Assembly: GCA_951406725.2 (NCBI GenBank)
Contig: OX597815.1
Span: 1,302,001 to 1,366,000 of the forward strand
Source of the DNA: Octopus vulgaris
Lineage: Eukaryota
DNA: 64,000 nucleotides
Direction: 5' to 3'
A program made the position numbers and the translations under genes. Positions 1 through 64,000 of the stretch are shown piece after piece. The notes under the pieces were generated by a model. It did no database searches. It was not told where the DNA came from and saw only the letters and a list, made by a program, of their open reading frames with translations. Each line of letters begins with the position of its first letter. The first letter of the stretch is position 1.

Positions 1-115
1 TACAAAAGAATTATTTATTTGTCTTCCAAACCCTAGTGTAGTCATGACAACTATAGTTTGTTATTAAATAACTCTAAATTATTAGATATTTTCAAAATTA
101 ATTAAGAAATAATTA

Positions 116-518
116 AGGCGCAGGAGTGGCTGTGTGGTAAGTAGCTTGCTAACCAACCACATGGTTCCGGGTTCAGTCCCACTGCATGGCATCTTGGGCA
201 AGTGTCTTCTGCTATAGCCCCGGGCCGACTAATGCCTTGTGAGTGGATTTGGTAGAGGGAAACTGGAAGAAGCCTGTCGTATATATGTATATATATATAT
301 ATATATGTGTGTGCGTGTGTCTTTGTCCCCCTAGCATTGCTTGACAACCGATGCTGGTGTGTTTATGTCTCCGTTACTTAGTGGTTCAGCAAAAGAGACC
401 GATAGAATAAGTACTGGGCTTACAAAAAGAACAAGTCCCGGGGTCGAGTTGCTCGACTAAAGGCGGTGCTCCAGCATGGCCGCAGTCAAATGACTGAAAC
501 AAGTAAAAGAGTAAAAGA
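116..518 (+). mobile_element. tRNA-derived SINE, family A (full length)
   Basis: Box A TGGCTGTGTGG, box B GGTTCAGTCCC, central (TA)n(TG)n, (GTAAAAGA)n tail; near-identical copies elsewhere in the window. Confidence 0.9.
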
Positions 519-929
519 ACTGTTTTATTTGTCTTCCAAACCCTAGTGTAGTCATGACAACTATAGTTTGTTATTAAATAACTCTAAATTATTAGATATT
601 TTCAAAATTAATTAAGAAATAAGATACTGTGTAGACAATATCAAGTAAAAAAACAATGAATATTTGCTTATTCTTGACAAGTAAACTTCAATAATTTTGT
701 GAAACCACAAAAATTCTTTGCTTGGACTTCAAACACTTTACATCTGTATCAGCTTTTTTATCATTTTTTCTTTGAGTTCATGGCTGTTTCCTGCACCGGT
801 TTCGCATAGCCCCAGCCCATCCAAAGTACCTTGGATTGCAGAACAACCTGCTGTGCTTACCTTGGATCGTAGGGTGACCTGCTGTGCTTGAGGAGACCTA
901 TTGAGTCAAGTACATCAACATCAAAATAA

Positions 930-1261
930 ATATCAAATGGAAATTGTAGTCGTAACACCTGTGCCAGTGGCACATAAAAAGCATCATCCAAACGTGGCCG
1001 ATGCCAGTGCCACCTTGACTGGTTTCTGTGCCGATGACACCTAAAAAACATCAACCGATCGTGGCCGCTGCCACCCTCCCCTGGCACGTAAAAAGCACCC
1101 ACTACACTGACGGAGTGGTTGGCGTTAGGAGGGGCATCCAGCTGTAGAAACATTGCCAGATCAGACTAGAGCTTGGTGCAACCTCCTGGCTTCCCAGACC
1201 CCGGTCGAACCGTCCAACCCATGCTAGCATGGAAAATGGACGTTAAACGATGATGATGATG
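930..1261 (+). mobile_element. RTE LINE 3'-tail-derived repeat ending in (GAT)n
   Basis: Same sequence as the 3' end of the RTE copy at ~36600-37018. Other copies at approx. 1325-1530, 1649-1805, 4605-4800, 15369-15590, 19364-19523, 22650-22925, 28064-28400, 34621-34830, 45510-45690. Confidence 0.8.
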
Positions 1262-2850
1262 AAACCCTACTAACAAAATCATAATTCATTGAACACAAGG
1301 TATTTGGTCACCCTGTTGATGCTGGTGCCAGGTGAAATGCACTTGTGATGGTGCCACATAAAAAGTAGCCAATACCCTCTGTAAAGCGGTTGGCACCAGG
1401 AAGAACATCCAGCCATAGAAACCATGCCAAAGCAGACAAATGGAGTCTGGTATGGCTCTCAGCTCTGCCAGCCTCTGTCAACCCGTCCAACCGATGCCAG
1501 CATGGAAAGCAGATGTTGAATGAGGATGATGAGGGTAATGATTGATTCTTAATTTATAGACAGAGAACTATCATTTAATTGTGAGCTCATAAAGTCATTA
1601 CTAGTGATAACTAGATGTTGTTTTGTGGGAAAGCTAAAGTAGCAAGGTCATCATCATCATCGTTTAACGTCCACTTTCCATGCTAACATGGGTTGGACGG
1701 TTTGACTGAGGACTGGGGAACCAGATGGCTGCACCAGGCTCCAATCTTGATCTGGCAGAGTTTCTACAGCTGGATGCCCTTCCTAACGCCAACCACTCCG
1801 AGAGTAGCATTATAAAACTTCTTCCTACTCTGGTCACACACACGCATGTATGACCAGCTTCTTTCAGTTTCCATCTACCAAATTCACTCACAATGCTTTG
1901 GCTGGCCTGAGGTTACAGTAGAAGACACCGGCCCATGGTGTGATACAGTGAGACTGAACCCAAGACCACATGATTGGGAAGTAAGCTTCTTACCTGCGCA
2001 ACTGCTTATATCTGGACTTAACGATGTCCTTTGATCAATTAAAGCCTGTTTGTCCGTCATCGTTTATTTCTGTTATTTCCAAATTCCAGCCAAAATATTT
2101 TTTCTGTCCGGATGACTTTGTTTTAAGTGGAGCTGCCAAAAATTCTTTGTTCTTCAGAACAATGAGTCTTCAGCTTAAAACCAATATTTGTGTCTGTACA
2201 GGTTTTCACTTGATCAATAAAATAAAGGAGACGCCTGGGCAATCAACCCCTGCACTCAATCTCTCCTCCCCCTACTTCCCAATCTCTCCTCCCCCTACTT
2301 CCCAATTCATATTTCTCATCTTCTCTGGAGAGATCATTCTTTTTTATTTTTCCTTTGTTCTAAAACTGTAATTGGGAATCTGGCAAACCCCCATTTCGGG
2401 TTTTCAGTCCATTATTGTTAAAGAATAGATTTTTCACACTGCTGCTGCTGCTGTCCCAATCACTTCTGATTGGATGCAAGACATTATTGAACTGCTTCAG
2501 GTGCAAACTCTGCACTCAGCCAGCTATTTATACCTTACCTTTGTCTAGTTCAGACAACACACTGCATATTTCAGCAGAGACTAATTTGATACAGACTTGT
2601 CTCCCTCTCTTCTACATCCAGCTACGTAGCAAACCTGTTTCTGCTGTGATCATCCTCACCAATTCAGTAGCGCCTCCCTCCCTCCCTCCCTCCCTTCATA
2701 ATCTCTCAATAAACATCTTCCTGTTTTCGGTCAATGGAAACCATCTCAGTTTTGCTGTAGGTTCCTGTCTACGTTGATGGAGCAAAGGGTCTGGAATCTG
2801 CAAGCTCATTTCTGGCCATGGGGAAATACCTCCTTCCTTGGGAATATATA

Positions 2851-3060
2851 TTTCTTTATTGCCCACAAGGGGCTAAACATAGAGGGGACAAACAAGAACA
2901 GACAAAGGGACTAAGTCGATTACATCGACCCCAGTGCGAAACTGGTACTTTATTTATCGACCCCGAAAGGATGAAAGGCAAAGTCAACCTCGGCAGAATT
3001 TGAACTCAGAACGTAACGACAGACGAACGTTCTGAGTTCAAATTCCACCGAAGTCGACTT
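2851..3060 (-). mobile_element. tRNA-derived SINE, family B (partial)
   Basis: Reverse complement of the family B copy at 20395-20615. Confidence 0.7.
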
Positions 3061-3740
3061 TTCCTTGGAAATATAGATACACATCTCATCATCATTTAAC
3101 GTCTATTTTTGCATGGATTGGATGGATTGACAGCATCCAACAAGCCAGAGAGCTGCACCAAGCTCCAATGTCTGTTTTGGCATGGTTTCTAGGACAGGAT
3201 GCCTCTCCTAACATCAACCACCCCACAGAGTGTGCTGGGTGCTGCTATTTTCACAGCCCCCAGCACAAGCAAGGTTGCCAAGTTGCGAGACAAGACCCCA
3301 TCCCCTGTGTGCGTGTGGTGGGGGTGGCTTTATGCCTGGTGACAAGAGTTTAAAGTGTGGTAGAGAGACAGAAACTGGTGAGATCCATGGTTGCCCCCCC
3401 CCATTCTATAATGGCTGGGTAGAAGGAATTGGTAGAAAGACAAAGATGCTGGGGGTGAGGTGTCAGAACATATTTTCAAAGGATGGGTAGAAGAGAAAAT
3501 AGGGACAGAGAATTTGGAAGTGTGGGGGAATAAATTCATTTGGGTGTGAGGGGAGAGTGATGGTTCATTAGGGATGAGGGTTACAGGTGGATTTAGTAAA
3601 CAAGGAAGAACGGTGGCAGTTTAGTTGATGGTAAATGTATGAAGGGGGGTGGTGAAAGAAATAGGGGTGGGGAACAGCAGTAGGGTGATGGGTGGGGGAG
3701 GGGGTGTAGATTTGGAAAGATTGATATGAAGAATCTTAAC

Positions 3741-4110
3741 ATCATCATCATCATCATCATTTAACGTCCGCCTTCCATGCTAGCATGGGTTGGACGATTT
3801 TGAATGAGGGCTGGCGAACCAGATGGCTGCACCAGGCTCCAATCTTGATCTGGCAGAGTTTCTACGGCTGGATGCCCTTCCTGACGCCAACCACTCTTAG
3901 AGTGTAGTGGGTGGTTTTTATGTGCCACCGGCATGGGGGCCAGTCAGGAGGTACTGGCAACGACCTTGCTCGAATCTTTTTACACGTGCCACCAGCACAG
4001 GTGCCAGTGAAGCGACGTTGGTAACGATCACGCTCGAATGGTGCCCTTTTACGTGCCATGGGTACGGAAGGCAGTTGGTTGCTCTGGCAACAATCACGCT
4101 TGGATTGGCA
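3741..4110 (-). mobile_element. RTE 3'-tail-derived repeat
   Basis: (ATC)n followed by the reverse complement of the RTE tail. Confidence 0.8.
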
Positions 4111-5000
4111 CCCTAGAATTATTTTGTACAAGATTTAATGATTTTATTTCAATGAAAGTGGTTTTCTCTGAGAGTTTTATAGTTAAGTGAGGATGATAGG
4201 GTGTGTGTGTGTGGGGGGGGTAGTGACCTTCACTATTAAAGGTCACCCAAGACTGGCGTGATTGATGTGGTTAATGTTGATTGATAACATCTTATCAGTG
4301 AACATTCACAGAAAATACATAAGGGCTTGAGTTCCAGACGAGTGCTGTCTAAGAAAGTACCTCATTAGCCCTTTGGCTTCTGATCAGAAAGCATCTTTGT
4401 TTCTTTCTTCAAGTATGGCCTCTCATCCACGCCACAACACAGCTCTCACTCTTTCTACTTACCTAGATTCTCTTACCCTTTCTCTCTCTAACCGTCTTAC
4501 ACACATGAAGCTAATTACCACACACAACAGACTATAGAACTAAAGACAAATTAGGTTGTAACGATGATGATAATAGATAAATGACTATTTTATATCACGA
4601 TCATGATCATCGTTTAATGCCGCTTTTCATGCTGGCATGGGTTGGACAGTTTGAGTGAAAATTGGTAAGAAGGGAGGCTGATTTGGCAAAGTTTCTACAG
4701 CTGGATGCCCTTCTTAATGCCAACCACTTCGAGAGTGTAGTGGGTGCTTTTTACGTGCTACCAGCATGGGTGCCACTGACCTGACACCAGCATTGGCCAC
4801 AACTTCAGTCTCAGCTTGAGAGGACAACACAAGCACAGTTTATCACCAAGGGTCTCTCGGTCACCTCTCACTGCCTCCGTCCAACAATTAATATTCTGCT
4901 TCACTCGTTTATTCGTTAACCATTACAAATATATTTTAATCTCGAAATTCATTATTTTTATCTAACTTTTTTTGTGTTTTTCCTTTTTCTTTATTTGCAG

Positions 5001-5846
5001 CTAAAATTTCCCCGAAATCCTCATCTCCTCCTCCTTTAGTCCCTCCCTCATCAATAACCAGCCCAGGCACCACCACTAGCACATCTGTCTGTGATATTTC
5101 TCCTGAAAAAGGAATCTGTGTCTATGACAGTCGTGATAATGGTGGTGCCGAAAACAGAAAGTTCAAAGAAGTCATTCTAGAGAAAGATCTTTCTGGTAGT
5201 ATTGGCATAGATCTCACCAAAGAGAGTATGAAGGACAGTGTTGATGCCGGAGAAATCTTTGTGCATTCCATCCAGCCAAAAGGTCCTGCTGATTGCGATG
5301 GACAGTTGCAATGTAACGACCAAATTCTTGCTGTTGATGGAATCCCTGTAAAAGGTCTTAGCTGTAAAGGTGTCCTTAATAGGATACGGCAAAATGAACG
5401 GCCAACTGTGAAATTGTTGCTGTTCCAGAGATCTCAGACATCTCCAGTAAAAGACCACACTTCTCCGACTTCAAGCGTCTCCGATGTTAAATTACCAGCA
5501 AGTTCTTCCTGTCTCAAACTTAGCATAAAACCATCTAGGGCTCTGTCAAGTAGCACCGATGGTTTGGATTCTACGAAACATCTTAAACCCAAATCTTCTG
5601 TGACTAAATCTTACTTTGATCGCTCTTACATTCCGGAACATCACGTCTCAACTCCCAACATCTTTAATTCCATTTACCAAACTGAAGACAAGTCCATCCT
5701 CCCTGATACAAACCATACTACTTCAGCAGAACTTACAGATAAACCACAAGAGGATTCTAAAGACAGGTTTTCTAACGGAATAAAGCAGACCTTCTTTCCC
5801 ACAAGACCTTCCCAAGTCCTTACAAAGAAAATACCTTCAATGAAAG
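5001..5846 (+). CDS. PTPN13: PTPN13-like, first exon found in window; PDZ domain (KEVILEKDLSGSIGIDL...EIFVHSIQPKGPADCDGQLQCNDQILAVDG)
   Basis: ttttctttatttgcag acceptor, open frame from 5003, AAG|gtaaga donor; phase 1-1; PDZ signature. Confidence 0.85.
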
Positions 5847-5879
5847 GTAAGAATATTCTCCAGAATCGAAATTACCAAT

Positions 5880-6282
5880 GTTGTTGTTGTTGCTGCTTTG
5901 TTTCTTTGTTTGTTTGTTTGTTGAGTGAAGCGGTCTTCGTCCCTTTTGTGGGAGAAGTCTGAAACGTGGTCCTTTTGCTATTCATAAAACCCGCAGAAGA
6001 GAAAGCAGGTCAACTCCCGACACCGAGAGCATCAACGGATGGATGAATGTGCATCCAGGCTCAGTGGTTGCGTAGGAAGTCGGGGACAAGAAACAGGAAG
6101 AAAGAGTGAGAGAAAGTTGGGGCGAAAGAGTACAACAGGGGTCGCCACCCCCCCCTGCCAGAGCCTCGTGGAACTTTAGGTGTTTTTGCTCAATAAACAC
6201 ACACAACGCCCGGTCTGGGAATCGAAACCGAGATCCTCCGACCACGAGTCCACTGCCCTTACCACTGGGTCATTGCGCCTCC
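5880..6282 (-). mobile_element. tRNA-derived SINE, family C
   Basis: Minus strand head GGAGGCGCAATGACCCAGTGGTAAGG...GGTTTCGATTCCC (box A/B), (AAC)n tail. Confidence 0.75.
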
Positions 6283-6899
6283 ACTCTGTTGTTGTTTAGT
6301 TCTGGATCAACACCAAACATTTTAGTTGTGTGTATCTTCAATGAGGCATAGTGTACCTAGGTTGCATTATTCAACGTGTCCTTCTTTTCTAAGGTGGAAG
6401 ATGTGATTTTGCTGCTATTTCTAGATTCAACAGTCTCACTAGTGTCTGCATCCAGTCCTTCATGGACGTTTCACATTTTATCAAACATTTCAAAAGTCAA
6501 AAAATGTCTTGCTGCCCTTTCCAGAATTCTACCGTGATCCAGTTTGGAGTTGCAATGCATAATTTGGAAACTTCTGGTTTAGATGTCTTCCAGTTCCATG
6601 AATTCTTTGCACGTTCCTAATTGCATTGAATCACCAAAGATGGACTATGACTCCTGTTCCTCTCTGTATTTGAGTCTGTTGAAAGTTCAATTGTATGTTT
6701 GTCTACAGCTGATGCTCTGTAGAGTTTACAGCCTTTAGTGCCCATGTTCTGTGCTGGCAGGGTTGGACAGTTTGGCAGGATTTGACTGGTTCAAGGACCA
6801 CATCGTGTTCCAATGTCTTTCTTTGGCATGGTTTCTATGGCTAGTAGCCTTTCCCAACACCAACCACTTTACAGTGTGTACTGGGTGCTTTTTTTCATA

Positions 6900-7115
6900 C
6901 CTATTTCTTTACTGCCCACAAGGGGCTAAACACAGAGAGGACAAACAAGGACAGACAAATGGATTAAGTCGATTATATCGACCCCAGTGTATAAGTGGTC
7001 CTTAATTTATTGACCCTGAAAGGATGAAAGGCAAAGTCGACCTCGGCGGAATTTGAACTCAGAAATACTGCTAAGCATTTCGCCCAGTATGCTAACGATT
7101 CTGCCAGCTCACCGC
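6900..7115 (-). mobile_element. tRNA-derived SINE, family B
   Basis: Reverse complement similar to 20395-20615 and 26681-27075. Confidence 0.75.
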
Positions 7116-7930
7116 TTTTCTGCCTCCAGCACCAGTGAGGTTGGCATGCAGCTTGCAAGACTATGAGCTCCAAGTGAGATGGCTTTATACTAGGAAATGA
7201 GGGGTCAAAGCATGAGATAAGGGGCCAGAGCAAAACAGATTTCTTACAGAAGAGAGGCCACATGGCGGGGGTGTGATTGAGGTGGAGCAAGGAAGAGGTA
7301 AAAATAATAGCGATGAAGTAGAAGTGGGGACAGGGAGCTGGGAATGTGGGTGAGAGAAGGTTGTTAGGGTGTATAGGAGAGATAAGGAATGAGTGAAGAG
7401 GTGGAGGAATATAATGAATGAGAAACAAGTGATGAGGATTGGATGTAGTGAATGGTGGGTGAGGGGTGAGGGAATTGAAGAGCAGCAGAATGGGAATGTC
7501 AACACATTAGACAGGAGAAGGATGAGGGGGTGAGATAGGGAGAGAGTCAGGCATAGTGTGTGGGGTGAGTGAGTGAGAGAGAGAGAGAGATAATTTAGTG
7601 GCTCAGAAGTGGGGAGGATGCTCAATGTAAAATGTGGGTGGAGAAGGATGAAAGATGAAAGATTTGTGTCAAGTGAGATAATTCTGGGCAGTGAGAAAGG
7701 TTAACGATGTCATTTATCTCTCTCCCTCCCTCTCTCTCTCTCTCTCTCGTTAATTATGTAATTATCAAAACTCTATTTTACTTTTACTCTCCCTTGAAAA
7801 TGTAACTTTCCTTTATTCTCTCCAGAAACGACTACGGTCCCTCACTCTCTGTAGAAGTGCTATTACTTAGGTATATTCTTCCTTCTCCCTATCTTAACAA
7901 GCTCTCCACATCATACTTTATATCTTCCAG

Positions 7931-8078
7931 ATGTTTATTTGAAGAAAGTTGAATCCTCAAACAACACAGAAATGCCGGCCTCGCTGGCATCTCTGTTCAG
8001 CAGCCGTGACCAGCTGTTTGCTAATTCAGGAACGACAGACTTGTCTGAAAGAGATTCTGGTAACTGGACGTTGTTGAG
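7931..8078 (+). CDS. PTPN13: PTPN13-like exon (linker, DVYLKKVESS...NWTLLS)
   Basis: tatcttccag acceptor, AG|gttggt donor; phase 1-2 is what is needed to join the flanking exons. Confidence 0.65.
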
Positions 8079-8707
8079 GTTGGTTCTTCTTAAATTATTT
8101 CTTCTGCATTTGCTAACAAACAATTTTGACAAGACATGGAGTTAGAATTATTGTCGCTACAGTTTGACAATAGATCAATCTGGTCAAACAGACCATTCCA
8201 GCTGTGGCCATCCTGTCTTGATTTCAGGTGTAGACTATCTGTAGGACTTCATTATTCAGGGTATCCTTCCTTTCTTTAGATAGTAGAGTGTGGTATGAAG
8301 AAGATTTGGCTGTTGTTTTGTAGAACACGGAGGTTTCCATGAAGCTTAATGTGAAATATTGTTTGTGGATATGAATGTGTGAGTAACATCCCAGTCTGGA
8401 GAACTGGGATATTTTGTCAGTTAAATGTTCAGGTTATGGACATTTAACCAGGACAGTGTTATGTACCTGGGTGGGAACAGACAATCTTTTCGACTGATAG
8501 CTGCAGTTTCATACAGAGTAGGTTCAATCCCACTGCACATCACTTGGCTAAGAATCTTCTTATGGAACCTCAAGTTGACTCCTTTCTGCTGAATGGAATT
8601 TGGTTGGCGGAAACTGTACAGAAGCCTACTGTACATGGTGTGGGAATGTAAATGGACCTGTGGTGGTGGTGATATTAACTCATTGGCAGAAGATATGTGT
8701 TAGCAAA

Positions 8708-9100
8708 TCATCATCATCGTTTAACGTCCGCTTTCCATGCTGGCATGGGTTGGACGATTTTGACAGAGGGCTGGTGAACCAGATGGCTGCACCAGGCTCC
8801 AATCTTGATTTGGCAGAGTTTCTACAGCTGGATGCCCTTCCTAATGCTGACCACTCTGAGAGTGTAGTGGGGGCTGTTTTATGTGCCACCGGCACGAGGC
8901 CAGTCAGGTGGTACTGGCAACGACCTCGCTCAAATCTTTTTACACACAGGTGCCAGTAAGGCGACGCTGGTAACGTTCATGCTTGAATGGTGCCTTTTAC
9001 GTGCCACCGACACGGAAGCCGGTTAGCTGCTCTGGCAACGATCACGCTCAGATGGTGCTCTTGGCACCCTACTAGCAGGGGCACAAGTGCCAGTAAGGCG
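8708..9100 (-). mobile_element. RTE 3'-tail-derived repeat
   Basis: Closely similar to 3741-4110. Confidence 0.8.
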
Positions 9101-9524
9101 ACTTACTGAGAAGCGGTAAAAAAACATTTAATTAGTTATTTCCTGTCAAGCTTGACTTTGTCTTGCATCTGTCAGGGAATTAATATATACAAAAAGGTAC
9201 CAGTTAATTACTGGGGTACTTCCTTCAAACATAACACTTATTTCTGCCTAAATTACTGATTAATGTTTTTCTTAATGAAAAATTATTGATTTGGCAGAAT
9301 CAGTAAAGTGCTTGTTGGAGATTTTAGTTGCTGCCCTTTACGTTGTAGGTTCAAATTCCATCAGAGACAACTTTGCTTTTCTGCTTTTCATTCTTCCAGA
9401 ATCACTAAAATACCAGTCATATACAGGGGTTGGTTCAATATAAGTCAGCATATATAGTAATATTGTTTTAGCTTTTAAGACATTATTCCTATATTTGCTC
9501 AATTATATTGACTCTCCCACTGGA

Positions 9525-9700
9525 CCAAACATGTCGCAAGGTTCACAGACAACAGGAGGACCCCTGCAGTTGGCAAGTGATATCCAAGAGATCAGAAAAG
9601 GGCCACTTGGAAGGCCATCATGGTGATGGGAAGATTGGGTCAAGAAGGAAAAGAATTGTGCAATCAAGACAGACTTGGAAGTGCACTGTGACCAGCAGTG
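9525..9700 (+). mobile_element. Decayed RTE LINE C-terminal fragment
   Basis: Translates with stops/frameshift as HVARFTDNRRT.AV.*YPRDQKR.LGRPS..WED, the typical RTE ORF2 end. Confidence 0.6.
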
Positions 9701-10021
9701 TATAACAACATCTGATGGTCTGGTCGATACTGTGATATATAGTAATATAGGGTCTGCCAAGTTGAAGGGTTTTGATTCCACAGGAATAGTGAGCTGCCAG
9801 GCATAATCTGGTATTTACTGGTAGTCTTTTTATGTTCTGATGTTTAAACTATACCAAGGTTGTCTTTACTTTCCATTGCTCCAAGACTGATGAAGTACCA
9901 GTCATACACTGTGGGTCAGTTTACTTGACAGTACTCCCCTTTCACCACAATTTGTTCTTGTATACCCTTTTTTAAAAAAATCTGTAGCATTCTAAGTTTT
10001 AAAAAAATGTATTTCTTTCAG

Positions 10022-10118
10022 CAAAAACACTTTGAATTTTAAGGATCAAAGACCAAATGAGAAATTCTTTGAATGTGTTTTAACCAAGATCCAAGGCTCT
10101 TTTGGATTAAACATTATT
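10022..10118 (+). CDS. PTPN13: PTPN13-like exon, start of 2nd PDZ (KFFECVLTKIQGSFGLNII)
   Basis: tttctttcag acceptor, ATT|gtaagt donor; phase 2-0; GLGF-like loop GSFG. Confidence 0.85.
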
Positions 10119-10399
10119 GTAAGTTAATCTTTCTAAATCTCCCTTTTTGCTCCCTTAGCTCTTCTACAGCCAAGCCAGCTCCCTCAATTCTATTCCCTCA
10201 CCAATTGAGGGGACTTTGTCTTGTCTTGCAAATCTCTTGGTCACCCCACCGGTGCTGGTGCGACAAATGAAACACCCAGTGCATGCCATAATATGGTTGG
10301 CGTTAAGAAGGACGTCCAGCCATAGAAACCATGCTGAAACGGACAATAGAGCTTAGCACAGCCCAATGGTTTGTCAGCTCTGGTCAAACTGTCCAACCC

Positions 10400-10862
10400 A
10401 CTGTCTCAACTCTAACTGACCAATGAGGGCACATAGTCTCAGCCCATGCATTCTCTAAATGATACCGTCACCTGTCAGTCAGCGAAGCTGATTCAGTGTC
10501 AGCTTGTCTCACCTAGTGATGTTATTTCCCGCCGACGTGTTATGACTTTCAAGCCATTTTCGGTCTTCCCGCTTCAGCCATATATAGAAGCTGGCTTTTT
10601 CGACCGCCTCCTGTACTCTCCCTATTAGTTTTCGCAGCTCGGGGCTAGAAAAAACAAATCTTCTTTTGAAAAGCATTGACATTTTCCTTTCAATGAAGCC
10701 TCTAGCCCCCACTGCCAGGTGGTCACACTCGACATTCCATCCCTGTTCTCTGCATTCTTCGATTAGTTTTTCATACCTCTTCTCCTTTCGTTTCTCTGCA
10801 TTGTCGATGTTCTCTTCCCATGGCACTGCTAGTAGGAGAGAATCCTCTGCTACCATCACCAT
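10400..10862 (-). mobile_element. 3' end of an RLE-type non-LTR retrotransposon (R2/HERO-like)
   Basis: LAVPWEENIDNAEKRKEKRYEKL..EC...GW......AVGARGF matches the restriction-like endonuclease C-terminus. Confidence 0.75.
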
Positions 10863-11182
10863 CTCCTACCAGTGGAATAAACACAAGTGATTATACGCAC
10901 CACAAATCCATTTGAGAGGTTCTCTCTTGGTAAACAATACAGTATTGTGTGTTCTAACACAACATCCGCTTTTCAGTTGGGATGAATGTTATCTTTTGGT
11001 TTAAATATTGCTTCTGTCACTATTAATTATTTCTACATATTAATTAATTATTTCTATTAATTATTAATTATTTCTACATAAAATCTGTTTCCTTTGCAGC
11101 AGTGTTTTGTTAATCTTCCTTGAAAGCTTCTTCCTCTTATCTGAATTCTCAAACGGTTTATACCATTGATCTCTTTCAATAG

Positions 11183-11276
11183 GGTGGAATTGATACAAAA
11201 ACAGATTTAGGTGGTGTCTATGTGAAATCATTGCAACCAGGTGGAGCTGCTCAACAAAATGGCACTATCCAAAAAA
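11183..11276 (+). CDS. PTPN13: PTPN13-like exon, 2nd PDZ (GGIDTKTDLGGVYVKSLQPGGAAQQNGTIQK)
   Basis: ctttcaatag acceptor, A|gtaagt donor; phase 0-1; resembles PTPN13 PDZ2 GGVNTSVRHGGIYVKAVIPQGAA. Confidence 0.9.
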
Positions 11277-11410
11277 GTAAGTCTCTAAATGCCATTTTCT
11301 ACCATTTTTCCTACTTAATTTGATGTTGATTTTTATAAACTTTTGTTAATTAAAAAAAATCAATCAATTATTACTTATTTACAATAATATATTGAGAGAT
11401 AAGGAATTAT

Positions 11411-11782
11411 ATACATTATTTCCATTTGATGGCTATTTGTCCTCATCTTGTTTGTTGTTAACACAACATTTCGGCTGATATACCCTCCAGCCTTCATCAG
11501 GTGTCTTGGGGAAATTTCGAACCTGGGTTCTCATTGCTAAGGTAGTTTTCAATGTTGTTTGTTGTTGTTATTATTATTATTATTATTATCACCATCATTC
11601 TGAGTTCGATTCCAGGCAGTGACCTGAATAATAATAATATCAAAAAATACCTTAGGAATGAGAACCCAGGTTCAAAATTTCCCCAAAACACCTGTTGAAG
11701 GCTGGAGGGGGATATCAGTCGAAACATTGTGTTAACAACAAACAAGATGAGGACAAATATCTGCCAAATGTAAATGATGTAT
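11411..11782. mobile_element. Fold-back element with a minimal type I hammerhead motif in each arm
   Basis: Inverted arms ~11411-11565 and ~11630-11782; minus arm reads GACAC-CTGATGA-AGGCTG..CAGCC-GAAATGTT-GTGTT; box B-like GAGTTCGATTCC in centre. Confidence 0.75.
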
Positions 11783-12718
11783 TACTGATTTAGTTTTACA
11801 GTTAATAAGATTCTACAGTAGTTTAGTTAACTAACTATAGACTTGCCCTATTACCCAGTTTAGTCCCTCAGTTCCATTTCATGGAATCTCTTGCCATTAT
11901 GTGGACCATGAGGTCTACTGACAATTAGGTCTGCTCTTCTTCCTCCTCTCCTTCTCTTCCACCATCAAAAAACAATGAGGGCTGATGCCCTTCTGCCCCT
12001 GACTCCTGACTTTTATTTTAGAAATAAAAGTGAACCTCTCACCGTCTTTGATATTAACATTGTCACTTCTTGTTTAGGAGGATCACTATGCCAATAATAA
12101 TAATAACACATGCACTGGTTCAAATCACTTCTTTAACCAATTCACTTCTTGTTTAGTCTTACAGTTAATGTAAATTACTTAGCAACTTAAGGCTTGTGCA
12201 CTGATGGTTACTGCATTGGTTTCATGACCTCAATGTCATGAGTTCAATTCCTGAACTGTGCAGTGCCTTGTATCCTTGAGCAACGCACATCATTTCATGC
12301 TTTGCTCTAATTTATTCAACTGCAAATAAGTACTAACCGCAGTTGCAGTCCCTTTATGTCTGCCCACAACTAAATAAACATGTCTGGAAAATTTGCTGTA
12401 AACATTTTTGGACATGGGAAAATTTTCTGCAGGGAAATTCACCATAAGATGAAAAAGTGTCATATTTGGAACTCTGCTTGTGTTCCAAACATTAAAATTC
12501 TCTCAACATAATCTTCACCACTATTGTGTAATAAAAACTTCTCATTGATTTCAAGAAATTTACATTTTTTCATGAATTATATACCTACTTCTTCTGCTTG
12601 GTTCTTCTTTTGCCTCCAGCCCCTAATATTGTGAGATGAATGTGCTAAATGAAAACTTTCCTAAGGGAAAAATGTTTATGGTAAAATTTCACATTACCCT
12701 AAATAAGCCCCTAAAATA

Positions 12719-13272
12719 TTGGGTTGTCTGGAAAGTTTGTGCCGACTTTTAAAGGAAAGAAAAAGGTCAATAAATACTTGCCATTACATTTTTAATCAAC
12801 CGAATATGAACCATTTTGTTGCACAATACGTCTCCATCTTTCCTTTAACTTGAAAATACCCTCTTCCCAGAATTGAGGGGCTTTCATGGCAAAGAATTCA
12901 TCAAGGTATCTTTTTACATCATCCAAGGAATTGAAATTTTTACCATTAAGACTATTCATAAGATATTGATCCAAAGGAGCAATATCTGGTGAATATGGAG
13001 GGTGGGGTAACACATCCCAGCCGAGCTGCAGCAATTTTTGTCTGGTTCCCAAAGTATCAAGTGCCAAAAATGAACTTTCTTATCTTCCATTTTAAAGGGT
13101 TACAGAATTAACACAGGTTATAGGAACATAAACCTTCTTCCACAAAAAAATAGCTTAAACTGTGCTCTAAATGGAGGTGTAGTCAAATCCTATTTTATGG
13201 ACTCAACCATGTTCTAAGATAAGTCGAAAGGTAAGCTACTATAAATCAGTACAAACTTTCCTGACAACCCAA
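12719..13272 (-). mobile_element. Internally deleted mariner (Tc1/mariner) DNA transposon
   Basis: TA flanks, TIRs TTGGGTTGTCTGGAAAGTTTGT / ACAAACTTTCCTGACAACCCAA, transposase C-terminus LGWDVLPHPPYSPDIAP at 12792-13067. Confidence 0.9.
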
Positions 13273-13372
13273 TAATTAACAAAAGCATGGAACGAGCCGC
13301 CAAGCCAGTCTCTCTTGCAAGCGATGGCAATGCTAAGCAATTTTTTCTCTTTTTGAAAAAATTTCAACTCAA

Positions 13373-13784
13373 TAGGCGCAGGAGTGGCTATATGGTAAGT
13401 AGCTTGCTAACCAACCACATGGTTCCGGGTTCAGTCCCACTGCGTGGCATCTTGGGCAAGTGTCTTCTGCTATAGCCCCGGGCCAACCAATGCCTTGTGA
13501 GTGGATTTGGTAGACGGAAACTGAAAGAAGCCTGTTGTATATATGTATATATATATAAGTGTGTGTGTGTATATGTGTGTCTGTGTTTGTCCCCCTAGCA
13601 TTGCTTGACAACCGATGCTGGTGTGTTTACGTCCCCGTCACTTAGCGGTTCGGCAAAAGAGACCGATAGAATAAGTACTGGGCTTACAAAGAATAAGTCC
13701 CGGGGTCGATTTGCTCGACTAAAAGGCGGTGCTCTAGCATGGCTGCAGTCAAATGACTGAAACAAGTAAAAGAGTAAAAGAGAG
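13373..13784 (+). mobile_element. tRNA-derived SINE, family A
   Basis: Near-identical to 116-518. Confidence 0.9.
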
Positions 13785-13842
13785 TTACCCAAACAAAATG
13801 CTTTTCAGATAAAAGCTTTCATCTTCAACTTTCTTTCAACAG

Positions 13843-14048
13843 ATGATCGTATTTTGTCTATAAATGATGTCAGCTTACAAGACAAATACCATCAGCAGGC
13901 CGTGCGCATTCTCCATGATGCAACTGATAGAAGCATCCTTGTTTTGGGTCGAGTTGTTGAAGATGATTCACATGGAACCACTGCTAGTGAGACCCTGGAA
14001 AACAGTGTAGCACCTCTGCAATTTGGTGGAAATATTCCACAACCTAAG
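13843..14048 (+). CDS. PTPN13: PTPN13-like exon, end of 2nd PDZ (NDRILSINDVSLQDKYHQQAVRILHDA)
   Basis: ttctttcaacag acceptor, AAG|gtaaca donor; phase 1-0. Confidence 0.9.
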
Positions 14049-14329
14049 GTAACAATCTCAGCTGACAGGGTCTTGTGTGGAAGAAATGGCATAGAATTGG
14101 GGGATGCAGTTTGGTGTATGACAAACCTGTGATGACGGGGCAGGTGCCTTAAAAGGAACTGGGTCTTCTTTTATGATTCCATTCATGGCATAACTCATGC
14201 AAGGGGAATTGGTAGCTGCAAAAGGGAAAAGCATGAGAGATGTATATATAGGGTGGATGTAAGGGGTGGGTGTGAAGCAGCTGTGACAGCAAGAGTGAGA
14301 CTTGGCTGGGTGAAGTTCAGGGAAGGTGG

Positions 14330-14875
14330 AGCGTTGTTATATGGGAAAAGGTTCCCATTGAAGATGAAAGGAAAGGTCTGTAGGAGTTGCAATGCTGTAT
14401 GGGAGTGAGACATGGTGTCTGAGGGGGGAGAGAGAGAGACGGCAATTTTGAGAAGGACTGAGAGAGAGCAATGGTGAGAGAAATGTGTGGTGTGAAGCTG
14501 TTTGATAAGAGGAGGAGGACTGAGGACTTGATGGGGATGCTGGGGTTGGAGGAATCGGTGGAACGGCTGGCAAGGGCGAATGGAGTGGTGGTGGTGATAT
14601 GGGTATGTGTTGAGGAGGGATGAGGAGCCTGTTCTGAAGAGGATGCTAGAGTTTGAGGTGAATGGTCAGCGGAAGTGGGGTAGACGGAGGAGAATGTGGA
14701 GGGGACAGGTGGAGGAGGAGGAGATTGGGAGGGCTGGCTTGAGAAGGGAGGATGCCCAAAACCAGGCAAGATGGTGAGATGGTGGAGGGGTGGTTGCTAT
14801 GGCATTGAGGTAGATCCGGTCACCCCCATTTACAGGGACAAAACCCGGATTCAGAATGATGGATGGATATATATA
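14330..14875 (+). mobile_element. Decayed RTE-type 3' end (second family); another copy at ~16733-17238
   Basis: VLKRMLEFEVNGQRK.GRPRRMW-like translation; two closely similar direct copies. Confidence 0.65.
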
Positions 14876-14918
14876 TTAGTTCTAAAATCTAAGAGATCAA
14901 CACACTAGTTGTACTTGC

Positions 14919-15113
14919 AAGTAATGTTCGTAGCCACTCCCACATGGCTGTCCATTCGAATGGACTTTACTGCAATTTTTTAACCCCAAGAGGACATCCC
15001 CTCTAGCTGTGCATCATTAACCAGCGAGCGGAAATGTCCTCTTGGGAGTTAAAAAATTGCAGTAAAGTCCATTCGGATGGACAGCCATGTGGGAGTGGCT
15101 CTGGACATTACTT
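14919..15113. repeat. Fold-back (MITE-like) palindrome
   Basis: ~80-bp near-perfect inverted arms around a ~35-bp spacer. Confidence 0.85.
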
Positions 15114-16372
15114 ATGTTGTTAATATCATAAGAATTTATAAAACTTTGTGAGAACATGGAATAATTGTTTTTAAGAATTCGATCTTGAAGTCCATATAAA
15201 ACTATTCAAAGAAATATAAATAATAACCCATTCCAGGGGTGTTTCCAAGCCACTATTTCCATGGCTGTTATTCATAGCTTTATGTGTATTTGAAGATTCT
15301 GTTCCTAAAAAGGATTATTTCAAGTATAGAGGGGTGTGCAAAAGTAGGTGTACAGAAAATATCACATTCATCATCATCATCGTTTAACGTCCGTTTTTCC
15401 ATGCTGACATGGGTTGGACAGTTCGACTGGGGTCTGGGAAGCCAGGAGGCTGCACCAGGCCCCAATCTGATCTGGCAGTGTTTCTACAGCTGGATGCCCT
15501 TCCTAACGCCAACCACTCTGTGAGTGTAGTGGGTGCTTTTTACGCACCACTGGCACGGGGGAGCCAGTCAAGGTGGCACTAGCATCAACCACGTTTTTGT
15601 TATAATACTTAATTCATTAAAATTAATTAGCACATTAAATTAATTAGCCTCATTTTTGATATTTTCACTGCCATTAATCATAATAATACATTTATCATAA
15701 TAATAATAATATTTTTACTGTAACTTAAAATTTTTTGATAGAAATAATGAGTATTGGATGTGAGTTCTTTCTTCTGCCTACCTACTTTTGCACCACCCTG
15801 TATAAATGGGGAACTGCCTAGTGGCCCCGTGGTTAGGGTGTTGCACTCACAAGTGTCAGATCATGGGTTTGATTCCCAGACTGGGTGGGTTGTTTTGTTT
15901 CAGCTTCATTTCATGATACTGTAGTACTGTGTAGGGACCAACATGTCAAAGATTAGACCACCCAACGTTTCTGATGTGTGTTGTAGAAGGGGACTAAAAG
16001 AGGTTGAGGATTTGCACTCCAGCCTTGTAAAACCATGTAAACCAGCAACAACTACCCAAATATACCCATGGGTTGGAGGGTTGTTGCCTGGGTGGTGTAG
16101 AGGCATCATTCACCAAGAGTCGAAGGGAATGGTGGATACAGTGACACGCTCTTACAACACATGCCCCCCCACACACACCACTGCTACTTACTCTTTGTGT
16201 GTGTGTGTGTGTGTGTATGTATGTGTGTGTGACTATATTGTAAACGCAATGTATTATAGAATGAACAACACAAGAAGAACCAAGTTTGACAAATACCATT
16301 CTGTTAGTTTCAGACCATTGGTCAAAGAGAGCCCAAACACGACCATCATGTTTTTTCTGTTTTCCATTGCAG

Positions 16373-16615
16373 GTTGACACTAAATTGGACCCCAACAAAA
16401 CAACGCCTCTTCCAAACCCCACCTCAACAACCCCCATATTGACTTCCCCCTCTCAAGCTACAACTATGGCAAAGACAGCAGAAAAATGTCAAGAGAATTC
16501 AACTCAAGAGTTTATTTCTAAGAAGGAATCACCTGAAACCTTCTGTGATTTACCGAAAACTTACGTTAGTGGAACAAAAGAGAACAAAGTATTTCAAGAA
16601 TCCCCTTCATTAAAG
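16373..16615 (+). CDS. PTPN13: PTPN13-like exon (T/P/S-rich linker)
   Basis: tttccattgcag acceptor, AAG|gttaga donor; phase 0-0, open frame. Confidence 0.75.
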
Positions 16616-17799
16616 GTTAGAATCACATTTTTACCATTTCACAAGAATTGTCCTGGCTTTTTATTAATACACCTTAGTTTGTTTGGTTCTTATTTTAGGA
16701 ATTAATCTTTCATCTCCAGCAGAGACTAATCAAGTTATATGGGCAAAGGTTCTCATTGAAGGACAAAAGGAAAAGTCTATAGGGGTTGTGTGGGGGTGAG
16801 ACATGGTGCCTGAGGGGCGGAGAAAGACGGCAATTTTGAGAAGGACTGAGAGAGAGCAATGGTGAGAGAAATGTGTGACGTGAGGCTGTTTGATAAGAAG
16901 AGGAGGACTGAGGACTTGATGGGGATGCTGAGGTTGGAGGAATCAGTGGAACAGCTGGCAAGGGTGAGTGGAGTGGTGGTGGTATGGGGAGGGATGAGGA
17001 GCCTGTTCTGAAGAGGATGCTAGAGTTTGAGGTGAATGGTCAGCGGAAGTGGGGTAGACCGAGGAGAATGTGGAGGGGACAGGTGGAGGAGGAGGAGATT
17101 GGGAAAGTTGGCTTGAGAAGGGAGGATGCCCAAAACCAGGCAAGATGGCATGATGGAGGGGCGGTTGCTATGGTGGCATTGAGGTAGATCCGGCCACTGA
17201 CAAAACCGGGATTCAAAATGGGGTGGATGGATATATCTAATCAGTGATTTGTTGTATTTCTGACAATGACAAGGGAGTATCTTTAATTTTGTGCTGAACA
17301 AATCTCACAAAGGCCTTTCTTTGAACAATTATCGGTTTTTGCATTTGTTGTTAATTAAGTCAGAGCATCTGAGTTTCGGTTGTTGCAGAGTTTCTAAAAT
17401 GACTTCTTCACAATATTATCAAAGTCATTAAGACAGCAAGTTGGCAGGATTTTGTCCAGCGTTACATCCTTAGTTCAAATGCTGCTGAGGTCACCTTTGC
17501 CTTTTGGGGTTAAACACATCCCCCGAAATTGCTGGCCTTGTGTCAAAACTGGAAACCATTATTAACATCACCAGTTAATGTCCACTTTTCAATGCTGGTA
17601 TGAGTCCGATTGAGTTTATTGAGGCAAGTTTTCTGCAACCAGATGCATTTCCTGCTGTGGACCCTTACTTCACCAGATATATCTTTGTAGACACTGCTTG
17701 TAGAACAGTGACACTCATTTACAGTTCCCATGCAATGTGAAGAAGACAAGGAGATACTAACGTATGCTCACAGTTTCTTTCTCACTCTCTTCCTATTGC

Positions 17800-17999
17800 T
17801 CTTTTACTTGTTTTAGTCATTTGACTGTGGTCATGCTGGAGCACTGACTTTAGTCGAGCAAATCGACCCCAGGACTTATTCTTTGGAAGCCTAGTAATTA
17901 TTCTATCGGTCTCTTTTGCCGAACCGCTAAGTTACGGGGACGTAAACACATCAGCATTAGTTGTCAAGCGATGTTGGGGAGACAAACACAGACACACAA

Positions 18000-18079
<80 letters not shown>

Positions 18080-18250
18080 ATATTACAGGTTTCTTTCAGT
18101 TTCCATCTACCAAATCCACTCACATGGCTTTGGTCGGCCCGGGGCTATAGCAGAAGACTCTTGCCCAAGGTGCCATGCAGTGGCACTGAACCCGGAACCA
18201 TGTGGTTGGGAAGCAAGCTACTTACCACACAGCCACTCCTACACCTATTG
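17800..18250 (-). mobile_element. tRNA-derived SINE, family A
   Basis: Reverse complement of 116-518 with expanded (CA)/(TA) centre. Confidence 0.85.
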
Positions 18251-19123
18251 CACACAGACACACACATAATGGGCTTCTTTCAGTTTCCATTTGCCAAATC
18301 CACTCACAGGGCTTTGGTCAGCCTGCGGCTACAGTAGGAGACACTTGCCCAAGGTACCGTGCAGCTGGACTGAACCTGTTGACTTAAACTAACATTTTTG
18401 GTGGCCATCTGGAAACATGAGAATGTGAAGAGACAGCCTAATGTCCATTTACCATGCTAGCATGGGTTGGACGGTTCGACCCGTGCTAGCACGGAAAGCG
18501 GACGTTAAACGATGATGATGAACAGAACAAGTTGGTTAAAAATTGAAATGTGGCTACAGAATAGCATTTAGTTTTTGGTTAGGACTTCTCTGATTACAAG
18601 AAGTGGCTGAATATATCATGGCATTAATGAAACCAAGCTGTGACACGGTTCAGATGTGATGGAGGTGCAAGGCTCTTTGTAGAAACCTTCAACTCCACCT
18701 TGTTACTTTCAGACAAGTTGGCCACATTTCTTTTTAACTAAATTGCCTAAATTCTCTATGGAGTTCAGGTGAAGCAAAGTACCTGACCAGGGAAACACAA
18801 ATTACCAATGGCTTGTGAGTAGAAGTCAGTAGAGGGATACTGTGTTGAAGCCCTTCACTTGTGTCTTTTGCAGACATTTGTTGTTGAAGGATGTAAAAAT
18901 GTAAACATTAGCAAAAAAAAGGAAAGAAACAAGTGCTGTTCAAAGTCCTTTTCTATATTTGTTCTGCTCTGAGTTACACACACTCCCTTATTACTTTTGT
19001 CATCAGAAGTGCAGTAAAGCCTATTATTATTGTTCAACAATTGTGATATAAAATGACAGAGATGTATCGGGGGGGAGTGAAAAATCTTTATTTTCTCTCA
19101 TGCTTTTTTTTTTTCTGTTGTAG

Positions 19124-19294
19124 GAAGAATGCAACTCTTCAGCAACTTGTGAAGATCACAAGAAATGTTGCCAAGATAAAAATATCTATTTTCCAGACAG
19201 AAATAATGGTGCAATTATAAATAACACAGTGACTCCCAAGGGTTCTAGAAAGGACCCCACACTTTCTGATAGAATCAGCAATGAACTCCTGAAG
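19124..19294 (+). CDS. PTPN13: PTPN13-like exon (linker, EECNSS...NELLK)
   Basis: Poly-T ctgttgtag acceptor, AAG|gtaatt donor; 171 nt, phase 0-0, open. Confidence 0.75.
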
Positions 19295-20394
19295 GTAATT
19301 ATTATTCTAGAGTACAAAGTAGAGTACAGTAAATTCCTAGATATTTTATTATACTAGAATGCTACGCTCTCAGAGTGGTTGGCGTTAGGAAGGGCATCCA
19401 GCTGTAGAAACACTGCCAGATCAGACTGGAGCCTGGTGCAGCCTCCTGGCTTCCCAGACCCCGGTCGAACCATTCAACCCATGCTAGCATGGAAAACAGA
19501 CATTAAACGATGATGATGATGATGAGTACCAAGTAGGTCACAGACCTAAAGCCCCAAACCTTTGTCCCCCTGCACAGATATTGGCAGTGCCAAACACCCT
19601 TCTCCATTAAAACCACAATTGCACCAGTTTGTTCGAGCCTTTTTAGCATTTCAGATCTGCAGCTAAATACTGTTCTGAATCTTGCTGCTGTTGTTAAGCA
19701 ACAAGACGGGTAAGGGTGATTAGGTGATGGTCTAGGGCTTAGGGGCGGGAGAATCCAGACCTTGGAAAAAAAAAAAACTTTGGTCGTCTTGTTGTAGTCA
19801 AGGGCTCTTCGTTGAAGCCCGACATCACTGGGAGGTGGCCCTCAAATCGCTGGAAATGGAGATCTCCAGGTCCAAATTCTTGAACGGCTCTGAATCTTGC
19901 TGCTGGGCTAAGTGAATCTGTTAGCAACAACTTGGACAATCTCATCCACAACAGAAACGGACAAACTCTTTTGGCGCTAGGATGCTGAACAGGATTAGTT
20001 AGATTTTGTTACCATTAGTTAGATTTTGTATCCAACCAACGGCTCTTCTCCCAAACTGGGATGTAACCTGTTACTTGTCCGATTCGGGACTGTTTGGCCA
20101 TGTTGCTTGATTTTCCAAGTTCGACCCTGCTGACCGTTTCCTCTTCCCTGAAGATCTGGCTGGGTCTTGTGGTTGTCGACCACATACCACATGGTCATGG
20201 CAGATGAGGGGATAGAGAGATAAATAGTGGTGATGAGATATCCAGGTGGCACCTCAGGTAGGAAGAGGAGGAGTAGTGGGGTAGACAACAGGAGTGGAGA
20301 AGAGAGGTAGACAGGTGTAGTGCATGAGGAGAGATAATCTGATGGTTCAGTGTGGGGGATGGGGATGGATGGGAGGCCACTGTAATAATAATAA

Positions 20395-20615
20395 GGCGGA
20401 GGGGAGCTGGCAGAAACGTTAGCACGCCGGGCGAAATGCTTAGCGGTATTTCGTCTGCCGTTATGTTGCGAGTTCAAATTCCACCGAGGTCAACTTTGCC
20501 TTTCATCCTTTCGGGGTCGATAAATTAAGTACCAGTTACGCACTGGGGTTGAGTAATCGACTTAATCCGTTTGTCCCCTCTGTGTTTAGCCCCTTGTAGG
20601 TAGTAAAGAAATAGG
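20395..20615 (+). mobile_element. tRNA-derived SINE, family B
   Basis: GAGCTGGCAGAAACGTTAGC...GAGTTCAAATTCC box B; related copies at 26681-27075 (partly tandem) and 33199-33352. Confidence 0.8.
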
Positions 20616-20698
20616 GAGGCCACTGTAATATGTGGGTACATACACCTATGTAAATATTTGGAGTATGTGTATAAATTTTATTGTTTTGCATGTTGAAG

Positions 20699-20920
20699 GT
20701 ACCTGACAGTGTCACCGATGAAAAACTAGGTTTCGATGAGAAAAATACTTCCAAGGATAAATGTCCAAAAAATGAAGAACAATGCAATATTTTGGCTGCC
20801 AATGGCTACAAACCAGACTCCCCAAATGGAAGAATTGAAGTCAAAAGCAACTTTCATTCTACATTATCTGAAGATTGTGGCCAATTTTCCTCGAGTCAAG
20901 AAAAAAAATCTGTGTGTAAG
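20699..20920 (+). CDS. PTPN13: PTPN13-like exon (linker, VPDSVTDEK...SVCK)
   Basis: Acceptor tgttgaag, AAG|gtaaat donor; 222 nt, phase 0-0. Confidence 0.7.
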
Positions 20921-22236
20921 GTAAATGGTTTCTCTTTTTCTTATTCCATCTGTTTGTGTTTTTCCAAGAATTTTGATGGCTGGAGAATTAGACAAGTTAA
21001 AGATGTATCAAAGAATACAAGTTTCAGTCATAGAATTTGGTTAATTCTTTTTGGATGACTCAATATTCCTTATAAATATAAAGAGTTCCAACAATTAGAA
21101 CTGACTGAAAGTCAGCTTCTGTTGCAGAATTTAAGAAATCTGTGGTTTTGGTAAACTGCTTCTACAGCTGCAGTGATAGAATGCCGTCAACAAAGGGGTT
21201 TCTTGCTCAACTGAATAGAAATAGCAGTCAAGTGTCCCTAAGTCACTCTCTACTGTTTTAAATAAAGAAGGACATATTAAATAATGTAGCCCTCCACAGC
21301 TTTCAAAAGATAGGAAGGTCATGGTTGGAATCACCTTGATTATAGATCTTTGACAAACAATAAGATTTGCTACAAAAAAAACCTATTTCCCATCTATTTC
21401 TAGTTTCCTTATACTGTTGCTCTCCACTCTCCATCATTTAATGTATTCTTCCCCTCGTCGCTTCCTCCTCTTCCCTACCCCACTCGTATTTTCCTTGCAA
21501 CCCCCCTCCCCCCACAACCTGAGACTCACCATCACCCTCACCTCCATCCATGTTCTCCATTCACTTTTCTCCTCATCTCTAATGTCTGTCCCTCTAGCAA
21601 ACCCCACCCATCCTTGATTCTCTCCTGTTTTCACCTTCTTCTACCTTGAGGCTATGCCCCGGCACCTCATCTCCACCCTCCTTTCCCCCCCCCCTTTCCT
21701 GCTTGATTACCCACCTGTCTCCTCTACAGCAAAACACCTGTTCCAGTCTCTCGTTCCTACTTCAGCCTCTCTACACCTGGCAGAAAGCCACCCCCTCCCA
21801 AGTCCTGCCCCTCCACTTTGTCAATGGGTCTTAGTCTCTTCTGAGTTGCCTGGTGACCCCACTAGCGTTGGTATCACGAAAAAGGCCCCTAGTACACTGT
21901 AAAGGGGCCCTTCCTTAGGAAGGGCCTCCGGCTACAGAAACTGTGCCAAGGTGGACACTGGGGACCGGCTGGAGTCGGCTGCTGTCCAACCGTCCAACCG
22001 ATGCCAACATGGACATTACAGGATGAAGATGGAAGCCATGAACATCTCTTTTCTGTGTTTTAGGGGGTGGGTGGGGCTGGATTATTTTCTTTCTATTTAT
22101 AGAAAGTCTCCTTTTAGATGTTGGCATCAAGCAAGGAATTCTAAGTATTTCTTTATTGCAATATTCCTTTATTTGTCTGTGTTGTCCCCTTAAACCTCCA
22201 GTCAGGATCGTAATTTCTCACATTTGTGTTTTACAG

Positions 22237-22458
22237 TCAAAACTACACAAAGCAACCTTGGTGAACGCTGACGTCAGTGAGAATCTATCGGAGAGTGTGT
22301 CGGAGACTAACTTGTCTGAGTCGATGAACCATAAAGTTGGTTTCACTTCAGAGGAATCCCTTGAAGGAAACTCAGACACCATGACTGCTGGTGTCAGCAG
22401 TACGAGAAAAACCACAACAGAACAGCAATGTTTGACACAAATGTGTGAAATGGCTGAG
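22237..22458 (+). CDS. PTPN13: PTPN13-like exon (S/E-rich linker)
   Basis: gttttacag acceptor, GAG|gtaggt donor; 222 nt, phase 0-0. Confidence 0.75.
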
Positions 22459-23300
22459 GTAGGTGAAGAATATATAATCTGCATCTCACGTTCATACCCC
22501 CCCCCGCCTCCTCCTTGGCATGTGTTACACACACACACACACATAACACTGCTGAAACTAACAATTTTGTGGTGACCTCACTTGAACACACACACATGTA
22601 TGCAGATGATGATGATGATGATATATATATATATATTGTAGGTGCAGGCATGTGCCAGCGCTCCCTGACTGGCTCTTGTGCCTGTGGCACGTAAAAAGCA
22701 CCATCCAAATGTGGTTGATGCCAGACCCCCCCTGGCACCTGTGCTGGTGGCACGTAAAAAGCACCCACTACACTCTTGGAGTGGTTGGCATTAGGAAGGG
22801 CATCCAGCTGTAGAAACCTTGCCAGATCAGATTGGAGCCTGGTGCAGCCTCCCGGCTTGCCAGACCCCAGTCAAACTGTCCAACCCATGCCAGCATGGAA
22901 AGCGGACATTAAACGATGATGATAATGAGGAGGAGGAGGAGGCATGGCTGTGTGGTCAGGAAGCTTGCTTCCCAACCATATGTTTTCAGATTCGGTCCCA
23001 GTGTGTGGCACCCTGGGCAAGTGTCTTCTGCTATAGCTTCAGGCCAACCAAAACCTTGAACTTCCTGTTGTATGTGTACATGTTTGTGTAAGTGCTTGTG
23101 CCACCGAGGTTGTATATATAACTGTATGATAATATATATTCTCTGGTTTGAAGTGACAACAATTTTTAAATACAAACAAACAACCGAAAAAAGAAGAGCT
23201 AACCCTAGCCAGAATCAAACCCACAAATCAATACTTATATGGCTCCCTGTGCATCCAGTTGGGCCAAATGCTCCACTCACCCTATATATATATATATATA

Positions 23301-23790
23301 CTAGCAGTATCGCCCGGCGTTGCTCGGGTTTGTAAGGGAAATAACTATATAAGCATTTTTAGAGAGTTACTTCCCTTATAGATGCCAATTCGGGCTTTCT
23401 TAGCCATTTCTGTTTTGGTGTCTTCAAGCCATGAAGTTGTTGTTCTAAAGGAATGCTGGTCTCCTTGACAACGCTTTACGACATTGATTTCCTTACACTC
23501 CCTTCCCCACAGCTTCACGAGGGAGGGAAGAAGGGGGAGAAGCAAACAGGTGCAGGTGTGACCATGGACGCCAACTCCGCCGCCATCGACACACGATGCA
23601 TTAAAATGGAATAAAAAAATGATGTTAAATTATTTTTAAAATCGTAGACTCATCGTAGACGCGCGCTAATAGTCAGACGGGCTCGATATGAATCACGACT
23701 ATAAGATACCCGAATTTGGTTAAACTGCACCGCAAAATGTGGGAGTAGTTAGGAATCTAAATCGAAGGGGACAGACACTCACACAACTAC
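23301..23790 (-). mobile_element. Non-autonomous Helitron-like element in (TA)n
   Basis: Minus strand 3' end: hairpin CCCGAGCAACGCCGGG shortly before terminal CTAG, followed by T. Confidence 0.65.
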
Positions 23791-23871
23791 ATATATATAT
23801 ATATACCGGAGTAAACACATAAATGTGAAACAAGGTGGAAAAAAGAGTACTCAAATACCAGTGGTAGAGTA

Positions 23872-24021
23872 ATATGCTTTATTTTAAGCAGCAGAAAATT
23901 CAACAAAACCTGTTACTCTGAGTTTCCCATTGCCGTTCATCGGACAGTTTTTGCAATGGCAACAGGAAACTCAGAGTAACAGGTTTTGTTGAAATTTTCT
24001 GCTGCTTTAAATAAAGTATAT
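23872..24021. mobile_element. Fold-back element with hammerhead motif (minus strand 23910-23947)
   Basis: ~65-bp inverted arms; CTGT-CCGATGA-ACGGCAATGG-GAAAC-TCAGA-GTA-ACAG. Confidence 0.65.
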
Positions 24022-24033
24022 ATATATATATAT

Positions 24034-24248
24034 AAATCCTAATTGAGGGAATGGAGCAGGTAAAATTCAGGCTACATATGTTTCCTAGCTTGCAGATCCC
24101 TCAAAATTAATAATTATTCATTGAGGGTACTTTGGCTTGATGAGCTGTTAGTGGTGTACCCCTCGTTGAGTAATTATTACTTCTGAGGATCTGTTAGCTA
24201 GGGAACATGTGTAGCCTGGATTTTACCTGCTTCCTTCAATTTGGATTT
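24034..24248. mobile_element. Imperfect fold-back element with degenerate hammerhead
   Basis: Inverted arms GCAGGTAAAATTCAGGCTACATATG / CATGTGTAGCCTGGATTTTACCTGC; GGC-TTGATGA...GGAAC-ATGT-GTA-GCC. Confidence 0.55.
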
Positions 24249-24940
24249 TTATTCACATTCATAGCAATCCTAGTTGCTCACCGTCAACTATAAAAAGACT
24301 ATTATTCAGCTTATCAAACTTTGAGATGGGGAAGGCCTACAACCTTTAACACCAATAAACTATTATTATTCCAGAAAGCTGGTTTTTATGCTGACCACGG
24401 ACTGCTCAAAACTTCCTAATGTCCTACACCTGAATCCTTGGATCATCACCATCTAACGTCCATTTTCCTTGCCAGAATAGATTGGATGGTTTCACTGAAA
24501 ACTGCTGCACCAGTTTCCAGTCTAATTTGGCCTGGTTTTTATGGCTGGATGCCATTCCTAATGCCAACCACTCCAAGAGTGTAATAGATGCCTTTTATGT
24601 GCCACCAACATGGGTGCCAGTTATGAAACACCAGCATTGGCTACCGCTACGATATCACTTGGCTTGATGGGTCTTATTCTCAAGCACAGCATATTACCAA
24701 AGGTCTCGGCCACTGGTCATTGCCTTCATGAGGCCCAAAGTTCAAAGGGTGCATTTTATGTGAAAACATTGCCAAACTCCTTCCCAAAACCCAATCTTCT
24801 TCTTCTTCTTCAGAACCAACAAATGCTTTCTTTCTTGTTTAGTTGTTAGCATATGTGTAGGTGTGGATGTATCAGTAACATCATCCCCCAAGATACAGCT
24901 GGTACTAGGATGGCAATGTTAAACTTTGCACTTATATATA

Positions 24941-25327
24941 CTCTCTTTTTACTTTTTTACTTGTTTCAGTCATTTGACTCTGGCCATGCTGGAGCACCGC
25001 CTTTAGTCGAGCAAATCGACCCCGGGACTTATTCTTTGTAAGCCCAGTACTTATTCTATCGGTCTCTTTTTGCCGAACCGCTAAGTGACGGGGAGATAAA
25101 CACACCAGCATCGGTTGTCAAGCAATGCTAGGGGGACACACACACTTATATATATATACATATATACGACAGGCTTCTTTCAGTTTCCGTCTACCAAATC
25201 CACTCACAAGGCATTGGTCAGCCCGGGGCTCTAGCAGAAGACACTTGCCCAAGATGCCACGCAGTGGGACTGAACCCGGAACCATGTGGTTGGTTAGCAA
25301 GCTACTTACCACACAGCCACTCCTGCG
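24941..25327 (-). mobile_element. tRNA-derived SINE, family A
   Basis: Reverse complement of 116-518. Confidence 0.9.
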
Positions 25328-26406
25328 CTGTGTATTTACATATGTCTATTTATGTGTGTGTGTGCATCATCATCATCGTCCTCATCATTTAATGTCCTCC
25401 CACCATGCTGGCATGGGTTGGACAGTTTGGCATGAGCTGGCCAGGCAGAAGACGGCACTGAGCCCTGCTGCCTGATTTGATAGGGTTTCTATGGCTGGAT
25501 GCTCTTCTTTGCACCAACCATTTCACCGGGTGCCACTGCGCTGTGGGTTTTTTTTTTTTTGTGGCACCACCAAATAACTTGACACCTCTGCACGAAGGGT
25601 GAGAAGTATTGAGGGTTAGGGTTCGAGTCAGGTGATGAGAAGTTAGGATATAAATTAGGGGACAGAAATTGGTGTCTTGCAGTAAGAAGAGATACAGGAG
25701 CTGCTTTGGTGGGGAGAGAGAGAGAAGAAATAGGGGACATGTGATTGGTGGTGAGGGGGGGGAAGGTGCATATAAGTAGAACCGAAGATTGGAAAGGGTG
25801 AGTGGGTGGGTAAGTTCATGAGACTGTGAAAGGAGAGTGGGAGATGGAGGAGAGGTGAGTGGTTGAAGTGGGGGGGGGGTGTTAAGGGGAAGCGATTCAG
25901 TAGGGACATGTTGTGTGCAGGTAGGTTTGAAGGGGGTGTGACAGACAGAGGGGAAGGAGGCAGTGTTAGATGTTAGGAAGATAGGTTGTAAAGAAGGGGT
26001 TTTTCAGGGACCAATTTTGTGCAGGCAATGGGTGTGAGGTGGGGGCGGACATAAAGGGCATGCTTTTATGGCCCCTGTTTTCCTTGGCTGGATGGGATCT
26101 TCTCAAACACAGTAAATTGCTAATCCCCGTGGTCCTTTATCATCTCCTCTGCAAGACTCAACATCTGAAAATCATTCCTCTCCTGTCTTCCTCTCCCAGA
26201 ATCAGGGATCATCACTTCCTTATGCAGCTACCCTCCTCCCTACGCATCACACGACCATTCCACTGTAGTCTTCTCTTTTGCACACTACATGTCATACTTC
26301 TTACATTATAATAATAATAATAATAATATTCATACAATCCTGAATATTAAATATTTCAGAAATAAGAGTTGAAATTAGTTTTATTTTATTTTATTTTCTG
26401 TTTCAG

Positions 26407-26580
26407 AAGAACCGAGTATTCCAAGTGAGATTAAAAAAGTCAGAATCTGGCAATTATGGTTTCAGTCTGGTGCCAGCTTTCCACCACAATAACTATAGCA
26501 GACTTGTTATTAAGGCAATCTCAGAAAGTGGTGTAGCAGCGCAAGATGGAAATCTTCGTGTTGGTGACTACCTTTTACAG
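26407..26580 (+). CDS. PTPN13: PTPN13-like exon, 3rd PDZ (FQVRLKKSESGNYGFSLV...VAAQDGNLRVGDYLLQ)
   Basis: ctgtttcag acceptor, CAG|gtattt donor; phase 0-0; PDZ signature. Confidence 0.9.
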
Positions 26581-28506
26581 GTATTTCTTCCTCTCTCTCT
26601 TTAGAAGCAAAGACTCTTTGTCATCATTAATTCTTTTTGTCATCACCACCTCCACCATTTTCCATTTGGAAGCTATTACTGGCGGCGAGCTGGCAGAATC
26701 GTTAGCACGCTGGGCGAAATGCTTAGCGGTATTTCATCTGTCGTTACGTTCTGAGATCAAATTCCGCTGAGGTCGACTTTGCCTTTCATCCTTTCAGGGT
26801 CGATAAATAAGGTACTAGTTACGCACTGGGGTCGATATAATCAACTTAATCCGTCCCCTCTATGTTTAGCCCCTTGTGGGTAGTAAAGAAATAGGTATTT
26901 CGTCTGCTGCTACATTCTGAGTTCAAATTCCGCTGAGGTTGACTTTGCCTTTCATCCTTTCAGGGCCAATAAATTAAGTACCAGTTGAGCACTGGGGTCG
27001 ATGTAATTGACTTAATCCCTTTGTCTGTCCTTGTTTGTCCCCTCTATGTTTAGCCCCTTGTGGGCAGTAAAAAATATATTACTTCTTAATGTAAACATAG
27101 CTTGCCAATGTCTTTGCTATGATATCACCAGAAGTCCCAAGTCATCCCCACATGGGCAGTTTGGGCTGTCCATGTCCACTGTAATTCCATGCAAACCCTC
27201 ATCTTTCTACAATTTGGCTGAACTACATCTTGTGTTTTTCTTTACCTTTTCAAATTAATCAAAGCAGACAAGATCGAGGCCCCTGGCTGGTCTCAGGCTG
27301 TGAGATCAACTTGCAGTTTGTAAGAATACTAGCCTTGAGTGAGGCAGCTCTATTCTTGGAGATGAAAGACCAGAGCAGAACAAGTTTCTGGCTATTATCA
27401 TCTAATATCCGTTCTCCATGCTGGCATGGGTTGGACGGTTTGACTAGAGCTGGCCCACTGGAGAGCTGCACCAGGTCCCAGTCCGATTTGGCTTGGGTTC
27501 TACGGCTGAATGCCCTTCTTAACACCAACCACTTTACAGAGTGTTCTGGGTGCTTTTTATGTGGCTTCAGGGAGAGCAGCCTTAACATTTCTACTGTGGA
27601 ATATGGGTCTTCTTGAGCATAGCAAGGCACCAGGTATCTTGGTCCTTTGCCATCTTGTCTGAAAGGCTCAATGTCTTCAGTTTTTGATCTCCAACTTAAA
27701 ATGTAGAGCTTCTATTATAACACAAAATACTGCATTTTTTTGCGTTGGAGCCATGTTGCATAAAAGCACCAGTCCGCTGGCCATTTGTGGCACCAGTGCC
27801 TGAATAGACACTGACATTCTCCATGTTGTTCATGGGAGATTTGGCTGTTATGCTACTACTGGATATCTATCACTGAGGAACCCAGAGCAGGATGAAATGA
27901 CCTGATCTAGCAACGCTAGCAGACAGTTCTCGTCTGTCAACAGTATAATTACAAGTGCTTTTACGCACCACAAATCCTTGTGAAAGATTCTCTCAAAGTA
28001 AATCATGCAGTCTTCTCTTTTCTAATCCAACCTCCACATTAAGATGGAGATCAAAATTATTTCTTCATCATCATCGTTTAACGTCCGCTTTCCATGGATT
28101 GGACGATTTGACTGAGGTCTGGCAAACCAGATGGCTGCACCAGACTCCAGTCTGATCTGGCAGAGTTTCTACAGCTGGATGCCCTTCCTAATGCCAACCA
28201 CTCCGAGAGTGTAGTGGGTGCTTTTATGTGCCACCGACACAGGGACCAGTCAGGCAGTACTGGCAATGGCCACGCTCAAATGGTGCTTTTTATGTGCCCC
28301 CTGCACAGGAGCCAGTCCAGCGGCACTGGCAACAACCTCACTCAAATGTTTTTTCACGTGCCAGTAAGCTGACGCAGGTAACGATCACACTCGAATGTTT
28401 GTTGGTGTTAAGACTGCTTCTGTTGCTATTATTCTATAAAAACATTCTTCTTCTTATTATTATTATTATCGTCTAAATTTGTCTCTGTTCTGTTTATTAA
28501 CGACAG

Positions 28507-28601
28507 GTCAATGGTAGGTGTGTGATAGGGTTCAGTGTGAAAAAGGTTGTCAGCCTTCTCAAGAAACAGTCAGCTGCTACACTCACCTTAACGGTGCATA
28601 G
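28507..28601 (+). CDS. PTPN13: PTPN13-like exon, end of 3rd PDZ (VNGRCVIGFSVKKVVSLLK)
   Basis: acgacag acceptor, AG|gtaagt donor; phase 0-2. Confidence 0.9.
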
Positions 28602-30183
28602 GTAAGTTGATTATATTTGGGCTGGTTTAGCTGCCAAGTAAGCTTTCATCCAACAGATAAAACTACGATCAAAGACATTCCAGCTGTGGTCATCCTGTCT
28701 TCTATCTGTACATTTTCCAAAGTATTTTTCTTAAAAACAGTGGGCTACTATTTCTAGCAGACTGACTTACTCCATAGAGGTTTTCGCTGCTACGTTTATC
28801 ATCACTAAACCGCTGTGTATAAACTGGTGGGATTTGAAGCGACATAGTTGTACAAACCATTTAGTCAGGCATTCCACCATTTCTTCCACCGGCTGTTCTA
28901 CAGCAACAATCATCATCTGTCCCTGTTCCAGACTGGCATAGGTTGGTCATTATCACCAGAACGCTTTGGTATTGCAACTAACTCCAGCCACCCACACACT
29001 GGTGCTCAACTCAGTCATTTGGTTTGCGGGTTTCTACGACTGGATGCTTTTCTTGTCACCATGTTATTGACAGCCTCAACTGGGTAATAATGATCCTTTC
29101 TGTTATAGGCACAAGACCTGAGATTTTGGGAGAGGAGTCTAGACAATTACTTTGACCCCAGTGCCCTACTGGTACTCATCAACCCTGAAAGGCTCCTTAA
29201 TAATAATAACTGCCCTGATGCAGTACCAGGCAGTGGCTCTCATGGCTTCTGATCTTAACTGATTGGAAGTGTTATGTCCATTGTTTTGTCTTGGTATAGA
29301 AGATGGGCTACAGCAAATATTCTGCTCAATACCACAGATTTGCTTGTCAGTTGTTAGACCGTAACCAGTTGAGCATGTCCCTTAGTGGCTGACGATATGT
29401 GCATCTCTGATCACGAGCAGAAGTGGTGGGGGAGCATCATAGCCATGTGTTGAGAGGGATTATTTGGGGTTTGGATAATTCACCTTTGGAAACATAGGTG
29501 TTTCATTCAATATCCTTAAACAACCCTTATTCAGGGACCTTTTGAGCAGGATGGGTTACTTGACTAGAATAAAATTCTAACTGGGCCCCACCTGCAAGGT
29601 CATGTGCTGTTTATCTTAATATGAGATCACCATGTTGTGCACATATGGTTGTGATGCATGTGCCTGGTGTACCCTTATCAGACGGGTAGTCATGATGGGT
29701 ATATTGGGCTTCGTATATTTTATCCCAGTGTCACTTTGATGGCATGCACTGCTCTCTCACTCAATAATAATGATAATAATAATAGTAATAATATAGTTTC
29801 AAATTTTGGCACAAGGCCAGCAAGTTCTGGGTTGGGGATAAGTCAATGGCATCAACCCCGGTGTATGACTGGTACTTATTTTATCACCCCTCCCCCAAGG
29901 GCAAATAACAGTGCCTACCTCTGTTATTCTATGTGTGGATGTAGTAATTCTAAAGATTGCTTCAAATCAATATTTATCTGAATATTTCACTATTTAATGA
30001 GGAATCTTTTACAATTTAATGGTTTCCCATTCTTTTAGAAAACTCTAGAAAAATGGACATTGAATGATGATAATATCTTCCTCATGTTTGTTCTTAAAGA
30101 AATTAATTTTAAAAATAGAAAAAATACATTTAATGTTTGTTTATCTTCATATCTTTTATTATTCTGTAAATTCTGTGTTTTAG

Positions 30184-30541
30184 ATTGAAGTGTAGTGATG
30201 ACTGTTGCTTCAAAGAGTTGGTAAAACCTGTGAAAAACACATCTGTGGAATCTTCTTCCAATGTTGGTAACTGTTCTTCTGATGATAAAACAGAAGTTGT
30301 ACAAGAAAATCTAAACGTGAGTCGCAGACAACAGTGCCTGGGTTCATTAAAGAATGGATGTCAAATCAATAATCAGAATAGCATTAAAGACCAGTTGGAT
30401 AAACTGACGGATGATTTGACCTGGCTGTGGCAGATACCACTGGTCAAAGTAGCCCAGAGAGTGGACAGTAAAGTGTTGTTGGAAACACAAATTTATTTGC
30501 TTGAAGCTTTGGAAAACAACAAATATAAAAATGAGTTCCAA
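30184..30541 (+). CDS. PTPN13: PTPN13-like exon preceding PTP domain (...LEALENNKYKNEFQ)
   Basis: tgtgttttag acceptor, CAA|gtaagt donor; phase 2-0. Confidence 0.85.
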
Positions 30542-31057
30542 GTAAGTTGTGGGTGAGATTTATTTTAGAATATTTGTGTGTGTGTGCCTGCCTACCTGTC
30601 TGTCTGTCTCTCTTTTTACAAGTCCTCTAGCCACCTCTGCCCCCTTAATTCTCCATTTCTTTCCCCCACCCACTTATTCAATCTCCATTTCATAGTCTTA
30701 CTCTGGTGGTCACTTTGGACTAACAACCATTTAGTGTAATTTCTAACAACTGACAGATGTGAATTTCTCCACAGTTCATCTCAATCATTCTCAGCCACAG
30801 TCCATAGAATCCTTGCGGGTCCATAGAAGAAGATTTTGGTAAAATTTATCTGCAATAAATTGGTTCTACTTCTAAAGTAAACAGAATATTTTAAAGTTTT
30901 TTTTTTGTACAATTCCCAATATTTAATTCTGAAAATATATTAAAAGGATTTTGAAATCATTGAATGGTTATGAGGGTCCACCTGAGTAAAATAGGAATAA
31001 AAGGGTGTCCATAGGTGAAAAAAAAAAAAGGGTGGGGTTGAGAACCACTGACATTAA

Positions 31058-31280
31058 CCCTTTCGTTACCAACCCGGCTGAAACTGGCTCTGGCTTTGAG
31101 TACAAATGTTTTGTTTTCACAAGTTCTGAATTAAAATCTTCCACCAAACCTTAGTCACAATCTATGTTCCTAACACTAGCTTAATGATAATAACTAAGTT
31201 AATTTACTAAATTCTCTGTTATATTTAAAGTAATTGAAAGAAACTCAGAGCATCTCAACAGAAATACAGTAACGAAAGAG
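31058..31280. mobile_element. piggyBac-type MITE (TTAA-flanked); copies at 40837-41059 and 41934-42153
   Basis: TTAA|CCCTTTCGTTAC ... GTAACGAAAG(A/G)G|TTAA; three ~220-bp similar copies. Confidence 0.8.
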
Positions 31281-31708
31281 TTAAGACACTGCCATTGAAA
31301 TATCTGGTGGACAGACATTCTAAGAACTCTGTTGGTTAAAATTCTTGGTGAGACCAAAATAAAAACGATCTCAGAAGAGAATTTGTAAAGTTTCTGTTTG
31401 CTATATTTCTTGAGGTTATTCATTTATGATGTTCCATACCAGTAATTACTTTGGACAACAATACAGAGCTGTGTGGCTTGGTAAAACATCTACTCAGGTA
31501 TTTCAAATGATGACATTAGATTCATGAACACCTGTGAAATGTTTATCGGAGAATATAAAACAACAAAACCATTCCAAAGCAGATAATGGAGCTTAGCATG
31601 GTTGGAGGTGTGTTTGCCACTTCCTGTTGAATTATCCAAACTTTGCCAACATTGAAAATAGATGTTAAATGCAGTTACTGATGATGATGATGACAAACAA
31701 CAACCCAC

Positions 31709-32150
31709 ATGGTTCTTGGTCTCAAGAATTTGTCTTATGAAGAAAGGCTGAAGACGCTCGACCTTTATTCTCTAGAAAAACGACAACGCCGTGGAGATCT
31801 CATTCTTGCTCACAATATCATAAGCAGAAAGTGTAACCTCTCGAAAGAGCTGTTCTTCACTCCTGCTCCAGAGCGTCAGCTGCAGGGTCATTCCGAAAAG
31901 CTCTGTCTGCGACGATTTCATCTCAATCGAAGGAGAGGGGCTTTCTCCGTCCGGGTTGCGGATCCGTGGAATAAGCTGCCGGACGAGATGGTAAAGATGC
32001 CGACAACCGCTCGGTTCAAAGTCTCTCTTGACCTCAAGTGGCCTGAACTCTTTACATGAACACCACCCTGTACATAACTCCATGTCCCCCTACATGTCCT
32101 TGCTTTTTGCTTTTTGAGCCAATAAATTAACTAACTAACTAACAACTAAT
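31709..32150 (+). mobile_element. CR1-group LINE 3' end
   Basis: LSYEERLKTLDLYSLEKRQRRGDLI...GHSEKL...FSVRVADPWNKLP, then AATAAA and (AACT)n tail. Confidence 0.85.
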
Positions 32151-32296
32151 ATTTTTACAAGATGTAAATTAAAAAACAGTTTATCTTTTCTTGAATTCAA
32201 AAGCATTTTTGAACGAGAAACAGTTGTGTATAATTAAATTGCTGAATTGTTCATTAGCCATACATTAACGAACTGTTGTCATTTTTGTTCTTGCAG

Positions 32297-32390
32297 TCCT
32301 TGAAACAAGTAAAACCTTCCAACAGTTCTTCCAAAGTTGCTCACTTAGAACAGAACCGAAGTAAAAATCGATTCCACAATATTGTACCAT
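32297..32390 (+). CDS. PTPN13: PTP domain exon 1 (NRSKNRFHNIVP)
   Basis: ttcttgcag acceptor, T|gtaagt donor; phase 0-1; KNRY-like motif. Confidence 0.9.
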
Positions 32391-32419
32391 GTAAGTACTG
32401 GTGGTGGTGGTGGTTACAC

Positions 32420-32452
<33 letters not shown>

Positions 32453-32672
32453 TTAAAAGTGGAGCAGGATTCAGCTGTCGGTCTTCTTGTTTGCCACAGT
32501 CTTCAAGGCCGTAACAGTGGAGTGTGAGACTGGATACCTGTGAGAACTTCATTGTGCTCATCTTGTTCTTATACCTGAATCTCTGCAGTACTATTAGAGA
32601 AAAAATTGTAGCCATGGAAACAAAAAACTTGGAACAAAGTGTTAACATAGCAAAGAACAAATTTTTAATAAG

Positions 32673-33071
32673 AAGGCGCAGGAGTGGCTGTGTGGTAAGT
32701 AGCTTGTCTACCAACCACATGGTTCCGGGTTCAGTCCCACTGCGTGACACCTTGGGTAAGTGTCTTCTACTATAGCCTCGGGCCGACCAAAGCCTTGTGA
32801 GTGGATTTGGTAGACGGAAACTGAAAGAAGCCCGTCGTATATATGTATATATATGCGTGTGTGTGTTTGTGTGTCTGTGTTTGTCCCCCTAGCATTGCTT
32901 GACAACCGATGCTGGTGTGTTTACGTCCCCGTTACTTAGCAGTTCGGCAAAAAGAGACCGATAGAATAAGTACTGGGCTTACAAAAGAATAAGTCCCAGG
33001 GTCGAGTTGTTCGATTAAAGGCGGTGCTCCAGCATGGCCGCAGTCAAATGACTGAAACAAGTAAAAGAGTA
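32673..33071 (+). mobile_element. tRNA-derived SINE, family A
   Basis: Near-identical to 116-518. Confidence 0.9.
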
Positions 33072-33670
33072 AGAATTGAAAATGACAGAACCTTGCCATC
33101 ATCAAAGAAATTGCCTTGTTTGGTGTGTAGCAACTTCCCAGAAATATCCCCAAAAGAGATACTTCCGGGCAGTTTCTGTTACCTAGGTAATCTAAAGGTG
33201 GTGAGCTGGCAGAAACATTAGTCTGCATTCTGAGTCCAAATTCCACCGAGGTTGACTTTGCCTTTCATCCTTTTCGGGGTTGATAAATTAAGTACCAGTT
33301 ACGCATTGGGGTCGATGTAATTGACTTAATCCGTTTGTCTATCCTTGTGGGCAATATATAAAAAAAAAAATCTAATTAGCAATGGTTGAGGATATTCTGA
33401 GAGTAACCAGAAACTGGAGGGTTTTTAGACAACTTCTCTGTTGGTAAGAAAAGGTTTCTCTTGGACTTTGTGATGCTTGGATATGAACAGCAGTGCCAAG
33501 TGTCGAAGAGAGCCAAGATAGGCATTTGTTATTGAGTCGGAACTCGATCCTCATCACTGTGTCTGCAACCAAGTAGTTTTAGCAACAGTTTTTAATGTTA
33601 AATTCTTGAATAATCTGAAATACTTAAACAGATTTTTGTATAAAGACTTTCCTTGTTTTCTTGACCGTAG

Positions 33671-33929
33671 ATGATAAGTGCCGTGTAATATTGTCTGGTT
33701 CTTCCAAATACATCAATGCCAGTCATGTCGATATCGATGTTTCTACCAGCCTACTGAAATATGTTGCTTGCCAAACGCCACTTCGTCAAACAGTTTCTGA
33801 TTTCTGGAGAATGGTCTGGGAAAAGCAGGCTGGTATGATAATAACCATGAACCATGAGGTTGAATTTGATGCTAAGAACGGGTTTCAAAATTGGTTAGAT
33901 TCAGAGAATAAATCATTTAATAAGGCACA
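33671..33929 (+). CDS. PTPN13: PTP domain exon 2 (YDKCRVIL, YINAS, YVACQTP, DFWRMVWE)
   Basis: Acceptor ccgtag, CA|gtaaga donor; phase 1-2; classical PTP motifs 2-5. Confidence 0.92.
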
Positions 33930-34909
33930 GTAAGAACTGTTTCTGAATTTCTGAACTTTTGGTAAGACAATTCTTTGGTGATGGGTCTGGTACTGGTTTT
34001 GGTGAACCTTCTGGATTTTGAAATTTTAATTTTACATGTTGCATTAGGTTTGGACTTTGGTTTATTTTATTTTGCTACAACACACACACACACACACACC
34101 ATAAGTGCAAGAATGGCTGTGAGGTTAAGAAGTTTGCTTCACAACCACATGGTCTCAGGTTCAGTTCCATAGCATAGCACCTTGGGTGTCTTCTGTTCTA
34201 GCTCCAGGCCAGCCAAAGCTTTATAAGTGAATTTGCAGAAACTGAAAGCAGCCTGTATATGTATGGGTTTGTGTGTGTGCATCTCCTTCTCTTGCTATTC
34301 TGCACTAATTCTAAACAAAATCACTGTTTATACAAAAATGATGTCATTTTCTACAATCTTCCTAGAAAGCATCTCCAGCCATTGTGTTGTTCTTGTAAGA
34401 ACTGAGAGAAATATTTCCTTTCTTCAAAAGAGCTGAAAGTTGGTGACAGGAAGAACATCTGGCCATAGAATATCTGCTTAAATAATTTCATCTGACCCAT
34501 GCAAGCATAGAAAAGTAGATGTTAAAACTATGAAGATGATTAATGTTAATAAAAGAACCTCGGCTTCAAATTAATCTATAAACTCTACTCCCTCTCTTTA
34601 TATATATATATATATATATATCATCATCATCATCATCATTGTTTAAAGTCCGCTTTCCATGTTGGCATGGGTTGGACAGTTTGACTGAGGACTGGTGAGC
34701 CAGATGGCTGCACCAGGCTCCAATCTGATCTGGCAGAGTTTCTACAGCTGGATGCCCTTCCTAATGCCAACCACTCCAAGAGTGTAGTGGGTGCTTTTTA
34801 CGTGCCAATCAAGCAGCACTGTCATTGGCCACATATCTCTATCAATATTTATATCTATATAGATATCAATATGTATATATATGCATGTATGTATATGTGT
34901 GTGTATATG

Positions 34910-37018
34910 AATGGAAGAAAGAGAGACTGCCGAATGTCGACCCAACAGAGGGACCAGCTATCCGAATTGACAGTACCTTGGTAGATAAAGCAATTAAGAC
35001 AGGGGAAGCCCCCGGCCTATCAGGAATCACCGCAGAGATGCTCAAAATATCTGGCGGTGTTGGCTATAACCTAGTCACCCGTATAGTTTATCAGGTGATA
35101 CATGAAGGAGTCATACCAATGACTGGTGTGGTAGCACCATAATCAACAGCTACAAAGGTAAAGGTAACACTTTAGATATAAATAATTACAGAAGTATCAA
35201 GCTGTTGGTTCAGGTAATGAAGGTCACAGAGAGGGTCATAGCCCAACTAATTAGGAAGAGAGTCTAGATGAGATGCAGTTTCGGTTCGTACCAGGGAAAA
35301 GCACCACTGATGCCATATTTCTGGTAAGACACCTGCAGGAGAAATACCTAGCCAAAGATAAATCTCTGAACCTGGCTTTCGTTGACATGGAGAAAGCCTT
35401 TGACAGGGACCCCCGATCCCTTATCTGGTGGTCAATAAGGAAACTAGGGATAGATGAATGGTTAGTGAGAGCTGTGCAAGCCATGTACAGGGACACTGTC
35501 AGTAAGGTGAGGGTTAGCAGCAAGTACAGTGAAGAATTCCAGGTAGAGGTAGGGATCCACCAAGGTTCAGTCCTCAGCCCCCTCCTATTTATCATAGTCC
35601 TCAAGGCAATAACAGAGGAATTCAAGATAGGATGCCCGTGGGAGCTCCTCTACGCTGATGAACTTGTTCTAATTGCTGAGTCACTATCAGAACTGGAAGA
35701 GAGGTTTCAGGTGTGGAAGCAAGGATTAGAATCGAAGGGCCTTAGAGTCAACCTAGCTAAAACCAAAGTCCTAATAAGTAGGAAGGTAGACAAACCACAA
35801 ATCCCTTCAGGTAGATGGCCCTGCTCAATCTGTAGAAAAGGCGTAGGTAGAAACTCTATAAGATGTACCCAGTGTAAGCTATGGACACATAAGAGGTGCA
35901 GCAATGTCAAAGGAAGGCTAACTAGGAAAATAGTTTTTGTATGTGGCAGATGCTCAGGAGCAATAAACACTGAAAATGTGCAGAGACCAACTTCTGCCAC
36001 TTTCCAGGGAGAAAAACTAGAAATAGTTGATAGCTTCCGTTACCTAGGTGACCAAGTCAGTAGCGGGGGTGGGTGTGCTGAAAGTGTAACTGCTAGAGTA
36101 AGAATAGCCTGGGCAAAGTTCAGAGAGCTCTTACCTCTGCTGGTGACAAAAGGCCTCTCGCTCAGAGTAAAAGGCAGACTGTATGACGCAGGTGTATGAA
36201 CAGCCATGCTACATGGCAGTGAAACATGGGCCGTGACTGCTGAGGACATGCATAAGCTTGCAAAGAATGTGTAATGCCAGTATGCATACATGACAGAGTG
36301 TAAGTGCCCTTAGAAATAAGTTGGATTTAAGAAGCATCAGATGTGGTGTGCAAGAGAGACGACTGTGCTGGTATGGTCATGTGATGCATATGGATGAGGA
36401 GAGCTGTGTGAAAAAGTGTCACACCCTAGCGGTTGAGAGAACTTGTGGAAGAGGTAGATCCAGGAAGACCTGGGATGAGGTGGTGAAGCACAATCTTTGA
36501 ACATTGGGCCTCATCAAGGCAATGACTAGTGACCGAGACATTTGGAGATATGCTGTGCTTGAGAAGACCCGGCAAGCCAAGTGAGACCATAACCTGTGGC
36601 CAAAGCCAGTGGTATATAACCAGCCCATTCAACCTGTTGAAGCAAGTGAAATCAAAATTGCTGATGTGGCCGATGACAGTACCACCTGATTGGCACTCGT
36701 GCCAGTGGAACATTAAAAGTGCCATTGACTTGCTCCCATGCCAGTGCCACGGGACTGGCTCCTCATGCATATGGCACGTAAAAAACACCTTTTGAAGGTG
36801 ATCGTTGCCAGTACTGCTTGACTGGGCCTTGTGCTGGTGGCAAGTAAAAGCACCCACTACACTCTTGGAGTGGTTGGCGTTAGGAAGGGCATCCAGCTGT
36901 AGAGACTCTGCCAGGTTAGACAGGAGTCTGGTGCAGCCATCTGGTTAACCAGTCTTCAGTCAAACCATCCAACCCATGCCAGCATAGAAAACGGACGTTA
37001 AACGACAATGATGATGAT
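34910..37018 (+). mobile_element. 5'-truncated, decayed RTE LINE (RT with internal Cys/His finger, (GAT)n tail)
   Basis: KTG.APG.SGITAEMLK, AFVDMEKAFDR, GIHQGSVLSPLLF, LLYADE, FRYLG, GRSRKTW; frameshifts and stops. Confidence 0.92.
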
Positions 37019-37059
37019 ATATATATATATGCGTGCGTGTGTGTATCTATGTGTATATA

Positions 37060-37905
37060 TCATCATCATCATCATTTAGCGTCCCCTTTCCATGCTAGCA
37101 TGGGTTGGATGGTTCAACTGGGGTCTGGGAAGCCAGAAGGCTGCACCAGGCTCCAGTCTGATCTGGCAGTGTTTCTACAGCTGGATGCCCTTCCCAACGC
37201 CAACCACTCTGTGAGTGTAGTGGGTGCTTTTTATGTGCCACCGACACAGGTGCCAGACGAGGCTGGCGAACGGCCACGATTGGATGGTGTTTGTTACGTG
37301 CCCACAGCACGAAGGCCAGTCGATGCGTTACTGGTTACAGCCATGTTCGGATGGCTTTCTTATGTGCCACAAAAATGCAAATTCCATTGATGTTCATCGA
37401 TTTTGATTTGATTTGATTTTCACTTGCCTCAACAGGTTTTGACAAGTAGAGTTATGTGTCCCAAGAAGGAAGGTATGCACAGGTGGACTGACTACGTCCC
37501 AGGTAGGGACCATGGGTTATGGCCTCACGTGTCCTGCCGGGTCTTCTCGCGCACAGCATACTTCGAAATGTCTCGGTCTCTGGTCATTTCCTCGGTGAGA
37601 CCTAAAGCGCGAAGGTCGTTCTTCACCACCTCGTCCCAGGTTTTCCTGGGTCTACTTTTTCCACAGGTTCCCTCAACCGCTAGGGTGTGGCACTTTTTCA
37701 CACAACTATCTTCATCCATTCTTACTACGTGTCCATACCAGCGTAGACGCCTCTCTTGCACACCATATCTGATGCTTCTTAGGTCCAACTTTTCTCTCAA
37801 GGCACTTACACTCTGTCGGGTATGAACACTGACATTACACATCCAACGGAGCATACTGGCTTCATTTCTTGCGAGCTTACGCATATCCTCAGCAGTCACG
37901 GCCCA
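37060..37905 (-). mobile_element. RTE LINE 3' end, same family, inverted relative to 34910-37018
   Basis: WAVTAEDMRKLARNEASMLRWMC...RLRWYGHV...RPRKTW followed by the tail. Confidence 0.9.
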
Positions 37906-38433
37906 TGTATATATACATACATATATATATACATATACACCCATACACATTTACACACACAGATTCTTTTCTACACTTGGCACAGGGCCTGAAATTTTGG
38001 GAGAGGGGGCCAGTTGATTAGATCGACCCTAGTATGCAACTGGTACTTAATTTATCGACCCTGAAATTATGAAACGCAAGCTCAACTTCAATGGGATTTG
38101 AACTCAGAAAGTAAAGACATGAAACACTGCCCAGCGTGTTGACCATCCTGCCAGCTTGCCACAATATCAGTTTGTCCCTGGTATAGCTTGACAATTGGTG
38201 TTGGTTTGTTCACATCCCTGTAACGTAACAGTTCAGCAAGAGGCTAATAGGGTAATTATCAAACTTTAAAGAAAAAAGTCCTGGGGTCAATTTCTTCGAC
38301 TAAACCCTTGAAAGCACTGCCCCAGCATGGCCTTGGTTAATTGGCTGAAAGAAATAAAAGAAGACCTGAAACTGCAAATGTCTCTGCCCAGTGTATATCA
38401 AGAAGAGAAAGGGGGAAATTCAAGAAGGAATTG

Positions 38434-38628
38434 TTAAAAAAAAAAAAATTTTAAATATCCTTTACACCCCTCCTGCACAAATTTATCCAAGTTTTGACAC
38501 TTTAGAGACATCAAATCTTATGAGTCTTGGTAGTCAGATTCGTAAGATCTGATGTCTCTAAAGTGTCAAAATTTGGATAAATTTGTGCAGGAGGGGTGTA
38601 AAGGATATTTAAAATTTTTTTTTTTTAA
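38434..38628. repeat. Near-perfect palindrome (MITE-like)
   Basis: ~94-bp inverted arms with a short loop. Confidence 0.85.
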
Positions 38629-39215
38629 TTCTTCCATATTTATTTATTGGTATGTGAAAATATATAAAATGAGTAATGCAGGTTCAATATTAGATTTTGA
38701 ATCTACACACACACACAATCTTTATTACAGTATTTAAGCTATAAAATTTACTACCTAAGTCTCATGGTCAGACTGTGGTTTGAACTCATATCAAAGACAC
38801 TTTTGTATGATTATACATTCTTCAGGCAGAACTAGAGCGACTATTCCTGGTTTTGTCTGAAGAATATAAGGTCATGTGGCATTGTTCTCCATGTGAGGTC
38901 AAGCCACAGCCTGACCATGGAACTTAAGCTGCAAATTAAGTCTAAAGTATAAAGAACCTAATCTGTCATTGTATCATGGCTGTTGATTTCTTTACATTTT
39001 CACAATTTGCCCAGTAATGTGTGTGTGTGTTATTCTTACATAACTACTTGAAAAACGTGTACTAAATGCATTCAAATTATCATTTGGTTGTCTTTATTAC
39101 ACACAAATATCTATTGAGGTGCTTGTCAGGTTGTTGCCATGGAAACTCAGCATATTGTAGTTTGTTTCTTGGTGAAGCATTTGCCATAAACCTTAAGATT
39201 TGTTCCTTGTTGCAG

Positions 39216-39381
39216 GTACCACATCAAGATCATTGAGAAGTACAGTCACCCACACTTTGATATTCAAAAGTTGACCATCTCAGACACAACTGGAACCACC
39301 AAAGACCATCAAATAATTCATTTGGTTTACAGATGTTGGCCTTACAACATTAATCACCTGGATATCGATTCATTCCTGCAG
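39216..39381 (+). CDS. PTPN13: PTP domain exon 3 (HQIIHLVYRCWPY; WPD loop altered)
   Basis: ccttgttgcag acceptor, CAG|gttagt donor; phase 2-0. Confidence 0.9.
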
Positions 39382-39912
39382 GTTAGTAGTATTGGGCTTG
39401 TTACTCGATCCTTGGTCAACCCTGATTTGGCATGCTTAGGATCAAAACTATTCTAGCCATGACCACCCTGTCTTATTCCAAACTTAAGTGTCTCTCAGGT
39501 GACATGATTGAAAGTATTCTTTCTTTTTTAGGACACTAGATAACTTGAGGGTGATTTTAGTCATTATTTCCAGTAACTGACCAGTTTGACGGCCCCTTTG
39601 TGGATGTGTAATCCATTCATGGATTTTTTGCAGAGTAATTATGTATTAAAACAGTGGATTGGAAACATGTTTGTTATTATTTATTCACCATTACACATGT
39701 TTCGTTTACTAATAAGAGTTACCAAGTTGTACATGTAGGATAAACATGTAAGATATGCCTTCTTAGAAATTCTTCAGACAGAATCAAAATAATGCAAAAT
39801 CAACATTTGGATGAAGTGTTTATATAGAATTAGTAATCAGGGGTCCTTTAGACAGTTGGAGGAGAGAATAAAGGGCCAAACTAATAATATGCAAAAGAGA
39901 GTATATATATAT

Positions 39913-39947
<35 letters not shown>

Positions 39948-39951
<4 letters not shown>

Positions 39952-40332
39952 CTCGTTTCAGTCATTTGACTGCGGCCATGCTGGAGCACCGCCTTTAATC
40001 GAACAACTCGACCCCGGGACTTATTCTTTTGTAAGCCCAGTACTTATTCTATTGGTCTCTTTTGCCGAACCGCTAAGTAACGGGGACATAAACACACCAG
40101 CATCGGTTGTCAAGCAATGCTAGGGGGACAAACACAAACACACGCATATATATATATATACATATATACGACGGGCTTGTTTCAGTTTCCGTCTACCAAA
40201 TCCACTCACAAGGCTTTGGTCGGCCCAAGGCTATAGTAGAAGACACTTGCCCAAGGTGCCACGCAGTGGGACTGAACCCGGAACCTTGTGGTTGGTAAAC
40301 AAGCTACTTACCACACAGCCACTCCTGCGCCT
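39948..40332 (-). mobile_element. tRNA-derived SINE, family A
   Basis: Reverse complement of 32673-33071. Confidence 0.9.
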
Positions 40333-40483
40333 ATATATAATACAAATAAGAAAATGGAGAAACAAATTTAGTTTGTTCATCAACTTACGGATATTATAAT
40401 GTTAGATTATTCATTTTACAAATGGGAACATATCTATATATAGCAAATAAGTAACAAGGATGTCCATTTCAAGTGGTTCCATT

Positions 40484-40836
40484 TAATCACTCAATGAAAA
40501 CGTCAATTTGAAAGAAACCCCTCTCCTCAGAAGCAGATGACCCATATAGATTTCCAACAAAAAGGATAAACCGTTATTTTTTAGCAAAATTTCATCAGTA
40601 CAAGAGACTAAAATAATTACATTGATTCATTTTGCTATTTTTCGGCCCCTAAATTCATTCTGCCACAAAAATAGTAAAATTGAAACAATGTAATTATTTT
40701 AGACTTTTGTACTGATGAAATTTTGCTTAAAAAAAAAAAATGGTTTATCCTTTATTTTGGAAATCTATATGGGTCATCTGCTTCTGAGGAGAGGGGTTTC
40801 TTTCAAATTGATGGAATGTTTTCATTCATTGATTAA
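40484..40836. repeat. Long fold-back MITE-like palindrome
   Basis: ~160-bp inverted arms (GAAAGAAACCCCTCTCCTCAGAAGCAGATGACCC / GGGTCATCTGCTTCTGAGGAGAGGGGTTTCTTTC). Confidence 0.85.
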
Positions 40837-41313
40837 CCCTTTCATTACCAACCCGGTTGAAACCACCTCTCGCTCTGTAGTACAAATGTCTTGTTTTCTT
40901 AAGTTTTGAATTAAAATCTTTCACCAAGCCTTAGTCACAACTTACGTTCCTAAACACTAGCTTAATGATAATGAAGTTATTTTACTAATTTCTTTGTTAT
41001 ATTTAAAATTAATTGAAAGAAACACAGAGCATCTCAAAACAAATACAGTAATGCAAGGGTTAATGAGAGCTTACTTATTGTGTAAGGAGTAAAGAAATGA
41101 AGAGGTTCTTATTGTGTGACGAGTAAGGAGATAGAGTTGTTCTGTGAGTATTGCCCTATCAATCATGGAACATGCCAGGGCAATCTCCTTTATTTTTCAG
41201 GTGTGAAGAGAATAACAAGTTGTATTTACATCAGTTTACCTTTCACAGCATTGACTAACTACAAAAAATGTTATTCCATGTGTGTTCAATGAAATTTTGT
41301 ATTTTCTCAACAG

Positions 41314-41478
41314 TTTGTTCAAACTATTCAGCATTATCGGCCTCTCAGCAGATCCTTGCCTGATGAACAACACTGCAGTAGTGACTTGGTGATCGTCCAC
41401 TGTAGCAGTGGCAGTTCTCTCTCAGCTCTCATCATTGCTGTTGATGTGGCTGTCATCCACATCCAAAACAATATCAAG
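41314..41478 (+). CDS. PTPN13: PTP domain exon 4 with degenerate signature VIVHCSSGSSLSA
   Basis: ttctcaacag acceptor, AAG|gtaatt donor; phase 0-0; VHCS motif at 41395-41406. Confidence 0.92.
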
Positions 41479-42540
41479 GTAATTTTCTTACAATAATTTA
41501 AAAAAAGAAAAAGAAAAAACTTGAAAAATCTAAAAGCTTAAATGTTTTTATTTTGTTAGAGTTGGTCTATGATCAAAAACACTCCGGCCATGACGAGCCC
41601 ATCTATCACTCAGTCATAATGTATTAAGAAATACATTAATGTGTTGGTTTTCAGAAACTTTTTCTTTATGATACATTGGACAGCGAAATAAATAATTACT
41701 GGTACTGCAACATTTCTCATTGAAAGTTTAAACAAAATATTTTAAAGTGAAACGTTATCCAAGATTATCTGTTTTGGAACCATGTCTCTGAGTTGTTCTT
41801 TGTTTTTCCTGAAGACCAGTGACAGGTGATGTAAGCAAGCCTTGGCTGCTATTCACAGCAGATTGAGCATCTTTATAATGAATGCAGCTATATAGTGAAG
41901 GATGAAATTATATTCAAATATCACATTTTTTAACCCTTTTGTTACCAACCTGGCTGAAACCGGCTCTGGCTCTGAGTACAAATGTCTTGTTTTCACAAGT
42001 TTTGAATTAAAATCTTCCACCAAACCTTAGTCACAATTTATGTTCCTAACACTAGCTGAATGATAACGAAGTTATTTTAATAAATTCTTTGTTATATTTA
42101 AAGTAATTGAAAGAAACACAGAGCATCTCAACAGAAATACAGTAACGAAAGGGTTAAAAATAGGTATAGTTTTTTTCTTTGGTAGCCTTGTGGGTAAAGG
42201 TGCTTTATAAGCAGAGGTATATGTTGAGGTGGAGGGTTTCAATCTCTGCCAAGTATTACAAAAGAGTTTTATTAAATATTTACATGTTTTCTAATTAGTT
42301 AGAGAGGAGGGGAAAAAGAAGGGGGGTGGATAATTTTTACTTGGATTTAATGGTTCAGTGAAAGAGACTGATAAAATAAGGACCTACCTTGAAGAAATTA
42401 ATTACAGGGATTGATTTATTTAACTGAAACCTTCAACTGCAAGAAAGAAAAAAGCAACAAAAAGAAAACCCTTCAGTGCATGCCCAGGGACAAGATTGAA
42501 CTCTGTATCAGGATGCTTCTATATTGTTTGCTATTGTCTC

Positions 42541-43290
42541 TACCCACAAGACCACTGAGACAACAGCAATAACTAATGTGAAAATAATATATTTAAACCT
42601 ATCAGATTAATGTAATCAATAACCAATCATTAAAATAGATTTAAATATCTCATATTTTGTATAAGTAGTATTACTGGCCGTATGGCCTAGTGGATAAGGG
42701 TGGTTGGTTACAAACAAGGCAGTGGGGTAGATGGAGGTTTCAGTCTCAGGTAGGGATTGTGATGTGATATTTAGTTTTAATTTTTTTCTGTAAATGGAGA
42801 AGGGGAAAAAAAACTTTTACAAAGAGCCTCAGGCCAAGATTGAACCTTTGTTAAAGAGGTCTGTGTGTTGCTGTGTCCATGGCTTTACCCACAAGACCAT
42901 TGAGACAACAGCAATAACTAATGTAAAAATGATATATTTAAATCTATCAGACTAAAGTAATCAATAACCAATCATTAAAATAGATTTAAATATCTCATAT
43001 TTTGTACAAGTAGTATTACTGGCCGTATGGCCTAGTGGATAAGGGGCCTTGGTTACAAACAAGGCAGTGGGGTAGATGGAGGTTTCAGTCTCAGGTAGGG
43101 ATTGTGATGTGATATTTAGTTTTAATTTTTTTCTGTAAATGGAGAAGGGGAAAAAAAAACTTTTACAAAGAGCCTCAGGCCAAGATTGAACCTTTGTTAA
43201 AGAGGTCTGTGTGTTGCTGTGTCCATGGCTTTACCCACAAGACCATTGAGACAACAGCAATAACTAGTTTGAAAATGATATATTTAAATC
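42541..43290. repeat. ~345-bp tandem duplication containing tRNA-like box A/B units
   Basis: TACCCACAAGACCA(C/T)TGAGACAACAGCAATAAC recurs at ~42541, ~42886 and ~43232. Confidence 0.85.
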
Positions 43291-44540
43291 TTATATAAAA
43301 GCTCTTTGATGTGGTGGTGTTCATGGTTTTCTGTGACTTTAGTAATATATGAGGGGAGAATGTGAAATGCTCCAGAACACAACATGCTACCTGATTCAGG
43401 AATTGATCTCACAACCTTAATGATCACAAGCCTAACCACAAGGCCGTGCACTTTCATGGCAAAGTCAGTAGAGTGGTAGGTTGATTTCCATTTATATCCT
43501 GGGTTCAAGTCCTGCCAAGCCCAGCTTAGCCTTTCATTCTTCTGGGGGGTCAATAAAATAAAGTAATATTGAAGTACAGGGGTCAATTTAATTAACTAAT
43601 CCCCTCTTTTTTCGAATTTAGATCTACCTGACTTGGAATAATAATAATAATAATAATAATAATTTATTATTCTGTAAAGTACCTAACAGTATTGAGTGAA
43701 GTGGACGAATAAAACTAATTCTACAATCATGTCAAGTTTGAACCCCAGCCTATGCTTTTAGAGGGGAAAAAAGGGGTCAGACACATTTGTGCACTCAGCC
43801 ACCAGAACACAAACAAGAAATTATCTCAAAAATGTAAAAAAACAATTCAAACTTTTATGTTTAATATTGAACTGATACTGTGATTCTTTATGTTCTGGTT
43901 TCAAATCCTGTCTAGGTCAGACTTACTTTGCATCCTTCAGCACCCCCACAAGTATGTGTCATATATTGGGGTTGATCTTAAATATATGACTGGTCATAAA
44001 TCTCAAAACTTCAAACCCTTAAGAGTCTTAATTGTGTTGGTGCAGTTTGTCACAGACACAATCTCTCAAATTATTGATGATGGATTAACGAGTTGATTAA
44101 TGAAACCATGACCACCCAGTCTTTGATTCAGGCACAGTGTATCAAGGACTACATTTTCTAATGTATAGTGTTTAGTAATTAACAGAAGCAGCTATTGCTG
44201 TTTAGCCCCAGGTCAGTCTTGATCTAGCAGACCCATGATCAAACAGGTCCTAGCTGTGAGACCATCCCATCTTTTATTCTGGCAAAGTCTATCAAGGACT
44301 ACATTACCTAATGCATAGTACAGAGTTAGTTTTGGGTATTATAGTTTTGCGTTGTTTAGCCCTAGGTCAATCCTGTTTTGAATCTTATGATCAAAGATAT
44401 CCAAATATGATATAATCTCCTCCTCCCAAGGTATCTCTCTATCTACGCATGAGACAACTTAATGATATGTGATGGATATTTATGTATAATGAAGATGATG
44501 TGATGCTGTTTAATTAAGACATGAAACTCGTTTGTTGCAG

Positions 44541-44603
44541 TTCAACCTATTTGATATTGTAAGTGACCTGCGCCTCCAGAGACCACAGATGATTGAAACA
44601 GAG
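44541..44603 (+). CDS. PTPN13: PTP domain exon 5 (FNLFDIVSDLRLQRPQMIETE)
   Basis: tttgttgcag acceptor, GAG|gtaagg donor; phase 0-0; RxQR motif. Confidence 0.92.
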
Positions 44604-44630
44604 GTAAGGAGAGTTAATTGCCTACCTTAA

Positions 44631-44850
44631 CCCTTTAGCATTTAAACCAGCCATATCCGGCTGAAAGTATTCTGCCTGTTTCATGGTCAAACTGGCTAGA
44701 TCTGGTCTCTCACACCAACCCTACAATATTGTTTTAAAAATTACAGGTACCTCATCAAAATCTCATTGCTACAAGATAATGCATGATTAGTTCAAAACAA
44801 TGTGGATAAAAAAGGATTAATTTTGGCAGAATAATGTGAACACTAAAGGG
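44631..44850. mobile_element. TTAA-flanked MITE, second family; related copies ~46196-46421 and ~46558-47264 (interrupted)
   Basis: TTAA|CCCTTTAG ... CTAAAGGG|TTAA. Confidence 0.75.
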
Positions 44851-46690
44851 TTAAAACTTAAAATTAATTAATTTCTAGAAAATTTTCATTCCAGAATTTA
44901 TATCCAGCTTCAACCTGTCCCCTCCTGGGCCTCAATTATTTCCTGATGGCTAGCAGAATCTTTCATTTGATCCCAGGTTTTATTAAAGGAGGATGTTTTC
45001 TTTTTTACTTTGTGTGTTTGAGAGAGAAGGAATTTTGTCTGAGACTCCAATTCCAGACTTGTTTTGGGTCCTCTCTCTTACAAACCTATCCAAACGACCA
45101 GTTGTCCCTATATAATATTGGTTTACAATCTTTAGCACAATACCAGCAACTTCACGAGAAGGGGCTAATTGGTTACATTGACCCCAGTACATGACTGGTA
45201 CTTATTTTATCAACCTCAAAAAGATGAAAGTCAAAGTCAACCTCGGCAACATTTGAGCTCAGAATGTAAAGTTAGGAGAAACGGCCCTAAGCATTTCGTC
45301 CAAGCTCCCAGAAATGATTCTGCCAGCTCACTGACCCCTGACACATAAAGACAGACGACCTGCTGCTAAGCATTTCGTCCATGCTCCCAGAAATGGCTGT
45401 CAGACCTTTTCCCCTTAATTTCCTGTGTAGGCTTTCTCTGTTAACATCCCCAGATTTCTGCATCAATATTCATCATCCGGACGTTTTCAGTCTTTGTTAA
45501 CGTGGTCGTTGCCTGTGCCACCTGACTGGCCCCCTGTGCCAGTGGCATGTAAAAAGCACCCACTACACTCTCAGAGTGGTTGGCATTAGGAAAGGCATCC
45601 AGCTGTAGAATCTTTGCCAGCTCTCAGTCAAACCATCCAACCCATGCCAGCATGGAAAGCAGATGTTAAACAACGATGATGATGATGATGTTTTCTCTCT
45701 ATTTACATGTATATATGTATGTATAGTTTGTATATCAGACCCAAGTAGTATTATTTGTTTATTTCCACCATTCTCTTTCTGTGTGTGTGTGTGTATAAAT
45801 TAGAAAAAAACCCCACCTTTTATCAATTCAATAATGAAAAATTAAATTATACCATCTAGAAAATTACATATAATAGAAAGATTAAATATAAGATAAAACA
45901 TATAACAATGATTAAGTAATGTGCAAAATAATAAAACGTATATATATATATATATAATGTATGTGTGGTGAAGGTGTGTGGCCTAGGGGTTAGGCTGTAG
46001 TACTCGCAATTATTAGATCGTGGGTTTGATTCCATGACTGGGAATGTGTTCTTGAGCAAAACACTTCATTTCACATTGCTTCAGCTTTCCCTTTCAATCA
46101 CTGGGCCATATTGGCCTTCTCAATGCAAAAAGTGCACTGTGACTAGTGATATGTAACAACATCTGAGAGGTCACGTGACCATATGATGTAAGTATAACCC
46201 TTTATCATTCAGATTATTCTGTGAAATGTAATCCTTATTTATTCCCATTGTTTTGAATTAATCCTGGATTATCTCATAGTCTTGAGATTTTCCTGATAGG
46301 GTTTTATATTTTTAGAATGACATTGTTGGGTAGGTGTGAGAAGCCACATCTGGCTAGTTTGAAAATAAAACAGGTAGAATATTTGGGCTGGATTTGGACA
46401 GTTTAAATGCCAACGGGTTAAAAGAGGGAAGAGCTTCGACACAACACAGGACCCTCCTGGAATTGGCCAAAATATTTGGCAAGGGATGCAACATAGTCTT
46501 CATCTCAAATTGACATACCTATCTTATCTTACCTGGAATTTAAACCCTAAATATTAATCCTTTATCATTTAAAGTGGCCATATCAGGCCCAAATATTGAA
46601 ACCAACCATATCTGGCCTCTCACACCTATCCTACAGTGTCATTGTAAAAATAAACAACCACATCATTGAAATCTTGAAGCTATGAGATAA

Positions 46691-47198
46691 TCATCATTCA
46701 ACATCTGCTTTCCATGCTAACATGGGTTGGATGATTTGACTGAGGTCTGGCGAACCAGACTCCAAGCTGATCTGGCAGAGTTTCTACAGCTGGATGCCCT
46801 TCCTAATGCCAACCACTCCAAGAGTGTAGTGGGTGCTTTTATGTGCCACCGGCACGAGGGCCAGTTTGGTGAAACTGGCAATGCCCACACTCAAATGGTG
46901 CTTTTTATGTGCCACCTGCACAGGAGCCAGTCCAGCAGCAATGGCAACGACCTCACTCGAAGCAATTAAGAGTATGAAGACAGGGAAAGCTCCCGGCCCA
47001 TCAGGAATTACTGCAGAGATGCTCAAAATATCTGGCAGTGTCGGCTATAACCTGGTCACCCGTATAGTTAATCAGGTGATACACGAAGGAGTCATACCCA
47101 ATGACTGGTGTAGCAGCATAATAGTCAACTGCTACAAAGGTAAAGGTGATGCTTTAGATACAAATAATTACAGAGGTATCAAGCTCTTGGGTCAGGTA
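46691..47198. mobile_element. RTE insertion: minus-strand tail fused to plus-strand internal RT fragment
   Basis: 46691-46958 is the reversed tail; 46959-47198 encodes AIKSMKTGKAPGPSGITAEMLK...NYRGIKLL. Confidence 0.8.
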
Positions 47199-47354
47199 AT
47201 CCATGGTTAATTCAAAATAATGTGAGTAAGGAAGCATTACAAAGTTAATCTGAATGCTAAATGGTTAATTCCTCACAACAAAAGTTCTTAGACCAGAATC
47301 GGTGAAATTTTAGCCGTTTACATCTGACCGTTTTCTAATTTTTCTATTTTGCAG

Positions 47355-47411
47355 GATCAGTATCGTATTTGCTACCAGGCATCTCTCAGAGCTGTTCAAA
47401 AACTGTTTTGA
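47355..47411 (+). CDS. PTPN13: Terminal coding exon (DQYRICYQASLRAVQKLF*)
   Basis: attttgcag acceptor; QY.F/ICY PTP motif; TGA at 47409-47411. Confidence 0.92.
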   Translation, partial: DQYRICYQASLRAVQKLF

Positions 47412-50400
47412 TGTGGTACCATTTCCAGGCGCTGGCCACGTATAAAACTTCTCCCTCGCAGGTTAACCGGACCTGATGTACTTTCTCATACAGAGAAATT
47501 CTTCTTTAGAAGTTAAGAAGACTTAAGATATTTCTTTAGTATTGAGAATCTCTCCCTTGCGGGTTTAAATGAAACCTGAAGTATTTACTAAGTACCAATG
47601 TCTTTAGAGACATTCTCACTCACAGGTTAACGAGACCTGGAGTAATTCATGTGTAGAGAGGAAGTCTTGTCTGAGTTCTCAATCACTGATAAACTCGTTA
47701 AGAAAGACTCTCCTTTCTCACAATAAACCAGATTCATATCTGGTATGTAAAGAAATTCCTACAGGTTAAGGTTTTCAAAAATATATTTTAAGTTTATTTT
47801 TTTTCTTAATTTGACCAAATCTCATATGAAATATTTACAAATATTTGTATCATTTAGAAAAAACCAAAAAACAAAAAATAAAATTCACAGTAGTTGACTT
47901 TTGTTACTTCAGATTAAAGTTTATAAGGTCTGAAAATATTTATTTTTACCTTAGTCAACCTACAGACTTTATACCATAAAATATTAAACTGCGTAGTTTC
48001 TCATAATAGATGTTACTCAACTTTAGTTATTTTGAAATATATCACAGTTTAGTGTGTTTACTGTTTGACAGTGTGGCACTATAGCATTCTCAGAACTGTC
48101 AATTCTAGATTTTGTTACCAAAAGCCAGAAGAATCATTCATGGAACAACAAGTTGGAACACTATTTGGCCATGACATGTTGGTTAGACAGTCCAGGGAAT
48201 GCATTCTGTTGCATGAACTTTTTATATATTTACACATTTTCAATATTATCCGTTCCTCATGCCAGTCTTCACTTTCTGTTTGTAAGAGCACAAATTAGTT
48301 TTCAAATATTAGATTTTTCTATCTTGATAGGAGGAAACGATTTGCACAATTATATTTAGGTTTTTACCAGCATTGATGATGGTTTTTGATTCCCATTCCT
48401 TATTTCTTGTTAAATTCGTTGTTGTATATTCTCATGAATATTTCAAACCCCCTAAATTAACAAAGTCCTCCAATATTTACCTAAATACACCAAACATTGC
48501 TTCCACTTTCGGTTAAAAATTACATTGATGCTCAACGTTTCGGTTAAAGTTGGGAAAACGTTTAACCAATGCCCTTCTTTAGTCTCTGCATTTTCCCCCT
48601 GTTTGCTCCCTTCTTCAGGGATAACTTTAAAGATACTGAGTGAACAAATAGGAAGTGATCACAACTACATTCTGTTTTTTGGCACCAGATGACCACCCCT
48701 ACTAATCTATCACATAATTAAGATACAGATTTTTATTTTTTTAGGAACTATTCATTGGTTGTGACTTTTGTTACAAATTGCAAAACCTATTCAAAGGTTT
48801 TATTAATGTTACTATGGAAACCGAATGTTTTCCGCTAATCAGCTTTCCTCAGAAAGCAAAATTTACTGTTTTACAGAACAAAAGCTGAACTGAACTGTGT
48901 TTGGTTGTGATGAATACAAGGTTGTGCAGTTGAGACTTTGGAAACAGGAAATTTCCAGTCTGTTAAGATCTACCATTTCATCTGTTGGGATTTAATTCAC
49001 AAAGGAGGGGTCGCAAAAAAGATGAACAGTTTTTCTGGGTTTTTAGTGCTACTAAAAAGGAATTTTAAAATTGTCCTAAAATTGATCAAATCTGTTCTTG
49101 AATATATTAGGGTCTCTTTAACTTTATTTGGTAATCGATTCCAGTTTTTTTAATTGTGTGGTAAATGTGTTATTTGGTAGTCAGCAGCATTCTGTTATGT
49201 CTAAAGGAATTAGTGTCTGAGATTATGGCAGAAACTGAGTCTCAACTAGTATTCATACAGTACTATGGAAGTACTATTGTTTGAGACTGGGTCAAGGAAT
49301 GACACAGTTACAGAAAGAAGTAGATTGAAGTAGATTGGACATGTCTACTTGGAATATTGTTTTACTTTGAACATCAAACTGTTGTCATGTGACTTACAAC
49401 ATGGGGCAACATTCCACATGTTATTCATGCATTGAATGCAACAAGTCAAACAACTTGCATTGAATGATTGACCATGTGATGATGGTGTTATCACTTTGTC
49501 CTTGTTCAGCTCTGGTGATAACACTTCACAACACTTCCTGATATCTTTTCAATGATTATCAATTGTTAAGATATCAGGAATAATTTCATAGAGATTTCTA
49601 AAGAATAACCATTGCAAAATCTCTTTGAACCAAAAGTTCATAAATCCAGACTAAAACCGCTGCCATTTCAGTTGCTGTCTCACTTCCACTTCTCACCCAC
49701 TTTAAAGTTACAACAACTTTAAAATTGGTTGGATTTTTTCCCTTCCTTACACTGAGTTCTTTGTAATTTTTGCCCTGGTTTTGTAGGTTTGTCTGTTATC
49801 TTTTCCATCAGAAAGATGCTCCATCCCAGACCTCTCTAATTCCAGTGTCTTTTGTGTGTCATGGCACATCACAGCTAATTGTAACTTGGATTGTGTTTAA
49901 AATAATTTGGCAAAAACTATTGGAGTAAAACAAACAAAACAAGTAAAACCAAGAGCTCCCAGCTTATCTTGAAAACTAATTGTTATTTGTTTAACAATTC
50001 TTCCCTAAAATTCTGGTAAAAACTTATAAAAGTGCAATTTGTTTCCTTCCATAATAATAGTGTGCATATTAACAGAACACGTGTGGCAGCAATTAATACC
50101 ATGATGTGTTCTATGAGGTCATCTTTGGACTTTGTAACACATCTGTTGCCAACAGGAGGGCAGACGGTTGAACAATTGGGCAACTCTGCTTATCTCTGAA
50201 GACTGGAATGGTAAATGCTAACCAGTTGCAGTCATAGAGGAATGAGACTGTTTCCATTTCTAAACTGTTATATTTCTTAGTATTGTAGTTGGTTGTAGAG
50301 GGTGGCCATGTAGAAATAACCAGAGGAGTAAATTTAACTGCAAATCTGGTGTGTACATAGAAATATTTCTACTTTCCACCGATGTTGGTTCCCAATATAT

Positions 50401-50800
50401 TCCAGGAACAATGAGAAATATCTATAATTTGTAAAAATAATTTAGTGGAAGACACAATTTATGCAGTTCTACATTGATGTTATAAACCCGTTTGTTCACA
50501 TGTTAAAAAAGGTCAAAACTTTCTGAGAAAAGAAAATAAACTTAACAAAAAAAATCTCAAAAAAAAATTGCAAAATAGAATAAAAAAACACCCAAAAAAA
50601 CAGTTTTAGAAAAAATCTTTGTCTTTGTTATTCTTTCCATCTTTTGAAAATTTTATTTTGCGGTTGTGCATTTTTTTTTCTCGTTAAAGAATCATTAAAG
50701 GTGAGACTCTTCAGTCTATGTATACCTGATCACAAACGAAAAAAAAATCGGCCAAGACTAATGCTTTTGTTCCAGTAGAAGTGAAACGGTCAAATAAATG
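47412..50800 (+). other. Probable long 3'UTR
   Basis: Interval after the stop with no recognisable SINE/LINE; AATAAA candidates incl. ~47877, ~50535 and 50793; true end unknown. Confidence 0.5.
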
Positions 50801-51446
50801 AGGATTCTACAAGCATTTTTATTGCCTCTCTCATCTTATTTTCCACGGCCTCAGTTCACCAGACTCTCAAGGGGAGGAGTGTCTTGTAATGGTCAAGTGG
50901 ATTGACTTTTGTTGCATTTTAATTTTTTTCTGATTAAAGAAACCCAACAAAAACAAAACTTCAACATGTAGCGAATATGGGCAAAAAACATGTAAGGAAG
51001 TCATCAGAGAAGTCAGAGAAATTGTTAACAATACATTAAATGGAATCTCTACTTGTAGGGAATGTGGAAAAGAATGTATGTCAGGAGGTGAATAGAAACA
51101 TCAAAACAATATTGTAACACCTAGAATACTCTACAAAAGAGTAAATGTCCCTTGTTGGACTAAATCTAAATTTTTAAAAAATTGCAATTTGACAATCTTA
51201 AGAGAAAAGACAAAATTAAATCAAATTTTACCTGAAATTTTTCTTTTCATTTTCTATAGTAATCATTAACAATTTGAAAATAATTTACTTGTGGAATGTA
51301 GTTATCATCATTAATGTTTTAAAAAACTAACAAAAAGAAATATTTCTCAGTATTTAAAGCTAATTCAATAAATTGTTATTGTCATGTATGTGTGTATATG
51401 TGTATATATCTGTGTAAATATGTGCGTGTATATATATATATATATT

Positions 51447-53612
51447 GAGACCGCATGGCAGCACTTTGAAAACATTGTCACCTATACATGCTCTAAACAC
51501 GCTCCCACGAAATCTACTAACACAAACAGAAACCAGCTCCCTAAAAAGAAAAAAACACTCATCAGGCGCATCAAAAGACTCAACAAAAAAATCAACCAAT
51601 TAAAATATTCCCACATACAACATCCAAATTCAACAACAATGAAAAGGCTAGAGCAGGAAAAACTTCATCTACAGAACGACATGAAAACCTCCATTGAAAA
51701 TCAAAGAGCTGTGGAGGAACAGTGGGTAATCAAAAACATCAAACAGAACCCAAAAGTGTTCTATTCTTATGCAAATAAGCATAGAACCACTGTCTCACCC
51801 ATTGGGCCATAACGGCATTCCCCAACATGATGCTAAAGAAATTGCAGAAATACTGCAGAAATAATACTGCTCTGTCTTTAGTGTTCCCACTGATATTGAC
51901 GTAAGAGAAGCAAACGAAGTTGACTCCCAACATAAAATCTCAGACATAACCTTCACTGCCACTGACATCATAGCAGCAATAAATGAGGTCAAATACTACT
52001 CTGCTGTAGGCCCTGATAGATTCCCAGTTAGTCTCCTGAAGGAATGTAGACATCAACTTTCAGTCCCCCTGACCAACCTCTGGAGAAATTCGTTAGACGC
52101 AGGTTATATACCGAAACAGTTTCTATCCCAGTCAGTCATCCCGGTTTTCAAACAGATCCCTCGCAGTCAACTATCGTCCAATCTCACTCACCTCCCACAT
52201 CATTAAAGTGTTTGAAAGAATGTTAAGATCAAGGATAGCTGACTTCCTGGAAACCCACAAACTCCTAAATGCAAATCAGCATGGCTTTCGCTGTGGCATG
52301 GACTGTCTAACACAGCTCTTACACCACATTGGAGATATACTCAAAGCCTTGGGAACAGGTTCGAACTCTGATGTCATATATCTTGACTTCAGTAAAGCGT
52401 TCGACAGGGTAGACCATAATATCCTACTCTCAAAATTGGCAAATGTTGGAATCCGTGGAAAAGTTCTACACTGGATTAAGTATTTCCTGGCAAATAGAAC
52501 ACAACATGTTGTAGTTGATGGAGTCCACTCAAGCCCAGCAAAAGTCACCAGCGGTGTCCCCCAGGGGACTGTCTTGGGTCCGCTACTCTTCATAATTTAC
52601 ATAAACGACCTTTCCAGTGTCGTACATTACTGCAAAGTGAAAATATTTGCTGATGACACTAAGCTCCAGTAAATCATCAATGAAGAAGAAGACCGAACTC
52701 AACTCCAGTCTGATCTATATGCTGTGAGTCAATGGGCAGACAGAAACAAAATGCAACTGAACGAGGGAAAATTTGAGCTGATGCATTTTGGAAGAAATTC
52801 CTCACTAAAACAGCCATACTCTCTTCCTTCAGGGGAACCGCTCACAACCTCTAACAATATCAGAGACCTGGCTGTAATTGTTGATGACGATCTCAGTTCG
52901 AGTGCCCACATCAACAATAAGGTCGATATACCTCGTAGGATGAGCTCCTGGATCTTAAGAACTTTCCAGTCCAGAAAACAAGGTGTCATCATTCCACTTT
53001 TCTCCTCCTTTGTACTGCCACCTCGAATAGTTATGCCCCTTGTGGTCTCCCCATACAAAACAAAACATCTCAAGGACTGAATCACCCCAGAGGGCATTCA
53101 CTAAACAAATTGAAGGCATGGCTGCTCTCGATTATTGGAATCGCCTTAAAGCCTTGAAACTTTACTCTCTCCAGCGCCGCCGTGAGCGGTACATCGTACG
53201 ATGTGGAGAATATACCGCCAACTTTGCCCAAACGACCTGAACATTAGTTTCAAGGTTCATCCAAGACTGAGACCACAGGCCATACGTCCCCTGCCCAATT
53301 CAAGATCACAGCATACATGTACACTGCAACATAAATTCTTTTCCTCAACAGGCCCTGCCCTATTTAACATTGTCCTGAGGGAGATTAAAGAGGAAAAGGA
53401 TCCCATCAACTTTAAACAGAGTCTGGATAGATTCCTTCAAAGAATACCAGATAAGCCACCCATAATTGGATACAACTCACCCAACAAGAACTCACTACTT
53501 GAATGGACCATAAACAAAACTTGACTTAAACAGGATTCAAATAATTCTATCAGGTGGTGCTATTAAGTTAGACATGGCCTGGACCAATCTTTGGTCGAAA
53601 CATATCTAAGTT
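51447..53612 (+). mobile_element. Decayed CR1/Jockey-group LINE (RT pseudogene)
   Basis: NPKVFYSY, YRPISLTS, YLDFSKAFDRVDH, GVPQGTVLGPLLF, FADD, LYSLQRRRER; stops/frameshifts; (TA)n on both sides. Confidence 0.9.
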
Positions 53613-53848
53613 TATATATATATATAAATTTGTTTGGTGAAATAGAAAGATGAATAATCTTGTTGCAGATTAATCAAAAGTTTAACCGATACCTTGGTAG
53701 CAAAAATCACAGCAGAAGAAAGCACGGTTGGAGGTACAACCATATGGTGTTGCAACCGTGCGTTGGTGCGGATAATTGAATTTTAATATTATTAGTGAAT
53801 TGAAGAAATGGAGTTGAACGAAGATTGAACAGAAATCCTTTTATTGCA

Positions 53849-53928
53849 TTCTACACGTGTTTCGAAAGCCACAATTTACCAAATTCCGATTGAATAAGGA
53901 GACCATATTGTGTCTTTCTCTTCAGGAA
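53849..53928 (-). ncRNA. Type I hammerhead ribozyme in 3' pLTR (sense to RT ORF)
   Basis: TTC-CTGAAGA-GAAAGACACAAT..ATTGTGGCTTTC-GAAAC-ACGT-GTA-GAA, followed by AATAAA. Confidence 0.8.
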
Positions 53929-54234
53929 GAAATAGGAATTCCGTTGGCAGAACAAAAACAGAACAGAGGCGCAGCAAAACAAATCGAACGAGGAGGCTCC
54001 TAAGAGCCCATGGCCAAACTGTTTATCAATGTATGTTGAAATCGGGTGGTGGGTGCGTTGAAGATATTTACAGGTCAGGCAGCGGTCAATCCGGTGGGTG
54101 AGAGCACAGGGTGCGTAGATGTTCTTTGTGACCGAGACTAAGGTTCTGACTATTTTAAGAATATTAGGTGTATTATATGGGGCGAGACAAAATCTACTTA
54201 GAAACATGTGTGTGTGAACTGTTCTATATGTGCA

Positions 54235-54431
54235 CGGCCGTAAGTTGGTAAAAAGCGCTACACAATGGTCACTGCTGAAAAATCCGTCAGGCGGCAGAAA
54301 ATATTTTATGTGTTCGTGTGTTCGTTTAATCGCGCGGCCGTAAGTTGGTAAAAAGCGCTACACAATGGTCACTGCTGAAAAATCCGTCAGGCGGCAGAAA
54401 ATATTTTATGTGTTCGTGTGTTCGTCTAATC
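54235..54431. repeat. 100-bp tandem duplication in Penelope 3'UTR
   Basis: CGGCCGTAAGTTGGTAAAAAGCGCTAC... at 54235 and 54335, near-identical. Confidence 0.9.
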
Positions 54432-54606
54432 ATGCTTTGTCAAAAAAAACCTCACGTCGTCAAAACAAAACACCATTCGCCTAATGGGAGTAATTCCCCT
54501 TGCAAGGGTTAATCATATCTCTCTTAAAAAGCTTTTTCAAAAAATTATTTCCAAGGGCTATTTTCATATAAGTAGGGTAACCGGGTGCAGGTATCATTTA
54601 TAAGCG

Positions 54607-56841
54607 TCATTTATAAGCAAGATAAGTATAACGCCGCCAATGGGGGCATCGAAAAGCCGACTGTAAAAGTCCGTTTACCATCCGGTCTCTGGCGAACAAT
54701 ATATGGAAAAGCTCAGAGACACAAAGGTTGCACTTCCTTCTGCCTCTATCAAATGGGAGGGCCACCGACAAAATTGACCATTCCAGCCTGTAGCTTGAGT
54801 TCGTATTCTTCAATCGCCTTATTAGCTTGCTAAGTCCCGTGGCTTGGTATTTATTCACGTCGCGAAAAGTTGCGTAATGGTTGGAGATTCGTAAGGCCAA
54901 TTTTGACGATGAGGCCCCGACATATGAGTAGACATCTGAGTCCGTGTAAACCTTGCATTGGTAAACGGCATTTCTGATCTTGGAGTTCCCCAACATGAAC
55001 CTTATTCTATTAGGATTAGTTTCTGAAATTAGAACTGCGTTACTGTTACTATATTGATTGCGAGAACTGCGGCCGCTTACTACTTTATTTTCCACTAAGT
55101 CACTATTAACTAACGGAATAACCCCTGATTCTTCACTATCACTCAGAGTGCTGTAATTGCTAGTGTCCGTGGTACTGCTATTGCCGGAAACGATGCTGGA
55201 GTTGCTATTGGGATTCTCTACCCTAATGAGCCGAGTTGCGCTCACCTCACTACTGCCATTGTTATCGTTAATGACATCACCCTTATTTATATCTATACGC
55301 CTAGTATATAATCCCTGGTTGGAGCTGAGATTATCAGTCACTGTACTGGCTCTCATATCATTATTCCTACTATTATTATTCCTACTGAGCGTTAAACCAG
55401 GAGCGGACGAAGCTGTGCCTCCGGACAAAGGTGATAGGGTCTTAATAAGCAGCCTATTATTATGGGAGGCGATTATCTGGGCGAGGTTTTTAGTGTTGGA
55501 GAAAGCTATCCTAACTTTATGCGAGTTAACCGTGGAGTAATATTTGGAGTTTCTGGGGAAGTTATTGGCGATGGCTTGTCGAAACAGGAGGGGGAGGTTA
55601 GTTCTAATCTGCTTACCAAAGGGAATTACAAACCATATATGCTTATTCCTATTTATGTGATGGGTTGGGAAGCCAGCTCTCGCATTAGGGTGGGTGATTC
55701 TCGGATGAATAACGGGTTTTGGGTTAGTGTGAACTCCCCCGGACCGATAATTATCCTTGTTCGCTAAATTAAATGCGGAAGTGCCTGCCCCAGCACCCGC
55801 CGCGCTCCCGTCACTACTTAAATTATTTATGCTATTATAGACGGCCCTATCCTGATGACCGAATGATGGCATCGGAAGGGCCGGATCAATATAAATTACC
55901 TTCTGCCTATAACCGGCCTTGGATAGTGCGGCGTTATAAAATTCCGCTTTCTGCATAAAAATATCGGCACTAGCGGACAAGTTAGACAATCTTAGAGAGA
56001 TGTTTTTAACCAAATTGTCTGTTACGGTTTTGGCATGATTGGAGAAGACACTGACATACTTCAAATTAGTGGAAGGCTTATGGTAAGGGCAGTATGAATC
56101 GCTATTAAGGTTAAGTGTAACGTCTAGGAAATTAGCCTTGGTGAGTTCATTATCAAAAACTATATTCATGCCCATTCTATTAAAAAACCTAGCTAACCTA
56201 CTCTTAGTTTTCTGCACTATTCTGTTCATGGTGTTTTGCAGGTAAAACAGACAATCGTCACGATACAGGCCGCCCGCGATCTCCGGGAATTGGTCGGACA
56301 ATTCGTAGAGAATATAGATTCCGACCAAATCGGCTATCTGCGCACTATCCGAACTACCCATAGGCACATCAAATTCATTGGGAGTATCTTTACGGATCCA
56401 CAACTTATTATCAAACTTAATAAACGATTTCCTGGCAACTAAAATGATATCTATTTCTTCTCTGGTGAGGCCTGCTTTATTGTGAGCATGCCAAAGGGCC
56501 TTATTTAGTACACTAGGGTTAATCGAGGGGTAGAAGCTAGCGATATCAAACTGAATAAACCTAGTACGGTTCTTATTGGGGATGGAAGAGAACCACTTCA
56601 CTACCTGCGAGGAGTTGGCCCAGAGGCTGAGCTTCAGCTTATTTACTAAACTAGGGATATATTTATCTAAAATGTACTTACTGATTGCCCCGATATCAGA
56701 GCTAGCAGGGCATATGAGTCTTAACGCTGGGTTGGTGTAGAAATTCGGTTTATGGTCCTTCACTATAAATCTAGGTTGCTTAGGGCTAAGCGGCTGCGTT
56801 CTCATTTGAATTCCGTGTTTAAACATTATTTCCTTAATTTC
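54607..56841 (-). CDS. Penelope-like RT/GIY-YIG endonuclease ORF (N-terminally truncated)
   Basis: KDHKPNF, FIQFDIASFYPSI, PMGSSDSAQIADLVG, GLYRDD, FLDVTL, AVYQCKV...YVGAS, CNLCVSE, CPH; no internal stops. Confidence 0.9.
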   Translation of the reverse strand, partial: EIKEIMFKHGIQMRTQPLSPKQPRFIVKDHKPNFYTNPALRLICPASSDIGAISKYILDKYIPSLVNKLKLSLWANSSQVVKWFSSIPNKNRTRFIQFDIASFYPSINPSVLNKALWHAHNKAGLTREEIDIILVARKSFIKFDNKLWIRKDTPNEFDVPMGSSDSAQIADLVGIYILYELSDQFPEIAGGLYRDDCLFYLQNTMNRIVQKTKSRLARFFNRMGMNIVFDNELTKANFLDVTLNLNSDSYCPYHKPSTNLKYVSVFSNHAKTVTDNLVKNISLRLSNLSASADIFMQKAEFYNAALSKAGYRQKVIYIDPALPMPSFGHQDRAVYNSINNLSSDGSAAGAGAGTSAFNLANKDNYRSGGVHTNPKPVIHPRITHPNARAGFPTHHINRNKHIWFVIPFGKQIRTNLPLLFRQAIANNFPRNSKYYSTVNSHKVRIAFSNTKNLAQIIASHNNRLLIKTLSPLSGGTASSAPGLTLSRNNNSRNNDMRASTVTDNLSSNQGLYTRRIDINKGDVINDNNGSSEVSATRLIRVENPNSNSSIVSGNSSTTDTSNYSTLSDSEESGVIPLVNSDLVENKVVSGRSSRNQYSNSNAVLISETNPNRIRFMLGNSKIRNAVYQCKVYTDSDVYSYVGASSSKLALRISNHYATFRDVNKYQATGLSKLIRRLKNTNSSYRLEWSILSVALPFDRGRRKCNLCVSELFHILFARDRMVNGLLQSAFRCPHWRRYTYLAYK

Positions 56842-57134
56842 CAGTTCACACACACATGTTTCTAAGTAGATTTTGTCTCGCCCCATATAATACACCTAAT
56901 ATTCTTAAAATAGTCAGAACCTTAGTCTCGGTCACAAAGAACATCTACGCACCCCGTGCTCTCACCCACCGGATTGACCGCTGCCTGACCTGTAAATATC
57001 TTCAACGCACCCACCACCCGATTTCAACATACATTGATAAACAGTTTGGTCATGGGCTCTTAGGAGCCTCCTCGTTCGATTTGTTTTGCTGCGCCTCTGT
57101 TCTGTTTTTGTTCTGCCAACGAAATTCCTATTTC

Positions 57135-57214
57135 TTCCTGAAGAGAAAGACACAATATGGTCTCCTTATTCAATCGGAATTTGGTAAATTGTGGCTTTCG
57201 AAACACGTGTAGAA
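57135..57214 (+). ncRNA. Hammerhead ribozyme in inverted 5' pLTR copy
   Basis: Mirror of 53849-53928; CTGAAGA 57138-57144, GAAAC 57200-57204, cleavage triplet GTA 57209-57211. Confidence 0.8.
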
Positions 57215-57271
57215 TGCAATAAAAGGATTTCTGTTCAATCTTCGTTCAACTCCATTTCTTCAATTCACTAA

Positions 57272-57310
<39 letters not shown>

Positions 57311-57499
57311 TCATATAGTAATGCTTTCAAATACATTTGCAACATCAACAGATGGCATTCATGTATGACACTTCTCTGGGTAGGCACATAAAAGGGTACC
57401 ATTCGAGTGGGATCGTTACCAGTGTCGCCTTACTGGCACCTGTGCCGGTGGCATGTGTAAAAATATTTGAGTGAGGTCATTGCCAGTACCGCCTGACTG

Positions 57500-59157
57500 G
57501 CACGTAAAAAATTGTTAGAAAATATGTCCTTATATTTATTGTTGTCTTTAATAAATGTCTTAATTATATTTAAAATCTCTTTAATAATGTTAGTTTTAAC
57601 CTTTATCCCATAGGGGATTATTAGCCATATTTCCTTCTTATTATTATGAGGTTTATTGTTCAAGTTACTACCTGCATCAGGCTTCAGATGATTCTTAATG
57701 TTGTGGTTATTGTTATCGAAGGTGTATGCATCATTTAAATTATAATTATATCTCACCTTATGAAGCCCTTCATTATAATATGGTGCATGTTTATTGAATA
57801 TCTCATAGTTGGAAGAAAGTAATGAAATTCTTTTCCGTATATCATTTGCTAACGCTTTCTTAATTGAAGGTGGATGGTTACTCTTAGCATTAATATATTT
57901 CAGGCTTTTGTTAATTTTATGCTAAGGTTGGGTTATACCTGTTATTAAGTTAAAATTTACATCTAAGTAATTAACATTGCTATTTTTGTTATAAATTGTA
58001 ATCCTAAGCCCATTTCTTTAAAAAAAAACTATATATTTTCTTCTTATATATTTCCAATGTTCTATTCGTGCAATTTTTCGTTATTAGCAGCAGGTCATCT
58101 CTATATAATCCAAACTCCATTTTAAAATTTTCTAACTGGAGTTCTGCGAATAAGTAAATCCCTACTAGGTCTGTAACCTGAGCAGAATCAGGTGCTCCCA
58201 TAGGGATATCAAAAAAATCCCCGGTGTCTTTTCTAGCCCACAATTTATTATTATACTCGATAAACGATTTTCTGGCCATTTTTACTACTTTAACTTCATC
58301 CTTGGTCATTCCCACCTTATTCATTGCATATATTAGGACCTTATTAAGTACAATTTCATTAATCGATGAATAATAATCATCTATGTCTATTTGAATGAAT
58401 TTGTAACTATTACAGTCTTTAATATTTTTAAACCATTTTAAAGTATTATTAGTGCTAGTCCAGAGTTTAAGGTAATTCAGATTATTTAGTTTATTAATAT
58501 ATTTATCTAAAATTAATTAATTTCCCTAAATCTGATTTACTGGGGCATATGAGTCTAACTTTAGGGTCCGAGTAAAAATTGTGTTTATGTTCCTTCAAAA
58601 TAATTCTAGGGTGCATTGGTACATAAGGTTTTGTTTTATTGTCATCTCGTGTTTTTCCATGATTAACCTAGAGGCTTTATTAATATTATAAATGGTATTT
58701 TCCGGGACAATTTTATATTTTTTATTTATTTCCTTTTCCAAAAGATTATCATATAATTTCGTATCTAACTTATACAGGTTGCCAGTTTTATCTGATTGTA
58801 CTACGATTCCTTCAATATTCCGCAATTCTTTTATTTTGGTTGCTAAATATCTTAAATATTCGTTGTGCCTGTTTGGGTATTTTTAAAATTTAATCTTTTT
58901 AACCCCCTTCCAAATTTTGTCTCCCAGAGTCTGAATCCCCCTATTATATGGAGGTTTGAGCTTATGGAATTGGTATTCTCCACATTTTTAATGTTGGCAA
59001 TGTTACCATTATTATAGTGGACTATCCCTTTTATTCTATTAATGAAATCTTTTATATTATTAATAAGTTTAAGGATTTATTTCCTTTTCGACGGAAAGGG
59101 GATGTCCCTCAATGATGAGTCCCAGAGTTGTGGCTCTATCTTACCTGCAAGTTCCAT
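57500..59157 (-). pseudogene. Second, decayed Penelope-like element (N-terminus + RT)
   Basis: SLRDIPFPSK, SDKTGNLY, FFDIPMGAPDSAQVTDLVGIY, GLYRDD; stops and frameshifts. Confidence 0.88.
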
Positions 59158-60769
59158 AACAAACGGAAATTGAAGGTTAAACCTAAACAATATTCGTTAA
59201 TTATGAGTATATTAAAAGTATTATAATAATAATAATATTAGGGAATAAATTATTATTCCAACCTTACAGGTAAAATTCAGTATAATAATATTAGACTGAA
59301 TTTCGTAATATATAATATATGTATATAACTACTTTAGAGATGAACCACCATTCCACAACTCAGTCAATGAAGAACGCATCCATAACCATGCTGTGAGACA
59401 TATACCATACAAAATAGTAATCTAAAATTTCAATAATCTATAATATTGAACAGTCAGATTATATAATATATAAGAGCAAATACTTTTAAAACCACTGCGA
59501 ATACCACACAAAGAAACATTCATCATAAAAATATTAATCTAAAATCAAATAAAGTATAAATTGAACAATAAGAATTAATAAAATAATATAATGTATAAAA
59601 GTAAGTACTTGTACATTGACTACGCACGTTTCATGGCTGAATTAGGACTATATAAAATCAGATAAGAAAACCATATCCAAGTTCATTAGAACGGGAAAAT
59701 GATTTTGTAGTGGTATCTGATATCCTCACTGTTTGAGAGACAGGAATGATCTCATTTGAGATTACAGCCATCTTAGGCTGGGTTGTTCTTGTAGTGTCCA
59801 CTGATCTGATTGGTTGGCATGTGGCGCAGTTTGTCTCTACTTATTCCACACCACTGTGCAAAGCCAACCAATCACAGCCTTTGGTTAAGGTCTCGTGACA
59901 CTGTTTTTCCTAGGTTCTGTTTGAGTCATTTCTCCTCTATATAAAGGGCTTGCTTTCAGTATACTTGGTCTTTGACTCTAGACCTTTTAAGGTCCAGTCT
60001 AGTCACTGACCATCATCGTACTCAGCCATGTTCCAGTTTCCTGCGACAGACGACCAGTCAGCCAGCTACTACGACGCTATTATACACCAGCAACAGACAG
60101 AACGTTTTCTATCTCCTCTGCCGTCACCACCATCATCGTACCAACTTTACATCGTCTCTACCATCGTCAGCTTCAGATATGTACACACCAACTACACAGA
60201 TTCAACTCACGCTGTTAGAGAGAACCTTTCACCAGGTAAAACAGTCCATCTGAAGAATTCTATATTAAGAGACTCAGCTTGGCTTTGAGGCTACAACGGT
60301 GGCACAGCATATTCGCCCAACCTGCCTCCGCCTCAAGACACAACTTCTTGTATAGAACTCTTGCATATCGTGTACTTCATGCATGAACTGGTAATCTAAA
60401 TTCCATCTTAACACTAGGCTGAGACTTTCATCTTATACTCTGTATTTCTGTGTCATACACGTTCACCTTTGTATCTGTCACACACACGAACACCAACACT
60501 TGTTGCATACACACAAACACAACACTAATTTTAACACCTTGTTAATAAAATCTTCTCTCAAACAGTGGAACGGCTTGTTGTCATTCATTTCTATTCTGTT
60601 GGCACTGTATTATATAAGTTATATTATGGCTTATCCTATTTTGTTAGGGATGTGACCGTGCGGCGTACAAAAGGAGACGTATGCCACCAACCTCCTCACA
60701 TACGGTCGTATTCCGACAATTTTACTCCCAAAAGCAGTCAAAGTTAAGCTTCTAGATTTTAGGTTTTTT

Positions 60770-60885
60770 TAGGAATTTGACCCGAGGAGTGACTGCACCA
60801 GCTACCCACATTAATAAATTAAAAATACATGATAAAGAATTCAGTCTGGATTGGTCTATTATAACGGAAACTACACCATACAGTA
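60770..60885 (+). pseudogene. Penelope-like GIY-YIG C-terminal fragment cut by the Gypsy LTR
   Basis: FRNLTRGVTAPATHINKLKIHDKEFSLDWSIITETTPY aligns by eye to FRDVNK...LSKLIRRLKNTNSSYRLEWSILSVALPF of the intact copy. Confidence 0.55.
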
Positions 60886-61093
60886 TGTGGTGTTATCTCC
60901 CTTAGATTAGTCACCTATCATTACAGGAACTCTCTAGTTTAAAAGAGTACATTTGGGTCCCTGCCAGTAAGAAGCCATTACTGCGTATGCTTTGTTAATA
61001 AACTGACCTATCTTATCTCACGCTAAATTCTCTTTCTATTTATTAACCAATATCGTCAGCCTTCATTACACAACATGGTATCAGAAATGGGAT
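60886..61093 (+). mobile_element. Putative 5' LTR (60886-61075) and PBS of Ty3/Gypsy element
   Basis: TGTGGTGTTAT...ATTACACAACA imperfect inverted ends, internal AATAAA, PBS TGGTATCAGAAATGGGAT directly after. Confidence 0.65.
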
Positions 61094-61206
61094 TCTGAAG
61101 GATTGGAAAAAAATGAAAGACTTCGCCCAGCACTCATGCCATTAAAAAAAAAATAAAGAAAAGAAAAAAAGAATTATAAATTTATTTTCTTCATTTAATT
61201 TAAAGA

Positions 61207-64000
61207 ATGTCTGCAAAACCTTTTTCTGCGAATATTCCACCTCCTGAGCGAATGTCTTTATCAGGAAATGTGGCCAGCAATTGGAGAAGATTTAAACGAA
61301 ACTTTTTGAATTATTCAATTACCAGTTGACTCTCGAATGAAGTTGATACTGGATATGAAACTTCTTTATTTCTAGCGAGAAATGGAGAAGAATGTTTTGA
61401 TGTATATGAAGGACTACAAATTGACAATAAAGAACAGAGAAATGACCCAGCTGAAGGGATTAAGAAATTCAAGGACATTTTCAGGCTCATGAGTCTCATC
61501 AATTCCAAGAGAAAAACAAGAGAATTCCGAGAACATAGAAACCTACACAGCTGTCTGGTGCCAACTTGCAAAAAACTGAAACTTTGGAGGATTAAAGGAC
61601 AGACTTATTAGGGATGAAGTTGTTGTTGGTGCTAAAGACAATGTTTTGGCAGACAAAAAGTTAACCCATGACAAATGTCTACAGATAGGGAGAACAGAGG
61701 AGACATGAAAACAACAAACAAAAGCCATCTCCTCAACTGTCAATGCAACAGATCCACAATTAACCCTTTCTTTACAGGACCAAATAATGAAAAAGGGTAT
61801 CAACATAAAAGGAAGATGCCTGAGAGGAAGTACATGCGGTGTGGAATGTTCCCATTTTACAATAGAAATGACTGCCCCCACCTCAGGAACAAGATGCAGA
61901 TGGTGTTTCAAAATAGGACACTACGCAACTGTTTGCAAGAATTTTCCAAGAGTTAGAACATCATTTCTTATGTTTCTTTGGAAAATACAAATGCAGTTCG
62001 TGAAGACAACAAGAATAGAATGGCAATCAAAAATAGAGGTTACCACCAAAGTATGCAGCATAATTGTGGAATTTAGAGTGGACACTGGTGCAGATGTGAC
62101 AGCAGTACCTGACCGGTTCTTCAGGAAGAATTCTCCAATAATAAAACCTACAAACAAAAGATTATATGGACCAGGTCAACACAAAATAAAAGTACTTGGA
62201 CGTGTAGATGCCACATTGAATTACGGGAAAGCAACATCGCAACAGGAACTGTACATTGCGCAACACTTAGCTGAACCATTATTGGGTGGACCAGCAATCA
62301 AAGCTCTCAATCTATTGAGTAAAATCAATATGATAAAAAGTGAAGGTCTCCAATACAAAAAAAGACTTCCCCAATGTGTTTACAGGTCGAAGGAAATTGA
62401 GGTATATACCGTAAATCCTCGAGTATAATCCGCATTTTTTCCCCCAAATTTAAAGGTCAAAATCCCTAGTGCGTATTATATACGAGGTTAAAAATGAAAA
62501 TTATTTTCTAAGCAATGTCCGAGTCTCTATTTGCTATGTCTATGCCTACATCGATGGTCTGTTGTTTGCCAGTTCTAGTGCTGATGAGCATGCACAACAT
62601 TTAAAGCTGCTTTTCCAACGCCTGACCCAATTCAGAGTTACAACAAATCCAGCTAAATGTGTTTTTGGATCCTCTTCACTTGTTTTCCTTGGCCACCTCA
62701 TCGATGAAGTGGGTATTAGGCCTCTTCCTGAAAAAGTCCATGCTATCCAAGAACTCCCTCCTCCCACCTCGCTCCGGCAGCTTCATCGTTTCCCGGGATT
62801 ATTGAACTTTTATAGACGATTTATCCCTCGCTGTTCGAAACACCTTGCTCCTCTTACTGAGCTTTTAAAAGATCGCAAGAACAAAAACGAAGCTATTTCA
62901 CTCTCACCTTCCCAAATGGATGCTTTTCGAACGGTAAAGCGTGAACTTGCTCAAGCCTCGCTGTTAGCGCACCCTGTTTATGGTGCAAAGCTTTCGCTTG
63001 TGGTAGACGCATCAGATACACCGGTAGGCGCCGTGTTGCAACAGTTCCATCAAGAACATATGCAAACTTTGGCATTTTTCTCTCGGCAGCTGCTGAGAAT
63101 TTAGCAGAGACGACCAAACCATTCCGGGATCTACTAAAAAGACCACTTGGATATTGGACCAGCCTCAAGAAACGCTTCGGACTCTGAAGGAAAAGCTGAG
63201 CTCTGCACCAGTATGGGATGCATCGTCTTATGGCTTGGGTGGGGTACTTCTTCAGAAGGAAGGAGATGGCCGGGGACCTGTATTCTATGCATTGAAATCT
63301 CTCATTGAGACAGAGCAGAGATATGCACAGATTGAGAAGGAAGTATCAGCAGTCACAGGGTGTTGTGAGAAGTTTGCTTTACTTCTTGATAGAACTACCA
63401 AAGTTCTTGGTAGAAACAAATCACAAGCCTCTACTACTTCTGCTAAAGACTAAACGTCTCAATGGGTTGATTCCAAGAATCCAGCGTCTCCGCATGCACC
63501 TAAAGAGATTCACCTACGAGATCACACACATCGCAGGGAAAAACCTCGTTACAGCAGACACCCTATCCAGAGCTCTTGGCAGCGTACCAATGAAACAAGA
63601 ATTCCAGCAGGAGACAGAGATGTTTGTCTGTTCTTTCATAGAGACCATCTTTGTGAGTGACAAATGACTGGAGGAAATCAAGCAGAAACTAAGACCTGAC
63701 AAAATCTGTGGTCAAGTGGTCAACTTCTACAAGATGGACCACTGGCCTGAAGCAGCCACACAAGATCTGGAACCGAGACCCTTCTGGTTTGTATGGCAGT
63801 ATCTAACAGTTTATCAGGGATTCTTACTGTATCAGAGTTGACTCATCATCCCTGCAGACATCTTGGATCGTCTACATGAAGGACACCAAGGTGAGGGACA
63901 GTATTTGGTGGCCAGGCCTTTCCAGGCAAATTGCTGAGAAGACAGGAAGGTGTAGTAGAATACGAGAGAAGGAAAAGAAATATCCACCAGAACCACTACA
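61207..64000 (+). mobile_element. Decayed Ty3/Gypsy (Mag-like) gag-pol, runs off window
   Basis: Gag NW..FK..F..Y, zinc knuckle CRWCFKIGHYATVC, protease VDTGAD, RNase H DASSYGLGGVL/YAQIEKE/TNHKPL, integrase start HEGHQG; many disruptions. Confidence 0.88.

Follow-up and report, generated by a model that had tools for sequence, protein, structure and literature searches.

How did two hammerhead motifs come to lie on opposite strands, a few hundred bases apart, in one intron of an octopus gene, and what kind of element left them there? The locus belongs to a stretch of Octopus vulgaris DNA of 64,000 nucleotides (contig OX597815.1), hereafter the window, along whose plus strand the PTPN13-like protein P0124 aligns collinearly. 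The PDZ exon of this host gene is 100% identical to the Octopus vulgaris protein and 94% identical to O. bimaculoides proteins. The inverted pair at 11406-11781 sits in one intron of the gene, beginning about 130 nt inside it, downstream of exon 11183-11276, and is the only locus of its family within the 64-kb window. Our best explanation, to which we give a probability of about 60%, is that the locus is a head-to-head pair of 5'-truncated, decayed copies, likely produced in one insertion by the RT/EN of a Penelope-like element (PLE) acting on a likely non-coding, tRNA-headed RNA. The locus itself is an ordinary decayed relic of a known PLE-type inversion, and likely an inactive one. Table 1 gives the positions of its features and of a second element used for comparison.

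Table 1. Features of the inverted locus, its host gene and the comparison element (positions in the window)
Feature	Position	Strand	Basis or remark
PDZ-coding exon of the host PTPN13-like gene, upstream of the element	11183-11276	+	protein match
Minus arm: 5'-truncated repeat copy with its break in the (AAT)n/(AAC)n linker and its 3' end on the left	11406-11590	-	5' limit (~11590) approximate
Minimal type I hammerhead motif: stem I 5 bp, intact CUGAUGA, extra A, G10.1-C11.1, stem II 6 bp, GAAA, triplet GUU	11460-11505	-	descriptor and fold
(AAT)n/(AAC)n microsatellite linker, minus arm	11553-11589	-	sequence
Head-to-head junction of the two 5'-truncated copies, approximate	11590-11597	.	skipped as repeat in contig mapping
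Plus arm: 5'-truncated copy, the longer of the two, containing box B segment, AAT linker, body, hammerhead and an AC-rich 3' tail of 53 nt	11598-11781	+	sequence, family contigs
Box B-like motif GAGTTCGATTCC	11602-11613	+	pattern GAGTTCRANNCC
(AAT)n linker, plus arm; longer in other family copies	11627-11638	+	loose contig ends at 11627 and 11639
Decayed hammerhead motif: core CUGUUGA (A6 lost), CA replacing CG	11687-11733	+	sequence and family letters
Young Hydra-like PLE (comparison element) with a 5'-truncated 762-aa RT + GIY-YIG-like frame (54607-56895)	53627-57279	-	homologues and motifs

The two arms form the fold-back that the first-pass annotation had placed at 11411-11782. Positions 11411-11485 are 87% complementary to 11708-11782, and 11483-11559 are 88% complementary to 11633-11709, with 14 mismatches and one gap over the 136 aligned columns. 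The minus arm reaches just beyond that range, its 3' end lying at 11406, where many contigs of the family also stop. Both 3' ends point outward, and the 5' ends, cut at different points, abut within about 8 nt. Such an arrangement has precedents, since PLE insertions are stated to have a 5'-truncated copy next to them in inverted orientation (Craig et al. 2021, PMC8557442), and dual minimal hammerheads lying 100-700 bp apart on opposite strands have been read as probable truncated PLEs (Cervera and de la Pena 2014, PMC4209133). A one-sided tail of 30-40 bp, an optional feature of PLEs in the descriptions available, was not found at the locus, where the minus arm is longer by about 6 nt only, and no target-site duplication is visible in the flanks.

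The proposed readings of the two hammerhead arms stand: GACAC CUGAUGA A GGCUG..CAGCC GAAAUGUU GUGUU on the minus arm (11460-11505) and AACAC CUGUUGA A GGCUG..CAGUC GAAACAUU GUGUU on the plus arm (11687-11733). A strict descriptor of the minimal hammerhead matched once in the window, on the minus arm, and never in 300 dinucleotide shuffles. Folded alone, the minus-arm motif forms stems I and II (z -2.27; 4 of 200 shuffles equally stable), and the plus-arm motif is weaker (z -1.09; 32 of 200). In the suggested search with hammerhead models, the descriptor recovered the minus arm, but Rfam returned no hammerhead family at the locus. All that Rfam gave were miRNA models matching hairpins non-specifically, with scores under the gathering level, and these matches were dismissed.

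The minimal hammerheads of PLEs are recognised by an extra base after A9, a G10.1-C11.1 pair, a stem I of 4-5 bp, a long stem II and a palindromic 15.2/16.2 (PMC4209133). At our locus, the boxes CUGANGA and GAAA are present in type I topology, intact in the minus arm, together with the extra A, G10.1-C11.1, a stem I of 5 bp and a stem II of 6 bp (longer than 4). The 15.2-16.2 palindrome is CG in the majority of the family and is retained by neither arm; the minus arm has UG where the family has CG, and its predicted cut falls between 11465 and 11464. These hallmarks and the family letters support the earlier assignment of the motifs to the PLE-type minimal hammerhead with an ancestral CG palindrome at 15.2/16.2. 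The plus-arm hammerhead, judged by its letters, is predicted to be inactive.

The view of the pair as twin ribozymes forming one working unit is not supported, because the motifs lie on opposite strands and both carry changes in the core or in stem III. Their opposite orientation makes dimer pairing of both within one RNA impossible, and a shared-RNA dimer of the two arms was therefore rejected. Whichever strand is transcribed, the RNA contains one motif in sense and the other in antisense, and the sense copy on the strand of the host gene is the plus arm, the one with the broken core. The arm-to-arm fold is predicted at -211.5 kcal/mol, with a pairing probability of 0.9999 at the tested pair against less than 1e-23 for the hammerhead stems. 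In the host pre-mRNA, these models predict that the arms would pair mutually and not fold as a ribozyme. No compensatory changes were seen between the two arms, the stem differences being one-sided in the two copies compared.

Public sequencing data place the locus in a very abundant family. The stretch, or parts of it, is present in 20 runs from 12 studies, and we mapped four of the 24 runs listed, namely the contig sets X14, X5 and X15 and the raw-read run X22. The contigs mapped numbered 26,268 in X14, 23,333 in X5 and 4,267 in X15, nearly all on the arms, and the summed depth in X14 rose from 40 in the unique flank to about 7e6 over the hammerhead. From X22, one read among 12.9 million mapped to window positions 11150-11950, perhaps because of filtering or of the sample label. 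Run X15 is RNA by guess only and was excluded as evidence of expression. The notion of a non-coding, high-copy family is supported. Depth ratios, which the mapping tool cautions are no copy number, give a rough floor of 1,000-6,000 family copies and a ceiling of 3e4-2e5, and we bound the number loosely at thousands to about 1e5. Exact-pattern scans found no locus in metagenome contigs, viral contigs or prokaryote genomes, as expected for an animal repeat.

The majority letters of the family restore what the two local copies have lost. At 11468 (C15.2), the restoring letter accounts for 76, 69 and 83% of the depth in X14, X5 and X15, respectively, and at 11695 the letter restoring CUGAUGA reaches 97, 94 and 100%. 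At 11726 (G16.2), the restoring letter stands at 46, 43 and 62% among plus-arm contigs and is kept on the much deeper minus arm. Among the difference rows listed, majority letters also restore GACAC (81, 87 and 99%) and CAGCC (91, 87 and 100%). The ancestral GAAACGUU, which the first-pass annotation had guessed from the two variants, is thus recovered by the majority letters pooled over both arms, and so is CUGAUGA. Since the majority letters of the family are intact, both local copies must have decayed, losing the CpG differently in each.

The head-to-head layout is not peculiar to this locus. Seven joints among the 15 listed of 104 join minus to plus arm, as do 8 of the 12 rows listed (of 42) in a table of further junctions, and at least 12 distinct head-to-head breakpoints, each with one short side, occur elsewhere in family contigs, all differing from that of the locus. 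The shorter side of the seven joints measures 21-28 letters, under the caution level of 30, and two of the seven recur across runs; they are convincing as a set, not singly. Six of the listed joints labelled as opposite-strand were set aside, four being arm-to-arm swaps and two small offsets, and two more are deletions inside the plus arm. The variation of breakpoints among family junctions argues against fixed terminal repeats.

If PLE machinery made the joint, what was the RNA? The box B-like motif that had been pointed out upstream of the plus-arm hammerhead is real and beyond chance, its pattern occurring three times in the window against 0.20 expected, a number that none of 100 shuffles reaches. 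It also lies in a high-copy segment, whose depth in X14 (about 0.5-0.9e6) is similar to that at the 3' edge of the family (about 0.6e6). No box A was found in the 100 bases upstream of 11602, which are themselves antisense of the other arm; ARAGORN called no tRNA at the locus, and the plus-arm copy has no T-arm fold. Lacking box A, tRNA call and T-arm fold, this copy probably does not serve as a Pol III template. Within the plus arm no T4 terminator occurs, the first being at 11794, beyond its 3' end.

In other copies of the family, a linkage between head and body is suggested by the contigs. The loose ends on either side of the linker run into longer AAT tracts in X14 (161 and 260 contigs), and in X5 the loose ends behind 11639 have a consensus similar to the beginning of the body. 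In X15, 25 contigs with a loose end behind 11639 carry the AAT tract into sequence that differs from the body, a hint that another 3' part may also be joined to the box B head. None of the contigs listed spans head and body, and the 5' end of the family was not recovered, searches with a spurious antisense translation having found nothing. Octopus assemblies may contain longer family members with a fuller tRNA-like head. The same intron carries another SINE-like insert at 12170-12400, with a box B match at 12240-12251. The other SINE of the window has 12 bases around box B in common with the element, and the bases downstream differ. Overall, we consider it likely, if unproven, that the family is a PLE-mobilised, tRNA-headed SINE.

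A second element of the window, the Hydra-like PLE at 53627-57279, establishes that PLE machinery does produce the inverted layout in the octopus genome. The inverted ends previously noted there are present at 53784-54221 and 56842-57279, 438 bp long and 99.3% alike, with the predicted cut 68 nt from the 3' end against 53 nt in the arms, and this layout, common to both elements, supports the PLE link that had been drawn for the fold-back. Both ends carry a hammerhead of their own (cores at 53925 minus and 57138 plus; stem II region of 55 nt), the flanks are TA-rich, and a one-sided extension of about 157 bp occupies 53627-53783. A 100-bp tandem duplication lies at 54232-54431. Pfam gave no family for the 762-aa frame, which was classified by homologues and motifs; it is 33% identical to an Argonauta protein over 575 columns, with a second match in the nuclease region. 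The element shows the C-terminal EN with CxxC and CxH, the hammerhead and the (TA)n target of the Hydra clade. The CxCX5C linker is absent from the frame, which has an Asn/Ser-rich stretch instead, and the DKT/RWK region is truncated; CxCX5C, DKT, and RWR or RWK are present in the two best homologues. Taken together, the sequence motifs point to the Hydra clade. An older PLE fragment of like kind at 57430-58800 (minus) is 74% similar to the element over 148 bp, is frameshifted and is ended by a SINE.

This PLE has no DNA similarity to the arms at 11406-11781. Its terminal repeat and hammerhead being unrelated in sequence, 53627-57279 does not show us the partner of the family, and no RT/GIY-YIG frame is attached to the family's terminal repeat at 11406-11781. 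Other repeats populate the window. A 118-aa frame at 10509-10865 (minus) is presumably, by eye, akin to the restriction-like endonuclease end of a non-LTR retrotransposon, and broken remnants at 61709-63667 resemble by eye a Gypsy-type LTR retrotransposon, with what look like parts of its protease, reverse transcriptase and RNase H. Further fold-backs occur at 36753-37321, 40483-40836, 38437-38626, 14919-15113, 23872-24021, 24030-24252 and 1385-1797; some of the window's fold-backs are inverted pairs of a common SINE and others are MITE-like, and many long hairpins lie within the introns of one gene.

These observations can be arranged into a plausible history, for which the anole PLE protein PAc provides the model. 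PAc acts in vitro on AT-rich DNA, both strands of which it cuts and extends; its reverse transcription starts in an AC-rich stem-loop downstream of the hammerhead, and its ribozyme cleaves only with the protein and is dispensable for insertion (PMC11167929). In the octopus, full-length master copies would be transcribed, probably by Pol III from the tRNA-derived head. By analogy with PAc (PMC11167929), a PLE protein would bind the hammerhead and the AC-rich 3' tail, nick both AT-rich strands and prime cDNA from each nick. The two cDNAs would then stop early at different points and join at their 5' ends, leaving the 3' ends outward, as they are at the locus. The hammerhead may serve mainly as part of the tail recognised by the protein, cutting only as a dimer or with protein. 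Genomic copies retain 53 AC-rich nt past the predicted cut, which fits an uncut RNA as template. Both copies later decayed, each losing its CpG and the plus arm also changing in the core, and their arms would now pair with each other in the host pre-mRNA instead of folding as ribozymes.

Contigs from two further organisms show the insertion to be old. One, of organism C, bridges the flank and 36 nt of the minus arm, and one of organism E contains 29 nt of the plus-arm end with flank, short of the 31-nt rule. The 14 mismatches over 136 columns between the arms, at a rate of 0.0036 per million years (PMC13282606), would correspond by our own estimate to an age of roughly 14 million years, a value inflated by CpG decay.

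Could the same locus have arisen otherwise? The arms might be truncated pseudo-LTR ends of an autonomous PLE family, with box B lying in its untranslated region or stemming from a local scrap of a SINE, and without any Pol III role. This is rather unlikely in our judgement, although it matches the published reading of opposite-strand minimal hammerhead pairs, and an ATG-started frame of 33 codons spans the minus-arm hammerhead, as with the start of the PAc ORF. Yet the 33-aa product has no exact protein match and no Atlas hit above 0.81, none of them credible. The depth over the box B segment equals that at the family's 3' edge, the bases that follow box B differ from those of the window's other SINE, and a microsatellite linker separates head from body. 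The retrozyme label of the first-pass annotation is not supported. Tandem repeats in head-to-tail order are the defining trait of non-LTR retrozymes (PMC7229834; bioRxiv 10.64898/2026.07.22.740005), but the locus is inverted and lacks them. The arms could still be dispersed monomers from a non-LTR retrozyme or Sm-alpha-like family, the active copies of which stand in head-to-tail arrays and yield circular RNA, given that Sm-alpha elements have a Pol III promoter ahead of a hammerhead and that retrozyme families have dispersed monomers and are proposed PLE derivatives. We find this improbable, as there is neither a tandem repeat at the locus nor a head-to-tail joint among the 15 listed of 104, and the hammerhead is of the minimal PLE type, not of the canonical retrozyme type.

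The pairing of the copies might also owe nothing to a single event. Two independent insertions or a later inversion could have brought them head to head, or a role in the host intron could have preserved the hairpin. The family is abundant, and the insertion is old, contigs of organisms C and E reaching the arms. Against such origins, which we hold to be very improbable, stand the closely abutting 5' ends, at least 12 similar junctions elsewhere, and arms that are about 10% diverged, with pairing not visibly preserved. Long terminal inverted arms flanking a short spacer would also suit a MITE or fold-back DNA transposon, in whose terminal inverted repeats a hammerhead-like sequence had appeared by chance. 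This seems barely credible to us: the breakpoints of the family junctions vary, the arms are unequal in length, the flanks show no target-site duplication, and the motif exceeds chance matches.

The partners of SINEs are normally LINEs. We would give about even odds to the broader proposition that a true SINE with a PLE partner figures among the most abundant octopus repeats, combining a tRNA-derived Pol III head, an (AAT)n linker and a PLE hammerhead tail, with thousands to about 1e5 copies, PLE-type inversions and the seeding of long intronic double-stranded hairpins. How non-coding hammerhead elements use PLE proteins is an open question in the literature available. If the proposition is true, the in vitro PLE assay of PMC11167929 would gain a natural minimal substrate, namely a Pol III transcript of 200-300 nt ending in a PLE tail, and could serve to ask whether the hammerhead acts as a cutting device or as a recognition signal. 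Part of the large unclassified SINE/PLE fraction of the octopus genome (SINE 11.6%, PLE 6.83% in the figures available) would also be reclassified. Finally, intronic inverted pairs would be candidate double-stranded substrates for cephalopod RNA editing.

The layout of the locus is already known, having been published for PLEs, whereas a PLE-mobilised, tRNA-headed SINE is not described in the literature searched. This search, from which subscription journals were mostly absent, found no octopus hammerhead repeat and no PLE-mobilised tRNA SINE. The available text of the 2026 O. vulgaris repeat annotation and of PMC8967140 does not mention ribozymes, and the O. vulgaris repeat library (Zenodo) may contain the family already, under another name.

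Octopus tRNA-derived SINEs were reportedly described by Ohshima and Okada in 1994, and bear the names OK, OR1 and OR2. They have tRNA-derived heads, as proposed for our family, but no hammerhead is mentioned in the accessible parts of the octopus repeat literature. Non-autonomous Chlamys PLEs, such as MRC1, are non-coding and form PLE-type insertions as in the octopus family; they are found in green algae, mostly without canonical hammerheads, and the available description reports no tRNA head for them (PMC8557442). The non-LTR retrozymes of metazoans are likewise short, non-coding and likely PLE-dependent, with a type I hammerhead (PMC7229834; bioRxiv 10.64898/2026.07.22.740005), but their head-to-tail repeats yield circular RNA, and no such repeats exist at our locus. 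Further literature was drawn into the comparison (PMC7761336, PMC10886601). The SINE-like Sm-alpha and Sj-alpha of schistosomes also consist of a short non-coding repeat in which a Pol III-type motif precedes a type I hammerhead (PMC6765202). According to the same source, they are often in tandem and their hammerhead cleaves in vitro, whereas the octopus locus has a minimal, putative hammerhead in an inverted pair and no box A. As for EN+ PLEs as described in the texts available (PMC4209133, PMC8557442), our locus differs from them in having no RT/EN frame linked to the tail and no one-sided tail of 30-40 bp, and in having, further upstream, an (AAT)n linker preceded by the segment with box B; it resembles them in the anatomy of the motifs, in their placement on opposite strands a few hundred bases apart, in the outward 3' ends and in the AT-rich site.
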